A stretch of 64,000 nucleotides of DNA. It comes from Piedraia hortae CBS 480.64 (lineage: Eukaryota). The first letter of the stretch is position 1; every line of letters starts with the position of its first letter. Shown in pieces: positions 1 through 64,000 of the stretch. Under the pieces are notes generated by a model. The model made no database searches. It saw only the letters and a list, made by a program, of their open reading frames with translations, and had not been told where the DNA came from. Location of the stretch: the NCBI GenBank assembly GCA_010093745.1, contig MU005964.1, positions 1 through 64,000 on the forward strand, in the 5' to 3' direction. The position numbers and the translations under genes were made by a program.

Positions 1-2116
1 CGGAAAACTAGTTGACGCGTGAAGTCGAGAGCCGAGCGACGGTTACTAATAATGCGCGTAATATACCGCATATTCACAACAATATGTTCACTTTTGCGAT
101 GCTTTAAGTGAGATAGGGTAAGTGGGGCATCTGCATCGCCAAAACATGGACAAACCCAAACATTTACAAACATAGAGGCAGAATCCCGCTCGTAATCGCA
201 TAATCAATGGATTGGGACTGGTATTAACTAGTAACTGAGATGATTGAAGTATAAACGGTTCCGCTAACCCGGAAGCGCTTTGCTGGCAACCAAATGTAAG
301 CGGTTCATTGTCTGCATGACACCAATGTATCCCTTCAGTCGTGGGATCTAAATTCCATTACTTGAACGCTTGAATGCAGTTTCATACGCTCATTGCCCGG
401 TGACGTGCTGATGAGCAGACGGGTTGGCTCATGAGCGACTATTTAGGTCCAACTTCTGGTCCAGGGGCACTGCCGACACCACGAAGTAGCGCAATCCTGT
501 ATTCGAGACGGCTGGAAGACTGTTTCTGACTTTTGTGCACCCGCTGCTTTGATAATAATTTGCTGTTACTGCTACAGACGCTAAAGTACAAGAAGTTACC
601 ATCGCCTCGACCATTGTCCCTTTAGCACTGTTCAGGAGCAAGAGACAGTACTTAAACTTAACGAATGCTTGGCGAGATTTGGCGTGCTTGGCGATGAAGG
701 CCCGGTCGCGGATTACCTGTTGCTCAATGGAGCGCAGCATTCACCTTGCACGCTATGGCCTGTAAACATGCGTAGAACTGCTCCTTCCAGCAAACAGACC
801 ACTTTAAGTCCTCTCGAATCCTCTCACAGGAACCCTCTTATCAAACATGAAGACCATAAGCTTTACACTGTGTTCCACATCAGACAAAACCATTTATGAT
901 GCCATGCTCGGATTATCCAGGCCTCAGCGCCATACTTCACCACATCATTTTTTTACTCGACAGAGCAATGCTCTTAGCCTTCATAGAAAGTTGGCGCCCA
1001 GGGAGACAGATGTAAATATTTGGGCGTCTTCGGGCTGAGATTGTTCCTATCCACCCGGTTTTGAGGACAAACCCATACATACGTGAGGTGCTCTCTACTT
1101 CCTCGCGTTTTGATAGCGACAACCACTTTCAGATCATTCAACCCAATGGCATGCAATCATTACATACGGAGATGGTGTTTGCCTGCCCTCCGCACTAATA
1201 CAGTTTCTACAATATTAGGGTTACAATCGAGGTACCGATCTGCCGGGCTTGGCACAAAACCTTGACCGTCTTGGCAAAAGTCTAGCATGATCCAAGCGTT
1301 TTCCATCAATTGATAAAACAATCAACAACCTCAAAAGAGATTTTCGCCTCCATTTTATCTCGCGATCGATCAGAAACCTGGTATGTGTTGAGTGGAGAAG
1401 GGAATGTGTCTAATGTGGAAAAGAAAAATCAAAAAAGTTTGCACCGACTCTGGGTGAGCTTTATTGACAAAACCATGCTTAGGTGTTGTATCAGACTCTG
1501 GTACGAGGTATGAATCTTCCGTTTGATGCTCTGTGAGATGTCCGACGCTGGAGACTTGATGTACTGACACACCGGCAGATCTAGTGACATATCCTGTCAA
1601 GCTCGAGAGTGAATTCAACAATACTTTTAGGGGAACTAGGTACAGAGCTTCATTAATCATACATGCGGCTTTTTGAAATGGACTCACGCACAGCGATGTT
1701 TTTTCAAGACCTTCCGATGCTCTAGTCGGAATCGACGAAGGCGCAGTATAGTCATGAGGCATTGTCTAATGTCAGACGCCTATCTTAGGTAGATAGGACA
1801 CCGGACTCTCCAGGGTTTTTTTACCTCATGGAGGGTGTTTCCCCTGCAACATGGTTACGTCAAAGGACGTTGTTGCTGCGGATGCGGTTCGGGCTGGGAA
1901 GAGAGTCTAGAGCAGTCTTGCGGGGTAGGCCTTCTTTTGACCTGAGACTGATTCGATAATGAGGTATCAAACACACAGTTGATAGCATCACCACTCATCG
2001 ATATCGAAGTGATGTGAGTAGATCCCTCCCCCCCTTTCGGTATCTACTGGCCTTCTATCTACTGAGGTTGAACAGCAAGGGGCCAGTCTCGAACCTTCGT
2101 TCCAATTTCACCTTCT

Positions 2117-4235
2117 CTAAGCCACATGTTTGTATTTAAGCTTGCGTACCCACCGCGGTAGGCCTCCCCCACCTTGTTCTTCTCTCGCTTGATAATGTTG
2201 CCGCATCAACTTTTCCGCCGTGTGTTTGATCACATCGCTTGGTGATGCGAATATGTCAAATTGGCGATCGAAGCCACGTCCCAAGACGTTCTTCACTGCG
2301 TCCTCCATGTCTCACAACGTTGCACCACCCGCAATCGCCTCATTTCCCCTTGTAACTTGCTCCCAGTCATCGAGCTGGATGTTTCCCATGTCCTCTAGAT
2401 TCAGTCTCCTGTATCAAATGCCAACACACAACCCCCCCACAATCCTGGCACTGTGTAGCATGTTGTGGTGGGTACCCTCAAAAGCCGTGTATCTCGTGGC
2501 CATGTGTTTGAAGAGGCCAACAGTTTGCCTCAGCCCTTGAAAGCGTGATGTATTCGAGGCGAAACCGTTTATCAATTGGTCCGGATGGCCAGTTTCGAGA
2601 CGTAAAAGGAGCGCAGACTCGGTCGTTTCACCGCAATACATGGCCGTGAAGTCCGAGTAGGCAGCCTGACTGTGGCTGTTTTCCCGTATGCCGCCGTCTT
2701 TAACAGTGACCTCACAGTCCTAGTCGTTCGGCATCAAGCTCCCGTAAGGGGTTGGCGAATGCGGCCGATCTTATGCGAGGGGACAAATTGATAAAAGCGT
2801 GTCACTCCATCACCTCTCAAACCCGATTTCACATAAGCCTCGGATGCCACTAATGGCCAAGGTCGAGATACCAGGCCAGCATGGATCCCGTCTCTAGTCC
2901 GTCCCTTATCGAGCTGATTGGAAAGTATGTTCTGCTTCGGTGCGTCACGTCGAAGAAGGTGCTGGATATTACCTCCCGAAGAGCTGTGGGCTTGCTCGCT
3001 AGAAGTGGATACACGTAACGCTGGATGTAGCGGGCAATGGAGACCGCATATTCCTCCTCATAGCAACCTGCCAGCACCCTGAATTTGGTCTCCACAACTT
3101 GTAGGCACCAGCATACAGCGAATTCCTTGATATAGCGGGCAAAACTTTTGTGCCAGATTGATGCGCTATAACAGAAAAGCAAAAATGGAAGAAAGATGAC
3201 TGAGCGGCGTGAGTGAGGAATCAGAGTGATGTGAGTGTTGAGCAGAGTGCGCGTCACGTGTGGAACTGCGTGGCGGCAGCTGCCGCTCGGGTCCTTGCTT
3301 CATTAAGGACTGAGCCTCAATGGGCTCAGCAGCACTTTCTAACCTTCGCCGAGTAAACTGACATTGCTATGAATCATTGACTTTTGGAGCAGCGTAGGAC
3401 TTCTGCAGGGAGCTGCAGTAGCAGGGGCTATGGTTTGGGTGGAGTGAGTGAGTGACCTGGAGTAGTGCAGAAGGGACGATAGGCTACAGTAGGGGAAACG
3501 AGAAGTCTACGGCGCCTTGCAAGACAGAGCGGCGCTGGTAAGCATGGAGAAGGAATTTTTGTCAGAGTCTTGTCTGCAGCTCGATCTCGCAGCTTCATAA
3601 GGTGCCCTCATTTGTCTTGTGTCCGCATTTACATCCCTTTGTAAGGAGTGATGGACAAGATTATGCTAACGTTTTTTCCCAAAAATTTGAGTGCCAACTT
3701 CCCGATAAAAATGGAACGCTTCGGACACGGGCATGCGAAGCAAACTTCGAAGAAGAGCAATTTGCCCGCTAGTTGACGTTCCATAGATGAAAGTAAAATA
3801 ATGGCAAGGAAAGAGGTCTTCTTCGGTCATATTTTTACCCAGGCTGCCGTTCTATTGTTCAGTGTTCCAGATGTCATACATCAAGGTCTTCCAAATCAGA
3901 AGGGATCCATAACATGAGATCACTTAGTCGATTACAATAGGATCAGATGAGCTGAATTACCTCGAATCCCATCGCCATCCAAGGTCAGTGCACATAGACG
4001 CCACGGATCCTTTGCTTCGCTCGCCCATTGGCGGCCTGAACTCGAAGATCCATTTGTTTTGGAGTGTTGATTGGACATGTTGGAGAGAGTCCTCTAGAAG
4101 GGAGCACCATCTAATCTCGGATGAGTAGATTTCTGCCCTCCACGGTCCTTGTGAAATAGGGAAGGGCTTGACGTGAATCCGTATTGGCAGGGCGGTGGCT
4201 CTACGTTGTGTCATGGAGCTCTGTGGAAGTATCAT
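2117..4235 (-). pseudogene. Decayed paralog of the patatin-like phospholipase at 5858-7482
   Basis: Collinear fragments match the intact gene. Exon 1 ends DPWRLCALTLDGDGIRG (intact: DPWWPCILTLDGGGIRG). The intron is at the same position but its acceptor is mutated (CAT instead of CAG). About 3667-3912 reads YGSLLIWKTLMYDIWNTEQ*...DLFPCHYFTFIYGTSTSGQIA...QIFGKKR*. About 2560-2703 reads KDGGIRENSHSQAAYSDFTAMYCG. 2117-2308 reads GFDRQFDIFASPSDVIKHTAEKLMRQ. There are in-frame stops and frameshifts. Confidence 0.9.
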
Positions 4236-4724
4236 GGTTGCAGCGAGAAGGTTACTGCGCACAGCTATCTCTGTTCATCTAAGAACGATTGAGGCCTCTA
4301 CTTTCAAGGTAAGAATCTATGTCTCATTATCATGATTAAGATCACTAAATAGTCCGCCAGTCAGAAGCTTCAACATGCTACTGATAGCTGCCAGCGCCCT
4401 ACAAATTGGTGTCGTTCCTTCTTCGATCGAAAAAGTGTAGTTGCCCATCGGGGAGAGATTCTGAACAAGGCAAGGCTGCTGCTCCATGGTCCTAAGACAA
4501 TGATTATGAACCGCATGCATTTGAACCAGAAACACCCATTGAAGGCACAGTCTACGTAGCCACCTCCTCCCTTTCAAGTAGACACCACACTTCGCAATCT
4601 TGCTTTCCTTCTGGCAAACACAACTATCGCCAGGCTTGTCGTCAGATTCGAACCCTTCCAGCTATCATGTAAATCTGTGCCCCAGGTATAGCCCTGTGAG
4701 CTGGAAAACGACGTAAGCTTCACC

Positions 4725-5246
4725 ATGGAAAAACAGCAGCCGAAGCGATCAATCGGTCACCTCTACTGCCTCTGCAGCAATGCAATTTGATGCCAAGCCC
4801 ACGCTCGATTCCTATAACAAGTCGCCCATCGACGTTACAATCACTGTGATGGCACTAGGATGAAGACTTCACAAGCTGAGCTGTTGAGGCTGCTGGAAAA
4901 AGGAAGCTTTGTCCTACAAATTCACCCACAAATAAATTTGCTAAATGCCTGCACAGATTATCACCTGCACTGCTCCAATATTCCAATTCCGTGTGGTACA
5001 GTTTTCATGGAGGCGATTCAGTACGATTTGTGGTTCCCAGACGAGAGAATCGCTTATGTGGCAAACCCCAATTACGATGAAGTCTGGCCAACCATTCGGC
5101 TACCGTGGTGGAACTATATTCGCCGAATGCTTTTAAGGATCCCAAAAGATCTGTTTATTCGCCCGATCTTTCTCGACCTTCAGAAGAAGAAGAAGAAGAA
5201 GAAGAAGAAGTGCAAGATGGATTGGTGGGGACTTCTAATTTTCTGA
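4725..5246 (+). pseudogene. Decayed paralog of the small orphan gene at 7829-8382
   Basis: KTSQAELLRLLEK...IPCGTVFMEAIQYDLWFPDERIAYVANPNY aligns with KTSQAELSALLEK...IPRGAFFMDVYQYDLWLPEERIAYVRKPNY. The homologous ATG at 4725 is followed by a frameshift and stop. The intron donor is mutated (GA at 4903). Confidence 0.8.
5184..5210 (+). repeat. (AAG)9 microsatellite
   Basis: Seen directly; gives the poly-Lys run in ORF 4860-5246. Confidence 0.95.
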
Positions 5247-5857
5247 AAAGGCTTTCAAAGCCGTGACTGCCGGCGGCACACTGGTCCTGAATAGTTGTGT
5301 GGGGCAGTACATCTCGCTTTGGCAGTGACATGTAGTGAGATACGTGTTAACGCCTTTTTCTGGCCGACGGCATGCGTGTGATTGCTGTAAACATACGATA
5401 AACACGACCTCAGAAGATTGAAGAGCCTGTTTTGTATTACACAGATTGGGGACATTCAGATTACGGAAAAGAAGGCCAGGGCTGGTATATTGTGGATGTT
5501 CCCACCTACCTTGTTTGATTATGGAATCATTCGCGTTATTATTTTCCATGGATCAATGGCTATCAGCTCAATTCGACAGAGAGCAACATGATGACATTCG
5601 TTATATTTGTAAGACTTCAACCTCAGCCATTGTGACGTCTTTCCACGAGCCTCCCATTGATATAGCGCAGACATTGTCGGTGGATAAGCTTGGAAAGTGA
5701 AGCAGAGTGCAGCAACGTGTTTTCGGCCACATTCGTCTTGACTCTTTTAGATGCGTCGGATGGTGGTAAATTTCAGCAACTGATACAGTTGGAGCAACCA
5801 AAAAGAAGTGGGTATAAAACTTCAAGTGTGGAGAGTTGACCATACTTAACAAGCGAC

Positions 5858-7482
5858 TTAATTTTCAATTTTAAAGGCAACATATTCAACATCGCCGTCT
5901 TCATCTTTGGTTTCTTCCTTATATATCGACTCGTCGTATCCATAATTGTAAACAGTCCACCTTTCCCCTCCCAGAGCTTCTCGCTCTCGACGCTGCCGCA
6001 CCAGTTTTTCAGCGACTTGACGGAGCATCACCTGAGGCGGAGCATAGTCATCAGTGTCCGGATCAAAGCCACGCGAGAGGTAGTCCTTTGTGACCTTTTC
6101 CATCTGCGACAGCGTCTCTCCGCCGGCAACCTTTTCACCGCCGTACAAGCCCTTACGCCAGTCGTCGAGAGGCATCTTTTCCAAACCTCCGGCGTTTAGC
6201 CTCTTGTACCACGTATGCTCGCCCGCGGCGTGGGTTCGCATGTCAAGGTGTTGTGTTTCACCTTCGGTGTATTTCATGACCATGTTCGTTGCCACGGCCA
6301 TCTTCTCCAAGGCCTTTCTGCCTAATGGATCCAGACAGCGTGGTTGTTTGTGGGAGAAGCCATCCTTGCTTTGATCTGGGCGACCGGCCCCGACGCTCAG
6401 TAGCAGCGCAGGCTCAGTCGCCTTGCCGCAGTACATGGCCGTGAACTCGTTGTATGCAGCCCAGCTCGGATTGTTCTCCCTAATGCCCCCGTCTTTGAAC
6501 ATCATTTTTTCCCCATCCACTTCGTGTCGCACCATTTTGAAGTAAAATGGTGCGGCAGTGGTGGCCCGTGCTACCTTCCAAATTGGCAGTTTATCGATGC
6601 CTTGGTTGTAACACGTGGCCCAATTGGGGGCATCTGGTGAGTAGTAGAATGGATAAGAACGGAGTAAGTGTGCTCTTCCCTTATAGTCATTCTTGGCTGT
6701 CAGACACGCAGTCTGGCATACTCTCGGCTCGTTGACATCAAAGGGTTTCTTGTGGTCGATGATGTCTTGGAATTCCTTGGTGTTCCACAGAAGCAGATCA
6801 TGCTCGCCGTCGCAGTTTGGATGATCTACACATTGTGAACTCACCACCTCCTTGACCGCACGTTCCAGCGGTTGGTGGTGGTATTTGCTTGTGAATGGGA
6901 TATAGGATCGCTTCTTACCAAAAAGGTCATTGCCCACGCGCCGATATAGTTCTAGCGCTTCAGATACGGGCTGGCGCAGACGACCTAGAAGAGTTGCGAT
7001 TAGTCCGCCGGTTGAAGTCCCATACATAAAATCGAAATAACGGCAAGGAAGAAGGTCCTTTTCGGTCCTACAGTCTGATAAACCGCCATGTTCTTGCTCC
7101 ACCTCCCAGATCTCGTGCATCAACACCTCCAGGATTAGGAGCGAGCTATAACCTGTAATCACTTAGCCAGATGCAAGGAAATCAATGGGGCTCATGTACC
7201 TCGAATACCACCACCGTCCAAGGTCAGTATACAAGGCCACCACGGATCCCGTACCTGGCCCGCCCATTCTCGACCTGATCGGACATTATCTTCCGCCTCC
7301 GCATGTCGCTCTGTCATGTCGAGAGATTCGACGTTGGCACTTTTTATCTTCAACGAGTAATCTGTTGCTTTCTGTGAGACGTTAACGATCGAACAGCTCG
7401 GGACTTTTACACGGCTCAGCAGTGGCGGGGGCTGTGGCTTTAGGGCTTTGGATTGTACAAGTGAGGTGCCTGGAGGAGTCAT
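5858..7482 (-). CDS. Patatin-like phospholipase (2 exons: 7482-7200 and 7152-5858)
   Basis: The Gly-rich DGGGIRG motif is completed across a 47-nt GT..CTAAG..CAG intron (7153-7199). The nucleophile elbow GTSTG and catalytic DGG (KDGGIRENNP) are intact, and ARATTAAPFYF is present. No NB-ARC or TPR region. The ATG at 7482 is supported by the paralog start (MILPQSSMTQ vs MTPPGTSLVQ). Confidence 0.92.
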
Positions 7483-7828
7483 CCTCAACGAAGTTTGATT
7501 GGTCAGCCGGGCGGCTGTTGCGTACAACTGGCTCCGGTTGGCCGGGAAGAAGGCGACAATCTTACGTTCATTTACGTGTAGCTATGGTAAAACAACCAGT
7601 AGAGAGCAGAGTGACCAGGAACTCTGACATGCGACTGACTGTTACATCCTGTTGTTGCACCGCAACAGCAGGTCTCTGATCTTCAATCGAGGAAGCAGCA
7701 GCTAGCCCGTTTCCGGAAATATTATGAAACAGCCGCTTTGTTCGGGATGATGTCAAGCGGAACAGTACCGCCTCGGTTGGATGTCCAGCCCCGCCCCGTC
7801 ACCCGACCGCCATTGCAAGTTCACCGTC

Positions 7829-8382
7829 ATGGATAATCGCAGCCAGAGCAACTACTCAGTCTCCTCCACTGCCACCACGGTAGTAAGCTGCGGCGATGTG
7901 TCTACGCTCAATGCGTGTGATAAGTCGCCCATCTACGTTTACAATCACCGCGATGGCACCAGGCTAAAGACTTCACAAGCCGAACTGTCAGCGTTACTGG
8001 AGAAGGGTAATATAACCTATCATGCCCCGGCAACCAAACTATCCTAACGGCCAGTCTAGATCGGCAGCTGCGCTGCTCAATAAAGCCAATTCCGCGCGGC
8101 GCGTTCTTCATGGATGTTTATCAGTACGACCTGTGGCTGCCAGAGGAGAGAATTGCCTATGTGAGAAAACCCAACTACAACACAAATCTGGCCGGTGTTC
8201 GGATACCATGGTCGGTATACATCCGCCGTCTGTTTTCCGGGAAATCCAAAGACTTGTACATTCTGTCCAGTGACCATCCACAGCCTTCGGAAAAGGAAGT
8301 TCAACAAGGAGTAGCAGAAATTTCTCACATCCCCAAAGACCTTCCCAGACCCGGATTACCTGCGCGAGTTGGTTCTGGTTGA
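7829..8382 (+). CDS. Small orphan protein (about 166 aa; exons 7829-8006 and 8060-8382), divergent from the patatin
   Basis: A 53-nt GTAATA..CTAAC..TAG intron (8007-8059) joins ORFs 7781-8047 and 8110-8382 in frame. Amino-acid conservation with the paralog at 4725-5246 supports coding status. Confidence 0.75.
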
Positions 8383-9341
8383 TTGTGCGCGGCAGCGCGT
8401 CTCGGCTCGGTTGACATATGAGCGCGGCTCTTGAGCGTCGGGATTGACCACCAAATCAAAGCAAAGACGACTTCTTCCATACGCAGCAGGCTGTCTGGAT
8501 CAACCGGACAGCAATACTTCGAAGAAGCTGGCCCCGGCAGCGAACGTGGTCATGAGACACAGTACCCTGTACTAAGGCATGCCAACCCACGTAGCAGGTG
8601 AGCAATCCCATTTGCAGAGCAGTAGAGCTGGAGGTTCAAGAAACTGCTGGCGACAGTCCGCAATTCACGCCAAATGTTGGAACCTGACCGAGATGAACAA
8701 TTTTCACAAACCTTGCCGCTTGTAATGTACTGTTAGAGAAGGTAGCAAGACTTCGTTTCAGTTTGTGTGGCGCCTATCTTGAACGACACTCATCGTCATA
8801 TTCACGACGTCCCTCCAGCCTTTGCTGTCTTGCAACCTAGATGGTGTGATGGGTTTGCCAAGATATTTAAGCTTCCCACCTTCGTTGAATCTATATATTT
8901 ACACATTGATTCCACCAGTATGGAAGGCAATCAATCGTACTCACTACCTGTTACAGCTTTCGCCGCCGCGGACATGATGTTGTTCCTATGTGGAAGATTA
9001 ACAAAACTTTCACACCGTCTCTTCCAGACGATTATTTCCACCCTGCATACACACCTGCAATATAAAGGGACTTGAAAACTTTAGAAGTCAGTATCGTTTT
9101 CTCCATGGCCACGAAATTCACGGCAGAAGACCCGACAACGCTCTCCTGTTTGTCTATATTTCCCCCGTCTTCAAGGCCTCAGCTTCACTGTCCTTCTCAA
9201 TCCTCGCTCAACTTCCTACTGCAGAGGAGGTCATCTTTTAGGCACACCCCAGCGAAACGCATCGTGGAGACTATCACCGGCACAGTATTCTTAAAATCAG
9301 TTTACCATTTATTTGTTATAAACTCCACAGGCTGGTCTCAA

Positions 9342-11549
9342 CTACAACTCCTCCGCCACCCTCTTCTTATACTCATCCACCGACCCCAAAAACTTCTCCA
9401 CCCTCCCTCTATCACACACCCAAAGCGACGTACACACGGATCTCAGCATCGTAACATCATGCGAAACCATGAGCACCCCGCCCTGGAACCTCTGCAACGC
9501 GGTCGCAAGCGCATCCATAGCCTCCACATCAAGGTGATTCGACGGCTCATCGAGGACAAGAATATGCGGGTTCTGCAGACCCAGACACGCGAATGCGACT
9601 CTACTCTTCTGGCCTCCGGACAAGAAACCTAGTTTTTGGAGGCCAGTGGTCCCTGTGATTCCAAAAGCGCCAAGGTGGCGACGGTATTCTTCGTCGGAAC
9701 GGCCGGGGTAGGTTTTTGCCATCCAGCCCACGGCTGACATGTTGAGGTCGAGGGCGTCGACGTGGTGTTGTGCAAAGTAACCGATTCGGAGACGCGGGTG
9801 GCGCGATACGAGACCCTTCGTGGGCTCTAGGGCGCCGATGAGGAGTTTGAGGGCGGTGGTTTTGCCCGCTCCGTTGGGTCCGACGATGCCGATGCGGGAG
9901 TCGAGTTGCACGTCGAGGTCGACGTCTTTGAGGAGGGGTTTGTCGGAGGCGTAGCCAAAAGAGACGCCGGAGAGTTGGATGATGGGTGGGGAGAGCTTTT
10001 CGACTTCGGGGAAGGAAAAGTGGACGCGGTATTCGGCTTCGGGTGGTGCGAGAACGGGCATGCGTTCGAGTTTCTTGATTCGGGATTGTGCTTCCGAGGA
10101 TTTGGCGGCGTTGTAGCGGAATTTGTCGATAAAGGCTTGTAAGTGGGCTCGCTGTGCCATTTGATGCTCGTACTCCCGTGCTGCGGCTTTGCGGCGTTCT
10201 TCCCGCGTTGCATAGAAACTGTCAAAGTCTGCGCCGCGGTAGTAGTCCAGCCGTTCGGAGTGTTGGTGGATAATGTCTGTAGCTACTTCGTTGAGGAAGG
10301 CTCGGTCGTGGGACACTACCAGCACCGTGCTGGGATACGATTGGAGGTATCGTGACAGAAATGCGATAGAAGGGACGTCAAGCATGTTGGACGGCTCGTC
10401 TAGGAGAAGCAAGTCTGGCTCGCAGAAGAGAGCGCGAGCGAGTGCAAGGCGCATTCGCCAACCTCCAGAAAACGTCTTGGTAGCATTTTGTTGGCGCTCG
10501 GGAGAGAACCCGAGACCGGCGAGAATTCGAGCAGCTCGTGGCTCAGCCTGGTCTGCATCCATTTCTGCCAATTTGGCCTGGACGTCGGCCAGTGTGGCAT
10601 CTAGTCCGTCTCGACGACGGTCCATATCTATGGCATCGGTTGATGTATCTGCTGTCGAAGCACGCCGGGCTTCAAGCTCAGCCAACTCAGCAGTAAGATT
10701 GGTCTGCTGACGCAGCAGATGGGTACGCCACACATCTGCGTCGAGGACAGCCTGCAAGGCTGGGGTATCGTCTCCAGCGAGCTCCTGTTCAACATGTAGA
10801 ATGGAGATATGGGTTGGAATGGCAACCTCGCGTCGACTGAGGGCACGCAAAAGGGTTGATTTGCCGATACCGTTTTGCCCGACCAGACCATAACGACGAC
10901 CGTGGGATAGCGTCAAGGTCGTGTCTGTAAGGATGCGCAGACTGCCGATAGCAATGTCAACTCCATCCACCGTAACATCTTTGCTCCGAGATTTCGCCTC
11001 GGGACCCAGCTGCAGCGGATTGACAGCCAGAAAGAAGTCTTCATACTCCTGCTGAGTGGGCTTGTCGAGCAACCTAGACGCCTCATATTCGACAGTTTTG
11101 AACCGTTTGCGGTCCTGCTTGGCTTGAAGCTTACGTTCAGCCTTTTCGAGCTTCTTGCGGTCTACTTGGGACTCTACTGTACGTGACCTTGCAGCTGCTA
11201 AATCTACGGCGGCGCTAGCAACGCCCAGAGTCGCAGACACTGACGGTTTCGCCGCAAGATTCACGCTCTGGTCGAGCTTCCGGGCTGCGAGGGCGCGGTT
11301 TGCGGGCTGGTCACTTCTATTAGCCCGCAGCTTTTGCACAGCTTCCTCTACAAGCTGACGACAGGCAGCAGTATCTTTCTCCCCCCATTCTCCAGTGGCG
11401 GAGCTCAAAATCTCCGAAATGACTTCGGTGGCGCTGGTGAGTGGATCGTTCTCGCTGTCATGAGTGTCATTGGCAGCGTGAAACAAATAGCCCGAGGCAT
11501 AATCAGCGACCAGCGGGTCAACGGTTGGGAAATGAGCGATGAGGTCCAT
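9342..11549 (-). CDS. GCN20: ABC-F family ATPase Gcn20 (ABCF3-like)
   Basis: Two ABC cassettes (GQNGIGKST..FSGGWRMR..LLLLDEP and GPNGAGKTT..LSGGQKSR..ILVLDEP), no TM segments, Gcn20-type N-terminal extension. Intronless, 735 aa. Confidence 0.93.
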   Translation of the reverse strand: MDLIAHFPTVDPLVADYASGYLFHAANDTHDSENDPLTSATEVISEILSSATGEWGEKDTAACRQLVEEAVQKLRANRSDQPANRALAARKLDQSVNLAAKPSVSATLGVASAAVDLAAARSRTVESQVDRKKLEKAERKLQAKQDRKRFKTVEYEASRLLDKPTQQEYEDFFLAVNPLQLGPEAKSRSKDVTVDGVDIAIGSLRILTDTTLTLSHGRRYGLVGQNGIGKSTLLRALSRREVAIPTHISILHVEQELAGDDTPALQAVLDADVWRTHLLRQQTNLTAELAELEARRASTADTSTDAIDMDRRRDGLDATLADVQAKLAEMDADQAEPRAARILAGLGFSPERQQNATKTFSGGWRMRLALARALFCEPDLLLLDEPSNMLDVPSIAFLSRYLQSYPSTVLVVSHDRAFLNEVATDIIHQHSERLDYYRGADFDSFYATREERRKAAAREYEHQMAQRAHLQAFIDKFRYNAAKSSEAQSRIKKLERMPVLAPPEAEYRVHFSFPEVEKLSPPIIQLSGVSFGYASDKPLLKDVDLDVQLDSRIGIVGPNGAGKTTALKLLIGALEPTKGLVSRHPRLRIGYFAQHHVDALDLNMSAVGWMAKTYPGRSDEEYRRHLGAFGITGTTGLQKLGFLSGGQKSRVAFACLGLQNPHILVLDEPSNHLDVEAMDALATALQRFQGGVLMVSHDVTMLRSVCTSLWVCDRGRVEKFLGSVDEYKKRVAEEL

Positions 11550-12347
11550 TGTGCTTGTTTTTCTGAACGTTAAGCGTCACGTGCTTGTAATGGACGCACC
11601 GCCCCTGCCGAGACCCGCAGGTCGCGGGGGATCACCCGATGGATCAACGCAGATGAAGAGGGCAATACCGGTCTACCGTGTTACTGTATTACCTGCACGG
11701 CAGTTATTTTTTTCCTCTTACTTTTCGCTGAGAAGCCGTTTTCAGTCTCCGGTACGTCTGCTGTCGTGACTCGGCGTTTTTTGTCATTTGATGCCGTGAA
11801 AGCGTTCCTTGCTCAAAGCCGGCCCAAACTCTACCGAGATGAAACCGGTTGGGGTACGGTTGAGTCCGGTGCTCTGCAAGGACCAAACTGCCCGTTAGGA
11901 ATACGCGTGAGTACTATAGAGGCGGAGTAGGGATCGGGCTGTCAAGCTTGGCTTGTGTAACATGCAGTACATGAGCCGAACAGGGTGGTTGAGGGCTGCG
12001 GGTGGAGAAGCGCCATGCCAATCGGAAAGAGGTTGGCGGCGCAAGCCATGACCACGAGGGTCGTTGATGGCGGGGAGAAAAGTAAACAGCCGACAAACGG
12101 CGCCGACTGGCTAGCTATGATATGATTGACATGTAGGCTACACGCAAGGGGACTATGCAATGCAGGGAAAATATCGGTCGGTGGCACCTGTACGACGTGG
12201 AAATATATTGTGTGCGGAGGATCAGCGGGGCGGCATTGATTAAGCGACCAGCGATCATCGACGCATCAATAAACCCGGCCAAAGCAAGATGAGCAGCGGG
12301 GAAACCAAGTATATAGCGGGGCGGGCAAGGGAATGGGAGGGCCCTGG

Positions 12348-12349
<2 letters not shown>

Positions 12350-12384
<35 letters not shown>
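12350..12384 (+). repeat. G35 homopolymer upstream of the gene at 12620
   Basis: 35 consecutive G, about 35 nt after a TATATA at 12310-12315. Confidence 0.85.
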
Positions 12385-12385
<1 letters not shown>

Positions 12386-12619
12386 GATTGCTACTTTACG
12401 ACCATCTAGCGTTGATATCTACTTTTCCAACACACACACGTAGGCGGGGGGAAGAAGTGGGTGGGTGAGGAAAAAGGAAACACTTGGCTTGCATCTCTAC
12501 GTGTCGCGGGGAGGGGGAAGGGATTTTGTGTGTTGGTAGAGAGGCGCGTTTCTTTCCCCCACTTTAACCACGGGCTCAGTTTCCCCCTTTTTTTGAGCTA
12601 ATAGACGCGGCCAGAGCCC

Positions 12620-14236
12620 ATGGACGACTTCCGACGCAGCGTGTCGCTGCCGTCGTGGCCGTCGCGGCTTCCGCGGCCTAGTCGGCTGGGCGCGAAGCCG
12701 CGTGCGAGCCGTCGCCATTCGGGCATTCCGAGCCCGGTACGAAGCGTACAGCCGCGACGGCGGTATACGCCCACGGCCATTGCGTCGTCACCCATGGTGT
12801 CGCGGCGCGGCCAGCAGAAGCTCCCGCGGCGGCCGTGTACGGTGGCCGGATGGAGCGCGCGAACTCCGGCGTCAACGCCGTCGGACAGCGACAACAGCAG
12901 CGAGCGGCCATCGACGGGCGTCTTCAGCGTGTCGGAGCGCAGCGACACCGTCTACGACTCGATCCCGCGCGTCACTTACGCCTGTCACAAGCGCGGGCCG
13001 CCGATAGAAACACTCTTTCATGACTCGCCGCCGCTGTTGCCGTCGTCCAGCCGCAGCACGCGGCTGGGCGACTACCTCACGCCTGTGAAAGCCAACTCGC
13101 CGTGGCCATCGTCGCCACCAGAGTGGGACGACGGCGAAGACAAACCGGTCCCGTTTTCGTCACCGCTGCATCTCATGCCGCAGCAGCAGACGCACCTGAG
13201 CCCCTATTCCGCGCAGTCGCAGTCGCAGCGTGGCAGCCGCAGCAACGGTCGACGCGCGCCGTCGCTTCATGCGCGGAGTCACTCGGTGCCCGTGGTGCCA
13301 GACGTGGAAGGGAAGCGGTGCACAAAGTCTTCTGCGGCGCAAAAGTTTGGCACCTGGGGAATAGGCAGCAAGGTCATCACCGAGGACTGGAACGAAGATT
13401 TCGATTTCGACGAATTGCCTCCCGTTCCTACTCTATCCATGCCCAACCTTGCAGAAGGAGAGAGCAAGACGAGGCCTCACACTGCAAACCCAACACCAAC
13501 ACACCACAACAGCTACGCTCATCACAGCCACACAATCTCCGTCCCCATCTTCATCCGAGAACGGCAACAAAGCGTCGTCGCCCATTTAAGCCTACTCCGC
13601 GAATGGGGTCTCGTAATCGAAGATCTCAAAGAGCTACGGCTACAAGCAGACACCATGGGACTAGCCACATCGCCGCTATGGCAAGAGGTAGACGCCATGA
13701 TCGATCTAGCCGACTGCGAGAGCGGCGAGTCCCGCGATTGCAGCGGTGAACACGCACGCAGTCCCTCACCAGTTGCATCCACCTCCGAACCCGACGTCGA
13801 GCCCATCTCATTGACCACGAAATCCCTATCCACATCTCCTTACCTCGAACTCAACGAAGACGAAGCCTCCGGCCTACCGCCAGGCGAAGCAATGGCGAGA
13901 ACAGTAATCGACATCCTCCGCTCATCACGCAAGTCTCCTGCAAAGAGACGCAAGGAGAAACTCCCCTTTGACACTGCAACGCTAAAATACATTGTCCCCC
14001 ACGTGCAGGGACTAAGGAAACAGTGTCAGGAGCTGGTTCTGGGCGAACCGAAGCAGAGACGGACGTCGATGGAGAGTTGGGACTTGAGTTCTGAAGAGGA
14101 AGAGGAGAGTAGGGATGCTCCGCTGGAGATGTTGTTTGCAAAGAAGAGAACGTGTGATGAGAATACGAAGTCAAAGTTGACAACGACGACGAAGACGGGG
14201 GATTTGATGGCGAGGTTCAAAGGGTTGGAAGTGTAA
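12620..14236 (+). CDS. Fungal hypothetical protein (538 aa, largely disordered)
   Basis: Long ORF with conserved-looking blocks: SRSHSVPVVPD, KFGTWGIGSKVITEDWNEDFDF, IRERQQSVVAHLSLLREWGLVIEDLKELR, LWQEVDAMIDLAD, KLPFDTATLK. I recall these from an uncharacterised Pezizomycotina family. Confidence 0.8.
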   Translation: MDDFRRSVSLPSWPSRLPRPSRLGAKPRASRRHSGIPSPVRSVQPRRRYTPTAIASSPMVSRRGQQKLPRRPCTVAGWSARTPASTPSDSDNSSERPSTGVFSVSERSDTVYDSIPRVTYACHKRGPPIETLFHDSPPLLPSSSRSTRLGDYLTPVKANSPWPSSPPEWDDGEDKPVPFSSPLHLMPQQQTHLSPYSAQSQSQRGSRSNGRRAPSLHARSHSVPVVPDVEGKRCTKSSAAQKFGTWGIGSKVITEDWNEDFDFDELPPVPTLSMPNLAEGESKTRPHTANPTPTHHNSYAHHSHTISVPIFIRERQQSVVAHLSLLREWGLVIEDLKELRLQADTMGLATSPLWQEVDAMIDLADCESGESRDCSGEHARSPSPVASTSEPDVEPISLTTKSLSTSPYLELNEDEASGLPPGEAMARTVIDILRSSRKSPAKRRKEKLPFDTATLKYIVPHVQGLRKQCQELVLGEPKQRRTSMESWDLSSEEEEESRDAPLEMLFAKKRTCDENTKSKLTTTTKTGDLMARFKGLEV

Positions 14237-14405
14237 GACACTATGTGTGGGAATTGTTGCATGAGGGAATTGTACTCGTTAACATGTTTTATGTCTCCCT
14301 CAAGGGTTGTATGGTTTAATGGATGGTTGAGCATCCAGGGATTCTTTTTTTTTTTTTTTTTTCGTTTGCTATTATTAAGTATAAGTGTTGAGAGTGGGTT
14401 TCTTT

Positions 14406-15879
14406 CTAGTAGCGATACATGTCGCTCTTGAAGGGTCCTTCTATGTCGAGGCCCATGTATTCGGCCTGGGCGGGCGTCATCTTGGTCAGATGGGCGTTGA
14501 CATGGTCCAAGTGTAGCAGGGCGACTTGCTCGTCTAGCACCTTGGGAAGCACGTAGACGCCAATATCCATGCGCTTGACCGTCGACTTGGCACCAGACTC
14601 GTCCTGCACCTTCTTCGGCTGCACCTGAACGTCTTCCGTCTCGGCCGCACGCGCGAATTCTATGTATTTCTTGCCAAATTCGGCATCGCCTGCCTTGTAC
14701 AGCATGATTTGCGCGAGTACCTGGTTCGTAAAGGAGCACGACATGACAAACGACGAGTGGCCGGTTGCGCAGCCAAGGTTCACCAGACGACCCTCGGCTA
14801 GGAGGATAATGTGTCTGCCGCTGGCCATGGTGAAACGGTCGACCTGAGGCTTGATGCTGACACATTCCTTGGCGTTCTTCTTCAGCCATGCAACGTCGAT
14901 TTCAATGTCAAAGTGGCCAATGTTGCACACGATGGCATCATCACGCATTGCCTCAAAGTGCTTCCCGACAATGATGTCGCGGCAGCCAGTTGTTGTGACA
15001 AAGATCTGGCCCTTTGGGGCGGCTTCTTCCATCGTGACAACCTCGTACCCGGCCATGGCAGCCTGCAGGGCATTGATGGGATCAATCTCCGTCACCATTA
15101 CCCGAGCACCCATCGAGTGCAGTGCCTGAGCACAGCCCTTACCAACGTCGCCGTAACCAGCCACCACGGAGATCTTGCCAGCAATCATGACATCGGTTGC
15201 ACGCTTGATGCCGTCCACGAGACTCTCGCGGCACCCGTAGAGGTTGTCAAACTTGCTCTTGGTCACCGAATCGTTGACGTTGATGGCGGGAACCAGTAGA
15301 CCGTGGCCCTTTTCTTTGTTCTTGAGCATGCGGTACAGGTGGTGCACGCCCGTCGTCGTCTCTTCGGACACGCCGTAGCATCCCTCGAGCATTTCTGGGT
15401 ACTTGCTGTGCACAAGGGCCGTGAGATCGCCGCCATCGTCGAGGATGAGGTTCAGCGGCTTGCCGGACGGAAATGCCTTCAGTTGTTGCTCCAGACACCA
15501 TTGATATTCCTCCTCTGTCTCGCCTTTCCACGCAAACACGGGCGTACCGCCGGCCGCAATGGCTGCCGCGGCGTGGTCCTGCGTTGAGAAAATGTTGCAT
15601 GACGTCCACGTCAGCTCTGCACCAAGAGCTTTAAGCGTCTCGATGAGGACAGCCGTTTGAATCGCTGTAACCGTCAGATTTTGCTCCCACAAGGTCTACT
15701 CTTGGCTACATACTCATGTGCAGACATCCTGCAATTCGCGCGCCCTTGAGCGGTTGCTCGTCTTTGTATTTCCGCCGAGTGGCCATGAGACCAGGCATCT
15801 CATTTTCGGCGAGTTCAATCTCCTTTCTGCCGAACGCGGCGAGATTGATATCCGCGACTTTGTACTTTTGCGCCGACAT
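14406..15879 (-). CDS. SAH1: S-adenosylhomocysteine hydrolase (exons 15879-15714 and 15664-14406)
   Basis: [16 protein letters not shown] spans a 49-nt intron (15665-15713). Motifs [42 protein letters not shown], and a C-terminal YRY. Confidence 0.98.
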
Positions 15880-16119
15880 TTTTTTGGGTGTTTGTGTGCT
15901 CGAAAAAAAAAAATAAGAAAAAAAAAAAAATCTAACACTGTACCCCGCCCCCGCCAAGATAAGCTCTGGGTGACGTCGGTTTAGCAGAACACGCTAGACG
16001 TGGGCTGTTCTGTATATCATTACACTACTCCATCCATGCTGGAAGTCGCTGCTGTATGCTTTAACGAATCCATTGTCCGGCCGCTACTCAAACATGCTGA
16101 AGAAAAATTACCGTAATTA

Positions 16120-17309
16120 TTACACAAACTGCTGCCCCTGTTGGTAGCCTCCGGTCATCGGAAGCGGAGCAGTCTTGTTGCTCTCCTCAGTGCTGGACGA
16201 AGGGCCCATTCTGCCCATTTCAATGTCCCTGTTCGCGTCTTTGGGAAGAGAGTTCGGCACAACGTTACCCCACCCTTCAGGTCCGACATAGCCGCCTGTT
16301 CCCACACCGATGCCGAAGGCACGGTTACTCGATCTTGCGCCCCAGGCCCAGCCCTGGCCTCGTCCGAGCGGCAGGTGATACCATCGAAAAGCGAACCATC
16401 CAGTGAAGATGCCGATGAGGGAGCCGACAATGAGGTCGTAGCCGTGGTGGTAATATTCTGCCCAGCGCGTGGAGCAGATGTAAAAGGCCGTTCCGATGGG
16501 CACAAAGGCGGGAATGAGAAAGTAAACCGGCGGAGCTGCATTGGTGTTGCGAATGCGCAATGGATGGTCACTAGCATGTACGTCTTCTCCGTTCTGCACT
16601 TCGTCGCGCAAGTTGCTGTTTTCGCTCGTAAGGTGAGGGATCCTATGATTGTAAGCAGACGGCTAAAACGATGGAAAAAGACTTACGAAATGGCAAACTT
16701 GGAGCAGAGATAAAGGAAGAGATAGCTCAGGCCAGACCACGACCAAGACGCGTGGCCGCTGGGAAAGCTCTTGAATCCATCCTTCAAGACTGACTTGTCC
16801 GGCTGCAGGCAGATTGACGAATGCACCATTTGCCAGTCTTTGCTGAGGTCCTTTGCGAACCCAGTAGCAACGTGAGCCGCAATGTTGTTCAGGTCAGGCT
16901 GGCATCGGGACAAGAAGTCCGGGCGCGGCTTTCCAATCGCGTTCTTGGAGCCCTGGGTAATAAAAGCCGCAGCAACAACAGACAGCGCGAGACCGGCCCA
17001 TCCTTTTTCAAACTCCCAGAGCTTCAGCTTCAGAACCTGCGACCGACTCAGACCGCGGGATGCGCGAGGGCCGGGGACGGCGATGAGAGCAACCAAGAAG
17101 ATGATTACCGCCGGCGCAATGAGCGCGACAAGAACGAGAGTCAGGGTCGAGATGGAGTCGGGGATGTATGGGTAGGAGATGGTGAGATCGACCAGCGAAA
17201 ACACGTGGTGTCGCGGCTCCGTCTTGCTGAGGCCATACGTCGCCAGACCAATGACGAGGATGGTAAGCCAGTCAATCACGTATGCCGCGATGAGTCGCTT
17301 CGACACCAT
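16120..17309 (-). CDS. PAP2-family lipid phosphate phosphatase (Dpp1/Lpp1-like); exons 17309-16687 and 16642-16120
   Basis: KNAIGKPRPDFL, SFPSGH and STRWAEYYHHGYD are the three PAP2 motifs. Multiple TM helices. A 44-nt intron (16643-16686) joins the two ORFs in frame. Confidence 0.93.
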
Positions 17310-18494
17310 TGTTGTGGTCTGGACAGCCGTGCCCGTTGTTCTTAAAGAGAAAGCGACCCGCCCAACAATGACAAAAGTGGCTAATCTAGCGTGGCTATGT
17401 CACCGGGGCCACGTCACCCCTGGTCTTGGAATCTGGCTGACGTAACGCATGGATCCACCGTGATCTTGTCAAGCTGAGCTGTCTACTTTGAACGTGGAGC
17501 CATCGAGCAGATCCCTTTCGCATTGTATCATTACATATGCTCTTGTATCAGACAGTTTAGCAAACGACAAGACAACGGCAGAGAATCGTACATCTCCATC
17601 CAGGTTTACATCTACCTGGTCGCCTTCTATTTGGGCGAGAAAACTTAAAAGCTAATTAGCCGCACAACGACATTCCATTTCCCCGGTATCGGCTGTCAGC
17701 TGGCAGCAAAATGTTATTGTTCCTCTGGAAGTCACGACAAACATTCACACCTAGCAGCGGAATAACGACGAATGCTAGGATTAGACTTGTCGCATGTACT
17801 GAAACCCAGATTGTCTGGTCACTTCCTAGTGTTTTGCATTTCAGTCGCGACACGCGTCCTCGCGCTTGGCAAATCCAATCTTGAGATTGATAATGATAAT
17901 GCATTCCCTTCCTTTGGTGTCAAGGCTGTCAAGCAGGCAGCCAGATGCCTCGCACGACATGCATTGTAATAGGCACAGCTTCTGTTGATGGACGGCCTGT
18001 TCTGGGTCCGTAATTCTTCAAGATTCAGTGACGACAGGCAACATTGTACACAAGATAGGACATGACAGTAGTCGTACCATATAAATCTGAACGCCCGTGA
18101 ACGCCCGGATACCAAATACCATCGTAACATTCTACCCAAATCATATCCTTGCAGCAATGTCAGTCAATCACTGCACAGCCGTCGTCATCATAAACTCGGC
18201 ATCTGCATCGATCAGCCCTGCGGAATCACGCTCAAAGGGCCACCCTCCCTATACATCACACCACCCAACGTACCTTGATCCTCCGTCAACAAATCCACGA
18301 CTTTCTGGCCGTCCATCCTCTCCGCTCGTCCTGTATCCGAGTCCTGTTCATCGGCGGGGATAACGCGGTGGGAGTCTGCGACTCCGTGCGGTCCACCCAA
18401 AGGGCTCGGTCTGCTCTCTTGCATGGGAGCCGTACCTATCGAAGACGAACTACGCCCAGCCTGAGACCATTGTCAGCCTCTGCGAAGCAAAAAC

Positions 18495-19292
18495 TCAGAA
18501 CGGCGACTCCCAGTGATCGTAGGTGTGGTCCACCGTACATCCGTCGCAGGTGTGGGGAAGAAAATTACTGACGTTTTCAACCATTTGGTCTCCTTCGACC
18601 CTTACTTGGCGGTCGGCGATTTTCTGCATGAGGTTTAAAAACTGGCTGTTGCGGAATTTGTCGGATTGGTTGGACGAGACCTTGTCTAGCAGCCCCCGTG
18701 CGGTGGCGGCCAGTTCGTCGTCTTGATCTTGGACGACTGGCTCGGGTTTTGTCTCGGTCTCGCTTTCGGCTACCGCGAAGGCTTTTTCAAAGGCTGCTTC
18801 GTCGAAACGTTCTGCTGGAGCAGCTGTTGGAGGGGGGATGTGGTGTTGGACGTGTTGCATTCCCATTGGCCTGTACTGGGACTGCAGGTGGAATGGAAGT
18901 GTCTGTCTCTGCTGTGGTTGTGGTTGCATCTGCTGGGGCTGTGGCTGCGCCATTTGCCTTCCAAAATCGTTTGCCCAGCCGGTTGCCATTGACTGGTTTT
19001 GTGCTGCAGGCGAGATGTGCATATGTTCAAAGTCATGGGCCCAGGATGTGGACTGTGGTTGGAACTGTTGGCTCACTGGGAGGAGTTGTCCAGACTGCGC
19101 CGGAAGTTCTACTCCAGCCTGAAATGCCTCAAACTCTTGATCGAGACGGCCGTCATGGCGAACCTGCGAACGAAATCCTTGGTTGACAACATTTCGGGCT
19201 ACTAATCGATCTTGTTGTAGCGATCGGTCAACGGTACTGTGCTGTTTGAACTGCTGTAGAGCATTCGACGGACCACAAAGAGCGTCTCCCAT
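18495..19292 (-). CDS. PEX20: PTS2 co-receptor peroxin Pex20
   Basis: N-terminal conserved Cys block (LCGPSNALQQF..DRSLQQDR), WxxxF motifs (WAHDF, WANDF), and a C-terminal Pex7-binding block (KFRNSQFLNLMQKIADRQVRVEG). Confidence 0.85.
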   Translation of the reverse strand: MGDALCGPSNALQQFKQHSTVDRSLQQDRLVARNVVNQGFRSQVRHDGRLDQEFEAFQAGVELPAQSGQLLPVSQQFQPQSTSWAHDFEHMHISPAAQNQSMATGWANDFGRQMAQPQPQQMQPQPQQRQTLPFHLQSQYRPMGMQHVQHHIPPPTAAPAERFDEAAFEKAFAVAESETETKPEPVVQDQDDELAATARGLLDKVSSNQSDKFRNSQFLNLMQKIADRQVRVEGDQMVENVSNFLPHTCDGCTVDHTYDHWESPF

Positions 19293-19419
19293 GGTTAGAT
19301 GACCGAGTTCTGATCTACCTCGGCTGGATATAGGGTAACGATTTAGGTAGGACGGAACCGTTCCGCCATAGCTTCCACATCAACATCATCACTTAGGACA
19401 CGTAGAGAACAGGACAGCC

Positions 19420-20346
19420 ATGGCGCAGGTAATTTCGTCGTCGGGGCACGATGACATGCTGCACGATGCCGTGCTGGACTACTACGGCCGGCGTCTAGCA
19501 ACGTGTTCATCCGACAAGACCATCAAGATCTTCGACATTGACAGCGATACAACTCCGCCGTCGCACAAGCAGACGCACACTCTAAACGGACACGAAGGCG
19601 CCGTGTGGTGCGTGGCCTGGTCGAACCCAAAGTACGGCGTTATTCTGGCGTCAAGCAGCTACGATGGCCGCATCCTCATCTGGCGGGAGCAGCAGGGCCA
19701 ATGGCAGCGCATCTACGAGTTTACGCTGCACACGGCGTCGGTAAACATGGTCGCCTGGAGTCCCGGCGAGGCTGGCTGCCATCTCGCCGCTGCCAGCTCT
19801 GATGGAAAAGTCTCGGTCCTCACTTTTGAGAACAACACCTTCTCGCACGTAATCTTCCCCGCTCACGCTCTCGGTGTCAACAGCGTCTCCTGGGCACCTG
19901 CCCTGCTGCCGGGTCAGTTGACATCGTCCGTGACAGGCAAGCAGCCGGAGCCACAGAACCGGTTCGTCACCGGCGGGGCGGATAATCTCGTCAAGATCTG
20001 GCAGCACGACGCGGCGGGCGGGAAATACAACAACGTAGCTACACTAAAGGGACATACAGACTGGGTTCGCGACGTGGCCTGGTCTCCCACACCTCTCGCG
20101 AAGCAGTACATCGCGTCAGCCTCCCAGGACCATACCGTCCGCATCTGGACGCTGCTGGCGGGTAAGGATTTAAGCGACGAGAGCGCATGGCATTGCGAGA
20201 CTCTGGATTTTGAAGTCGCAGTCTGGCGCTGCAGTTGGAGCATGGCGGGGAACGTGTTGGCCGTTTCTGGAGGTGATAATAGAGTCAGTCTCTGGAAGGA
20301 GACGCTAAAGGGCAATTGGGAGTGTATCAAGACGTTGGAGGAGTAG
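19420..20346 (+). CDS. SEC13: COPII/nuclear pore WD40 protein Sec13
   Basis: [55 protein letters not shown]. Confidence 0.97.
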
Positions 20347-20447
20347 TGGTGTAGCTTTATCATTCCATCTTAGACGTCCGTTCGTGCCAAGCCTTGAAAT
20401 TGAAACCTTACTTACCCCCACCCCCACCAACATCATACCTCACAAAA

Positions 20448-22214
20448 ATGGACTTCCTAATCCGCTTCCTCCAAATCCACGAACCCTTCCGCCAAGCTGA
20501 ACTCGAATCCATCGCAGCTTTACTCTCAATAAACCTAACATGGATCCACTACGATCCCGAAAGCCCCTTCGCAATCATCCACCTAACACCAACCACCTCG
20601 CAAGACGAAATCTCCCTAGCAAAATCTCTCATCTCCCGCTCCATACTAAGTACGTCAATCCACGAACTCTGGGGTCTTGGATCCGACTACCCCTCTTTAC
20701 ACACCTCCGTCCGCTCACGCACATCCCACCTTTGGGAGAGATACAAAAACGTCACGTTCAGGTTTAACGTCGATACGTATCGGAGGTCTATTTCACAGGC
20801 TGTACAGAGAGAGATCATTGAGAGGTTCGGGTATCTGCCGTTTGAGGGGGGAATACAGATGAAAGGGGCGGATGAGGGGTGGACCGTTTTCGAGGAGTAT
20901 CCTTCCCTGACACCTGGGGAGGGAAGCGAGCGAAGTGAGCATATTGCGTCCCATGAGGGAAACAAGTCCTGCGAGGGAAGCAAGCAAAGCGCCCCCCTCC
21001 CAACTAACGGATCCCTCCCTCGTGAGCAAAACATCCCTCACGAGCCTACGAGGATCTTTTTGGGAAGATTTGTGTCTTCGAGCGCCCGCCCCGCCGTAGC
21101 GACCTACACCCTCAAAAAGCGCTCCTACATCTCCACCACATCCCTCGACGCGGAACTCAGCTTGGTATGTGCGAATCTCGTCCTCGCGGGAGCGGGGAAA
21201 TTGGTTTACGACCCGTTCATGGGTACGGGCTCGTTACCCCTTGCGTGTGCGCATTTTGGGGCTACGGTGATGGGGTCGGATTTGGATGGACGGGCACTTA
21301 GGGGGGCGTATGGGAAGGTGAGGGGGGGGAGGGGGAAGAAGAATAGCGATTCCCCGGGGGTGAGTGAGACCCCGAAGACTGCAGGTGTGTCGCGACCAGC
21401 AGAGAGAAGATCCATCCCTAGGGATGACGTCCCACGGGGTGATCAACCCAAGATTCTAAACTCGTATTATACAGCCCCAAGTGGGAAGAATGTTTTGAGC
21501 AATTTCAAACAGTACGGCACACATGACCTCTACCTAGGCAGTTTCGTCGCGGATCTGACGCACTCTCCGCTCAAGACGCGGAGGTTGCCTCTCTTGGGTG
21601 CCCAAGCGAGCCACCAAGCGAGCCACCAGGGTGCCCGTCAGGGTACCAATACCCAACAGAACCCCTTCCCATCGATTTCAACAGGCTACCTCGACGCCCT
21701 ACTATGCGACCCCCCCTACGGCGTGCGCGAGGGGTGCAAAGTCCTCGGAAGCACCAAAACCTCAGAGGTAGTGTATTTATCAGACGGAACGGCCGCGCAC
21801 CTGGGGAGGGGGTATATCCCCCCGAAACAGGCTTATTCGCATGAGAGGTTGTTGAGGGATTTGTGTCGCTTTGCGGTTGGGACGGTTGTTAGGGGGGGGC
21901 GGGTGGGAGTTTGGGTCCCGATAGCTGAGGGAGAGGAGGGGGATGGTGGGCAAGATGGGGAGAGGGAGAATGGTGCTGATGGAGCGATGAAAGGCGTGCC
22001 GATGCATCCGTGTTTGAAGTTACTGTATGTCTGCAGACAGGATTTCAATAAATGGTCGCGGCGGTTTTGTGTGTATGAGAGGATTGGGGATGACGAGGTT
22101 GATTGGGACGAGGTGAGGAGGTATGATTCTGAGGTTGACGGGGATGGGAAGGGAAAGACGGCGGATGAGTTGAATGAGTTTAGGAGATTGTATTTCAAAG
22201 GGTTTAGGGAGTGA
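20448..22214 (+). CDS. TRM11: tRNA m2G10 methyltransferase Trm11 with long low-complexity inserts
   Basis: HEPFRQAELES, LKKRSYISTTSLDAELS, VYDPFMGTGS, GSDLDGR, DPPYGVREG, YIPPKQAY. First ATG at 20448. Confidence 0.92.
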   Translation: MDFLIRFLQIHEPFRQAELESIAALLSINLTWIHYDPESPFAIIHLTPTTSQDEISLAKSLISRSILSTSIHELWGLGSDYPSLHTSVRSRTSHLWERYKNVTFRFNVDTYRRSISQAVQREIIERFGYLPFEGGIQMKGADEGWTVFEEYPSLTPGEGSERSEHIASHEGNKSCEGSKQSAPLPTNGSLPREQNIPHEPTRIFLGRFVSSSARPAVATYTLKKRSYISTTSLDAELSLVCANLVLAGAGKLVYDPFMGTGSLPLACAHFGATVMGSDLDGRALRGAYGKVRGGRGKKNSDSPGVSETPKTAGVSRPAERRSIPRDDVPRGDQPKILNSYYTAPSGKNVLSNFKQYGTHDLYLGSFVADLTHSPLKTRRLPLLGAQASHQASHQGARQGTNTQQNPFPSISTGYLDALLCDPPYGVREGCKVLGSTKTSEVVYLSDGTAAHLGRGYIPPKQAYSHERLLRDLCRFAVGTVVRGGRVGVWVPIAEGEEGDGGQDGERENGADGAMKGVPMHPCLKLLYVCRQDFNKWSRRFCVYERIGDDEVDWDEVRRYDSEVDGDGKGKTADELNEFRRLYFKGFRE

Positions 22215-22348
22215 TTCGGGTAGAGTGAGCGGATGGAGATCCTCCAGGCTTTTTACGAAGATCAACTGACAGATCACGCAATGCATAACCCTGGACGCAG
22301 ATCAAACCGGCAGTTGAAATCGCAAAGGGTATCGATTTGTACATACAA

Positions 22349-23782
22349 TTAACCATCCAAGATCCGCTTCGCCTCGTCCAGTCTCCGGCGGTAAATTCGA
22401 CATTCATAAGCATCTTCATCCTGTTCCTGCAGCCCCAAGCATGTTTCCCGTAGACTGCCAATCACGCTCCGAATCAGCGCCTGGTCCTGCTGGCTCAGCG
22501 TTCGCAGGTCCGAGCTCAACAGACTTTTTAGCGTGACGGCCGTCGAGCGGGATAGCGAGCGTGATCGTCGCGGCATGTCTGTAGCCGTGGCGAATGTGTC
22601 GACGCTCGCGCGAGACGCTGCCCTTTTGCTCGGTGGGCTCTCTGGCCGCGCAGTTTCCGAAGATCGCACGCTGGCAGAACTCTGAGTCGCCGTTTGATCA
22701 GACTTTTCGGCTGGATCAGACTTCTCGGTTGGGGGGTGGTCTATGACAGTCTGCTGATAGTCAAAAGCGTCGTCTCGCTCTTCGTGGGGAACGTCGAAAG
22801 CGCCGGGAAGGATAAGTTTTCTCGGCAAAGACTTCTCCATGCTGGACATTGTTGCCCCGCTGTCTCGTCGGTAGTAGGCTTCTGCATTATTCAGTGGACT
22901 GATATTCCGCGACTCCATGTGGCTCCTTCTTCTGATACTGTCCTCTCGCGCGCGGTCTCTCAAGGTCGATATCTTACCCCGTAGACACGACATTTGCTCG
23001 CGCAGTTCATCCGCTTTGGGCGACGATTCCTTGCGCATTCCCGAGTCATAGCTGCGGGAGCTGCGCAGGCTCTGATTGAGCGACGAGTAACTTGCGCGCA
23101 CCGGGATCCTCCTGCCTTGGGGTCGTACAGGCTCCCTGCGAGGGATCTCGGCAACGGATTCCCGGTTTTGGTACTCACAGTGGTACCCGTCCGGCACAAA
23201 GCGGCCAGGCGCGGGATACGACGTCGACGCTCTCTGCAGGTTCGCAGCCGTCAGCGGCTGACAGAGATCCCGCGCACCACGCAGGTTGCCTTCCATCTGG
23301 CTCAGCTGGCTCTTGGCATTAGCCAGAATCTTCTCGGCTCTCTGGCTGAGCATGGCAGACTGCTGTTCTCGCATTTCCTGCCGTTTCTTTTGCGACGGGT
23401 AGTCGTCGTCTATGGTGCTAAAGGCCATCACAGATGCCACGTCGCTCTCCGACATATCGTCGCCGTCCTTTTTATACTTTGCCAAGAAGGCTGGCAAACC
23501 GGCAAGCTCCTCGCTGTCCAGAGAACTGCTCGAATCGCGTTGGTTCATGGGACAGGGGGAACTCGCAAAGGCACTATCCGGGTCGTCTGATGTGCCATCC
23601 GACAACGACGGCACGCTGTGCGGCGTCGCCTGCTGGGCGGCCGGCTTCAAATAACTGGGACTGGGCGGTTTCTGCATGCGACTCCAGACGGGGGACGCAC
23701 AGCCGTCCTGATATTCCATCTCAGACGCAGGCAAGCCGGGCAGTGGCATATCGGCCAAACACCCCGACATGGTGATCATCAT
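22349..23782 (-). CDS. Fungal hypothetical protein (Ser/Arg-rich, coiled segments)
   Basis: Long ORF with conserved-looking blocks LSQRAEKILANAKSQLSQMEGNLRGAR, LREQMSCLRGKISTLRDRAREDSIRRRS, HEERDDAFDY and RRRLDEAKRILDG. Start uncertain (23782 or 23770). Confidence 0.8.
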   Translation of the reverse strand: MMITMSGCLADMPLPGLPASEMEYQDGCASPVWSRMQKPPSPSYLKPAAQQATPHSVPSLSDGTSDDPDSAFASSPCPMNQRDSSSSLDSEELAGLPAFLAKYKKDGDDMSESDVASVMAFSTIDDDYPSQKKRQEMREQQSAMLSQRAEKILANAKSQLSQMEGNLRGARDLCQPLTAANLQRASTSYPAPGRFVPDGYHCEYQNRESVAEIPRREPVRPQGRRIPVRASYSSLNQSLRSSRSYDSGMRKESSPKADELREQMSCLRGKISTLRDRAREDSIRRRSHMESRNISPLNNAEAYYRRDSGATMSSMEKSLPRKLILPGAFDVPHEERDDAFDYQQTVIDHPPTEKSDPAEKSDQTATQSSASVRSSETARPESPPSKRAASRASVDTFATATDMPRRSRSLSRSTAVTLKSLLSSDLRTLSQQDQALIRSVIGSLRETCLGLQEQDEDAYECRIYRRRLDEAKRILDG

Positions 23783-24165
23783 CGACCGTTTGATCGGAGG
23801 GAAGAGAGAGCAAAAAGAGAGGTGGACAGACGGAGATGGACAGACGGAGATAGAACCCAGCCTGGCGCCACTTGCAGGAAGAAGCAACTAAACGCTATTT
23901 TGGTTCCCCCGGGTCTCCTTATATATGCTTCCATCAAGTTTGACGAGCGCCTCATATTGCTGACTGCATCTACTTTCAAGTCGTACTCGCATATCATCAA
24001 CGCACTTTCCCCGCCGTCGTTTGCAGCCGGCAGCCTTCCCCCCCTCCCCCTCCCGATCGACACATGGGTAATTTCCCGCCACCATGGGTCACGTGGTGTT
24101 TCCATTCCGTAGTCATCTTCCAAATAACTTAGAGTACCGTACTTTCAGTTCACATATACCAAACA

Positions 24166-24945
24166 ATGCCACCAAATAGACGCTTCCGTGGCCTTGGCCT
24201 GATTGTCCTTTTAACCCTGTTCATCATCTTCTACCTTTCCAGCGGGCCCAAATCTACCCAAAACTCGCGCTTCTACACCCGCACCGTTGATGCTCTCAAA
24301 CATCGCCAAGAAGCCGGTGCGCGACAGCACGTTATTGAAAAGGAGAAGCAGCGGCTGGCTCGCGTTGAGCAGTTGCAAAAGGAACACGATGTCGCCATAT
24401 CTGCTCTCAAACCAGGCGCACTCGCCACAGAAACGCCGAAACCCGTAGCCGGGCGTAAGATAATTCCCGGCGAACGAATCGTTCAGACGAGACCGGCCCA
24501 CGATGACAACGATGGTGTAGCAAAAGTTGGCAACGTAGAATCCAAGCCTTCCGGGCCAGCAAAGAAAGGCTCGGTCGAAACCGAAGAGGATCATCGCGTG
24601 GAAGAGGAACTAAATGACATTCTCAAGAAGAGTCCCATTATAATCTTCAGCAAGTCGTATTGCCGGTTCAGCAAAAAGGCCAAGCACGTTCTGCTGGACT
24701 TGTACAACATCACCCCCGCGCCCTACGTCGTCGAGCTGGACAAGCACGAGCTCGGCTCATCCCTACAGAGCGCGTTAGGAAAATCGACTGGCAGACGGAC
24801 CGTTCCCAACGTTCTCATCAATGGCAAATCAATCGGCGGCGGAGACGACGTCGAGGCTCTCCATACAAGCGACAGGCTCATCAGCACAGTCTCGTCGATG
24901 GGCGGAAAGCGCGTGGAAATTCACAAAAAAACGACGACAAGATGA
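24166..24945 (+). CDS. Secretory-pathway monothiol glutaredoxin (Grx6/Grx7-like)
   Basis: N-terminal signal anchor. C-terminal Grx domain IIIFSKSYCRFSKKAK..PYVVELD..TGRRTVPNVLINGKSIGGGDD. Confidence 0.9.
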   Translation: MPPNRRFRGLGLIVLLTLFIIFYLSSGPKSTQNSRFYTRTVDALKHRQEAGARQHVIEKEKQRLARVEQLQKEHDVAISALKPGALATETPKPVAGRKIIPGERIVQTRPAHDDNDGVAKVGNVESKPSGPAKKGSVETEEDHRVEEELNDILKKSPIIIFSKSYCRFSKKAKHVLLDLYNITPAPYVVELDKHELGSSLQSALGKSTGRRTVPNVLINGKSIGGGDDVEALHTSDRLISTVSSMGGKRVEIHKKTTTR

Positions 24946-25229
24946 GGGCTGAGGTCAAGGCATGAGTGTATGATACCCCTAATTCGATTCGCCTAGCGAT
25001 GTGCATGTAGTCTTCAAAAGTGTTTGTTGTTCCCCATGCTGCCAGACCGTTACGATATTAATCTGCGAACAAGCAGAATATGTATTGCAGCCAAAAAAGG
25101 TTAGCGTGCCACGGTTCTTGTTCCGCGGAATGCACACTCTTATTTTTTTTTTTCCGCCGTTCAACCTATTGCAAACAATCCTCCGACATGTCTCGGTCTC
25201 GGTAAGTGCTCCCCTTTGCCATACATAAC

Positions 25230-25303
25230 ATGATGCGAACTTTGAACAATCCAAATCCTATAGCATCGTGAAGGACTCTATGCAAACTCTAGAATTACTC
25301 TGA
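25230..25303 (+). ncRNA. Box C/D snoRNA 1 (predicted guides: 18S A159-equivalent and 25S A-loop G2917 region)
   Basis: C box ATGATGC, D box CTGA. CTCTAGAATTAC complements 18S GUAAUUCUAGAG (+5 = the human Am159/SNORD45 site). TGAACAATCCAA complements 25S UUGGAUUGUUCA. Confidence 0.8.
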
Positions 25304-25438
25304 CCTTTCCCTACGTCTGCAATCCTGACGCGCGGCGAAGACTGGCTGACTGCGTGCAGTGATCGTTGCAGTGCCTGATAAGAAGCAGGCTCTGCGAGAT
25401 GATATTGCAAAAGGTAAGCAGACTTCCCCCTCCCTATC

Positions 25439-25518
25439 ATGATGATACCTCGACAAAATGGCATTCCTCGATCTGAATTATACTGTCGAACGTTGTCAAT
25501 AGTTTCAGCCTTGTCTGA
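25439..25518 (+). ncRNA. snR41: Box C/D snoRNA 2, snR41-like (18S Gm1126) with a second guide to the 18S ~1572 region
   Basis: ATGATGA..CTGA(D')..CTGA. AGTTTCAGCCTTG complements 18S CAAGGCUGAAACU (+5 = G1126). GGCATTCCTCG complements CGAGGAAUGCC. Confidence 0.85.
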
Positions 25519-25597
25519 TTTGTTCCTCTACTACTAAGATGACTTGCTCAAGAACATGCTAACTGTCATCAGGTAAGCGCCCTCTGCTGGTCCCGCG

Positions 25598-25705
25598 ATG
25601 ATGAATTCCACAACGCAACGGGCGGTCAGAGCACACTCCCCACCATCGAGACTTACAACCTCGAACGTCGGGTGGGGTGTTGTTTGTTGAGAACGCGTTG
25701 ACTGA
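25598..25705 (+). ncRNA. snR70: Box C/D snoRNA 3, snR70-like (18S Cm1639)
   Basis: ATGATGA..ACGGGCGGT-CAGA(D') complements 18S ACCGCCCGU (+5 = C1639). Long internal hairpin CCCCACC..GGTGGGG, terminal CTGA. Confidence 0.85.
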
Positions 25706-25785
25706 GCGCTGTCATGCACTTTTTTAGTGCGTCCACGTTCATGGCTGACCTGGTCAGAGGTATGTAACGTTCTCATCTGCTCCGC

Positions 25786-25849
25786 ATGATGAAAGCATTT
25801 TGTTGTGGAACGGTTCGCCGTTATGAGCCACGTACACTGAAAATTCTGA
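25786..25849 (+). ncRNA. snR51: Box C/D snoRNA 4, snR51-like (25S ~U2729 region)
   Basis: ATGATGA..ACACTGAAAAT-T-CTGA complements 25S AUUUUCAGUGU. The order snR41-snR70-snR51 matches the known yeast cluster. Confidence 0.78.
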
Positions 25850-26031
25850 TTTAATGAGGTGTGTTTGATGTTGCTGCCGAATGCGAATGCGAATGCTGAC
25901 TGGTGTAGCCTGATGCGTTATTGCCACCCTGTTTCCGTCTCAGCCGTGGACGATACTGACTCTGTATCAGAACAGACGGCAATGGAGCATGGATAATATC
26001 TCAAAGGTAGGTGGCTCTCCCCACCCCGAAG

Positions 26032-26088
26032 ATGACGACGAATACATCTGTCTGCAACCTCTTTGAAGACTGAAATCAAAATCTCTGA
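26032..26088 (+). ncRNA. Box C/D snoRNA 5 (25S ~U2724 region, snR67-like target area)
   Basis: C box ATGACGA, D' CTGC, C' TTGAAGA, D CTGA. AAATCAAAATC complements 25S GAUUUUGAUUU. Confidence 0.7.
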
Positions 26089-26167
26089 TTCAATCGCTAT
26101 CAAGACATTCATGGATGCGGACGTACTGACTTTAATAGGGTGCGTTTCTTTCTCATTGCTACATACG

Positions 26168-26239
26168 AGGATGACAAAACCAATTTTCGCTGTGTTCTTG
26201 CCGAGCGCCGCGCTGAAGATATCTACCTTGGAGAACTGA
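26168..26239 (+). ncRNA. Box C/D snoRNA 6 (predicted guides: 5.8S A43 region and 25S site equivalent to human Cm2824)
   Basis: C box AGGATGA, D' CCGA, D CTGA. TTTCGCTGTGTTCTT complements 5.8S AAGAACGCAGCGAAA with one G:U pair. ACCTTGGAGA complements 25S UCUCCAAGGU. Confidence 0.8.
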
Positions 26240-26294
26240 TCGTCGAATTACCAATTGCCGAAGATGTCCTGGAACCGGCTAACTTTTGCAGCAA

Positions 26295-27476
26295 CTAGAT
26301 ATCCAAGCCATTTGTAACCTCGATATACTTTTCAAACTGTCTTAGAGCTTCACCAGAATCAATGCACTCCCTGGCCAACCTCGCTCCTTCTTTCCATCGT
26401 AGTCCCCCCGGCCCTCTCTCTTTGATCTTACACGTGTTATCATCCTCTGGTAAACCACTGATGGTTAGTAAAGCAGCCGTATTCAGCAGCACAAACTGTA
26501 GCACCGGATCGTTGGGATCCAGCTCTCCCTTTAATATCCTCATCAGCAACTCCGCATTCTCATCCGGGCCCTTTCCGCCCTCCACCTCAGTCAAAGGAAA
26601 CGTATCCAAGCCAAAATCTCTCGGATGAAGATTAAACCTTTCTATCCCATTCCCATCATCAATAAACCAGCAATCCGTCCCTCCCGCACACGAAATCTCA
26701 TCCAACCCCTCCTCTCCACACACAACCAACGCCTTCCTCGCCCCGGACAACCTAACCGCCTCCGCAAAATCTCCCCCCACCTCCTCCCTCGCAACGCCCA
26801 CAACCCTCGCCTCCACGTACTCCTGCACCGGATTCGCCAACGGGCCAAGCAAATTAAAAATCGTCCTAACAGGAACCTCCCTCCTCGTAGCCGCCAAATG
26901 CTGCAGACCAACATGCCACTCCCTCGCATACAGAAACGCATAATTACACCCCTCATAAACCCTCGCCAAAGTCTCTGCCCTCACGGCCTCCAGTCTCGGC
27001 GCACGAGGCACCACACGCGCCAACAGATCCGCGGACCCAGAGAGCGACGTCGACGAATTATTTCCATGTTTCCCGACCAAGAGCTTTGCGCTCGCGCAGA
27101 TGCTGGAGGTGGTGGAGATGTTGAACGTGTTGTGTCCGTCCCCGCCTGTGCCCACAATGTCGACTAACCCTCCCTTGTATCCGCCACGGGAGAGGGAGGG
27201 ACGCTTCGCGAGGAGGGTGGTGCTCAACGCTCCTGGATCAGGGTGTTCGCAGGCGGAGAGGAGCGATGCTGCGCACGAGTTTAGGACCGAGGGGGAGTGG
27301 TCTAATCTCGTTGTATGGAGGGACCAGAGGAGCAGAGCTGTCTGAATCGGCGAGACGCGGTTGTGGAGGATTAGGGATATTGCCGCGGAGATTTCGGATG
27401 ACAGATCGTTTCTTGGGGAGGTTGAGAGGGTTTTTAGCAGGGGGGAGATGGATATGTATCCTTCCGTGGAGGGCAT
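26295..27476 (-). CDS. TRP4: Anthranilate phosphoribosyltransferase
   Basis: VDIVGTGGDGHNTFNISTTS, KHGNNSSTSLSGSADLL, RTIFNLLGPLANP, GLDEIS. First ATG at 27476. Confidence 0.96.
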   Translation of the reverse strand: MPSTEGYISISPLLKTLSTSPRNDLSSEISAAISLILHNRVSPIQTALLLWSLHTTRLDHSPSVLNSCAASLLSACEHPDPGALSTTLLAKRPSLSRGGYKGGLVDIVGTGGDGHNTFNISTTSSICASAKLLVGKHGNNSSTSLSGSADLLARVVPRAPRLEAVRAETLARVYEGCNYAFLYAREWHVGLQHLAATRREVPVRTIFNLLGPLANPVQEYVEARVVGVAREEVGGDFAEAVRLSGARKALVVCGEEGLDEISCAGGTDCWFIDDGNGIERFNLHPRDFGLDTFPLTEVEGGKGPDENAELLMRILKGELDPNDPVLQFVLLNTAALLTISGLPEDDNTCKIKERGPGGLRWKEGARLARECIDSGEALRQFEKYIEVTNGLDI

Positions 27477-27611
27477 TATCTTGTTTTGTGTTTGTTTGGC
27501 GGGCGCATTCCGTCGTGCGTTCACGTGAATGCTAGATGGGGGGAGCTGGGCGGACGTGTTCCGCGATTTTGACGACGTCGTCGGGTGCGTGAGTTGCTGT
27601 CGCAGTCAGCA

Positions 27612-28382
27612 ATGCGGCCAAGGACGACATGGCTCCGTCTTACGCCTTGTTTTCGGCGCGATGCGTCTGTCCTTCACTCGCCGAATACGCATCGCTCGCC
27701 GCTGGCAAGGAAGACTCAGCTGCATCGACAGTACCAGTCTCTTCTCCGGTCTACGCCGCTTATGCTCTTCTTTCAGCACAATAGCCTTACGGCACGGGAG
27801 TGGGAGTCTGTGCGCAGGGAGTTGCGCCGTGCTGTTGGGGATGACGGCGCGGGGGCGGCGGTGCGGTTACAGGTCGTTGGGACGGGTATATTCGACTCCG
27901 CTCTCAGAGTCGTCGAGTTCTGGGATCGAGATACAGGCGGACTCAGCGAAGAGGCATGGAGAGCTACGTCAAAGGGTAACCAGCCAGACCTACACCACCC
28001 GTTTGAGGATATAACCTGCGGTCCCCTCGCCGTTCTCACCTTTCCCTCCATCGACCCTACCCTCGTCAAGGCAGCATTACAGATCCTCGCTCCGCAAGCC
28101 TCGGCCTTTCCCGCCCCAAAGAAGCGATTAACGCCATCGTACTATGAGCGGCCGGTACAAGACGGCGTCGCGAAGCTGATGCTGCTTGGCGCGCGAGTCG
28201 GGCGCAATGCACAGGATATTGACGGTGTGCGATGGCTGGGCTCTTTACCTAACCTAGACGGTCTACGCGCACAACTCGTCGCGATACTCTCCTCTGCGGG
28301 ACGCAGCGTAACTGATACCCTCTCCTCTCCAGGCCAGGGTTTGTACATTACCGTCGACGGACGGAGACGAATGTTAGAATAA
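27612..28382 (+). CDS. Mitochondrial ribosomal protein uL10m (Mrpl11-like)
   Basis: Arg-rich presequence; RKTQLHRQYQSLLRSTPLMLFFQHNSL, GPLAVLTFP, LPNLDGLRAQLVAIL. Confidence 0.85.
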   Translation: MRPRTTWLRLTPCFRRDASVLHSPNTHRSPLARKTQLHRQYQSLLRSTPLMLFFQHNSLTAREWESVRRELRRAVGDDGAGAAVRLQVVGTGIFDSALRVVEFWDRDTGGLSEEAWRATSKGNQPDLHHPFEDITCGPLAVLTFPSIDPTLVKAALQILAPQASAFPAPKKRLTPSYYERPVQDGVAKLMLLGARVGRNAQDIDGVRWLGSLPNLDGLRAQLVAILSSAGRSVTDTLSSPGQGLYITVDGRRRMLE

Positions 28383-28407
28383 ATCAACCCGACTGTAAAA
28401 ATAAAAA

Positions 28408-29721
28408 TCAAGCGGGAACACCTTCATATTCAATCCTATCCCCACCCTTTCTCCTCCTCCGTTTCGATTTCCGACTCCGTCTGCTCTTAACGCAGAGCAT
28501 CAACGCAGCCACCACGAAGACGACCACAGCGGAGACGATAGGAACCACAACGCGCCTCTCACCCTCATGACCCGTCTGCGTAAACGGACACTTGGTGTCC
28601 CGTCCAACAATCCAACACTCTTCCTCTCCTAAAGAATTAAAATCAACCCATACATATCCCTTCGTAGCGGTAGAATTGATCAAATGGCGATTCTCCAGCG
28701 GTGTCCTCGGCGCAGCGAATTTGTTGTTTCCACCACAGATGTCCTGACTCTGGGAGTAACTCCCCTCCCGAGCGGGAATTGTCCATGTATATGCCCCCCC
28801 GTTCACGCGGCAAGCGGGTCGATACCTCTCCTCGCAGCTTTTCGCGTGCCACTTTCCCGTAGAGGTGTCGACTACGGCGCAGCGTCCCTCCTCCGGCTCA
28901 TCGCCTGAGAAGGGAAATCGCGAAGCATCTATGAACGCCTCGTATTCTCCAGATGAGGCGGAGGGGGCGAGGATAGGCGCGATGCCACAGTTCATCACGC
29001 CAGCCACCTCACCCGCCCCATCGACCGCGGCAGCGGCGAAGGTATTGTTTCCCCTCCCCGGCCACGCGGTCGACGCATCAAAGCACTCCCCGGGCTGCAC
29101 CATGTGAATCGTCTCCCCAGCGAAGAAGTCATCTGAATCGTCACTACTCCCTACATCCCCATCCCTCGTTATATCCACCACCACCCTCCTCCGGTGTTGT
29201 AACAACACAAACCCCTCCGTCGGCCACCCGTTCTCAGTCTGCAATCCACTCCCCTCTTCGGTGATGGTGAAGTACCCCCGCTCGGGACGGACATCAGCCC
29301 GCGCGCCGAACCAGCTCCGTGCGCCGTTGAGGTTGTGGCGCTCCGCGCGGAGGGTGCGGGGGGTGTAGATGTATTCTCCCAGGGGCTCTAGCGAGCCTTC
29401 GGCGGAGGGGGGGCCGCCTTGGAGGTGGAGGGTGAGGTAGATTAGCGATGCTGTCAGGGTTGTTTGGGTGGTGTGGAGGTAGGTGGAGAGAGTTGTGGAG
29501 AGGGATGAGAGGCTTGTGCCGGAGGGGGTCGCCCAGTCGGATGCCCCTGCGGGGTAGGCTAGGGTGAGGATTAGGCGGCGGAAGCCGAGGGTTAGGAGGT
29601 GAGTGAGTTGGAGGGGAGTGCAGTCTGTGAGGTTTATGCCGGGGAGGGCGTTGGTGTACGATATTGGGATCGTAAGGGTTAGGGAGCGGGAGGCGAGGGT
29701 TTGGAGGTCGGGGGGTTGCAT
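28408..29721 (-). CDS. MTC6: Mtc6-like membrane protein with a C-type lectin-like domain
   Basis: LGFRRLILTL, TENGWPTEGFV, CGIAPIL, CAVVD..W..SCEERYRPAC, APRTPLEN, WVDFNSL..ECW, then a C-terminal TM helix, basic tail and YEGVPA. Confidence 0.8.
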   Translation of the reverse strand: MQPPDLQTLASRSLTLTIPISYTNALPGINLTDCTPLQLTHLLTLGFRRLILTLAYPAGASDWATPSGTSLSSLSTTLSTYLHTTQTTLTASLIYLTLHLQGGPPSAEGSLEPLGEYIYTPRTLRAERHNLNGARSWFGARADVRPERGYFTITEEGSGLQTENGWPTEGFVLLQHRRRVVVDITRDGDVGSSDDSDDFFAGETIHMVQPGECFDASTAWPGRGNNTFAAAAVDGAGEVAGVMNCGIAPILAPSASSGEYEAFIDASRFPFSGDEPEEGRCAVVDTSTGKWHAKSCEERYRPACRVNGGAYTWTIPAREGSYSQSQDICGGNNKFAAPRTPLENRHLINSTATKGYVWVDFNSLGEEECWIVGRDTKCPFTQTGHEGERRVVVPIVSAVVVFVVAALMLCVKSRRSRKSKRRRRKGGDRIEYEGVPA

Positions 29722-30459
29722 CACAGGAGTTATGAGGTTCGGTCAGGGGCGGCTCGTCGGGTAGAGGCGGTCATAGATACAGATGGTTGATGTGTCGCAA
29801 GGCGGGAGGGGCTAGGATGTTTTGGGGTTAGTGAAATATTAGCTGATTGGCTGAGAAGCCTGCGATTGGAGTCGCTTGGCTGGATTAGGCTTGGGGTGGC
29901 TTGCCTTCCTTTGTTCGTTCAACGAATAACAGGTTCCCTATGTCTTTGATGAAGTGCAGTGCGTCAGAGTTGGAGAGGTTCGATGTTTCGACCCAACTAT
30001 TGCAGGTAAAGGTTTCGAATAGCGCCGGTATGCGTGATGAGCCCGTGGCAGTCGGTGTCTGTTGCCTTGCCTGGCTTGGGTATAGCTGTCCCGAGCGAAC
30101 TTACACAAAAATAGCTTCCGTCTACCCTAAGGCTGCCGTCAGCCAGTGCTTTCACATCGTCGAGCTATCTTCACGGATTGCTTTGGTTCTCTGACATTGC
30201 TGCCGATGAGCGCCCTAAAGATGGAAAAGTGGATTGAAAACTAACAAAACGATCGGATGAGTATATGGCTCACGGCTGATGAACTTTTTTTGCGACACTA
30301 TTTGAGGAGGCACGTAACTGGGGGTGGGATTAAGTCACTAGTTCGTGGTGCTCCAAGTTGGACGATTGAGAGCATGCAGCCATGTACAAACAATTTCACG
30401 TCCACTCGAGCTGCCAAGCCCGATCACTTCCCTGGCATTCTAGTGTTGATGGTCCTCAA

Positions 30460-31790
30460 CAGAATGGATGATCCTCATCTCCAAAGCGTTGGCTAAGCGA
30501 GGCTCTCATCTCCATACGTACTTTGCAGCTGCCACTTTCCGTCACTATATTTCGCAGTATTTTTCTGTCCACTTTCAGTGTCCTTCAAGATTATACGCCA
30601 CCAAGAAAAAATTCGACTACTGGTACTTGCGTTTACGGTTCCCGCTCAAATTGTTGCTGGTCCACCCCCCTCTTTCCACAGCGAGTTTGGCATTATAATC
30701 GATCCGCCCGCTGAAAGGACAAGATCTTGCGGCTGCAGCCCATAGGTTACTTCTCTTTGGCATCAATCCCTCAGCCAAAGACCTCCAGTTTGAGCAAATC
30801 GGACTTTCCTTGCTGGAAACGGATCAACTCGCAAACTCGTCCGGAAATGCAATCACCTTCCTTGTGCCGACTTTCACACGTCATGTGCTACACAAGCTCC
30901 GGTACAAACGAAGTTCAAGCTATAAATGAAGGTGCGCTTTCCGCAAGATTCGTGCTTTCGTCCAGCAAATGATCTCCTCACCATATACATACAGGTATGG
31001 GAGGTAGTGCCGCAAAACAGAAGTGTCATGCAAACTCATACACAATGGGAAAAACCTAAGGCAAGATTTCGCCCAGTGAAGCCATCCAGAATAAGATATC
31101 CCAGCAGGTCCTCTACGTATTGTGATTTTCCCACCCCATATGGGTACTCAAAAACGCCGCCGACATACGGGCAAGGAGCTGCTTACGTGCATCGAACCAA
31201 AACCTTTACACACTCGGCTTCATGCCGCACCAAGATGAGATTGGAATTTCCCGAAGAGGGAGGTAAGGAAGACAACGAGGGCGACCATATTTCAGAACTC
31301 GGGCGAGCCGGGCAGGATGTTCTACCTGACAGTGTCCTGGCCGTATCTCAAACAGCCATTTGGAACATCTGCAAACTCCTATGGACTGACCAAGGAGCGT
31401 GACAGTCACACCACCAAGCGGGAACCCTTAGCTATCGTCCGACTTCGCCCCTTCAATTCCCGTCAATGCACTGACAAACCACATGATCTTCCACCCCATA
31501 GTGATTTCCATGCCCCCGAAGATTTATCATCGCTGAGCGGGATCCAAAAGTAAGTGCACGGGAGACGCATTGCCTTAAGAGTGCTGACATGTTACAGGGC
31601 CATCCTGTTGGAAGACGGCCTCATGTAGCTGCGTCGAGAAGGGGGCCAACCAGCCAAACTTACCTCCGTCGGCCTCACCTCTTCTCTAAGAGACATCCTT
31701 GAGACTACAAACGAAGAGGATCTCCTAGAGGGCAATGCCACGCAAAGGCTATCAAGCTATTTCCTCACTGGCTTGCTTTAATGATATTTT
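30460..31790 (+). pseudogene. Unidentified decayed intron-containing gene relic
   Basis: Two well-formed introns (30932-30994 GTGCGC..CTCAC..CAG and 31550-31597 GTAAGT..GCTGAC..CAG) lie among short broken ORFs. No family recognised; boundaries approximate. Confidence 0.35.
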
Positions 31791-32299
31791 GCCGCTGCGT
31801 TCACGGATCTAGAGCTAAGAAAATGCACGGGGGCACGAGCTCACGATGAATTTCTGACTGTGATCCTGCGAGAAAATCGGACACGCGACAGGTACTGAGT
31901 CGGATGCATTACATAGCTGGTGATGCTCACGGAAGGACACTGACTATGCAGAAACATGATGATCTCGTCGACGAGATCCCTCGGGTGGCGAAAAGGCATG
32001 AAAGCCTTGAGGAATTAATTCCTGCATTGGCTTGCAGGGTACTGATCCATTGGGAAGAGATCTCTCTGCTTGTTGGAAAGTTGTTTCGTGAAATATGTCT
32101 GTCATTGAAAAAGTGAGTTTCAGTCAGTCCGTGTCGTAGCGAGGCAAAGATTTCATTTCCATATGATTGAAGGCGTCAGGGTTTGTCTACGATGGTAATT
32201 CCCCTAGACTGGCCTGAAGTCGTGAACGTATGGCCAGTTGCTTGCGTGAGAAAGTGTACAAACTGAATCCGCTATCATCTGATCTTCACAGACGAGCGG

Positions 32300-34452
32300 G
32301 AAAACCCACAGAATAACACTTTTCGTGTAAAATTGGAGGGCGATGACGAATTAAAGGTAGCAGCTATATCATAGCTACGATACAGGAGGTGATATTCTCA
32401 ACACCAGCGAATATTCAAATGATTTGCCAATCCTCAACAGCATTCGCTGATACGTAAGCCATCATCGACAACAAGTACCGATCTTGCACAGAATTTGAAC
32501 AATGACTCCGCAAGGACACCAGATGACAGCCGCTAGACAGAAAATGGACGATGAGTGGAACCTCTCATTATTTAACTCTCGGGCAGTCCTTCTATAGTAG
32601 AGTGTGTCTGGTAGAAGCGCTCACCCAAACACCACAAACACCACTACAAACATTCACCCCCAAAGCGATCCCCTGCAACACCTCTTCCCCCATTGTCATT
32701 ATCCTCTTGTGAACGCTCAGTAAAAGACAGCTAGCCGATAACCTGTCCGTGTCTCTGGCCAGATAGAGGCTTGGTGAACCTGTTGCCTCCATACAAGCCG
32801 ATTCTACCCATTTGCTGATGACACCCCCGAACGTAACAGACCTCATTGCCCCGCTGCAGAAACGTTAGCAAACCTCGATAATGCCTGAGGAATGACCAAT
32901 ACGTACGCTGGCGAACACCTTCGTTCGTTCGGCATCCACCAGACATGTTTGAGGCTGGCGGAGCTCAGTCTCTAACCGATCTTGCCGCTTGCTGACGGCC
33001 AGGAGAACACGCATGAGCAAGGTATCCCTTGATCGTGCTGGTTGCTTGGAAGGATTAGTTAACTGGTAGTTCAGTATCCAAACTTGAACACTGGCAAAGC
33101 TTGAAATGGCGATCGTGCACATCGGCCTGGCTGCAGGAGATTGAAAGCAAAAAACACTGTTTCCTGGCCATTGAGCATAATGCTGGCGCCTTCATCTTAT
33201 CAGCTGAGCACCGGTCCAACAGCATCAACCATATCAGCGAGTGTTGACCCATGCGGACCAAGTCAAGATTGGTGCGTCGGTTTCGTGCAACTTGACCGAG
33301 GGCAGCATTCACCAAGGAACACCACAGGACAGATCGGTAGTTGCTCCGATATAGGCCGAAACCGTCAATTTATGTAGATAGAGGGAGTGACACAACTGGG
33401 CCAGGTATCTGCGTCAGGAGTCGCTCGCGCCCGTATGTTTCTATCCTTAGCTGGCCACGTATTGAATGCGACTGCAATAGCGGCCGCAGCTGGTGAGAGG
33501 CCAGCATAGTCGCGTTATATATGCGACGCACAAGATACCGGCAAGTGGCAATGTCAGGTGGAATTGAGTTCCTCACGTATGCCGTACCCGTAGTGCTGGC
33601 TGATGTGGTCGACAAAACGATGAACCATTGACTCCAAGATGTGGTCCACGCGGTCTTCCACAAGGAATGGCTCTTTAGGGTGGGTGTTTGGCTCCGTTTG
33701 CTCAGCGACAGGAAGCCCTTCTAATACTTCTACGGTCACAGAAAAATGCTGGTAAAGTCGAGGAAAAACTTGGTGGCCAGTGTATAACCCTCCGCCGTGG
33801 TGCAGTTAAGCTCGTCTGCGCCGAAGGCGAGTGTAACTCTGCTAGGGAATTTCCTCTGCAAGCGCAGCCAGTGGAGTTGCACGGGTATTTGAGGAAATTG
33901 GAGGGCAGAATCGGCTGGCCTTCGCTAGACCTGTGGCGTGAGTCAATAAGTCATGGACGAGTGGGATATCTCGCCATTTCACCTCATGGTGTCCTGCCAT
34001 GGCTGCACAGCTTGATCGACAACGTGTCCAAATCCCTTGTGCATCTTCATTCCCAGCTCTTCGGGCGAAAGGATAGTTTCAAATATGTCATGAGAATCGA
34101 AAAAGTAAATCTTGCCACCAGTTGAAGTAGAGGTGGGAAGCTTGTTAAAGTCAAGACATATTGGGTTGTATCGCATCGTTGACGATGGGAGTGAGCCCAT
34201 GCAATGCCGTGTTAGTTTCAACGTCGTCAAAAGATTTTGAAGGCTGCTAGAATCTTCAATTGTGTTTATGAAGTATGAGCCTTGTTCCCAACCAATGCGA
34301 CACCTGGTCTTCGCTGTATTTCGGAATAAATCTTGGGTTGATGAGATTACAATAGTCGTTATGAATACAGGGTGCTCATGATTGGGGCACAGCTGCTTCT
34401 GTATCATCGGTCCTCGGCAGTTTTCCGGGACTTTCCTTCCTGCGCGCGTCAT
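32300..34452 (-). mobile_element. Degenerate transposase-like relic (CMC/CACTA-Plavaka-type family inferred)
   Basis: Collinear broken blocks: KLPT..IYFFDSHDIF..KMHKGFGHVVD; LRPLLQSHSIRGQLRIETYGR; VVSLPLST*IDGFGLYRSNYRS..AALGQVARNRRTNL..GQH. These match a recalled fungal family (FIDGFGLYRNxYRS..ERNRRANV..LGPH). No terminal inverted repeats found; lower boundary approximate. Confidence 0.6.
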
Positions 34453-36923
34453 GTAGTGCGATCGACGCCGTTAGTCTCGCTGTCGATTTTCAACTTGTTC
34501 GATTGAAATTTGGGTGCCTGTCGGTATAACTTGATCTATCAGCATTTTCCGAAGAGGATTCGGAGGATCACTTGGCTCAAGCCGGGCGTCCACTGGCACT
34601 CTTCTCGATTAATAGAAGCTTGCTGCTGCATTCACAAATTTCTGTCCTTCTTGTCTCATCATCGAGGAGTTCAAAGTGTTGCGGCAACATCGGTACCGCA
34701 TGTTAACACCACACTCATGAAATCTCCATGTTCTTGGCGCTGAGTAATTGCACATCTCGTTCTTGCTTTTAGAGACGGACCATGAAACGTGTATCGCCAA
34801 TCGGTGAGCTAGGTCGTTCATGCCAGACGGCATGGATCGCGGACACAATGGTCCATCAGGGCTAGATTGTGAAAACGGAATCACTGCCTTGGGGGGACTC
34901 ATTCCAGGCTGTGGGCTGACGTTGAAAAATGCATGCCAACCTCCGGGTAGATTGCAAGACGTCGTATAATGCAATCTCATTCTGATCTAGCTTGATTGGT
35001 GTTGATCTAGGATCTGGGACCAGTACGCATTTCCAGCGCACTGAGAACGGCGCCAATTGTTCTCGCCAGTGGGGTTTGAAGGAGCGACGGATCTGTGGCC
35101 TGCTTGCAGGATTCGTTGAAAAATTGAACATGGTGATATTCTGTTAAAAAGCGCCGCTGAGTCCAATGTCCAAAGGGGCGCAAAAGTGCGTCGATCAAGA
35201 GCGGAACATTGTGGTTCGCCACCCGTCCGTCGAACTGACGCACATGGTCGACAAGAGTTGCTTCCGTCATCCATGCAAACCCGTGACATTGCCAAACAAT
35301 GTTGGTGGCGAGCGGAGTGGCTGAGTGAAAGCTGTCCAAATTCCATCGAGAAGATTTTCTGGACATGAAAGCGTGGATTTACTTGGCATCTGCTCGCGCC
35401 GGTCCGCAAAAACATCATCTATTCACGGTGGTCTGAAGAGCCATCGCTTCGAAGGTCAATTCTATCGTGTAGAGTAGAACGTACTGGTCCACGAGGCGGT
35501 TCAACACAATCGTTAGCCGCTCAGGGTCCAAGGCAACCGTTTCAACAAAAACCAGAGATCCTCAGCCGCGCCTCTGCACGGACAGCTCGCCTGTCATGCA
35601 GGCCAGGGTACTACCCCTGCATACGATACGTCGGCAAAGGTATGGCATTGCGATTTTGCCACCTCATTGTTCTCTACGGCGTTGAAAGGCTGAAGAACAG
35701 GAAAGCACCCTTGTCAATCTGCAAGGGTAAGCTTGCCACGAAGCCTCTCTTATTTTAATTCGGAAGATATACGCCGCATTTATACAGTGCTCAGCCTCTA
35801 CGAACATCATGTGCTTCGGGAATCAGGCAACATTGGGTACCATCAATCCACCAGGAGCGTTTAATAGAAGGCAACAAGGCCCTTCACGACAATGTTCGAC
35901 TGGTATAAGAGAGAGACCGTTGCTGCATCGAAGTTATCCACTTTTCACAATCACCATGCGAGCAACAGAAACAACGGAAACAAAAGTGCCTTCCAACTCG
36001 AACAAACCTACTGAGGACTGGCGTTCATTTTCCTGGTTGTGGTTCGAACCGAAGAGACCTAGCTTCATACTGACGTAAATCCAACCCCTATGATGAGTAC
36101 AAAGGATCGGTCCTTGACACAATTTATGAAACTAAGTCAGAAGTACTTGCTTCCCAACCAATGCATTCTGAAGATTACTGACTTTCGATCAGCCGTCCTA
36201 TGCCGAGAGTCATCAAACAGGTAGTGCGGACACGGGTACATCTGGAACTGGCGGTCGTTAGGAATTAATGGGATGACACGGATCGGATTGCACTAGTTAA
36301 AGCAGAGTTTGTGGATGCTTCAGAGTTTGATAATCGTTTTGTAGTTGCTTGATATGTTTACTCTGCCTCTGACCATCGCGAGCCGCGTTTATCCGTATGA
36401 AATGCTTCTAAATGACACACGACTGATGCATGAAGCAGTATTGGAGAGCCTGCTCCACCTGGCGGACTGGGCAAGTCTAACCTTTATTGTTGATTCCACA
36501 CGCCCAATGTATTCTTACCGATGAACACGCTCGCCGCGATCCCCCTCCCTTCCATTCACACACTCCCAGATACCATTTCGCCGCTCGTCCGTCCTGGTTC
36601 TCTCTGTCTGCACAAGCTCTCTACAGTTGCAGCTGCCAAACATGCAGATTACTCATCCACATATCCACTCGTGAAACGCTTGGCACTGATCTTTCCCACA
36701 CTTTCAGTATACCGTGCCCTCACCAAGACAATTTAGCAGTTTCTTTGGCGCCTACAGAATGTCCTTATAGCTACAGGGGGTCGAAAAAACCGACAGGAGC
36801 CATTTAATTGGTGTCACGCACGGTAATAATCCGGTGGTGTGGCTTGGCTTCTTTTTTCCCCTGAAACCTACGCACAATCACACTACCTCTCTTTACAGAG
36901 CTTTTTTTTTTTTTTTTGCTAGT

Positions 36924-38135
36924 ATGCCTCGTCAGAATCAGCCAGCGCCGCGTCGCTCTTCACGAGTCGCGTGGCAGACGAAGAAGGCGACAGAGGCAGA
37001 GAACTCTATCCGCGGGAATGAAGAGGCTTCGTCTCCGCAGCCCGAGGGTGGCCCGCATACGCGTAAGTACTCTAGCATTACTGAAGATCAGTCTACGCAG
37101 TCCGTAGATGCTCAAGGCAAGTCAAAGCAGCCTCTGGAAAATCCTCTCCGCCGCTCTGCGCGCAACGCCGCTAAATCGGCTCCTGGCGACAACCAGCATC
37201 AGGCCCGGCAGCATTCTCCGGACGCTGCCACTGCGGCTGAAGGAAGCGGAAATAGTTCCATGGAACTTCAGAGTGAGGTTTCAACGCTGAGCCTCAGTCA
37301 TGAGCTCCAGATTGATCCCCGTCTTCGCTCTCAGGGCAATGCTTCAACCATCGTCAAGGAGGCAGCAGCCCATCCGGAGGGCAGAGAATCTGAACAGAAG
37401 AGCACCCACCGCCGCGAAATCACAAATCCTGCCAGGACTGCTCCAGCCAATGCCGTCAGCACGTTAAGCGAGCTGAGCCTGCCGCCTAGCTCCGCCGACA
37501 TCTTAGGCACGGCTCCGGAGACGGTCAAGAAGACCATCAGCAGCAAAAACAAGCAGACTAGGCCGTCCGCTGGTGCAAATAAGCTGTCGACGACGATTGA
37601 CGATCTGCTGGACAATCTGTCCAGCGGATCGTCTACGACAAACGCAAGCCTGCCCGAGCCCGCTAATCTCCTAAAGAAACTGCAGGAGGTTGCTGCAGAG
37701 TCCAAGAAGGCTGAAGAAGAGGATGATCCGGAACATGATGACAACCCGATGCTCCGGCGCTCGACGAGAACCCGCAAGCGGCATTCACAGGATGAAGCCG
37801 GACCGTCAACTAAGAAGGCTCGCGGGGTGAAGGCCATGGCCTCTAAGCGTGGCAAGGGCAAACAGGCAGCCCAGAAAGGTGACGAGGACGGAGAACAACT
37901 GGAGAATGATGATGATGTGATTGAAGAAGTCGGTGTGAAGGTTGATCATGACATGGAAGGGGGAATCAAGGAGAAAGAAAAACCGCCCGCGCAGTCGAAC
38001 GAGGGCCCGTCGCTGCGTCGTCGCTCCTCTCGTGCGGCAAAGCTTTCGCAGATGGCGGCCGAAGTCTCCTCCGGGAAACGTGACAAGCCGGCCGCTATGC
38101 GTTCTTTCCGTCGTGTTATGCCGGGTAAGAAATGA
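36924..38135 (+). CDS. Low-complexity, probably nuclear, hypothetical protein (403 aa)
   Basis: Long ORF starting after a poly-T tract; repeated RRSxR motifs and acidic and basic patches. No domain recognised. Confidence 0.7.
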   Translation: MPRQNQPAPRRSSRVAWQTKKATEAENSIRGNEEASSPQPEGGPHTRKYSSITEDQSTQSVDAQGKSKQPLENPLRRSARNAAKSAPGDNQHQARQHSPDAATAAEGSGNSSMELQSEVSTLSLSHELQIDPRLRSQGNASTIVKEAAAHPEGRESEQKSTHRREITNPARTAPANAVSTLSELSLPPSSADILGTAPETVKKTISSKNKQTRPSAGANKLSTTIDDLLDNLSSGSSTTNASLPEPANLLKKLQEVAAESKKAEEEDDPEHDDNPMLRRSTRTRKRHSQDEAGPSTKKARGVKAMASKRGKGKQAAQKGDEDGEQLENDDDVIEEVGVKVDHDMEGGIKEKEKPPAQSNEGPSLRRRSSRAAKLSQMAAEVSSGKRDKPAAMRSFRRVMPGKK

Positions 38136-39389
38136 TATGCAAGGGCGAAGATCAGGCTGTGTGCATCTTGGATGCCAAATGTTTAATGCGAAGAGAGAAG
38201 GTGAACAGATAGGTATCCAAAACGCGTGAAATACTTGTGACCCAATGATCTCGTTTCCAATTTTTCATAGCTGTGGGTTGTAGATAAATGAGTCCAGTGA
38301 AATGTACACAGGTCTGTGATTGGTCATCTGAAAATTGTGTCTTGACTCGTCACGGTGGCTCTACAAATTCTGTGGCAGCAGAACTGGCAGCTTGCCATCT
38401 GCTCACGCCATTCCGCACGACAGTCTAATGAGAGATTTGTAATACCAGCTGCCAGGAATAGATTTCTGGTCGAACAACTACAAATGGCAAGCGAGCGATC
38501 ACCTCATTGAAACAAGCAAGCCTTCTGTCGAGCACCACAACCTTTCTACTCTGCCCAAACGCATGCCTCCAAAAATCTGTTGGGAAGAAAGCATTATCAA
38601 GCACTCCTCCTGAAGCCTGAAGTCTTCACTGTCCTAGAAATAGCTCTTCCCTCGCACAGTTATACCCCGCCGAAAAATGGTACCGCTTGCTGAGAAGCAA
38701 AAGGTGTTGAGAGTGAGCGTCTGCAAACGTAAGTTGGGCAATGAAGAAAGCAGACCTTTTCTCATAACCAGCTGCCCTGCTCCGCCCGCTAAGCTGGACC
38801 ATCGGACACTCTTCCCAAGCACAGCGAGAGAAACATTCTTAACAAGCACTTACCAAGCACTAACTCCTATGCCTCACGCCTTCTTTATACTAGAATCAGC
38901 TCTTTCCTCCCCCTTCAACTCCGGATCATTACCAAGTGTCTTACACTTTCCCTTCACACATCCTTCCGCATAACCCTCAAGATGTGCACTCAGATGATGA
39001 TGGTGCTTGCTCGGAGCCAGCAGGGTAAGTTGTCGCGCAACGATGAAACCTTGTCGAGGAAAGGCAGTTGTCAAGCAAGAACCATAGAGCGATGCTAGTG
39101 GGCAATCTGACCGCTGAAACCATCAAGTATTACGTCAAGATGATACAGGGGCCATACAATTGTCCTGCTGCAACAGCTAATATTGATCACCCAAACAAGA
39201 GAGGAGAGTGTAAAAGAGAAGAACGAGTCAGCTCGTTGGGATGAGTAGGCCTTGTTCCCGTTATCGTCATGAAGCACCACGATCGTACTGCTGTGTCAAT
39301 CAGGATTGGGTACACATCTTCCAAGAGTGGTGAAGGGACAGACGTACCAAGCGCTCTGCTTATAGGTAGCAAAGTTCTTTTCCTGACCA

Positions 39390-39918
39390 TGTTACGAACC
39401 TCCAGTCATGGAGGAAGACCTGGGTAATGATGGTCAAGACGGTGTTTTCGAACACAGAGCAGCTGGCGTTGGAGGGCGAAGAGGATGGGACCAACGAGGG
39501 TACGTGGATAGCCGCCGATCGAAGAAATTATTACACGAGTACAGCAACGCGGCCGTACACCAATATCCCTAATGCGTCGTATGGCAATACCACGGACGCC
39601 AAGTACCGCAAGGGTCATGAGGCCTCGAGGATGTTCCAGAATCGCTTCGCACTGAGGAAGCCCGGATCTACGTCCAGCCTTTCAGGAGGGCTTTGATCTC
39701 GGTTGAGACTGAGGCGGGGAGTGGGTTCAGATCTCGCTGTTTTTTTTTCTATCGGCGTTCTTTCAATATACGGGTGGCTTTGCCCCGTCACTGGGCTGGG
39801 TGGGTAGAGACCCAGATCTAGCCTAAACAATAGGAAATAGAGGTTTCTAAGTAGGTAGATGGACCACCTGCCCCTCTGAGCGGAGCTCACGGTAGAAGAC
39901 TGAATAAACGAATAAATA
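39390..39918 (+). mobile_element. 3' remnant of a LINE-like (Tad-type) retroelement
   Basis: Frameshifted RNase H-like motif (SSHGGRPG/NDGQD, compare WxPxHxGxxGNExAD), a possible eroded Cys-knuckle region, a 3' hairpin TGAGC-GGA-GCTCA (39877-39889) and a GAATAAAC-GAATAAAT tail. Confidence 0.45.
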
Positions 39919-40386
39919 TTTTGGTTGATGTCAGGATCTCAGTCCCAGTTCCAATCACGAGGCTTCGACACGGCCCGCTCGGCACGGCCCGCGAAGTCCT
40001 ACGCCACCGAGACAGTTTGCCCTTTTGCTCTTCACGCGTTGCTCTAGTCTTTCAGGCAGTATAGAGTAGAGCACACCGCATAGCTCCGTTCCTTGTGCTC
40101 TCTGGCCTCTTGGGTCCGACAGCTAAGGCGGATGATTGCGAATAACAATTAAGTTGTTTTTTTCGATAACAAGTAACTTCACTCTCACGAGTGAACATTG
40201 GAATCTATAGTTACAAAATCATATCAAATCAAAGATGTAATGTGAGATTTCAGAGATGATACAGACAGCGATCAAGTGCATTCCTGTCCGTCTGTTCATT
40301 CACCAGAAAATTCCAGACGTGGGGCTCGCTTAGTAATCGTGACCTCACGCCGAACGAGTCATGCTCTCTGTCTGAATTCTCCGGCC

Positions 40387-41553
40387 ATGGCTATTGAACG
40401 AGCAATGTCTACGGCTCTCTCGCGATCTATACGGCGGACGACACCGCAATGGCGATACGCAGCGGCAGCCAGTCTCATCCAACCGCGCGTCTTCACCTCC
40501 AGTGCATGGGACTCCTTACCTCTGCGCGGGAAGCGCTTCGGCGGACTCAGCGATGCACCGAGCACCTACTTCCAGCGACCCTCATTACCAGCGAACACAA
40601 TCATCAAATTCGTCCCGCAGCAAACAGCATGGGTAGTGGAGCGGATGGGCAGATTCCACCGGATCCTGAAACCCGGACTAGCGATTCTAGCGCCGTTCAT
40701 CGACCGTATCGCGTATGTGAAGAGTTTGAAAGAGAACGCAATGGAGATTCATCCCCAAAAAGCGATTACATCGGATAATGTGACGCTGGAGCTGGATGGG
40801 GTGTTGTATACCCGCGTGTTTGATCCGTTCAAGGCGAGTTATGGCGTTGAGGATGCGGATTATGCTATTTCTCAGCTGGCGCAGACGACGATGAGGAGTG
40901 AGATTGGACAGCTGACGCTGGATCATGTACTAAGGGAGAGGGTTACGTTGAATACCAATATCACGCAGGCGATCAATGAGGCGGCTGCGGAATGGGGGAT
41001 TCGTTGCTTAAGGTATGAGATTCGCGATATTAATGCGCCGGAGCCGGTGGTGGAGGCTATGCATAGGCAGGTTACGGCTGAGAGGAGTAAGAGGGCGGAG
41101 ATTCTCGACTCTGAGGGCCAAAGGCAGAGCGCTATCAATATTGCTGAGGGACGGAAACAGTCGGTGATTTTGGCGTCAGAGGCTGAGAAGACGGAGCGCA
41201 TCAATAAAGCTGGCGGTGAGGCCGAGGCTATTCTGCTCAAGGCCAGGGCGACGGCGTCGGGTATTGATGCTGTGGCTAGTTCGATTGAACAGGGTAAACA
41301 GGCTGCTCAGGGAGCTGTTTCGTTATCGGTGGCTGAGAAGTACGTGGATGCGTTTGGGAAACTTGCCAAGGAAGGCACTTCGGTCGTTGTTCCGGGTAAT
41401 GTTGGTGATATCGGTCAGATGATTGCCACTGCAATGAGTGTCTACGGCAAGGTCGGCGAGTCGCAGGCAAAGGCCCAGGCACAGCGTCTAATTCAGCAGT
41501 CTCCGTCTCAGCCCGAAGGGGAGCAGACCAAGATAGAAAATGGAGCACAGTGA
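40387..41553 (+). CDS. Mitochondrial stomatin-like (SPFH/band 7, SLP-2-type) protein
   Basis: FVPQQTAWVVERMGRF, SQLAQTTMRSEIG, CLRYEIRDI, QVTAERSKRAEIL, AEKYVDAF; N-terminal presequence. Confidence 0.93.
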   Translation: MAIERAMSTALSRSIRRTTPQWRYAAAASLIQPRVFTSSAWDSLPLRGKRFGGLSDAPSTYFQRPSLPANTIIKFVPQQTAWVVERMGRFHRILKPGLAILAPFIDRIAYVKSLKENAMEIHPQKAITSDNVTLELDGVLYTRVFDPFKASYGVEDADYAISQLAQTTMRSEIGQLTLDHVLRERVTLNTNITQAINEAAAEWGIRCLRYEIRDINAPEPVVEAMHRQVTAERSKRAEILDSEGQRQSAINIAEGRKQSVILASEAEKTERINKAGGEAEAILLKARATASGIDAVASSIEQGKQAAQGAVSLSVAEKYVDAFGKLAKEGTSVVVPGNVGDIGQMIATAMSVYGKVGESQAKAQAQRLIQQSPSQPEGEQTKIENGAQ

Positions 41554-41625
41554 GCGTTTTGATTGATTCAATTGTATGATATGATGAAGTGAATAGCTCA
41601 TCGTAAGTCTAATATAACTGCCAAA

Positions 41626-42296
41626 CTACTCTGATTTGATCAGTCCCTTTGATTCTAGATGCTTCATGATGGTCTTGACGGCGTCTTCCACGCTGGTCTT
41701 CTCGCTGTGGATGTGAATGTCTGGATTCTCCGGCGCCTCGTACGGGGCGCTGATGCCGGTGAATTCAGCAATCTGACCGGCCCTTGCCTTTTTGTATAGG
41801 CCCTTGGGGTCACGCTTCTCGGCTTCCTCTACGGGAATGTCGACAAAGACTTCTACAAATTCCAACGAGGAATCTGTGTTGGTGGTGTCTGCATGCAACC
41901 GACGGGCCAGCTCTCGCTCTTCCTTGTAGGGAGAGATGAAAGACGTCAAGGCAATGGTGCATGAATCAGCAAAGAGCTTGGCCACTTCTGCAATGCGACG
42001 AATGTTTTCCTTGCGGTCTTTGGGAGAGAAGCCAAGGTCTTTGTTGAGGCCGAAGCGAACATTATCCCCGTCAAGACGGTAGGCTGCCATCCCAAGATGG
42101 AGCAAATGCTGCTCCAGAGCAATGGCAATGGTTGACTTGCCTGAAGCTGAAAGTCCGGTAAACCATATGGTGAACCCTTTTTGCTTCCGGAGCTCGCTGC
42201 GCTCCTGTCTAGTTAGACCAGCATGCCACGTAATGTTGCTGCAGTTGTCTATCAATCTACTGGGTTTTCACCACTTTGGGGAACTCACGTCGCCAT
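41626..42296 (-). CDS. MET14: Adenylyl-sulfate kinase (exons 42296-42289 and 42238-41626)
   Basis: MAT|NITWH spans a 50-nt intron (42239-42288). Motifs [35 protein letters not shown]. Confidence 0.97.
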
Positions 42297-42386
42297 GTAT
42301 TTTGCAGGTGGTAAGAATCCTTGACAGACTTTGGCTCTAACCGAGGTCCACACCGTCACCTACCCATCCAATTAGATCCATCGAGA

Positions 42387-42908
42387 ATGACGAGGATCCC
42401 TCGTGAGCTTTACCAGTTCCGCTCGCAAGCAAAGGGAGATGTTTTACAGCTGCAGCCAGAGGGGGATGATCTGACAAAGCTGTATGCCGTCATCTCCGGT
42501 CCCAAAGGGACGGGATACGAGGGTAAGTTCTGATATCACAAAATAAGATTCCATCCCACTCACAGATAATTCCCATATACAGGCGGCAAATGGAAAATCT
42601 CGATCCAAGTCCCACAGGCCTATCCCAACGCAGCGCCCGTCATGCGGTTCGTGACACCTGTATGCCATCCCAACGTGCACTTCACCACAGGCGAAATCTG
42701 TCTCGACCTGTTGAACACAGGCACCGACGGAAAATGGACACCAGCCTACACTCTCGTCACAGCGCTTGAAGCAATTGTCCAACTACTAGCCGCAGGTGCC
42801 GAACCCGACAGTCCCCTCAACGTCGACATCGCCAAACTCTTACGAGAAGGGGACTACGTAGCCGCCGAAGGCCTCATAAAGTATTACACTAATCTCTACG
42901 CCAAGTAG
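42387..42908 (+). CDS. PEX4: Peroxisomal ubiquitin-conjugating E2 (exons 42387-42522 and 42583-42908)
   Basis: GPKGTGYEG|GKW spans a 60-nt intron. Catalytic HPNVHFTTGEICLDLL; Pex4-type PDSPLNVDIAKLLREGD. Confidence 0.88.
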
Positions 42909-42914
42909 CAATCA

Positions 42915-43926
42915 TCACACCCTCCTCCCATACCACTCTCTCTCCTCCCCCCCCCAAAATCCCTCCAACAACCCATGCTTCTGTTGTTCCTTCCCCCAGT
43001 CAACCTCAAACCCAAACGAATCAAGCATCTGTTCCGCCGTCCCCCAACTAAACCTACACTCCCCACTCCACCCAAAAAGCGGGTGCATATTCTCCCTCAG
43101 CCACCTCGTACACCTCCCATCAGACGGATACCCTGACCCCCAATCCTCCTCCCCGCCCCCAAACCCCTCCCAAAGCACCTCCAAAGCCCTATCCCTCGTA
43201 ACCTTTGCCGCCACCGACGCAGCCGACACAACAGGAAATAGTGCATCGGCCTTCTTCTCAACCACAAACCTCCCAATCTCAGGAAAAGCTCTCTCCAACC
43301 TCTTCTGATACGTCGCCGGCGATCCCACCGTGTCAACATACACCTCCTTCACATGAACACCCAGCTCCATAACCCCCCTAATCAACGCAACAGTCGCTTC
43401 GAAAGCCTGCGTGTTGAGGTTCTGTCCGCCGCCGACACCCAGCTGGAGTGATGAGATCTCCCTCGCGGAGAGGACACGCACGCCCCACCCACAGGTTTTG
43501 TGGAGTTGTGTGTTTGGAGTGCAGAGCGCGGCTAGCATTCGCTCCCGCGCGGCAGGGGAGAGGGTTTTTGAGTCTGCAAAGCCTGCCGAGGGGAGAAGGG
43601 TTGTGGCATTTGCAGGGAGATAGGTTATTCCGTAGACCATTGGGCCTGAGAGGGTTACTTTGGGGATAAAAGGGGGTTTGGGGCTTACCGAGGACGGGAC
43701 CGCGGCCGGCTTCGTCGATTCCGAGGATGCAGGGGGTTGAGGGCGTGATGCCTAAAGGGAGGGAAGTGAGGTAGGTGTAGCTTTGCCCTGAGAGGATTGT
43801 TTCGCGGTTGATGGAGGGGGGAAGGAAGGATGCTTCGCGGGGGGGTTGAGATGTTTCCTCTGGGGGGTTGTCTTTGGATTCGAGGTCGGGCTCGAGGGCG
43901 TTCGCGGTGGGGGATTGGGATGGCAT
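42915..43926 (-). CDS. RNH201: Ribonuclease H2 catalytic subunit A (exons 43926-43689 and 43645-42915)
   Basis: LGIDEAGRGPVLG|PMVY spans a 43-nt intron (43646-43688). Motifs ADSKTL, VYVDTVG, KKADALFPVVSAASVAAKVTRD, GSGYPSD, RFSW. Confidence 0.95.
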
Positions 43927-46900
43927 TGTAGGGTGAGGTCGAAAAGGGGGAGCTGATTGGTTGAACAACTGCCGGAGCTAACGGTTGATGTCTCTGTTTG
44001 GGGTTCGGCCCGCTCCGAGGTGGCATGTGAAAATGTGGTTATCGTTGATGGAGGGTTTTGACATTGGTGTGTGATGCAAGGTGTGAATGGCATGCTCGGA
44101 GGGGTGGTGTCCTCCTCTACGCCGGATTTGGGCTTTTGCAATTTTTGATGCTACGGTGGATGTAAGGCTCCCCGTTGTCAGCTTGAAGAGCGTTGGAAGT
44201 GCGAGTACATGGCGATTATGAACCGATAGCAGCCTCATTCTCCTTTCCCGCGGTCTGAGTGCAAGGCGTCTTTAAAGTTTTTACAACAGTTTTACGACTA
44301 AGACACCAACAAACAGAGACTTTCCCGACTTCGTCCAGTACATCCCATTCAACTCAACCGGACCCATGCGATCAACACCACGGCAATCGACAACTCCACC
44401 CACAACACCTTATCAAACCTCCGGTGCGCCTAGAGTTCTTTCCGCTACGCCCATGCGTCACCACTGCATGAGACCATGGCGCTGCTAGAGGAGAGGGATG
44501 CCCTTCAAGCAACAATAACGACCCTTTCGGCCCTGCGCTCCCAAAGCGTATACAAGTATCGCATGGAGGCTGCGCGAGGCTGGGGCCAGTTGCCTCTTTC
44601 AGTTTCGGGCAGTCGGGAGATGGTGCAACTTTCAGTGCCTCGGACATGGAGGATGCGGCACGACACATAAATGCCAGATTTGATACGAGTGCTACCGGCA
44701 GACGGTGCTCGTCCAAGTTCGATTACCACAAGGGAATGCGGAAGGAGTGGTGCGCTAACTTGAGCAGCATTTCCGGCTAGAGGACGGATGAGAGGGGGGT
44801 GCCGGTGAATGACTCTGACGCTGAGGATGAGGATTTTACTCGGCATCCTACAAGCCTTTCTGAAATAGCTTCCCCAAGTTCCGTGCGGAGCTGGAGGATG
44901 CCTTAGAGTTTGTCGCACCCAATGGCAGGCATGCCGCTGGGCACTGGTAGCGGCAAAGATATGTGTCAGGGAGATGGCAAGCTAGTGCCAATTATGCTGC
45001 AATGGGCGCCAGATAAACATGCGGAATATGAAGCTCTAGCCCGCATGGAGTACGAGTCGAAACGCACCGAGGCCGCCTTCCTGGTTAAGATTTTCGCCCA
45101 TGACCCTATGCGCACTGGATCCGACATCGTCATCTCATCCAAGAATCAGGTCATAAAGAAAGAAGAGAAGCGCTCCAAAGTTGGAGCCATTCCCGGGCGG
45201 CTGATACACGAATATGACTTGTCTGCTCGACTCTCCAAACGTATTGTTTCCCGAAAAGTTTTTGTCATACCGGCGGATGAGTCCTAGCGAATTCATTGAA
45301 GCCTACTGCAAAAGGTGGAGGGTTGACAACGGTGTCCATGCCTCCGACGTGACTCGCTGGGATGTTGGGTGGGCTTCCTAACTGGGTACATTCAAGGGTA
45401 CGCTGGACGTCGCTTGAATTCAAAAGTCAACACAGTGTGTCGGAGGGGTGAACCTCCGAGGACTAGAGCGGAGTGGATGTCAACGACGAAAGTTTTCACT
45501 CAACTTTTACTGAAAAAGGTGAAAATGTAATTGTCTATCTCTATGAGGTGAGGTTCGAAACCTCCCCCACACTACCTCAGTCTAACCGCATTTGCCAGGA
45601 CAACGTCAGCGAACCATGCCCTTAAGCATGAACGAGACAATGACCCGTCTCAGGGAAAACTTCCTCTATAGAGGTAAAAACCCTGAGAAGTTTCGACTTC
45701 TATCTATGGTTCTAGTCATGGTGGGTGCTACATCCTTTTGACACAGTGTGATGCAGACGATGCAAAACTCTGGAGACCGCTACACCTGGGCTTTGAACAT
45801 CTGAAGGGCTGTGGTGGTTCCTGTACAATCGTCATTAATGGCAATGATAAAGCGATGGACCGCACAGCGGTTCCTGTTTGTTTCCGGACTCTCAATTGGT
45901 GTTTAAAGATCATAATGATGACCGGTGAGAATTTTCGGGGTTCATCCTGGGCGGAACAAAATCTCAATATTCCGCCCGTGGCGTTCTCTTCCGAGCCACG
46001 ATCCTTGAGTCTCATGCATGCGACAAGTGGGTAGACTATCTGGACTTACTGCAGTACTGCGACTTGAACGACCCTGGCACTCTACATACAATGACCGCAT
46101 TGTCCATGGACCGGATAGGGTCCCATTTCCCGATTCTCCCCATCTCATAAGTACAATGGACGAACCCTCACCTGGTGTTCTCAGAAGCATACATGCATGG
46201 TGTAAATCCGAGAGCTTGGCCGCCCGAGTCAATTTTTTTCGCCGATTAGGAGACTTGATATTTTATCGGCTGCCTACATTGGGATGGGAATCCTTGCTAA
46301 GGTCCAGCTACTTGCACTATAGATAACACGTGGTGTTCTAATAAGCAGCGGCACCTCACAAGTGTGTCAGTATACACGCGTATCTAGAGCTACAGAAGAA
46401 AACTTCTGAGTACTCGAACCCTGGTCAGGGATGTGGGTCATCACCTGCGGATCGCTCAGGGGCTACCTGCACAACACGTGGCACCCCCATGTCCTTAAAA
46501 CCGGTAAACAGAAGATTTGACTGCTCATTTGGCGAAAGCTTGCCAAACCATTGAACGGTTTTGCAAAGGCACAGCAGGATGACACTACCCTTGTCCGATT
46601 GAACAGCATTGAGTTGGATAATGCGTTTTCTTCTCGCTGTCGGCCTTTATCCGTAGTTATCGCACTGCTTACGTGACTGATACTCAAGTGTCCCGGCATC
46701 AAGGGATAGGAAGCTGGCGTCGATAGCAGTTCCTATCATACGTAAATGAACATGACGTCGTGAGATACATACTCCGCAAAAGGGACGGACCCAGGTTCGA
46801 AGTGATTGTCTCGTTTGATGGTATTGGGCAGCTGAGACACTGTATGGTGGTGCTAATGGTATTATTTTTTCTATCTCCGATGAGGGCCCTCCAGATCCAT

Positions 46901-47716
46901 TATGGATCGGGAGTATGCACGGCTTATTTCTCTGTGTAACCTTGTGGCGTTACACCACATTCCCCCTCAGACGTCATTGCCAAGCTACACGCAGATGGAC
47001 TCATGGGCGTCTGTACCGGGCACGCCGGATGGATCAGGTCGATGGGACGACCATGGCTTGACCGAGGGAGGTATAGATCCCGACCGGATTGTGGAAGCGT
47101 TTTCAGTGCCTATGTCTTACGTGCGGATTCTTGGATTAGTATTCTATTCACACTATTGAGTCTTTCGCAACTGTGGCAAAATGTGAGATGCGAGTTTTCT
47201 GGCAGAATATGTGAAAGTGCGTGCCTAAATGCTTTGATGGGACCAGATGACTGTGAAATAAGACTCTGTGTGGTTTGCGTCTACCAGTCTGTCGTATGGG
47301 TTAGCAATTGCGAGGTCGACATGTTAATGGTTTTGCATTTTGGTCAGTGAGTCCATGTTTGAACTTACAAGATTATGAAGCGAAAGTCTGCAATTGAAAT
47401 CCTGTATCTTGGCAGCCTCGAGCAAAGTAAAAGAACAGGGATCGAGAGATTTTAATTTCCATGTTGGGATAGCTTTTTGGTATTCAAAGTCTGGCTGATG
47501 TACGAAAGACAGGTACAGCACATGGTGGACACTAGATACAGCGGGTTTCTCCCAATAACGAACTGTCAGCACCCCCAATTGGTAATCCTTTAGGTACCAT
47601 GATACTGCTGATCCCATATGATGTTCCACCCAGATCAATCCGCAGTGTCTTTCGGACTGACTTATCACGCAAGGGAACGTCTACTGGTTGCTTCATCCAG
47701 TGAATGGGCTACTCCA

Positions 47717-49126
47717 TTAAATAGCCCTCTTCTCCTTGACATACTTCGCCGGCACAAATGGCATTTTAGTTACAATAGCAGGCCGCCTACGACCTCGCAC
47801 GACAACTTCAAGCTCTGTGCCAGCTTTATGCAGTCCATCACGCACATATGCCATTGCAATATTCTTTCGCAGCGAAGGGCTGGGACACCCGGACGTTACA
47901 TTGCCGACTGTTTCACCCGAGGAGTCTACGATCTGTGCGCCTTCTCGCGCAGGCGCACCTTGAACGACCAGACCACAACGTCGTCGGGTAACGCCTTGTC
48001 CGCCTTTTGATTTAGGCGTTAGTTGGGACAGAATGGTTTCATGGCCGTAAAATTTGGCCCCTACGCCACGGCGTGATTTGGGGATTATCCAGGCTAGGGC
48101 TGCTTCGACTAGCGTGATGCTGTCGTCTATGTCGTTGCCGTAAAGGCACATGCCGGCTTCCAGACGGAGGCTGTCGCGCGCTCCTAGGCCAGCTAGGCGC
48201 ACCCGGTCCTTGCCGCCTTGAGCCAAAAGTGCTTCGGTAACGGCGACGGTTTGGGATGGATGGATAGACAGTTCGAAGCCATCTTCGCCCGTGTATCCAC
48301 CTCGTGTGGCTACAATCGGCAGGCTCTCGCCAGTCGGGAGAGCAAGAGTGATGTGCTTTACGAACCCAAAGTACCAAGTGTTGAGGTCTACTTTACACTC
48401 TTTGGATAATAATGAGCCGAGGATCTCGTGAGACAAGGGACCTTGTAGAGCTATGAGGCCAAAAGGTTCACCGTTTGCTTCCAAATGCTGGAGTTGAACA
48501 CCTGCGTTTCCACCATTGTGCCATTCGTTGAGGGCAGCGACAAGATAGTTGTAATCTTTTGCCCGACAGCCGGCATTCAGCACGATGTAGAATCGTGGAT
48601 TAGATCCCCCTTCCAAACGGGTAATTATGCAATCATCTTCGATGCCACCTGTTTTGGGGTGAAGCAGAGCTGATAGTGTATTTTGCCCTACTTTTAGGCC
48701 CTGAACGCCAGAAGGTGTGATCAGTTCAAGAAAGGCCTCCGCACCAGGGCCTTCAAGGTGATATTGAACCATGTGGCCCACATCAAATATGGAAGCCTTT
48801 TCACGCGTCCAAACGTGGCTATCACCCACGGGAAGGTCCGAGTATTGTACGGGCATGGTGTAACCCCCGAAGGGCACCATTTTCGCACCATAACGAAGAT
48901 GGAGGTCATAGAGAGCCGTTTTACCGGGGTTTTCTGCCGTGTACAACGTGGGCGCGGGTTTGACGTAATCGCTTACGGTGCTCTGAGCACGCCTTTGAAC
49001 AACCGCTCGACGACATAGGCGCAACGGAGTGGCGCAGTGAAAAGTAGTGCCATTTGCATGCGCCAGTGACGGGCGCGCGAGAGCCCTAACAGGGCGCAGA
49101 ACGCGAACGACGGCCCTGTTTGACAT
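47717..49126 (-). CDS. GCV1: Glycine cleavage system T protein (aminomethyltransferase)
   Basis: KTALYDLH..MVPFGGYTMPVQY, RGGYTGEDGFELS, GLGARDSLRLEAGMCLYG, VTKMPFVP; mitochondrial presequence. Confidence 0.97.
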   Translation of the reverse strand: MSNRAVVRVLRPVRALARPSLAHANGTTFHCATPLRLCRRAVVQRRAQSTVSDYVKPAPTLYTAENPGKTALYDLHLRYGAKMVPFGGYTMPVQYSDLPVGDSHVWTREKASIFDVGHMVQYHLEGPGAEAFLELITPSGVQGLKVGQNTLSALLHPKTGGIEDDCIITRLEGGSNPRFYIVLNAGCRAKDYNYLVAALNEWHNGGNAGVQLQHLEANGEPFGLIALQGPLSHEILGSLLSKECKVDLNTWYFGFVKHITLALPTGESLPIVATRGGYTGEDGFELSIHPSQTVAVTEALLAQGGKDRVRLAGLGARDSLRLEAGMCLYGNDIDDSITLVEAALAWIIPKSRRGVGAKFYGHETILSQLTPKSKGGQGVTRRRCGLVVQGAPAREGAQIVDSSGETVGNVTSGCPSPSLRKNIAMAYVRDGLHKAGTELEVVVRGRRRPAIVTKMPFVPAKYVKEKRAI

Positions 49127-49144
49127 TTTGGGTATCGGAAGGAT

Positions 49145-49215
49145 TGCCCCGCTCTAGAGGTGAGGTTGGTATACTGCCCCCGCCCTACAGGTGAGGTTGG
49201 GTACTGACCCCGGCC
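49145..49215. repeat. About 30-bp imperfect tandem repeat (roughly 2.3 copies) in the GCV1/VMA5 divergent promoter
   Basis: TGCCCCGCTCTAGAGGTGAGGTTGGTATAC / TGCCCCCGCCCTACAGGTGAGGTTGGGTAC / TGACCCCGGCC. Confidence 0.8.
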
Positions 49216-49317
49216 GTTTAGCACCGCATCTGCTGGCTGACCCCACAGCGACCGCAGCGCACCCCCCTTAGAGCGCCGCCCCGGAAAACGTTGGCCCCCG
49301 ATTCACCTCCATTCACA

Positions 49318-50478
49318 ATGCCCGGGATCTATTTCTTGGTCTCGTTGCCAACGTCGATAACAAAATCAAACGATGCCGAAGACGCATTTGAGACGCTGCG
49401 TTCGGCCGTGCCGTCCGGAGATGGCGACCTGCGGCCGTTTCAGATCCCCGAGTTCAAGATTGGTACATTGGAGGCGCTGATACAGCAGGCCGACGACTTG
49501 GCGAAGCTGGAAAACGGCTGCCGGGCAGTTGTGGACAAGGTGGGAGAGCTACTGCGGGGCCTCCTGGAGGGCGACGAGGAGAAGCTGAACGAGCAAAAGG
49601 TGGTCAACGACAAGCCAGTAGACCACTATATACAGAACTTTCAGTGGAACAAGGTCAAGTACCGCATTGACGCACCCGTGGCGAGCCTTGCAGACACGCT
49701 GCAGAAGGAGTTGGCAGCGGTGGAAGGGGACGTCAAGGCCAAGTTCAACCAGTACAATCAGACACGGACATCATTGGCTCAGGCACAGCGAAACACAACG
49801 GGTAATCTCTCCCAAAAGTCTCTCACCACCGTCGTCAATCCGGAGAGGCTACTACTGCCTGACCAGTCCGAGTATCTCCAACAACACCTCATAGCCGTGC
49901 CAAACTCTGCCACCAAGGAGTTTCTCAAGTCTTACGAGACCCTTGTTCCCATGGTCGTGCCCCGCAGCGCAACGATGCTCGCCAAGGACAGCGAGTTTCA
50001 GCTGTGGGCCGTGACCGTGTTCAAGAAGCACAGCGCAGAGTTTTTACACAAGTGCAGAGAGCACCGCTGGGTGCCGCGGGAGATGAACTTCAAAGAGGGC
50101 GGACGGGAAGCCGAAGAACAGGAGCTGCAGCAGCTGCAAAAGGACGAGCGAAAGGTCTGGGGTGAAGCACTGCGACTCGGACGCGCCGGGTACAGTGATG
50201 CCGCCATGGCATGGATGCATGTCCTGGCGCTACGCGTCTTCGTAGAGACGGTGTTGCGCTACGGTTTGCCGCTCTCATATATTAGTGGCGTAATTTCGAC
50301 AGATGCAAAGAAGTCGAAGAAAGTGAAGAATAACCTTGACGCGCGTTTCTCAGGCGTAGAGGGCAAGGAGATCAAGGGCAAAGCCAAGGACGAGAGCAAC
50401 ATGGTACAGGAAATGGCCGGTTTGGGCCTCGATCACGGCTACGAGCCCTATGTGTTTTACCAGTTGGAGATTCAATAG
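49318..50478 (+). CDS. VMA5: V-ATPase V1 subunit C
   Basis: IPEFKIGTLEAL, FQWNKVKY, YETLVPMVVPRS, LRVFVETVLRYGLP, YEPYVFY. Confidence 0.96.
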   Translation: MPGIYFLVSLPTSITKSNDAEDAFETLRSAVPSGDGDLRPFQIPEFKIGTLEALIQQADDLAKLENGCRAVVDKVGELLRGLLEGDEEKLNEQKVVNDKPVDHYIQNFQWNKVKYRIDAPVASLADTLQKELAAVEGDVKAKFNQYNQTRTSLAQAQRNTTGNLSQKSLTTVVNPERLLLPDQSEYLQQHLIAVPNSATKEFLKSYETLVPMVVPRSATMLAKDSEFQLWAVTVFKKHSAEFLHKCREHRWVPREMNFKEGGREAEEQELQQLQKDERKVWGEALRLGRAGYSDAAMAWMHVLALRVFVETVLRYGLPLSYISGVISTDAKKSKKVKNNLDARFSGVEGKEIKGKAKDESNMVQEMAGLGLDHGYEPYVFYQLEIQ

Positions 50479-51036
50479 ATTTTAGAGTGTCTGTAATGCA
50501 TGACTCAGCTTACCAACTCTGTCGCTTCAGCCTTGCGCTAGATTGATGCCCAATGCAGAACGGTGGCGTATGTGGGGCCGAGCCGTTCAGCAGACTCGTA
50601 CGGTAGCGCAAGGCGGCCAGCGCCTAGATCACAGTCACTTCAGATCAACCAAGAACCGTGGTGCTGTTGAGTCATGAAATATGGTACTTTTATAGCGCCA
50701 CTTACACATTAGCTTTTCTACAAGGCCACCAAGCATGATAACGTTCGAAAATGTACATACATTCCCAGAGACATGAACTGACCCGACTGTGTGGCGTCTC
50801 TAGCCAATCATCAAGGGTTTTGTTAGTCAAGCGACCCAGACAATCGAATCCTTATCTAGAATTACCCAGAACAGAAGCTTAGCGCGCGCTACAAGACAGT
50901 CTCGCTAACGCGCGCATGTTGCATACAAGAGATTTCAGCCTTGTTTACGCCTTGACCCCTCATTGAAGGCAACACAGATCATATTTGACTTCTTGATTCG
51001 CTTTTCCATCTTTCTTTAACCTCTTCTCTTTTTCAA

Positions 51037-52392
51037 ATGCGTCCATTCGCTCACGCCCATTACGGTGACGAAGATGAATACGACTACCACCGTCGTCCAC
51101 GCCATCGACAAGCCTTCGTGCGTCAACATCAGGAGCTGTCGCCCAGCCCAGGCCCACATCCCTACGTAAAGATTCACTTGAAACAGACGGAACCGGCTTC
51201 TCCTGCTGCACCTCCAGTTGTGCCAATGGCTCCACCTGGGTGGCAAGCTCCAGCGGGGCCACAAATGCTGCATCCGTTCCAGCCAGCTCCCTTTGTCCCC
51301 GTTTTCTATTCACCTGAACGACGTGACAGTTCACAGCACAGTATTGAGGCCCGTTTACAAGCCTTGGAGCTCAGGGCCCGACCACGCGGCCAGTCAGAGG
51401 GTGCAAATGAGCATACACGATTGCGGCTCAAGCAGTTGGAGCACGAAAAGGAAATGGACGCCGCGAAACGTGTAATGCAACTAGAATGGCAACAGGAAAA
51501 GTCTGCCCAGGAGAAAGCTGCGCAGGAGGCTGAGGAAGCCAGGAAGAAAGCCATCGCCGACCATGAGTCGAAAATGCGTGAAGAGGCGCAGAAGAGAAAG
51601 AAAGAAATGGACGACCTAATGCAACAAATTTCGTCGGAGAGAAAGGAGGCTGATGAAAAGGCAAGAGAGGCGGAGGATGCCTTGCGAGAAAAGATTGAGC
51701 GCGATAACAAGGACGCCAAGGAAAGAGAAATGGCTCAGGAACGGGAAGTACTGGAGAGGCTCGAGAGGCGGAAGCGGGAGGCCAAGGAAAAGGAAGATGA
51801 ACTCCGTAGGAAGATTGAGTCTGAAAGGAAACAGGAGGAAATCAAGAAAGAGGAAGAGTGGAAAGCTCTTTGCAAAACGTACGAAGCAAAGAAAGCAGAG
51901 GAGAGGTTGGAAAAGGAGAAGGAGGAAAAGGAGATGAAAGACCGGCTACGATCACATCTGTTACGTGCCGAATTCCCAGATGATGAAATCGAAAACATTC
52001 TAGCCGCCGATGGCAGCAAGAAGAAGGAAAAGCGGTCCAGTCGCAGCCGCAGCCGCGGTTGCCATGGGCATCATCGTCGTGCATCCGCCCCCGTCATGAT
52101 CTATCACAGAGTCCACCGTAACCACATCTCTGCCGACACCCTTACTGCATTCCACATTGAGTATGATTATGACCCGGACGACACAAACTACCTCCTTGTA
52201 TACCGCGACATCAACAAAAAGGAGCAGAGAGATCTCTTCGAACACACACGACGACTTCACGTCAAGCTTAAGAGAAACTTGCACGTCCCTGCAGCGGATG
52301 TAGGCCCCCGACTTGCCTTTTACCGCGAACGATCAAGGAGCAAGAGCAGAGGCAAAGTAGACATTCGCCATGGGATCATACGTCTCCGATGA
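51037..52392 (+). CDS. Coiled-coil protein with a conserved fungal C-terminal domain (DUF8035-like)
   Basis: Long E/K/R coiled coil followed by YHRVHRNHISADTL..DPDDTNYLLV..EQRDLFEHTRRL. Domain name is from recall. Confidence 0.8.
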   Translation: MRPFAHAHYGDEDEYDYHRRPRHRQAFVRQHQELSPSPGPHPYVKIHLKQTEPASPAAPPVVPMAPPGWQAPAGPQMLHPFQPAPFVPVFYSPERRDSSQHSIEARLQALELRARPRGQSEGANEHTRLRLKQLEHEKEMDAAKRVMQLEWQQEKSAQEKAAQEAEEARKKAIADHESKMREEAQKRKKEMDDLMQQISSERKEADEKAREAEDALREKIERDNKDAKEREMAQEREVLERLERRKREAKEKEDELRRKIESERKQEEIKKEEEWKALCKTYEAKKAEERLEKEKEEKEMKDRLRSHLLRAEFPDDEIENILAADGSKKKEKRSSRSRSRGCHGHHRRASAPVMIYHRVHRNHISADTLTAFHIEYDYDPDDTNYLLVYRDINKKEQRDLFEHTRRLHVKLKRNLHVPAADVGPRLAFYRERSRSKSRGKVDIRHGIIRLR

Positions 52393-52764
52393 TTGGGTGA
52401 TTGTGATTCAGTTTCGACAACCTGTCAGTGTCCTAATTATCTAGCTAGTCCATGGCACTGTACGTATGGCTTATGACTGCTTTCTCTAGGAGCAACCTGG
52501 CGCTTCTCCACGGACAGTTAACACTGCCCACCTTCAACTGTCTTCAAAATGTGTTGCAAGGGTCATTGTTGGCGTGGAAGACATGGGCAAAGTGAAACTA
52601 AACAAATACTCAACTATGTCAAGACACAAAGACTTGGCATGACTACTTTATACCCCATATCTGGCAAACCATGAACCTTAACCACTTCGAGCGGCGATCA
52701 TTGCCCAAAGCGGTTAGCGTCGCAGGCCTCTCATCCAACTCGCCGCAAAGATCGCCACCGTGTA

Positions 52765-54144
52765 ATGACAGCACCGGTACCCAAGAATTCTATACCCTCG
52801 TTATCCGTTCCTCCGACCCGGACTACCGCGCCTGTGCTCGAATTCAACTGTTTGTATACCCATGATATCCGCAGAAAATCAAAGCGATGGCAAGATGGAT
52901 TTCTCCGTTATCACACATTCAACAAGCGGGTTATGGTCTACGATGTTTCGCGCAATTACATAGGTGACTGTCATTGGTCGGATGAGCATGATGTAGCCGA
53001 GGGTGATGAGCTCACTCTGGATGACCCGCCCGTCTTGGTGGAAGTGATGGAGGCAAAAGGCAAGACGGAAACGGATCTTACGGACCTGCGAGCTGCAGTG
53101 CGGAAGACTCCAGTTCGTCCTATTGCGGCCTGTCCGGATACTGTGCGGTCTAGTACGGTAGCCCCGCTTAAAGCTAGGAGTCTGCCGTCTGTTGCTCCGG
53201 CTAAACATAAGAGCTTGGATGCACTACTGGGAGTACGAAGGGGGCCTACTGGGAAGGCAGTCTTACCGATCAACTCGCCGTTCGAAGACAGAGTTGCTCA
53301 GCAGAGGGCAATCACCGTCTCCTCATCGCCTGATCTCCAGGAAGTCTCGGCTCCTCAGAGACCGGCAGCGCAGCATGTTCCAAAGAATCGCAAATCCCGC
53401 CTAGAACAATCTCAGCCCCTGAGATTCGCAGAAGCACTACTCCCTCGCCCAAGCAAGACAGCAACACTGCCCTCAAAGCCAGTACGGCCTATCCTCCGAG
53501 AACCCCAACAACCACCCAACATCACAGAGTCCGTCCCATCTCGTCCTCAACGCAAAACAGGGACCCTACACATCGCCTCTACTTCAAAGCCCAAGGTCCT
53601 CCTCTGTCAAAGCCAACTTAAAACCACCACACCCACTAAGCAAACCGATGCGGAAGGTCAAACACCCCAACGCGCCAAAACCCAGCGCGAGCTACTGGAA
53701 GAACGGCGAAAGAGAGTCAGAGCAAGGGAAGGTCAGTCGCCTGTCAAACGTGCTGAAATGCAGCAGAAGGAGAGCGGTAAGCAAACGGTGCAGTGCCCTG
53801 TGCAGCCTGCTGATGCTGCCCCCGCTCGTGTTGGTGATGATGGCAGTGGCGGCGACGGTGGTGGTGGTGGTGGTGGTGGTGGTGGTGGTTGTGTTGCTAC
53901 TGCTGCTGCTACTGCTACTGCAGTGCCTGCTGCCCCACTTGCTCAATATCCTGCCCCGCCTGCTGCCGCTCCACGTCTCGCCCTCTCCAGACCAGAAATC
54001 GTCCCCCTTCCCCCTCGCAGAAAGAATACAAGGGAAGCCGTTGCTCCACGCACGGATCCGTGGAGTAGAGAAGCATATGACCTCTTTGAGTGGAGGCCGC
54101 CGGGTTGGGATGAGGAGGGTTGGTGTATTAAACCGGGGTATTGA
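52765..54144 (+). CDS. DUF2439 (ZGRF1/Mte1/Dbl2-like N-terminal domain) protein
   Basis: EFNCLYTHDIRRKSKRWQDGFLRYHTFNKRVMVYD; C-terminal PWSREAYDLFEWRPP; internal (GGT)n and GCT/ACT repeats at about 53857-53920. Confidence 0.85.
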   Translation: MTAPVPKNSIPSLSVPPTRTTAPVLEFNCLYTHDIRRKSKRWQDGFLRYHTFNKRVMVYDVSRNYIGDCHWSDEHDVAEGDELTLDDPPVLVEVMEAKGKTETDLTDLRAAVRKTPVRPIAACPDTVRSSTVAPLKARSLPSVAPAKHKSLDALLGVRRGPTGKAVLPINSPFEDRVAQQRAITVSSSPDLQEVSAPQRPAAQHVPKNRKSRLEQSQPLRFAEALLPRPSKTATLPSKPVRPILREPQQPPNITESVPSRPQRKTGTLHIASTSKPKVLLCQSQLKTTTPTKQTDAEGQTPQRAKTQRELLEERRKRVRAREGQSPVKRAEMQQKESGKQTVQCPVQPADAAPARVGDDGSGGDGGGGGGGGGGGCVATAAATATAVPAAPLAQYPAPPAAAPRLALSRPEIVPLPPRRKNTREAVAPRTDPWSREAYDLFEWRPPGWDEEGWCIKPGY

Positions 54145-55310
54145 ATCCGTAGATATGTGTGATGAGATTATGGGATGATGTCTACGTTTTACGGCTTGTA
54201 CAAATAGTTGTGGAAATGTGTCAGGACTCAGGGCCTACGTCATGCGGAAGGGCCCGGTCCTCCCACGGCCCGAGCCTAGTGGCCCCACTCTGCGACACAT
54301 ACTCAGGCGGCACTGAATTTTCTCTTCTCATCTTCATGCGTTGTTCTTTGTCTACATAGGGTCTACGCAGTCCTCTCGTCCATAGCCCATTGCTTTGAGC
54401 CCCTTGCCCTTGTTTCTCATCGATCTCTCGGCCCGACCCCTCGTCCTTAACCTCGTGTCGTGACAAAACGTCTTGCTCATGTGCTACTCGCTTCCGTGAA
54501 GCTGAGGTTTTTCTCCTGAAACTCGCGCTCTGGGACACGACATTGGTGGAGATTTGCGTATGGCGGCTATTAATCAATTAGCCAAAATACAAGTCCCCGA
54601 GCGCTCTGCGTTACCAGGGCTCTCTCGCCATCCTGTTCATCAGAGGTGCATTCTGATACGATAGGCGACCTCAGCTCTCCACCGCCCTTCGCCCACAAAC
54701 AAAATACCGATTTTTGAATCACCGAATTCCAACCGATCGGAACGAGGGACACTCTTTCCTAAGGTCGACAAGCTCAAGTCCTGGACTGGAGCAGGTCCTC
54801 AACCGAACGAAGACCTGTCAAGTGAGCAATTTGCTTCCCTTAAGGAAAAAATCCCCACCTCTTCTCAACCCTCGCCAAACGCAGATTCAGGCCCGGAGGG
54901 GTTGGACTGCCGGGAGAGCAGATTATGGCTGGAAAAACCTCTCATACACCCTTGACCTTGAAGTGGTCGATGACAATTATCCACAGCGCCGCCCGAGCCG
55001 GTGTTTGTTTGGCCTTCTCGTTCTGTGGGAGTATTCTTGCGACATTATCACCCGTTCGATCTTGGAATGCGATTTCTGGGCACGGAATGTTGACGTTACC
55101 GAGAAATGCGAAAGTTGGTGCATGATGCTAACGGGTTCGACAACCATGATATGGAACGTGCAGTCGACGGTTAGTGGAGCGGATGTGGCGATGGCACCGG
55201 TACTATAGTACCAACCGAACAAGGTTGTGTGACGGTGTACAGCACCGAGACTGGGGCGAGCATCTCTAACGAGGGGGGAGGCGGTGAGCGGCACGAGGGG
55301 AAAGGGGAAG

Positions 55311-55526
55311 GGAGGAGAGAAGGGAAAGGAGGAGAGAAGGGAAAGGAGGAGAGAAGGGAAAGGAGGAGAGAAGGGAAAGGAGGAGAGAAGGGAAAGGAGG
55401 AGAGANNNNNNNNNNGGAGGAGAGAAGGGAAAGGAGGAGAGAAGGGAAAGGAGGAGAGAAGGGAAAGGAGGAGAGAAGGGAAAGGAGGAGAGAAGGGAAA
55501 GGAGGAGAGAAGGGAAAGGAGGAGAG
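55311..55526 (+). repeat. 17-bp all-purine minisatellite (GGAGGAGAGAAGGGAAA)n spanning an assembly gap
   Basis: About 12 visible perfect copies, with 10 N at 55406-55415. Confidence 0.97.
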
Positions 55527-57367
55527 TGGGGCAAGGGGAGGCAGTATACCCAGGAGAGTTTAAGATTGCAGAGACTTGTGTGCGGCATACGAATGTTCAA
55601 ATCTTTACGCCGTGGCACGTCTTTCAACTCCACGAAGCTTTTCCAACGGGCCATCAGAAGTCGACGAGGCATTCGAACTTGGCCAAAGCGCTGCTTCTTT
55701 GGTTGGATATGCTCTTAGAGGATCTGTATAGATAGCTTGGATGGTGCATCCAACGATGGGAAATTCAACTTTCTTTTTGATGGTTCTCAAACGAGGGTTT
55801 CAGGACAGGAGCAACAGCTCTGAACCGGAAAGGATGCGTTACTGGAGACAGGTTTCTCGATGGGAGTGAGTAGTGGCTTCGTTTCGGTCCCCAAAAGAAG
55901 ATTTCAAGACCGGAGCAGCAGCTCGGAATCGTCAGATGTGTGTTCCTAACGTGGGTGTGGAAACTCATGTGTGGGTTGTCTTGTCTGGAGCACTTTTTGT
56001 GTGTTTTATCGGGGGAGCTTGGCTGAAGACCTTGGATATAGAGAGAAAGTTTTTCCACTAAGGGTGGCAGCACTCCAGATCATAGTATTCCTATCTATCT
56101 CATCGCTTCTGCATACTTCATCTCTTGAGCTTGTGTGAGAGCTACTTCGCAAATTCATCCCGGACTAGAAGGTCTATAAATATTGGCGACTGGTTCGTCT
56201 ATGTGAATCGACAAAGACAGCCAAACAGTGTTCAGGTATAGTCAAGGAAAGACGGTCAATTTGTGACGGACCCTGTGCATTCTAACCGTCTTATCCCTGA
56301 ATGCAGAATTCCCTGAAAGTTAAAGCCTTGATGAATAAAAACCCTCCATGCTATTATATGTCCCTACGGTAGAACGGGGAATCTGTGTAAATCCTCCTCG
56401 CTATTTTTCTCCCTCCACCCTAAACTGGGATGTGGGGAGTGTACTACTTATCAGACGGCGGCAAAAGCCTAATATTTTGATACCGCAAAGGACTGTAAAA
56501 TCTTGCAATCAGTGTTCGGATAGAACACTCAATGCGAGAACTGCAGTATTCCAATAGCCTCCAAAGCAGGAGGACTGGAAGCTAGACCTTTCAGCAAAGC
56601 ATCCACACTGGGGAAAATTCTCTGGTTACCCTTTTGAGCCTTGGCGATGCATGTGCAACTTCGGACAGCTTCTCATCCTCTCACGGGCCTCTACATCAAA
56701 CAGCCCAAAGATGCTCCTGCAGGGGTATCCGAGAAAACTATTCCCTGGGTGCAGCGATTTGCCATCACGGAGAGTTAGATCATGCTTCTTCTACTCTCTA
56801 AGCACATCGCTAATTTTAATCCCAGCCCACTGTAGAGATAAATGTGTTCACGAGATGGCGCAGATTCTTCGCACGTCGAGTTTGGTTGCGGCGGTACTTA
56901 GACTTCAAGCCTCCTGTCAAAACTCTGGACCATCTGTTCTTCACCGCCATGAAGTTCTCGCCCCGGCTCAGCGGGAGTCTGCACGTTTTTACGAGACATC
57001 TGGGTGAATTACCCACAGCGCACCTCCATAGTGCTAACGCAAGAACCCGCCGAATTTTCTCTATGTGATCTCTCTATTCCCAACCATCTCCGCGAAGCTT
57101 GCAAGGCACCGAGAAACAGACCCGTACCGCTGAAGGTCAGACCTACCTATCTCGGGTCATCAGGGAAGGGGGTCAAATCACCAGTTCGGTGTAAGGAAGA
57201 GTACCTACCTTCCTACCGTTATGAAAAAATTTCAAGGAAAATTGTAGTGGGCCACTTTCGTATCGAACCTGCGAAGCCACCCTGCTACACCACCTTGGAA
57301 AGGGATAAAAAGTTCATAATACACCCGAAAATGTTTGCTAAACGCATTACCAGTACAGAAAGTGTAC

Positions 57368-59765
57368 CTACCCCACCGGCGGCGACGGCTTCGGCATGGG
57401 TGAGGCGGCAGCCGAAGCAGCAGCTGACGCGACAGCTGAAGGGACGCCCGATGCAACAGCAGAAGCTAGCCCCGACGCGGACGTCGACGCAGCGAGGCTC
57501 TTTGAACCTCTAACCCCATATCCGGAGCTGAGAAAGCTTCCTGCCCCAGACGCACCAGGGTAATTACCACCACTGCCGGTTTGGCCTTCAGCGTGAAGTC
57601 GTCGTTCGCGATACTTGCGTCCGTTGATGATGTTTTGTAGACGTTTGCGCTCGCGCGGTTCCTGGATTTTGGTCCAGTCGAGGTCCTCGCCGGGTTCGGC
57701 GTAGTTTTTGATATCGGCTAGGGTCGAGCTGGAGATTTGGTTCGTGCTTAGACCAGCGCCAGTGTAGAGGTGGCTGGAGGGGTTGATTTCGGCATTGCTG
57801 TTGTAGTTATTGGTGTTGTTGGTGTTGAAGCGGCTGGAGGGAGGGGGAAAGGTTGCTGTGTCGGTTAATGCGCGCACAGCTGCTGCTGGTGGTGCTGTGT
57901 CGGATGAGCGGGTAGGGACGCTTCGCTCGGTTTGGAAGAGCCCTTGGGTCCACCGTGGGAGACGCTTGTCGCGTTCGTAGAGCAAGCCGCAGTTGGCGCA
58001 TAGCGTCTGTGAAAAAATGTTTAGTTGGGTTAGAGGTGGGCTGATGGTGACTTACTCTCGGGCCACTGGGCCCATCTCTGACGCCCCAGACGGCCTGGCC
58101 CCAGATGTGGCAGTGGCTGCACGTCCAGTACTGTCTCTCGCCGTCAGTTAGCTGGCCAGAGGTACCGCCAAACCCGGGCATATCGGGCGTCTCGCGGCCG
58201 ACAGGAGTCAAGCTTCTGTACCGACGCTTCTTCTTGGACCGCTCGCCTCTGCCCATTCGTTCCTCCTCAGCCCCACCATTAACCTGGGCGAGGTAGTAGT
58301 CGTTACCCGGCGTTTGAAAGCCGTAAGTGTTTGTGAACCGTGCCGTTTCGCGTCTCGCCCTCCTTAGTTGACGTTCGCGGTCTCCTTCACGCTTTTCGAT
58401 TTCCTCTTTGCTGAGAACTTCGATCTTGGGCTCCCACGTGGAGCATAGGCTATCGTCGTCGAACCGCCAACCGGCGCCCTCGCTCATAGCTGGGGTGCCG
58501 TCGGCGTGGTAATCACAGACATCGTTGTCGAGCTCGCCGTACGCACCCACACCGGAGCCAACAACACCGACTAGGCTGCCTCCATTGTCAACCATATCTT
58601 TCTTCAGACGCAGAGTGGCTTCGTAGATGGCATGAGACATGGCTGGCACCCATTCGCCGCTGAGGCCCAGATCAGCACACGTCTGCTTGGCAAATATCTC
58701 GGGGAAGCCCGGTGGGTGAAGCAGCGACCACTCAAACTTGTCTGTGTAGAGCTGGTTTTTGAGGTTGATTGAGATTGTGAGAATGCCGCGGTGGCTGTCT
58801 GGTGGGTTCAGAACCGAGTAACCGGAATCTGGGGCAGATATCTGAGCTGCAAAGGCCGGCGTCGATGTTCCGTTCAAGGGAGTTGATCGGCCTGATGCCT
58901 CGCCGTTGAGCTGAGAGATGGCAGCACTCTTTGCTACAAAGTCTGCAGATATGGGCGTGGCAGACTCTTCCCGCGACGTCAGCGGCTGCACAGACGGTGT
59001 GTGGCCCGTCGTTGTTGGAGCAGCGGTCTCGGGCTGGAACATTGGGTGCAACATGACTGCCGCGCTTTCCTCCAGCTGCTGCCTAATGGATGTGGCTATC
59101 TCGACCACCAACGCCTGCTTTCTTTGCAGCGGAAAGTCCAGTTCCTCGACCATATTGCGGGCGAATTGATCTGGGGTAATGAGAGACTCGTGCAGGTTCC
59201 AGGTGAAGCTGTCTTTGAGACGAAAGGGCGGAGTGACATCTGGCACTCTGTAGGCGGGCGCTTGTTCGTCTATTCCCAAATCCCTAGCGTTTACCGGCGT
59301 GGGCAAAGCGGCTTCGGGACGGTAGGGGGCGATGTCGAGATCGATGCGGATGGGCACCAGCACGGTCGGTAGCATTGCAGGCACGTACTTTTGTGCGTCT
59401 GGAAGGCCGCGTTTGGGCTTTCCGAGCCAGTCTCGCCATATCGGCTGTACCTCGACGGGTTCATGGGCGTCCCTTCCGAGCTCCGACGCCCTCGCCCTCT
59501 CTGCCGCCAGCTCTGCATCCCGCCGCGGTTGAGTGCGGAGCCCAGTCGGCCTTCGTGGCGCATCGGAATCGTCGATACTATCGTCCTCGAACTCTTCTGC
59601 GTAGTTGATGGCCGTCGTGCCGCGTTTTGTCGTCCGTACCTGGGGCGCCACAACCTGCGGCTGTACGGGCGACAAGAGGGAGTTTCCATATGCTCGCAGC
59701 CGCGGCGCGAAACTTGTCACAAACGCCTGCGGCGCGTTTACTCGTTCATTGAGATCGCCAGCCAT
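57368..59765 (-). CDS. SFH1: RSC subunit Sfh1 (SNF5 domain) with a GATA-type Zn finger and bZIP-like basic region; exons 59765-58056 and 58006-57368
   Basis: RTTKRGTTAINYAE, VPIRIDLD, KDSFTWNLHESLITPDQFA, YTDKFEWSL, TCADLGL, IEKREGDRERQLRR. CSHC..RDGPSGPR|TLCANC spans a 49-nt intron (58007-58055). Confidence 0.92.
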
Positions 59766-60052
59766 GGCGGCCGCCGCTGCGGTCGTTGCGCTACAATCCC
59801 GGTGCCGATGCGGTCGCGGACGTATCGCGATTTACTTTAGTCTCTCATCGACACCAACGGACGGTGGAGGCGCGCGTGTGTTTGGGCGGGCAATTGGCCG
59901 GTCAGCTTTCGCGTCGGCGCGTTTGGGGTTCAAGGAACGTGTGATATGCAGCGGCCCGGCCCGACCCAGCGCTTGGCGTCATGACATCTCAGCATCTGAC
60001 CAACTCGGTCATGAGCATCTGAAATGTAAACAATGTAATCATCAGTGCTACT

Positions 60053-60979
60053 TCAATACGTTGCAGGAATCTGCGTCAACGATCCGCCATCAGGCGTTAT
60101 AATCTGTCCATTCATATACGAGCCCGCCTGACTAGCCATGAACAAGAACACTCCAGCAAAATTCCTTTCGCTACCCATTCTCTTGCTTGGATTGAATTTG
60201 CCGGACTGGGTAGCATACGCATCGGCAAATGCATCGTCTTGACTTGGTGGGCCAGTGTACTTGCTCATGTGATCTGTCAACATCGTCGTTGCCTCACTCG
60301 GATACAATCCCGGGGCCATGGCATTGCATCTGATGTGGTGATCGTACGTTGCTAGAGCTATACTGAGCATCTTGACAAGGTGGTTTAACCCGACCTTAGA
60401 CATGGTAAAAAGGAAACTCAGCGTGGGCTCACGAGAGAAAGTGAGACCGGAGGAATTAATGATAATCTGGCTTTCCTGAGCCAACTTGCCTTTTTTTTAT
60501 TTCCCCGCATCCAACAAGGAAACAGGGAGGCGACACCAGTGAAATACGTGGCTGTGGAATTGAGCTCGAAAATCGAGCTGACTCTCTTGGCTGGCATTTG
60601 CCAGAGTGCGTCCTGGAAGTCGTTGATGCTCGGCTTTTCGCCTTTGGCTTTGCAAGGCTTCTCTATCAAGAGGACCGGCTTGGCCGGCGTTAGCAAAAAG
60701 GAGGTTGATGTATCCCTGCTCTTGTCGAATCTGCTCAGCCATCATACCAAGGGGCAGCCTTGTCCGTTATGTCGCCTTCGATTGGCTTAATAGTTCCATT
60801 GGACGCCCGTTGCTGCGCCTTCCTTTAGCGTCTCCTCTCGTCGGCCAATAATGTACACGGCTTTGGCACCATTTGCGTCCAATGCTCGTGTCGCGTACAG
60901 GCTTAGTCCGGAGCGACCACCGGTAATTACTGCTACAATCCCGTTGACTTGGAAAAAGGTCTGATGCTCTGTTGTTCAT
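60053..60979 (-). pseudogene. Short-chain dehydrogenase/reductase pseudogene
   Basis: Blocks FQVNGIVAVITGGRSGLS..VYIIGRR, GYINLLFANAG, IRCNAMAPGLYPSE and YMNGQIITPDGG are spread over different frames (at least 4 frameshifts). The cofactor motif ends GLS and the catalytic YxxxK reads FTMSK. Confidence 0.88.
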
Positions 60980-61979
60980 ATTGGTGCAAAGGAAGACGGT
61001 GGCGACATGACGTAACCATGCTAATCATTCAACGGCTGAGCCGGGAAAGGCATCCTTTAGGAGCAAGCAAACAATCCTTTTGCACTCGCCTTCTTTTGGC
61101 TGTGCTAGAAGTAGATCATGTCTTGTCACTTTGCTGACCACGCTAAGTCTCAATCCTGCTGCTCATGCTCTTCCTAGGGTAACAGGGTGCATGTAGAACC
61201 GCTATCAATGCTGGGTACAGTTAAAAGGGGACGAACTGATAGTGCGAGTACACTGAGACGTGAATGTATGTATAGTTGTCTTTTACTGCACACATTAGGG
61301 GCCGTTGTTCATGGTCATCACGTGACACAACCTTCAACTGGTATTTATTGCATGCAGCGGGAGACACTCCTGTTTGATGGTATCATAGCATGTATGACTC
61401 TGTGCACCTTATACGAAGCTTGTTGCCGAAGAAGCACATAGGCAGGTACACAATGTGCTTTTGCAGCCCTACGGGACGGAAATCTTAATCCTCCAGGAAC
61501 GCTCCGCCGCAGCCTGGCAGGTACACGCCAATGAAATGACAAACGTCGCGCCCCGTTGCGTGGCTCTGGCCTGCGACGGCGAAGGGCAATAGCTCCGGCG
61601 TCTGTGATTGGCGCCCGCATGAACCAGGGTCAGCAACATGCGGGCGCTTGTGGGCTCTAACTTCTGCACGGCGACGTCGTTCCCGACCTATCGCAGCCGG
61701 CAGCTGCACAGCGTACCTGTGTGCTATTAGCGAAACCCGGGCGGTGGCTAACATGGAGTTTCATGGCTGCAACACCAACTTTAGCCGCGCGCTCAAGGGC
61801 AAGCGCAGGACAGTCTGTAGTTTGTCTGAGCCAATGGGCCACGCGTCCATGTGCGCGAGACGCCTGTCCTTGCTTTGTCACGGCTGTCTCTGCCATGAAT
61901 GGTCATTGGCAGCGCGTATCAAGTTTTTGTTATTCACGGCTGTCTGCGACAAGCCAAGTCTTGACTCACGCGTGGTAGG

Positions 61980-61986
61980 TATATAA
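61980..61986 (+). promoter_or_regulatory. TATA box of the LPMO gene
   Basis: TATATAA followed by a CT-rich tract, about 150 nt upstream of the ATG at 62134. Confidence 0.6.
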
Positions 61987-62133
61987 GAACACAGTCCGTT
62001 CTTTTTTCTCTTCTTCCCTACTTCACCCACGCCCCAGCCGCGTCACCACAGTCCTTTACAAAATTCCACACACTCCTTTGATCCACTAGCTGGGCTAGGA
62101 TCTGCACACTCTCTTTCTTCATTCCACAACAAC

Positions 62134-63321
62134 ATGACGAAGCTTACCCTCGTTGCCGCGCTCTTCGGAGCTGCCACTGCCCACATGATCATGAAGACGC
62201 CTGTTCCCTTTGGCGTTGACACGCTCAACAACAGCCCGTTGGTTGACGCCGCCATTGGCTCCAGCGGCTCCGACTATCCCTGCAAGCTGCGTACGGGCGT
62301 CTATGACATCTCTACCATGAACAACATGACGGTCGGCGAGAACCAGGTTCTGTCCTTTACCGGCTCTGCGAGCCACGGTGGAGGCACCTGTATGCTGGCC
62401 TACACCACTGACAAGGAGCCCGATGCCAAGACTCAGTTCAAGCTTTTCCAGACGTTCCAGGGTGGATGTCCCATTCAGGCCGACGGCAACGACGGCTCCA
62501 AACCCTTCAACTTCAAGCTTCCTGAGGGTACCCCCAATGGACGTCTCACCATGGCCTGGATCTGGTACAACCGCATCGGCAACCGCGAAATTTACATGAA
62601 CTGCGCCCCCCTCGAGGTCACTGGCGGCTCTGACAACATGGACTTTTACAACTCGCTGCCCAATGCTTACATTATCAACTTGCCGACGTCTGAATGCACC
62701 AGCATTGAGGGCTCGAACCTGGAGATCCCCTTCCCTGGACAGTATATCGAGAAGGACAACACTAGTCCGGCTGCGGCTGCTTCTGGATCGGGATGCGCCA
62801 AACTCGCCGCAGCCATGACCCAGGGCGTCTCCGGTTACCATGGCGGCTCTGGCGGCTCTGGCAGCGCTGGCGGCTCCTCTGCTGCCAGCTACGGCTCGGC
62901 CCCAACCTCGTCTGCTGCTGGTAGCTACGCCCCGGCCCCGACATCCTCCGCCGGCAGCTACAATCAGCCCTCTTCTGCCAGCAAGTCTGGTTTCACGACG
63001 GTCCCCAGCAAAGCTCCAGCTTACACTGCGTCCAGTTACGCACCCGCCATGCCCTCTGCTGCACCTTCTGCAGCGCCCAATGGCGGCAGCGGCTCTGGCA
63101 ACTCCACCAACACAGGCAGCTGCAAAGGCGCCAAGGACGGGACTATTGTCTGCAACGGCAAGGACCAGTTTGGTCTGTGCAATGGCGGCAGCGTTGCCTG
63201 GCAGCCTGTTTCGCCCGGCACTTCGTGCAACAACGGAATTATTCAGAAGAGGGGCGATGTCCGTCACGCCCACCCACACGGAAGGGCTCACTGGCACAAG
63301 ATGGGCGTTGCGCAGTCTTAG
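62134..63321 (+). CDS. Secreted AA11 lytic polysaccharide monooxygenase with S/A/G linker and C-terminal Cys-rich (X278-like) module
   Basis: Signal peptide ends ATA, giving a mature His1 (HMIMKTPVPFG). Second His in GSASHGGG, axial Tyr in WYNRIGNREIYMNC, four-Cys C-terminal module. Confidence 0.92.
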   Translation: MTKLTLVAALFGAATAHMIMKTPVPFGVDTLNNSPLVDAAIGSSGSDYPCKLRTGVYDISTMNNMTVGENQVLSFTGSASHGGGTCMLAYTTDKEPDAKTQFKLFQTFQGGCPIQADGNDGSKPFNFKLPEGTPNGRLTMAWIWYNRIGNREIYMNCAPLEVTGGSDNMDFYNSLPNAYIINLPTSECTSIEGSNLEIPFPGQYIEKDNTSPAAAASGSGCAKLAAAMTQGVSGYHGGSGGSGSAGGSSAASYGSAPTSSAAGSYAPAPTSSAGSYNQPSSASKSGFTTVPSKAPAYTASSYAPAMPSAAPSAAPNGGSGSGNSTNTGSCKGAKDGTIVCNGKDQFGLCNGGSVAWQPVSPGTSCNNGIIQKRGDVRHAHPHGRAHWHKMGVAQS

Positions 63322-63462
63322 ACGCATGTAGAATGAACATGTTACATATTAGGCGTTAAAAGTCAATCGGGCAACCGGTGTATGGAGTATCGTAGTTTGG
63401 TGGATACAAAGACATGAACATTATCATCATCATCATCATCAATCATCATCGTCATTTCTCTT

Positions 63463-63948
63463 CTATTGACCCTGCTTTAGGATTCCCTCGATGTGCAGCC
63501 GCGAGTTCTTTGCAGTCTGGTCTAAGTAATGCATCTTCTTCTCCAAGTCTTTGATTTCTCTCGTTACCGTCTCCCCTTCCTTTTCCTGTCTAGCCGTTAC
63601 GTCTGGAATGGATGTCTGTACGAACCTGATTGTATTGTCAGTTCGGCCATCAGCTAATAACCCAGCCGAGAGTGTCCGCCCTACTCCCAACACAATGAAA
63701 CTTACATCTTCCCCACCCCCTCCCAAACCCCCGTCCCCTTTGGAAGAGAATTCAATTCCTTTTGCGAGAGTTGAAGAACGCGCTCCTCGCGTTTCTTCGA
63801 ACCGAGTTGTCCGCGCACTAGGGAGAGTTGTTGTTCTGCAAAGATCGCTTTTGATGAGATTTCTTCCAACAGCTACGGAAAGGGTTAGAGGGGTTTGATT
63901 GATCTGACGGAGACTTGCTTGTTGAAGTTTGGTGTTGGGAATTGACAT
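63463..63948 (-). CDS. PFD1: Prefoldin subunit 1 (exons 63948-63919, 63872-63706 and 63625-63463; 119 aa)
   Basis: Spliced product MSIPNTKLQQ|LLEEISSKAIFAEQQL..VWEGVGKM|FV..LEKKMHYL. Intron 1 is GC-AG (GCAAGT..CTAAC..TAG, 46 nt); intron 2 is GT-AG (80 nt). Confidence 0.9.
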   Translation of the reverse strand: MSIPNTKLQQASLRQINQTPLTLSVAVGRNLIKSDLCRTTTLPSARTTRFEETRGARSSTLAKGIEFSSKGDGGLGGGGEDVSFIVLGVGRTLSAGLLADGRTDNTIRFVQTSIPDVTARQEKEGETVTREIKDLEKKMHYLDQTAKNSRLHIEGILKQGQ

Positions 63949-64000
63949 TGTAGAAGTTGTTGGTGGAGTGAGCCGTTAGCGCGTAGAACACTGTTATACG

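Follow-up and report, generated by a model that had tools for sequence, protein, structure and literature searches.

On contig MU005964.1 of Piedraia hortae CBS 480.64 (assembly GCA_010093745.1), a glutaredoxin gene and a TRP4-like gene are separated by a region with no long ORF on the + strand. A sequence-only reading, which remarked that the open reading frame track shows nothing of it, proposed a hidden polycistron of six C/D snoRNAs, one in each of six consecutive introns, with three guides in addition to those of the yeast snR41-snR70-snR51 cluster. Analysis of the window (the whole stretch of DNA, 64,000 nucleotides) indicates that the locus is very probably the Euascomycete fungal snoRNA cluster III, a non-coding host with six intronic 2'-O-methylation guide snoRNAs. 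Its host is transcribed and spliced. Nothing about the locus is unusual for a filamentous ascomycete apart from unit 5, an additional snoRNA of restricted lineage.

The locus and the data

24166..24945, + strand: glutaredoxin-domain protein gene (ORF; Pfam PF00462, E 4.1e-12), the upstream neighbour and not part of the host gene
25202-26291, + strand: predicted host gene, introns A to C (cluster III), non-coding and intron-hosting
26295..27524, - strand: TRP4-like anthranilate phosphoribosyltransferase gene (ORF; Pfam PF00591, E 4.3e-60), downstream and convergent

RNA contig cover of the glutaredoxin gene reaches 24981 (Logan contigs, one run), and the TRP4-like gene has its stop codon 3 nt past the host gene's last predicted acceptor. 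The TRP4-like protein belongs to an Atlas cluster that is mostly Ascomycota.

The RNA evidence consists of Logan contigs from the single public run that contains the locus, the RNA label of this run being a guess. Such contigs are suited to splice joints, not to mature snoRNA ends or abundance. Their cover is absent over 25036-25269, and the 5' part of the host is thus outside the RNA evidence. The rRNA targets were taken from the rDNA of other fungi (contaminant contigs in prokaryote assemblies), not from P. hortae rRNA, and the length of each anchored duplex was compared with 300 shuffles per guide position. Conservation was followed in a set of 80 homologous metagenome loci retrieved by the snR41 guide.

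Six C/D units of near-constant geometry

Along the + strand the cluster order is U45-like (unit 1), snR41/Afu_455 (unit 2), snR70-type (unit 3), snR51-type (unit 4), an extra unit (unit 5) and U55-like/Afu_294 (unit 6). The C boxes of these six C/D-like units, all on the + strand, start at 25230, 25439, 25598, 25786, 26032 and 26171, and their CTGA motifs lie at 25300, 25515, 25702, 25846/25910, 26085 and 26236, a CTGA box D being found in all six. The C box corresponds to the consensus RUGAUGA in units 2, 3 and 4; units 1 (ATGATGC) and 5 (ATGACGA) carry one-base variants and unit 6 (ATGACAA) a two-base variant. Non-consensus D' boxes are found in units 1, 3 and 6.

From donor to C box the distances are 28, 25, 25, 26, 25 and 31 nt for units 1 to 6, and from the end of the D box to the acceptor 56, 54, 52, 57, 50 and 52 nt, the 57 nt of unit 4 being measured from a D box at 25910-13 to the acceptor at 25970. 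The near-constant geometry claimed from the sequence alone is thereby upheld, with ranges of 25-31 and 50-57 nt. The D box is separated from the branch-site motif by 38-43 nt.

Anchored duplexes of 11-15 bp were obtained at 9 of the 13 guide positions tested and were matched in length by 0-7 of 300 shuffles. Every unit has at least one anchored duplex, of 11-15 bp in units 1, 2, 4, 5 and 6 and of 9 bp in unit 3. The D guide of unit 3 and the D' guide of unit 5 have no target in the fungal rDNA tested, the 16 nt used for the latter having been taken 2-3 nt too far upstream. Boxes and duplexes together confirm the six units at the place and on the strand proposed, and guide order and splice joints confirm the identity as a snR41-snR70-snR51 cluster in a non-coding intron host.

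Rfam, which had been suggested as a check, recovers part of the cluster: two of the six units, Afu_455 and Afu_294, exceed their gathering cut-offs, and the snR70, snR51 and SNORD45 models do not reach theirs. Searched at E up to 10, the window has no match to snR70 or snR51; below the gathering cut-off, it gives snR67 at 19.6 bits (cut-off 55) and SNORD45 at 16.1 bits (cut-off 42). We attribute this low recovery to the splitting of one gene by an intron and to the divergence of the others from the yeast and human seeds. Units 1, 3 and 4 were assigned by guide, cluster position and the published Euascomycete scheme, not by Rfam models.

Abutting introns in the core of the cluster

25360..25413, + strand: non-coding host exon 2; 3' end RNA-supported (three contigs end or join at 25413), 5' end predicted
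25414..25572, + strand: intron I, GT..AG joint in RNA contigs; holds unit 2
25435-25520, + strand: unit 2, snR41 / Afu_455 / Neurospora crassa CD9 (Rfam RF01860, 57.4 bits, cut-off 48)
25573..25757, + strand: intron II, starting straight after the acceptor of intron I (CAG|GTAAGC, 25570-25578); holds unit 3
~25594-25709, + strand: unit 3, snR70-type; C box 25598, D' guide 25618-26 followed by CAGA, internal stem-loop, D box 25702

Unit 2 carries two guides for 18S rRNA. The D guide pairs over 14 bp with GCAAGGCTGAAACT (0/300 shuffles) and the D' guide over 11 bp with CGAGGAATGCC (6/300). For the D' guide, the D'+5 rule falls 1 nt off the G of the yeast snR57 site. Unit 3 is assigned less by pairing than by context: its 9-bp duplex with 18S ACCGCCCGT is not significant alone (90/300 shuffles), and a snR70-type guide is found downstream of the snR41 guide in 62 of the 80 homologous loci. 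Of the 62 loci carrying the snR70-type guide, the 28 inspected show the same layout of guide, stem and box. Divergent D' boxes and a D'-C' stem have been described for snR70 (van Nues 2011). A second 18S-complementary stretch in unit 3 (25666-25680) was rejected as a guide, there being no box after it and the stretch forming the internal stem.

The exon between introns I and II has a length of 0 nt. In one contig exon 2 is followed by 25573, from where the sequence continues unspliced to 25759, and a fully spliced contig lacks the whole of 25414-25757. An abutting YAG|GTR junction is present in 59 of the 62 homologous loci with a snR70-type guide.

An intron nested inside the snR51-type gene

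25758..25759, + strand: 2-nt exon (AG) between introns II and III (CAG-AG-GTATGT, 25757-25760)
25760..25970, + strand: intron III (outer), GT..AG joint; holds the split snR51-type snoRNA
25782-25858 and 25909-25917, + strand: unit 4, split snR51-type; C box 25786, D' guide 25834-44 with CTGA 25846, D guide 25846-58 plus 25909, D box 25910-13, terminal stem CGCA/TGCG
25859..25908, + strand: intron B, 50 nt, spliceosomal, inside the snR51 gene between the 18S guide and box D and nested in intron III
25971..26006, + strand: 36-nt host exon, flanked by two observed joints

In the fully spliced contig, exon 2 is followed by AG and then by 25971 onward (called as a joint 25413->25969 with ends 'GT..TC'); this AG would derive from 25758-59. 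Of the interior exons of the core, one is thus reduced to 0 nt and the other to 2 nt.

Splicing of intron B takes place with the outer intron still in the transcript: one contig has intron B removed, with GT..AG ends, and keeps both 25730-25858 and 25909-25998. With intron B out, the D guide of unit 4 pairs over 14-15 bp with 18S GGCTCATTAAATCAG (0/300 shuffles), as against 8 bp in the unspliced genomic control, where 223 of 300 shuffles are as long. Most likely, then, the D box that functions is 25910-25913, which the guide adjoins only once intron B is gone. The sequence-only reading had placed the D box and the acceptor of this unit upstream, ending the intron at 25908; the intron ends at 25970. 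Accordingly, CTGA 25846-49 was rejected as the D box of unit 4 and kept only as its D' box. A 10-nt match of unit 4 to 18S (25791-25800) was also discarded, having the same sense as the rRNA.

The nested arrangement recurs in related loci. The guide for the A100 site occurs in 50 of the 80 and is followed directly by GT in 42 of these 50; in the loci in which the 3' end was found, by pattern or by eye, the intron after the guide is about 45-60 nt long and reaches box D. In the other 8 of the 50 the guide abuts CCTGA directly.

The D' guide of unit 4 pairs over 12 bp with LSU GATTTTCAGTGT (0/300 shuffles), a target placed at the U2724-equivalent by its distance of 193 nt from the D' target of unit 1. 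The sub-threshold Rfam matches to this gene type are the snR67 match in the window and, in one homologous locus (L110), snR51 at 29.4 bits (cut-off 44). In the accessible text of Canzler 2018, snR51 (CD_6) guides yeast 25S-2724 in Onygenales and part of Dothideomycetes, a switch with which the target of unit 4 is consistent.

The end units

25202..25359, + strand: predicted intron A (U45-type); GTAAGT donor 25202, CTGAC branch motif 25346, CAG acceptor 25357-59
25226..25307, + strand: unit 1, U45-like C/D snoRNA, N. crassa CD17 equivalent; C box ATGATGC 25230-36, D' guide 25243-54, D guide 25287-99, D box 25300-03
26139..26139, + strand: 1-nt exon (G), provided that intron C splices as predicted (TAG|G|GTGCGT)
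26140..26291, + strand: predicted intron C (U55-type) with donor, branch and acceptor motifs; holds unit 6
26167-26242, + strand: unit 6, Afu_294 snoRNA (Rfam RF01506, 51.2 bits, cut-off 43); C box ATGACAA 26171, D' guide 26185-99 with CCGA 26201, D guide 26225-34, D box 26236

The D guide of unit 1 pairs over 13 bp with 18S GGTAATTCTAGAG and its D' guide over 12 bp with LSU TTGGATTGTTCA, each equalled by 1 of 300 shuffles. In Rfam the unit gives a guide match to SNORD45 only, below threshold. N. crassa CD17, a homolog of U45A/C, has the same two targets, 18S-Am154 (13/0, D) and 26S-Gm2875 (12/0, D') (Liu 2009, PMC2780460), in agreement with the 18S A159-equivalent and G2917-region sites predicted from the sequence. 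Assignment of unit 1 to the yeast A100 site was rejected, the rDNA position (152-164) and the N. crassa table (PMC2780460) both giving the human A159-equivalent.

For unit 6, the D' guide forms 15 bp with 5.8S AAGAACGCAGCGAAA (0/300 shuffles) and the D guide 11 bp with LSU TCTCCAAGGTG (7/300). Afu-294 of Aspergillus fumigatus is assigned Am43 in 5.8S and Cm1851 in 26S (Jochl 2008, PMC2377427), so that the 5.8S A43 and LSU C sites foreseen by the sequence-only reading match published ones. U45-type and U55-type guides are present in 29-49 of the 80 homologous loci.

The boundaries of intron A are motif predictions. For introns A and C no splice joint was found in the Logan contigs of the one run, whose cover is absent over 25036-25269. 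When 26007-26138 is removed, the contig resumes at 26139; the region 26139-27456, including the predicted intron C, is spanned by an unspliced contig.

The extra unit between the snR51- and U55-type units

26007..26138, + strand: extra intron, GT..AG joint in RNA contigs; holds unit 5
~26028-26092, + strand: unit 5, C/D snoRNA; C box ATGACGA 26032-38, C'-like TGAAGA 26064-69, D guide 26072-83, D box 26085-88

The D guide of unit 5 pairs over 12 bp (one G-U) with LSU GATTTTGATTTT, a length reached by none of 300 shuffles, and the uridine to which it points lies in LSU, 7 nt upstream of the site equivalent to yeast U2724. The unit has no Rfam match in the window or in homolog L110 and is absent from the A. 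fumigatus and N. crassa snoRNA lists (PMC2377427, PMC2780460). Among the matches listed in a literature search for methylation at LSU/25S U2717 there is no rRNA paper. Unit 5 alone of the six may be new, an undescribed, lineage-restricted snoRNA.

Its status is best considered against the possibility that it is non-functional, a decaying duplicate or a chance arrangement of boxes in an ordinary host intron. Several features would fit decay: the C box is a variant, no D' target or Rfam family was found (the former with the displaced 16 nt already mentioned), the published lists of two species do not include it, and it is missing from most homologous loci, the model R1 matching it in 7 of 80. 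Among these seven, five have the guide in common, and two (L126 and L175) have a different D guide. Against this, guide and box D are invariant in an alignment of six sequences with a mean column identity of 62%, the anchored duplex exceeds all shuffles, the intron is spliced with a geometry like that of the other five units, and the unit always occupies the same slot between the snR51 and U55 units. We therefore consider a non-functional unit 5 unlikely. That unit 5 represents an undescribed, lineage-restricted C/D family, gained as an intron between the snR51 and U55 units and guiding methylation of an LSU uridine, is a proposal that we put forward tentatively. If true, it would add a third methyl group in a helix stretch already targeted twice, at the snR67 and snR51 sites; it would also mean that some Pezizomycotina have one more predicted rRNA methylation site, and that cluster III offers another dated snoRNA-intron gain.

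Order of splicing and expression of the guides

GT..AG joints in RNA contigs define the introns 25414-25572, 25760-25970, 25859-25908 and 26007-26138. Once intron I is out, exon 2 lies directly against the GTAAGC with which intron II starts, and recursive or stepwise splicing is consequently needed. The hallmark of splicing across a zero-length exon is seen both in the intermediate that joins 25413 to 25573 and in the final form without 25573-25757. In one contig (depth 46.9), 25760-25970 has been spliced out while intron II still contributes 28 nt or more of its 3' end on the upstream side, which implies that the 25760 donor worked with no exon 2 next to it. If intron III is lost ahead of intron II, the internal donors of abutting introns would be able to act with no exon upstream of them, which would run against a strictly 5'-to-3' stepwise model.

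An alternative stated in Luo 2013 (PMC3596301) is that only the donor of exon 2 works and chooses any of three acceptors, introns II and III not being separate and their GT motifs being inert. The final product would be identical to that of separate introns, and the intermediate joining exon 2 to 25573 is compatible with both models; moreover, the accessible text of Luo 2013 reports, among 42 ESTs, none in which a downstream intron was lost before an upstream one. However, the depth-46.9 contig shows the donor at 25760 in use away from exon 2, a donor-like GTR follows the acceptor in those 59 of 62 homologous loci, and the donor-to-C-box distance is kept at 25-26 nt in introns II and III, which makes a single working donor improbable. 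Still harder to sustain is processing of an unspliced polycistron by endonuclease and exonuclease, as in Saccharomyces cerevisiae, with splicing incidental. The two end units, with no splice joints in the contigs, would fit it, but four GT..AG joints lie each precisely around single snoRNAs, the spacing from box to splice site is conserved and, according to the accessible text of Luo 2013 (PMC3596301), the cluster is intronic in all Euascomycetes; we give this reading almost no credence.

The version in which the locus was first read, an unrecognised polycistron of six simple introns with three guides new to fungi, is very improbable, scarcely more credible than the last. Its six units and their geometry are real, the ORF track is empty, and Rfam at gathering level catches only two units. 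The introns, however, are not six simple ones: it missed the nested seventh, intron B, and left three 'exons' between introns of only 0, 2 and 1 nt. In addition, the cluster, its U45 and U55 additions and their targets are already given by Luo 2013 (in the accessible text), Liu 2009 and Jochl 2008, so that neither the hidden cluster nor the three extra guides as a set is a discovery. Two of these guides were already listed, and unit 5 alone is unaccounted for in the accessible text of Luo 2013 and in the texts of Liu 2009 and Jochl 2008.

The preferred reading, a spliced non-coding host with separate abutting introns, suggests the following pathway. A Pol II-type transcript would have the six guide snoRNAs, one per intron, as its only useful products, and the spliced host RNA (exons of 54, 2, 36 and 1 nt plus terminal exons) would have no coding role. 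By analogy with established intronic snoRNA biogenesis, the excised lariats would be debranched and trimmed to the snoRNP core on the C/D boxes, and the constant spacing of 38-43 nt between box D and the branch motif would fit snoRNP assembly coupled to splicing. Splicing of intron B would presumably be required to set the guide for the 18S A100 site beside box D. From the D/D'+5 rule, methylation is predicted in 18S rRNA at the human A159-, G1126-, C1639- and A100-equivalents and in the G1572/A1573 region, in 5.8S rRNA at A43, and in LSU rRNA at C1851 (A. fumigatus numbering), at the U2724- and G2917-equivalents and, for unit 5, at the U 7 nt upstream of U2724.

Comparison with known clusters

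The value of the locus is mainly one of annotation, as an example of snoRNAs missed by an ORF-based track. It also illustrates well, in a natural gene, splicing in a forced order: introns abut, one exon measures 2 nt, and a snoRNA gene has an intron nested within it. The mechanistic interest lies in this nesting and in the splice sites that abut, though both are published: the architecture is already in print (2010-2016).

In the accessible text of Luo 2013 (PMC3596301), the Euascomycete cluster III has gained a U45-type and a U55-type intron, one at either end, and has lost two interior exons, which brings introns into direct contact; within snR51 lies a small intron B. The P. hortae locus shares with it the order of units, the non-coding spliced host, the end introns (here predicted), the intron-intron-intron structure, the position of intron B between the snR51 antisense element and box D, and an intermediate that has lost intron I but keeps intron II. 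It differs from what that text describes in having an additional snoRNA intron between the snR51 and U55 units, in one interior 'lost' exon of 2 nt rather than 0, and in the contig from which intron III was removed before intron II.

The snoRNAs concerned have been listed experimentally (Liu 2009, PMC2780460; Jochl 2008, PMC2377427): CD17, CD9 and CD6 in cluster III of N. crassa, and Afu-455 along with Afu-277 and Afu-294 as the A. fumigatus cluster. Afu-455, assigned Gm1122 in 18S (PMC2377427), and Afu-294 match here at Rfam level and with the same targets (18S Gm1122; 5.8S Am43 and 26S Cm1851). Afu-277 shares the 18S A100-type site (Am97), whereas its 26S Um2706 is the neighbouring snR51-type site (PMC2377427); the LSU guide of unit 4 points to the snR67-type site (U2724-equivalent), in contrast to N. 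crassa CD6 (Um2687) and Afu-277 (Um2706), which are directed to the snR51-type site. The flanking genes also differ from those of the homologous loci: in the synteny comparison suggested for the locus, neither Grx nor TRP4 was found beside the cluster in any of the 80 (tblastn, 1,500-nt flanks, E 0.01; window control positive).

Outside this lineage, the snoRNA polycistrons of the Candida clade undergo recursive and nested splicing (Donovan 2016, PMC5033589, citing Mitrovich 2010). As here, they have zero- and one-base exons, a regenerated 5' splice site and more than one order of removal leading to the same product; they belong to another lineage, and an intron inside a snoRNA gene is additional in P. 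hortae. The likeness to metazoan snoRNA host genes was drawn by Liu 2009 (PMC2780460). The UHG and GAS5 hosts likewise have one snoRNA per intron, short unconserved exons and no coding potential, whereas in the P. hortae cluster the exons shrink to 0-2 nt between introns of 130-210 nt.

Locus layout and guide targets

Between a glutaredoxin-domain gene and a TRP4-like gene, whose protein falls in an Ascomycota-dominated cluster (Atlas look-up), the + strand carries six units that each have a box C and a box D motif:

24166-24945, glutaredoxin-domain gene (PF00462), upstream neighbour
25202-25359, +, predicted intron A, unit 1 (U45-like)
25414-25572, +, intron I, unit 2 (snR41/Afu_455)
25573-25757, +, intron II, unit 3 (snR70-type)
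25760-25970, +, intron III, unit 4 (snR51-type), with intron B (25859-25908) inside the snoRNA gene
26007-26138, +, intron with unit 5 (extra unit)
26140-26291, +, predicted intron C, unit 6 (U55-like/Afu_294)
26295-27524, TRP4-like gene (PF00591), convergent to the snoRNA units

A motif scan gives a spacing of 25-31 nt between GT donor motif and unit in all six cases; combined with sequence reading, it places the end of each box D 50-57 nt upstream of a YAG acceptor and 38-43 nt upstream of a CTRAC branch motif. Rfam upholds two of the six snoRNAs of the sequence-only reading above cut-off, Afu_455 (25435-25520, 57.4 bits) and Afu_294 (26167-26242, 51.2 bits), with nothing beyond weak, sub-threshold guide-level matches among the remaining four (snR67 19.6 bits, SNORD45 16.1, SNORD19 17.1).

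Target rRNA came from the rDNA of other fungi, present as contaminant contigs in prokaryote assemblies and retrieved with three standard primers, the rRNA genes being placed with Rfam. Duplexes were anchored at most 2 nt from the box and each was compared with 300 shuffles.

Anchored guide duplexes with fungal rRNA (unit and guide; length; target; shuffles as long)
Unit 1, D; 13 bp; 18S; 1/300
Unit 1, D'; 12 bp; LSU; 1/300
Unit 2, D; 14 bp; 18S; 0/300
Unit 2, D'; 11 bp; 18S; 6/300
Unit 3, D; no anchored duplex found
Unit 3, D'; 9 bp; 18S; 90/300
Unit 4, D'; 12 bp; LSU; 0/300
Unit 5, D; 12 bp; LSU; 0/300
Unit 5, D'; no anchored duplex, the 16 nt tested lying 2-3 nt too far upstream
Unit 6, D; 11 bp; LSU; 7/300
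Unit 6, D'; 15 bp; 5.8S; 0/300

Eighty homologous loci with DNA were found in metagenomes by using the 18-nt snR41 guide, together with box D, as query. The D' guide of unit 2 (25460-25476), which pairs with 18S CGAGGAATGCC, is conserved in 48 of them; the D'+5 rule points to an A adjoining the G that we take to be the yeast snR57 site. No further target of the snoRNA is listed in Jochl 2008 (PMC2377427) or Liu 2009 (PMC2780460). The predicted targets agree with published assignments for N. crassa (CD17, 18S-Am154, homolog U45A/C, and 26S-Gm2875; CD9, 18S-Gm1122; Liu 2009) and A. fumigatus (Afu-455, Gm1122; Afu-294, Cm1851 in 26S and Am43 in 5.8S; Jochl 2008). The cluster had been correctly named, in outline, from sequence alone. 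Since the LSU targets of unit 1 and unit 4 (D') are 193 nt apart, the predicted unit 4 target is the N. crassa Um2682 site, equivalent to yeast U2724 (snR67-type). Canzler 2018 assigns the U2724 target to snR51 (CD_6) in Onygenales and part of Dothideomycetes.

Eukaryotic rDNA contigs occur in many prokaryote assemblies and MAGs of the genome collection (L001-L106), and the ITS1-F primer site, which is directed at fungi, is present in 13 of them. A complete fungal LSU, interrupted by a group I intron (L052, 3109-3451), lies on a 24-kb contig that had been binned as Bryobacteraceae.

A split snR51 gene

Unspliced, the sequence upstream of CTGA 25910 does not complement rRNA (8 bp, equalled by 223 of 300 shuffles). 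Removal of 25859-25908 joins 25846-25858 to 25909 and creates a perfect 14-15 bp duplex (0/300 shuffles) with reference 18S positions 96-110, GGCTCATTAAATCAG; the site is equivalent to yeast A100. The same removal leaves a terminal stem, CGCA/TGCG, flanking box C (25786) and box D at 25910. The sequence-only reading had taken CTGA 25846 as box D of unit 4; duplex and stem belong with CTGA 25910, and CTGA 25846 is therefore a D' box overlapping the second guide. In A. fumigatus, Afu-277 was assigned Am97 (Jochl 2008).

The A100 guide core is present in 50 of the 80 loci; in 42 of these an intron starting with GT begins immediately after it and extends to box D (about 45-60 nt where the 3' end can be placed) and in eight it directly abuts CCTGA. 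Intron B contains three tandem GAATGC hexamers (25880-25897), the rest being poorly conserved between loci. In L111, L113, L121, L124, L127, L137 and other loci it apparently ends in AAG, not YAG, before CCTGA; provided that its position there is the same as in the window, such an acceptor would be unusual.

Variation among homologous loci

A snR70-type guide lies within 330 nt downstream in 62/80 loci, with GTR directly after the acceptor in 59 of the 62; U45-type and U55-type guides occur in 29-49 and 31-36 of the 80, respectively. Common to the snR70-type units are a divergent D' box (CAGA), a stem-loop and, near box D, a C'-like box, in line with what van Nues 2011 reports for yeast snR70. 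The glutaredoxin and TRP4 flanks, part of the locus as originally described, flank the cluster in none of the 80 loci.

Unit 5 has no Rfam match, either in the window or in a better-conserved homolog, and is absent from the snoRNA lists of Liu 2009 and Jochl 2008 and from sections 5-8 of Luo 2013; it may be new. A model of sequence alone, derived from six of its copies, matches the window and 7/80 loci, and each match lies between the snR51 unit and the U55 unit; in 19 of 30 loci spanning both neighbours the spacing is, on our reading, too short for it. Guide and box D are invariant among the six aligned copies, the other sequence being divergent; the guides differ in two of the seven matching loci (L126, L175). 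Unit 5 is predicted to target an LSU uridine located 7 nt 5' of the U2724-equivalent site; among the papers listed by a literature text search for this uridine, none was relevant. In L126, some 200 nt separate a U2724-type guide (+428 from the snR41 guide) from an uninterrupted A100 guide (+644), and the two seem to belong to different units. This arrangement, with the other D guide of its unit-5-like snoRNA, indicates that cluster composition differs between lineages.

Splicing

RNA evidence consists of contigs holding the locus from one public run, whose RNA label is a guess. They have GT..AG joints exactly at predicted sites: 25414-25572 is removed with 25573-25759 following unspliced; 25760-25970 is removed from a contig that retains 28 nt or more of the intron sequence upstream; 25859-25908 is removed with 25730-25858 and 25909-25998 kept; and 26007-26138 is removed. 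A further form joins exon 2 (25360-25413, 5' end predicted) to AG and 25971 onward. No joint was found in this run for 25202-25359 or 26140-26291, and 25036-25269 has no cover.

From these joints, the intron I acceptor abuts the intron II donor with a zero-length exon between them, introns II and III are separated by a 2-nt exon (25758-59), from which we infer that the contig AG originates, and intron B is spliced while intron III is still present. Intron III can also be removed before intron II, a small point (one contig, one run) against a strictly ordered model.

One contig (26139-27456) starts in the host gene, crosses the Afu_294 unit unspliced and continues into the TRP4-like gene, probably through merging of convergent transcripts in an unstranded assembly. 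The predicted last acceptor of the host gene (26291) and the stop codon of TRP4 are 3 nt apart, so host and TRP4 transcripts probably overlap tail to tail.

Relation to known clusters

The feature is real and probably functional. It is also ordinary for Pezizomycotina and its essentials are already published, leaving unit 5 and the order of splicing as a modest remainder of possibly new matter. In Luo et al. 2013 (PMC3596301), cluster III is snR41-snR70-snR51, all Euascomycetes have lost its two interior exons (intron-intron-intron), introns of U45 and U55 type have been gained at its two ends, a non-snoRNA intron B is inserted in snR51 between antisense element and box D, and ESTs suggest either stepwise 5'-to-3' removal or one donor with three acceptors. 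Candida versions show nested and recursive splicing with zero- and one-base exons (Donovan et al. 2016, PMC5033589), and the cluster snoRNAs were cloned by Liu 2009 and Jochl 2008. On these four reports, the locus is an ortholog of one already described, unusual splicing included.

Follow-up and report, generated by a model that had tools for sequence, protein, structure and literature searches.

Can an exon of no length at all be part of a working gene? The question is raised by nine nucleotides in the genome of Piedraia hortae CBS 480.64, at positions 25570-25578 on the plus strand of the window, meaning the whole stretch of DNA analysed here (64,000 nt; NCBI GenBank assembly GCA_010093745.1, contig MU005964.1, positions 1 to 64,000). 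The acceptor CAG at 25570-25572 is followed at once by the donor GTAAGC at 25573-25578, and the preliminary description of this DNA, which had placed the acceptor of its intron 2 directly against the donor of its intron 3, was right in both letters and coordinates. The upstream intron, here called intron I, begins with aag/GTAAGC at 25414 and has a branch motif GCTAAC at 25558-25563, with its branch A at 25562, 10 nt ahead of the intron end; the downstream intron II has a GCTGAC branch with its A at 25748 and ends in an acceptor CAG at 25755-25757. At 25572/25573, a 3′ splice site abuts a 5′ splice site and is preceded by a branch point of its own, an arrangement expected of recursive splicing at a zero-length exon. 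The two introns are 159 and 185 nt long, the distance from 5′ splice site to C box is 25 nt in both, and the D box ends 44 nt (intron I) and 43 nt (intron II) from the branch A, a geometry that agrees with the earlier claim that each intron has its own branch point and its own regularly spaced C/D snoRNA. The zero-length exon at 25572/25573 is real, used and conserved.

Six units of like build, each with a donor, C box, D box, branch motif and YAG, follow one another on the plus strand from about 25200 to 26300. Across the six, the 5′ splice site lies 23-30 nt from the C box, the D box end 41-46 nt from the branch A, and the branch A 9-11 nt from the intron end. The features of this host gene are as follows.

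25202..25359, plus strand: intron A, predicted, with a U45-like C/D snoRNA (C box 25230, D box 25300, branch A 25349)
25360..25413, plus strand: exon 2 of the non-coding host RNA, 54 nt, ending AAAAG (three RNA contigs end or join at 25413)
25414..25572, plus strand: intron I, 159 nt, with snoRNA Afu_455 (snR41-like) at 25435-25520 (branch A 25562; Rfam match; GT..AG joint in RNA)
25570..25578, plus strand: zero-length exon, acceptor CAG abutting donor GTAAGC (letters, RNA joint, related loci)
25573..25757, plus strand: intron II, 185 nt, with an snR70-like C/D snoRNA at about 25593-25710 (C box 25598, D box 25702, branch A 25748)
25758..25759, plus strand: 2-nt exon AG (kept in the spliced product)
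25760..25970, plus strand: intron III, 211 nt, with an snR51-like snoRNA at 25783-25858 plus 25909-25917 (branch A 25959; RNA joint 25759/25971)
25859..25908, plus strand: nested intron B, 50 nt, splitting the snR51-like snoRNA between guide and D box (RNA joint 25858/25909)
25971..26006, plus strand: exon, 36 nt (one RNA contig)
26007..26138, plus strand: intron with a fifth C/D-like snoRNA at about 26027-26090 (branch A 26129; RNA joint 26006/26139; geometry)
26139..26139, plus strand: possible 1-nt exon G (sequence between the acceptor TAG and the donor GTGCGT; RNA for the upstream splice only)
26140..26291, plus strand: intron C, predicted, with snoRNA Afu_294 (U55/SNORD39-55-like) at 26167-26242 (branch A 26282; Rfam match)

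At the second junction of the array, the letters CAG AG GTATGT (25755-25765) permit an exon of either 0 nt (GAG/GT) or 2 nt (CAG/AG/GT). This second 'missing' exon is read as the 2-nt AG because a spliced RNA contig keeps the AG. Intron III is itself interrupted by intron B (GTGTGT...TAG), which has its own GCTGAC branch and lies between the intron III donor, 99 nt away, and the branch A at 25959, 51 nt away. The D box of the snR51-like snoRNA (25910-25913) is available only once intron B has been removed, a terminal stem of 4 bp (CGCA/TGCG) flanks the snoRNA boxes only with intron B out, and the D box end comes to lie 46 nt from the branch A of intron III only if the D box is the one at 25910-25913. 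The preliminary description had ended its intron 4 at 25908; an RNA joint places that acceptor at 25970, and 25859-25908 is the nested intron. The donor that it had put at 26008 for the fifth unit actually lies at 26007. In the spliced host RNA, with its ends chosen arbitrarily, the longest ATG-initiated open reading frame spans 88 aa; comparable hosts in the literature are non-coding.

Towards the 3′ end of the array, the letters TAG G GTGCGT (26136-26145) suggest a 1-nt exon between the intron of the fifth snoRNA and that of Afu_294. In the other loci with a U55-like motif, the upstream stretch resembles, by eye, an ordinary exon-donor junction. Shortly upstream of the first donor at 25202 there is a pyrimidine tract with a run of 11 T (25137-25157), which may be a promoter or start-site feature.

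The RNA evidence comes from one public run, taken as Logan contigs and mapped on 24900-26500. The label of the run as RNA was a guess; it matches 65% of the sampled words of 24400-26700, eight of eight contig pieces are at least 99% alike to the window with no differing letters, and the run contains spliced RNA of the same organism because five joints have GT..AG ends. The intermediate junction for which the preliminary description had proposed a search, 25413/25573, is present in one RNA contig of 217 nt and depth 109.5, which skips 25414-25572 with GT..AG ends and continues through intron II to 25759. By joining 25413 to 25573, this contig bears out the prediction that loss of the upstream intron regenerates a donor. 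The joint falls in an 8-nt direct repeat, as is inherent to a regenerated donor. No contig lies inside intron I, which this joint bridges, because the listed contigs reproduce the bin depths exactly.

Another contig, 58 nt long at depth 58.6, joins 25413 to 25969 with ends GT..TC and no ambiguity. Because the joint is canonical only if so read, it consists of exon 2, the AG at 25758-25759 and the sequence from 25971 onward. This contig represents the product of complete splicing, from which introns I, II and III are gone and in which the AG is kept. The joint 25759/25971 (skipping 25760-25970, GT..AG) has a depth of 46.9, and intron III was removed in a contig with the last ~28 nt of intron II still attached. 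Because intron III can leave before intron II, a strict 5′-to-3′ order fails for the array as a whole. The joint 25858/25909, which skips 50 nt, occurs in a 219-nt contig of depth 75.7 that retains 25730-25858, and intron B had been removed there with intron III still in place. The joint 25572/25758 was not seen in this one run of contigs, an assembly form that drops rare species.

The joint 26006/26139 (skipping 26007-26138) is carried by a 1356-nt contig of depth 212.3, the one contig over 26140-26291, a stretch that is unspliced in it. Joints for intron A and for 26140-26291 were not seen in the contigs of this one run, which hold no evidence against their splicing; contig coverage leaves out 25008-25277, and the host 5′ end and intron A lie outside the RNA data. 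The 1356-nt contig continues past 26500, and the region 26300-27400 and beyond appears by eye to be a minus-strand gene; as the contigs are unstranded, two overlapping convergent transcripts may explain this contig. On the other side, a contig of 3044 nt and depth 850 ends at 24981 and presumably marks where the transcript of the upstream gene, with an open reading frame ending near 24943, has its 3′ end.

To find related loci, metagenome contigs were scanned for the 18 nt at the D-guide end of Afu_455, with any letter allowed at one position. At least 106 stretches matched; among the matches listed, 97 were unique and 61 had a C box 50-85 nt upstream. An abutment was scored where, 40-115 nt past the D box, GTR followed a YAG without a gap and a branch motif lay 6-42 nt upstream of that YAG. 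Among the matches listed, an abutment was found in 55 of the 61 loci with a C box and in 5/35 matches without one; shuffled controls gave a mean of 0.37 and a maximum of 3 of 61, and the reverse complement gave 0/61. At 80% identity, the 55 loci form 45 clusters; over this stretch, the locus nearest to the window is 61% identical to it, both figures applying to the matches listed. When the sequences were parsed by the first AG after the branch, a gap of 0 resulted in 47/62 (window included), and inspection by eye showed that, in most of the rest, it was a later AG that adjoined GT. Tiny exons were found by eye at the same place in a few loci (5 nt in L003, 4 nt in L010 and in L066, about 21 nt in L030; the first three are among the six exceptions) and may represent a series of exon shrinkage.

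The nucleotide at +3 of the abutting GT is A in 55/55 loci among the matches listed, and the search criterion did not fix this A. Such uniformity, for which another explanation is hard to find, argues that the abutting GT serves as a donor. Ahead of intron I, the exon ends in AAG/GT in 51/55 loci among the matches listed. The rest of the array is also recognisable: the second junction is YAG/GT in the 27 loci parsed among the matches listed, a guide-like element of snR70 type (RYGGGCGG) lies in the second intron in 51/56 loci, and a nested intron after the same guide motif could be parsed in 20/56, the window being included in both counts. Rfam searches of 20 related loci placed Afu_455 above its gathering threshold in all 20, found Afu_294 downstream in 15 (13 above gathering), and found snR51 between the two in 3/20 (50.7-57.2 bits, gathering 44).

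The locus is very probably 'cluster III', a polycistronic snoRNA host of fungi, in its Pezizomycotina form, from which an exon has been lost and which is spliced stepwise. Pezizomycotina is suggested by the layout of the cluster and by the derivation of the matching Rfam families from Aspergillus. Its order would be U45-like, snR41-like (Afu_455), snR70-like, snR51-like, one further snoRNA and U55-like (Afu_294). The spliced RNA would be non-coding, and the output that matters would be the snoRNAs, a single C/D snoRNA from every intron excised. Between the snR41-like and snR70-like introns, the exon would have been lost, such that the CAG ending at 25572 came to meet the GTAAGC at 25573. Intron I (25414-25572), the removal of which is seen in RNA, would leave first; the conserved exon end would then meet 25573 and regenerate a donor, a state seen as an RNA species. 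The donor at 25573 would be used in a second step, with intron II (25573-25757) probably leaving as a lariat of its own. The next exon appears to have shrunk to the 2-nt AG that is seen in the product, and the snoRNA of intron III would have to lose nested intron B, the joint of which is seen, to gain its D box. Each snoRNA lies about 43-46 nt before its own branch point, in keeping with the proposal that each intron forms its own lariat. A fixed distance between D box and branch point fits the splicing-coupled assembly of intronic C/D snoRNPs, with one snoRNA per intron.

A different account of the same RNAs would have the donor at 25414 work alone, pairing with the acceptor at 25572 or with that at 25757, with the 25413/25573 RNA as a side product and both snoRNAs sharing one 344-nt lariat. 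Two snoRNAs in one lariat would require an endonuclease cut between them. The spliced end product is the same either way, as taken alone it fits a single splice from 25414 to 25757 equally well; the intermediate could be a dead end; and in related loci G at +5 is missing from most of the abutting donors. The part of Luo et al. (2013; PMC3596301) that deals with splicing itself offers one donor with three acceptors as an alternative. Yet a GT follows the acceptor in 55/61 loci, with A at +3 in 55/55 (among the matches listed), and only use as a donor would select for this; the donor in the window is a strong GTAAGC; and the donor at 25760, behind the 2-nt exon, works with intron II sequence attached, which shows that a donor can function here behind no real exon. 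A single working donor is accordingly held to be improbable. The two introns might instead be independent tandem introns removed in either order, with CAG 25570-25572 serving as the end of an upstream 'exon' when intron II leaves first. Out-of-order removal does occur at the next junction, both donors in the window are strong, and two pathways to the same product are described for the Candida parapsilosis group in the relevant passages of Donovan et al. (2016; PMC5033589). Against this stand the absence from the run of a 25572/25758 joint, allowing for the loss of rare forms from contigs, and the count in Luo et al. (2013), as given in the portion of that paper on ESTs, of 0/42 ESTs with a later intron out while intron I was kept. 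Removal in either order is very improbable at this junction.

The joint might also be an artefact, if template switching or mis-assembly over the 8-nt repeat produced 25413/25573 and the abutment were a chance motif. The 8-nt ambiguity at this joint is of the kind that reverse-transcriptase template switching could exploit to mimic a deletion, and the bare motif is at chance frequency: both strands of the 64-kb window together contain 8 copies of YAG/GTRNGY, while 100 first-order Markov simulations average 10.9, and the motif is by itself not above chance. With a branch motif 4-30 nt upstream, 4 sites are found against 1.04 simulated. The contig depth of 109.5 exceeds the 58.6 of the final product, however, the skipped segment has canonical GT..AG ends and a branch site, the abutment is kept across 45 sequence clusters (among the matches listed), and the same intermediate is present in ESTs of other species in the portion of Luo et al. 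(2013; PMC3596301) cited above. An artefact is extremely improbable. The site at 25572/25573 stands above chance because of its snoRNA context, its RNA joint and its conservation, and not because of the bare motif. The three other sites in the window with a branch motif and YAG/GT (minus strand, 61730, 57163 and 9091) have no snoRNA context and are regarded as chance occurrences.

The names of the snoRNAs within this host differ in their basis. Rfam searches of the window, taken to E 10, gave Afu_455 at 25435-25520 (57.4 bits, gathering 48) and Afu_294 at 26167-26242 (51.2 bits, gathering 43); over the latter region the SNORD39 profile scored 24.7 bits (E 0.011). For snoRNAs 1, 3, 4 and 5 the same search, with E up to 10, returned no usable family name in the window: the U45-like snoRNA had a partial, weak match to SNORD45 (E 9.6), and the matches to ceN89 (snoRNA 3, E 5.7), snR67 (snoRNA 4, E 0.34) and SNORD19 (snoRNA 5, E 8) are at chance level. 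A match to CRISPR-DR60 (E 0.38) was set aside as noise. The guide elements appear to be complementary to conserved 18S regions. Afu_455 is called snR41-like from gene order and from the place of Neurospora crassa CD9 in cluster III, not from a match to an snR41 family; in the portion of the N. crassa report that covers it (PMC2780460), the cluster contains CD17 (U45), CD9 (snR41, 18S-Gm1122) and CD6 (snR51). The name snR70-like is likewise taken from the gene order in the cluster III passages of Luo et al. (2013; PMC3596301) and not from a family match.

The cluster, its mode of splicing and its stepwise intermediates are already known in fungi, in work published from 2010-2013 onward. In the sections of Luo et al. 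(2013, PLoS One 8:e58547; PMC3596301) that concern it, cluster III is snR41-snR70-snR51 with an intron-intron-intron arrangement in all Euascomycetes, flanked by U45- and U55-associated introns and with a non-snoRNA 'intron B' inside snR51. The same sections report at least 61 exon losses, count 42 ESTs of the cluster (intron I out in 18, I and II out in 14, all three out in 10) and propose stepwise 5′-to-3′ splicing. At the P. hortae locus, an snR41-type snoRNA lies in the first of three introns and the snR51-like snoRNA is split by intron B. The U55 side of the cluster is matched by Afu_294 at 51.2 bits, and the U45 side shows the weak, partial SNORD45 match (E 9.6). The first interior exon measures 0 nt, and the second 0 or 2 nt by its letters, with AG kept in RNA. 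In those sections of Luo et al. (2013), the likenesses extend to gene order, a zero exon between snR41 and snR70, intron B within snR51, the departure of intron I first and a non-coding host, and the position of intron A here agrees with their 'intron A'. Compared with the same sections, three points differ: the second 'lost' exon is here a 2-nt AG kept in the product (exon sizes were not compared species by species), an extra snoRNA intron (26007-26138) precedes the U55-like intron, and, unlike their ESTs, one contig here has intron III out before intron II.

Comparable hosts are known from other fungi. In the passages of Donovan et al. (2016; PMC5033589) on Candida snoRNA polycistrons, classical, nested and recursive splicing (with exons of zero length) are described together with one-base exons, and cluster III of Debaryomyces hansenii is stated to require recursive splicing between snR41 and snR70; later papers cite Mitrovich et al. 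(2010, Science) for Candida and Yarrowia. By those passages, the polycistrons of the Candida clade, Debaryomyces and Yarrowia resemble the present locus in the zero exon between snoRNA introns, the regenerated donor, the one-base exons and more than one order of removal. They differ in belonging to Saccharomycotina, in a TACTAAC branch site and in other details of the clusters, such as a G common to two introns (PMC5033589). The portion of Chen et al. (2018; bioRxiv 10.1101/226894) on the Schizosaccharomyces pombe host SPNCRNA.445 (snoRNA61) describes a zero-length exon found by spliceosome profiling. There, too, a 3′ splice site adjoins a 5′ splice site in a snoRNA host intron and is kept among relatives; the catalytic ends (5′-P, 3′-OH) were mapped directly in S. 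pombe, whereas here the site is known from contig joints on the exon side. As far as parts of PMC2780460 and PMC3596301 describe them, mammalian hosts of the UHG/GAS5 type share the non-coding character, the single C/D snoRNA per intron and the fixed branch distance, but keep real exons between their introns.

Stwintrons, defined in PMC8469720 by an internal intron that breaks up a splice signal (donor, branch element or acceptor) of an external one, share with this locus sequential splicing and two introns in one exon gap. The preliminary description was correct to set the locus apart from them: every intron here has its own intact GT, branch motif and YAG, and it is a snoRNA, rather than a splice signal, that intron B breaks up. 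Animal ratchet points, as in Drosophila Ubx and others, divide introns of tens of kb and have strong consensus donors. The acceptor-donor composite and the regeneration of the donor after the first step are common to both. The pieces here are, in contrast, 159-211 nt, their likely purpose is to give one snoRNA per lariat, and the regenerated donor has no G at +5 in most relatives (among the matches listed). The earlier statement that ratchet-point splicing is mainly known from very long animal introns, a subject for which Chen et al. (bioRxiv 10.1101/226894) cite Georgomanolis 2016, needs correcting, as relevant parts of the literature also describe it for this fungal cluster (PMC3596301), for Candida (PMC5033589) and for S. 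pombe (bioRxiv 10.1101/226894).

The donors of the related loci fall into two patterns. At the first donor, which follows a real exon end and was taken as the last AAG/GT at least 12 nt before the C box (a rule that may mis-assign some), G at +5 is found in 46/51 and A at +3 in 29/51 among the matches listed. The abutting donors, among the matches listed, have G at +5 in only 10/55 at junction 1 and 10/27 at junction 2, and A at +3 in 55/55 and 26/27, respectively. The Fisher p for first versus abutting donors is about 1e-14, with lineages that are not independent. The window is exceptional in having strong donors at both junctions (GTAAGC and GTATGT), and it also shows intron III leaving before intron II. 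It is conceivable, though doubtful, that donors of zero-length exons form a class of their own in which donor strength sets the order of removal. If so, a weak donor that worked only once an exon end arrived would enforce the 5′-to-3′ ratchet seen in the ESTs. A literature search, which for Luo et al. (2013) covered passages of the text, listed no paper that proposes this.

As a discovery, the locus carries little weight, since its architecture, its spread in filamentous ascomycetes and its stepwise intermediates are in print for the same cluster. The observation at 25572/25573 is confirmed, its interpretation as recursive splicing is supported, and the same thing is known for this cluster. 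The finding is of use in annotation: gene callers will draw neither exons of 0 or 2 nt nor a snoRNA that needs its own intron removed, and therefore, as happened with intron 4 of the preliminary description, it is easy to miss or misdraw the host gene together with three of its snoRNAs.
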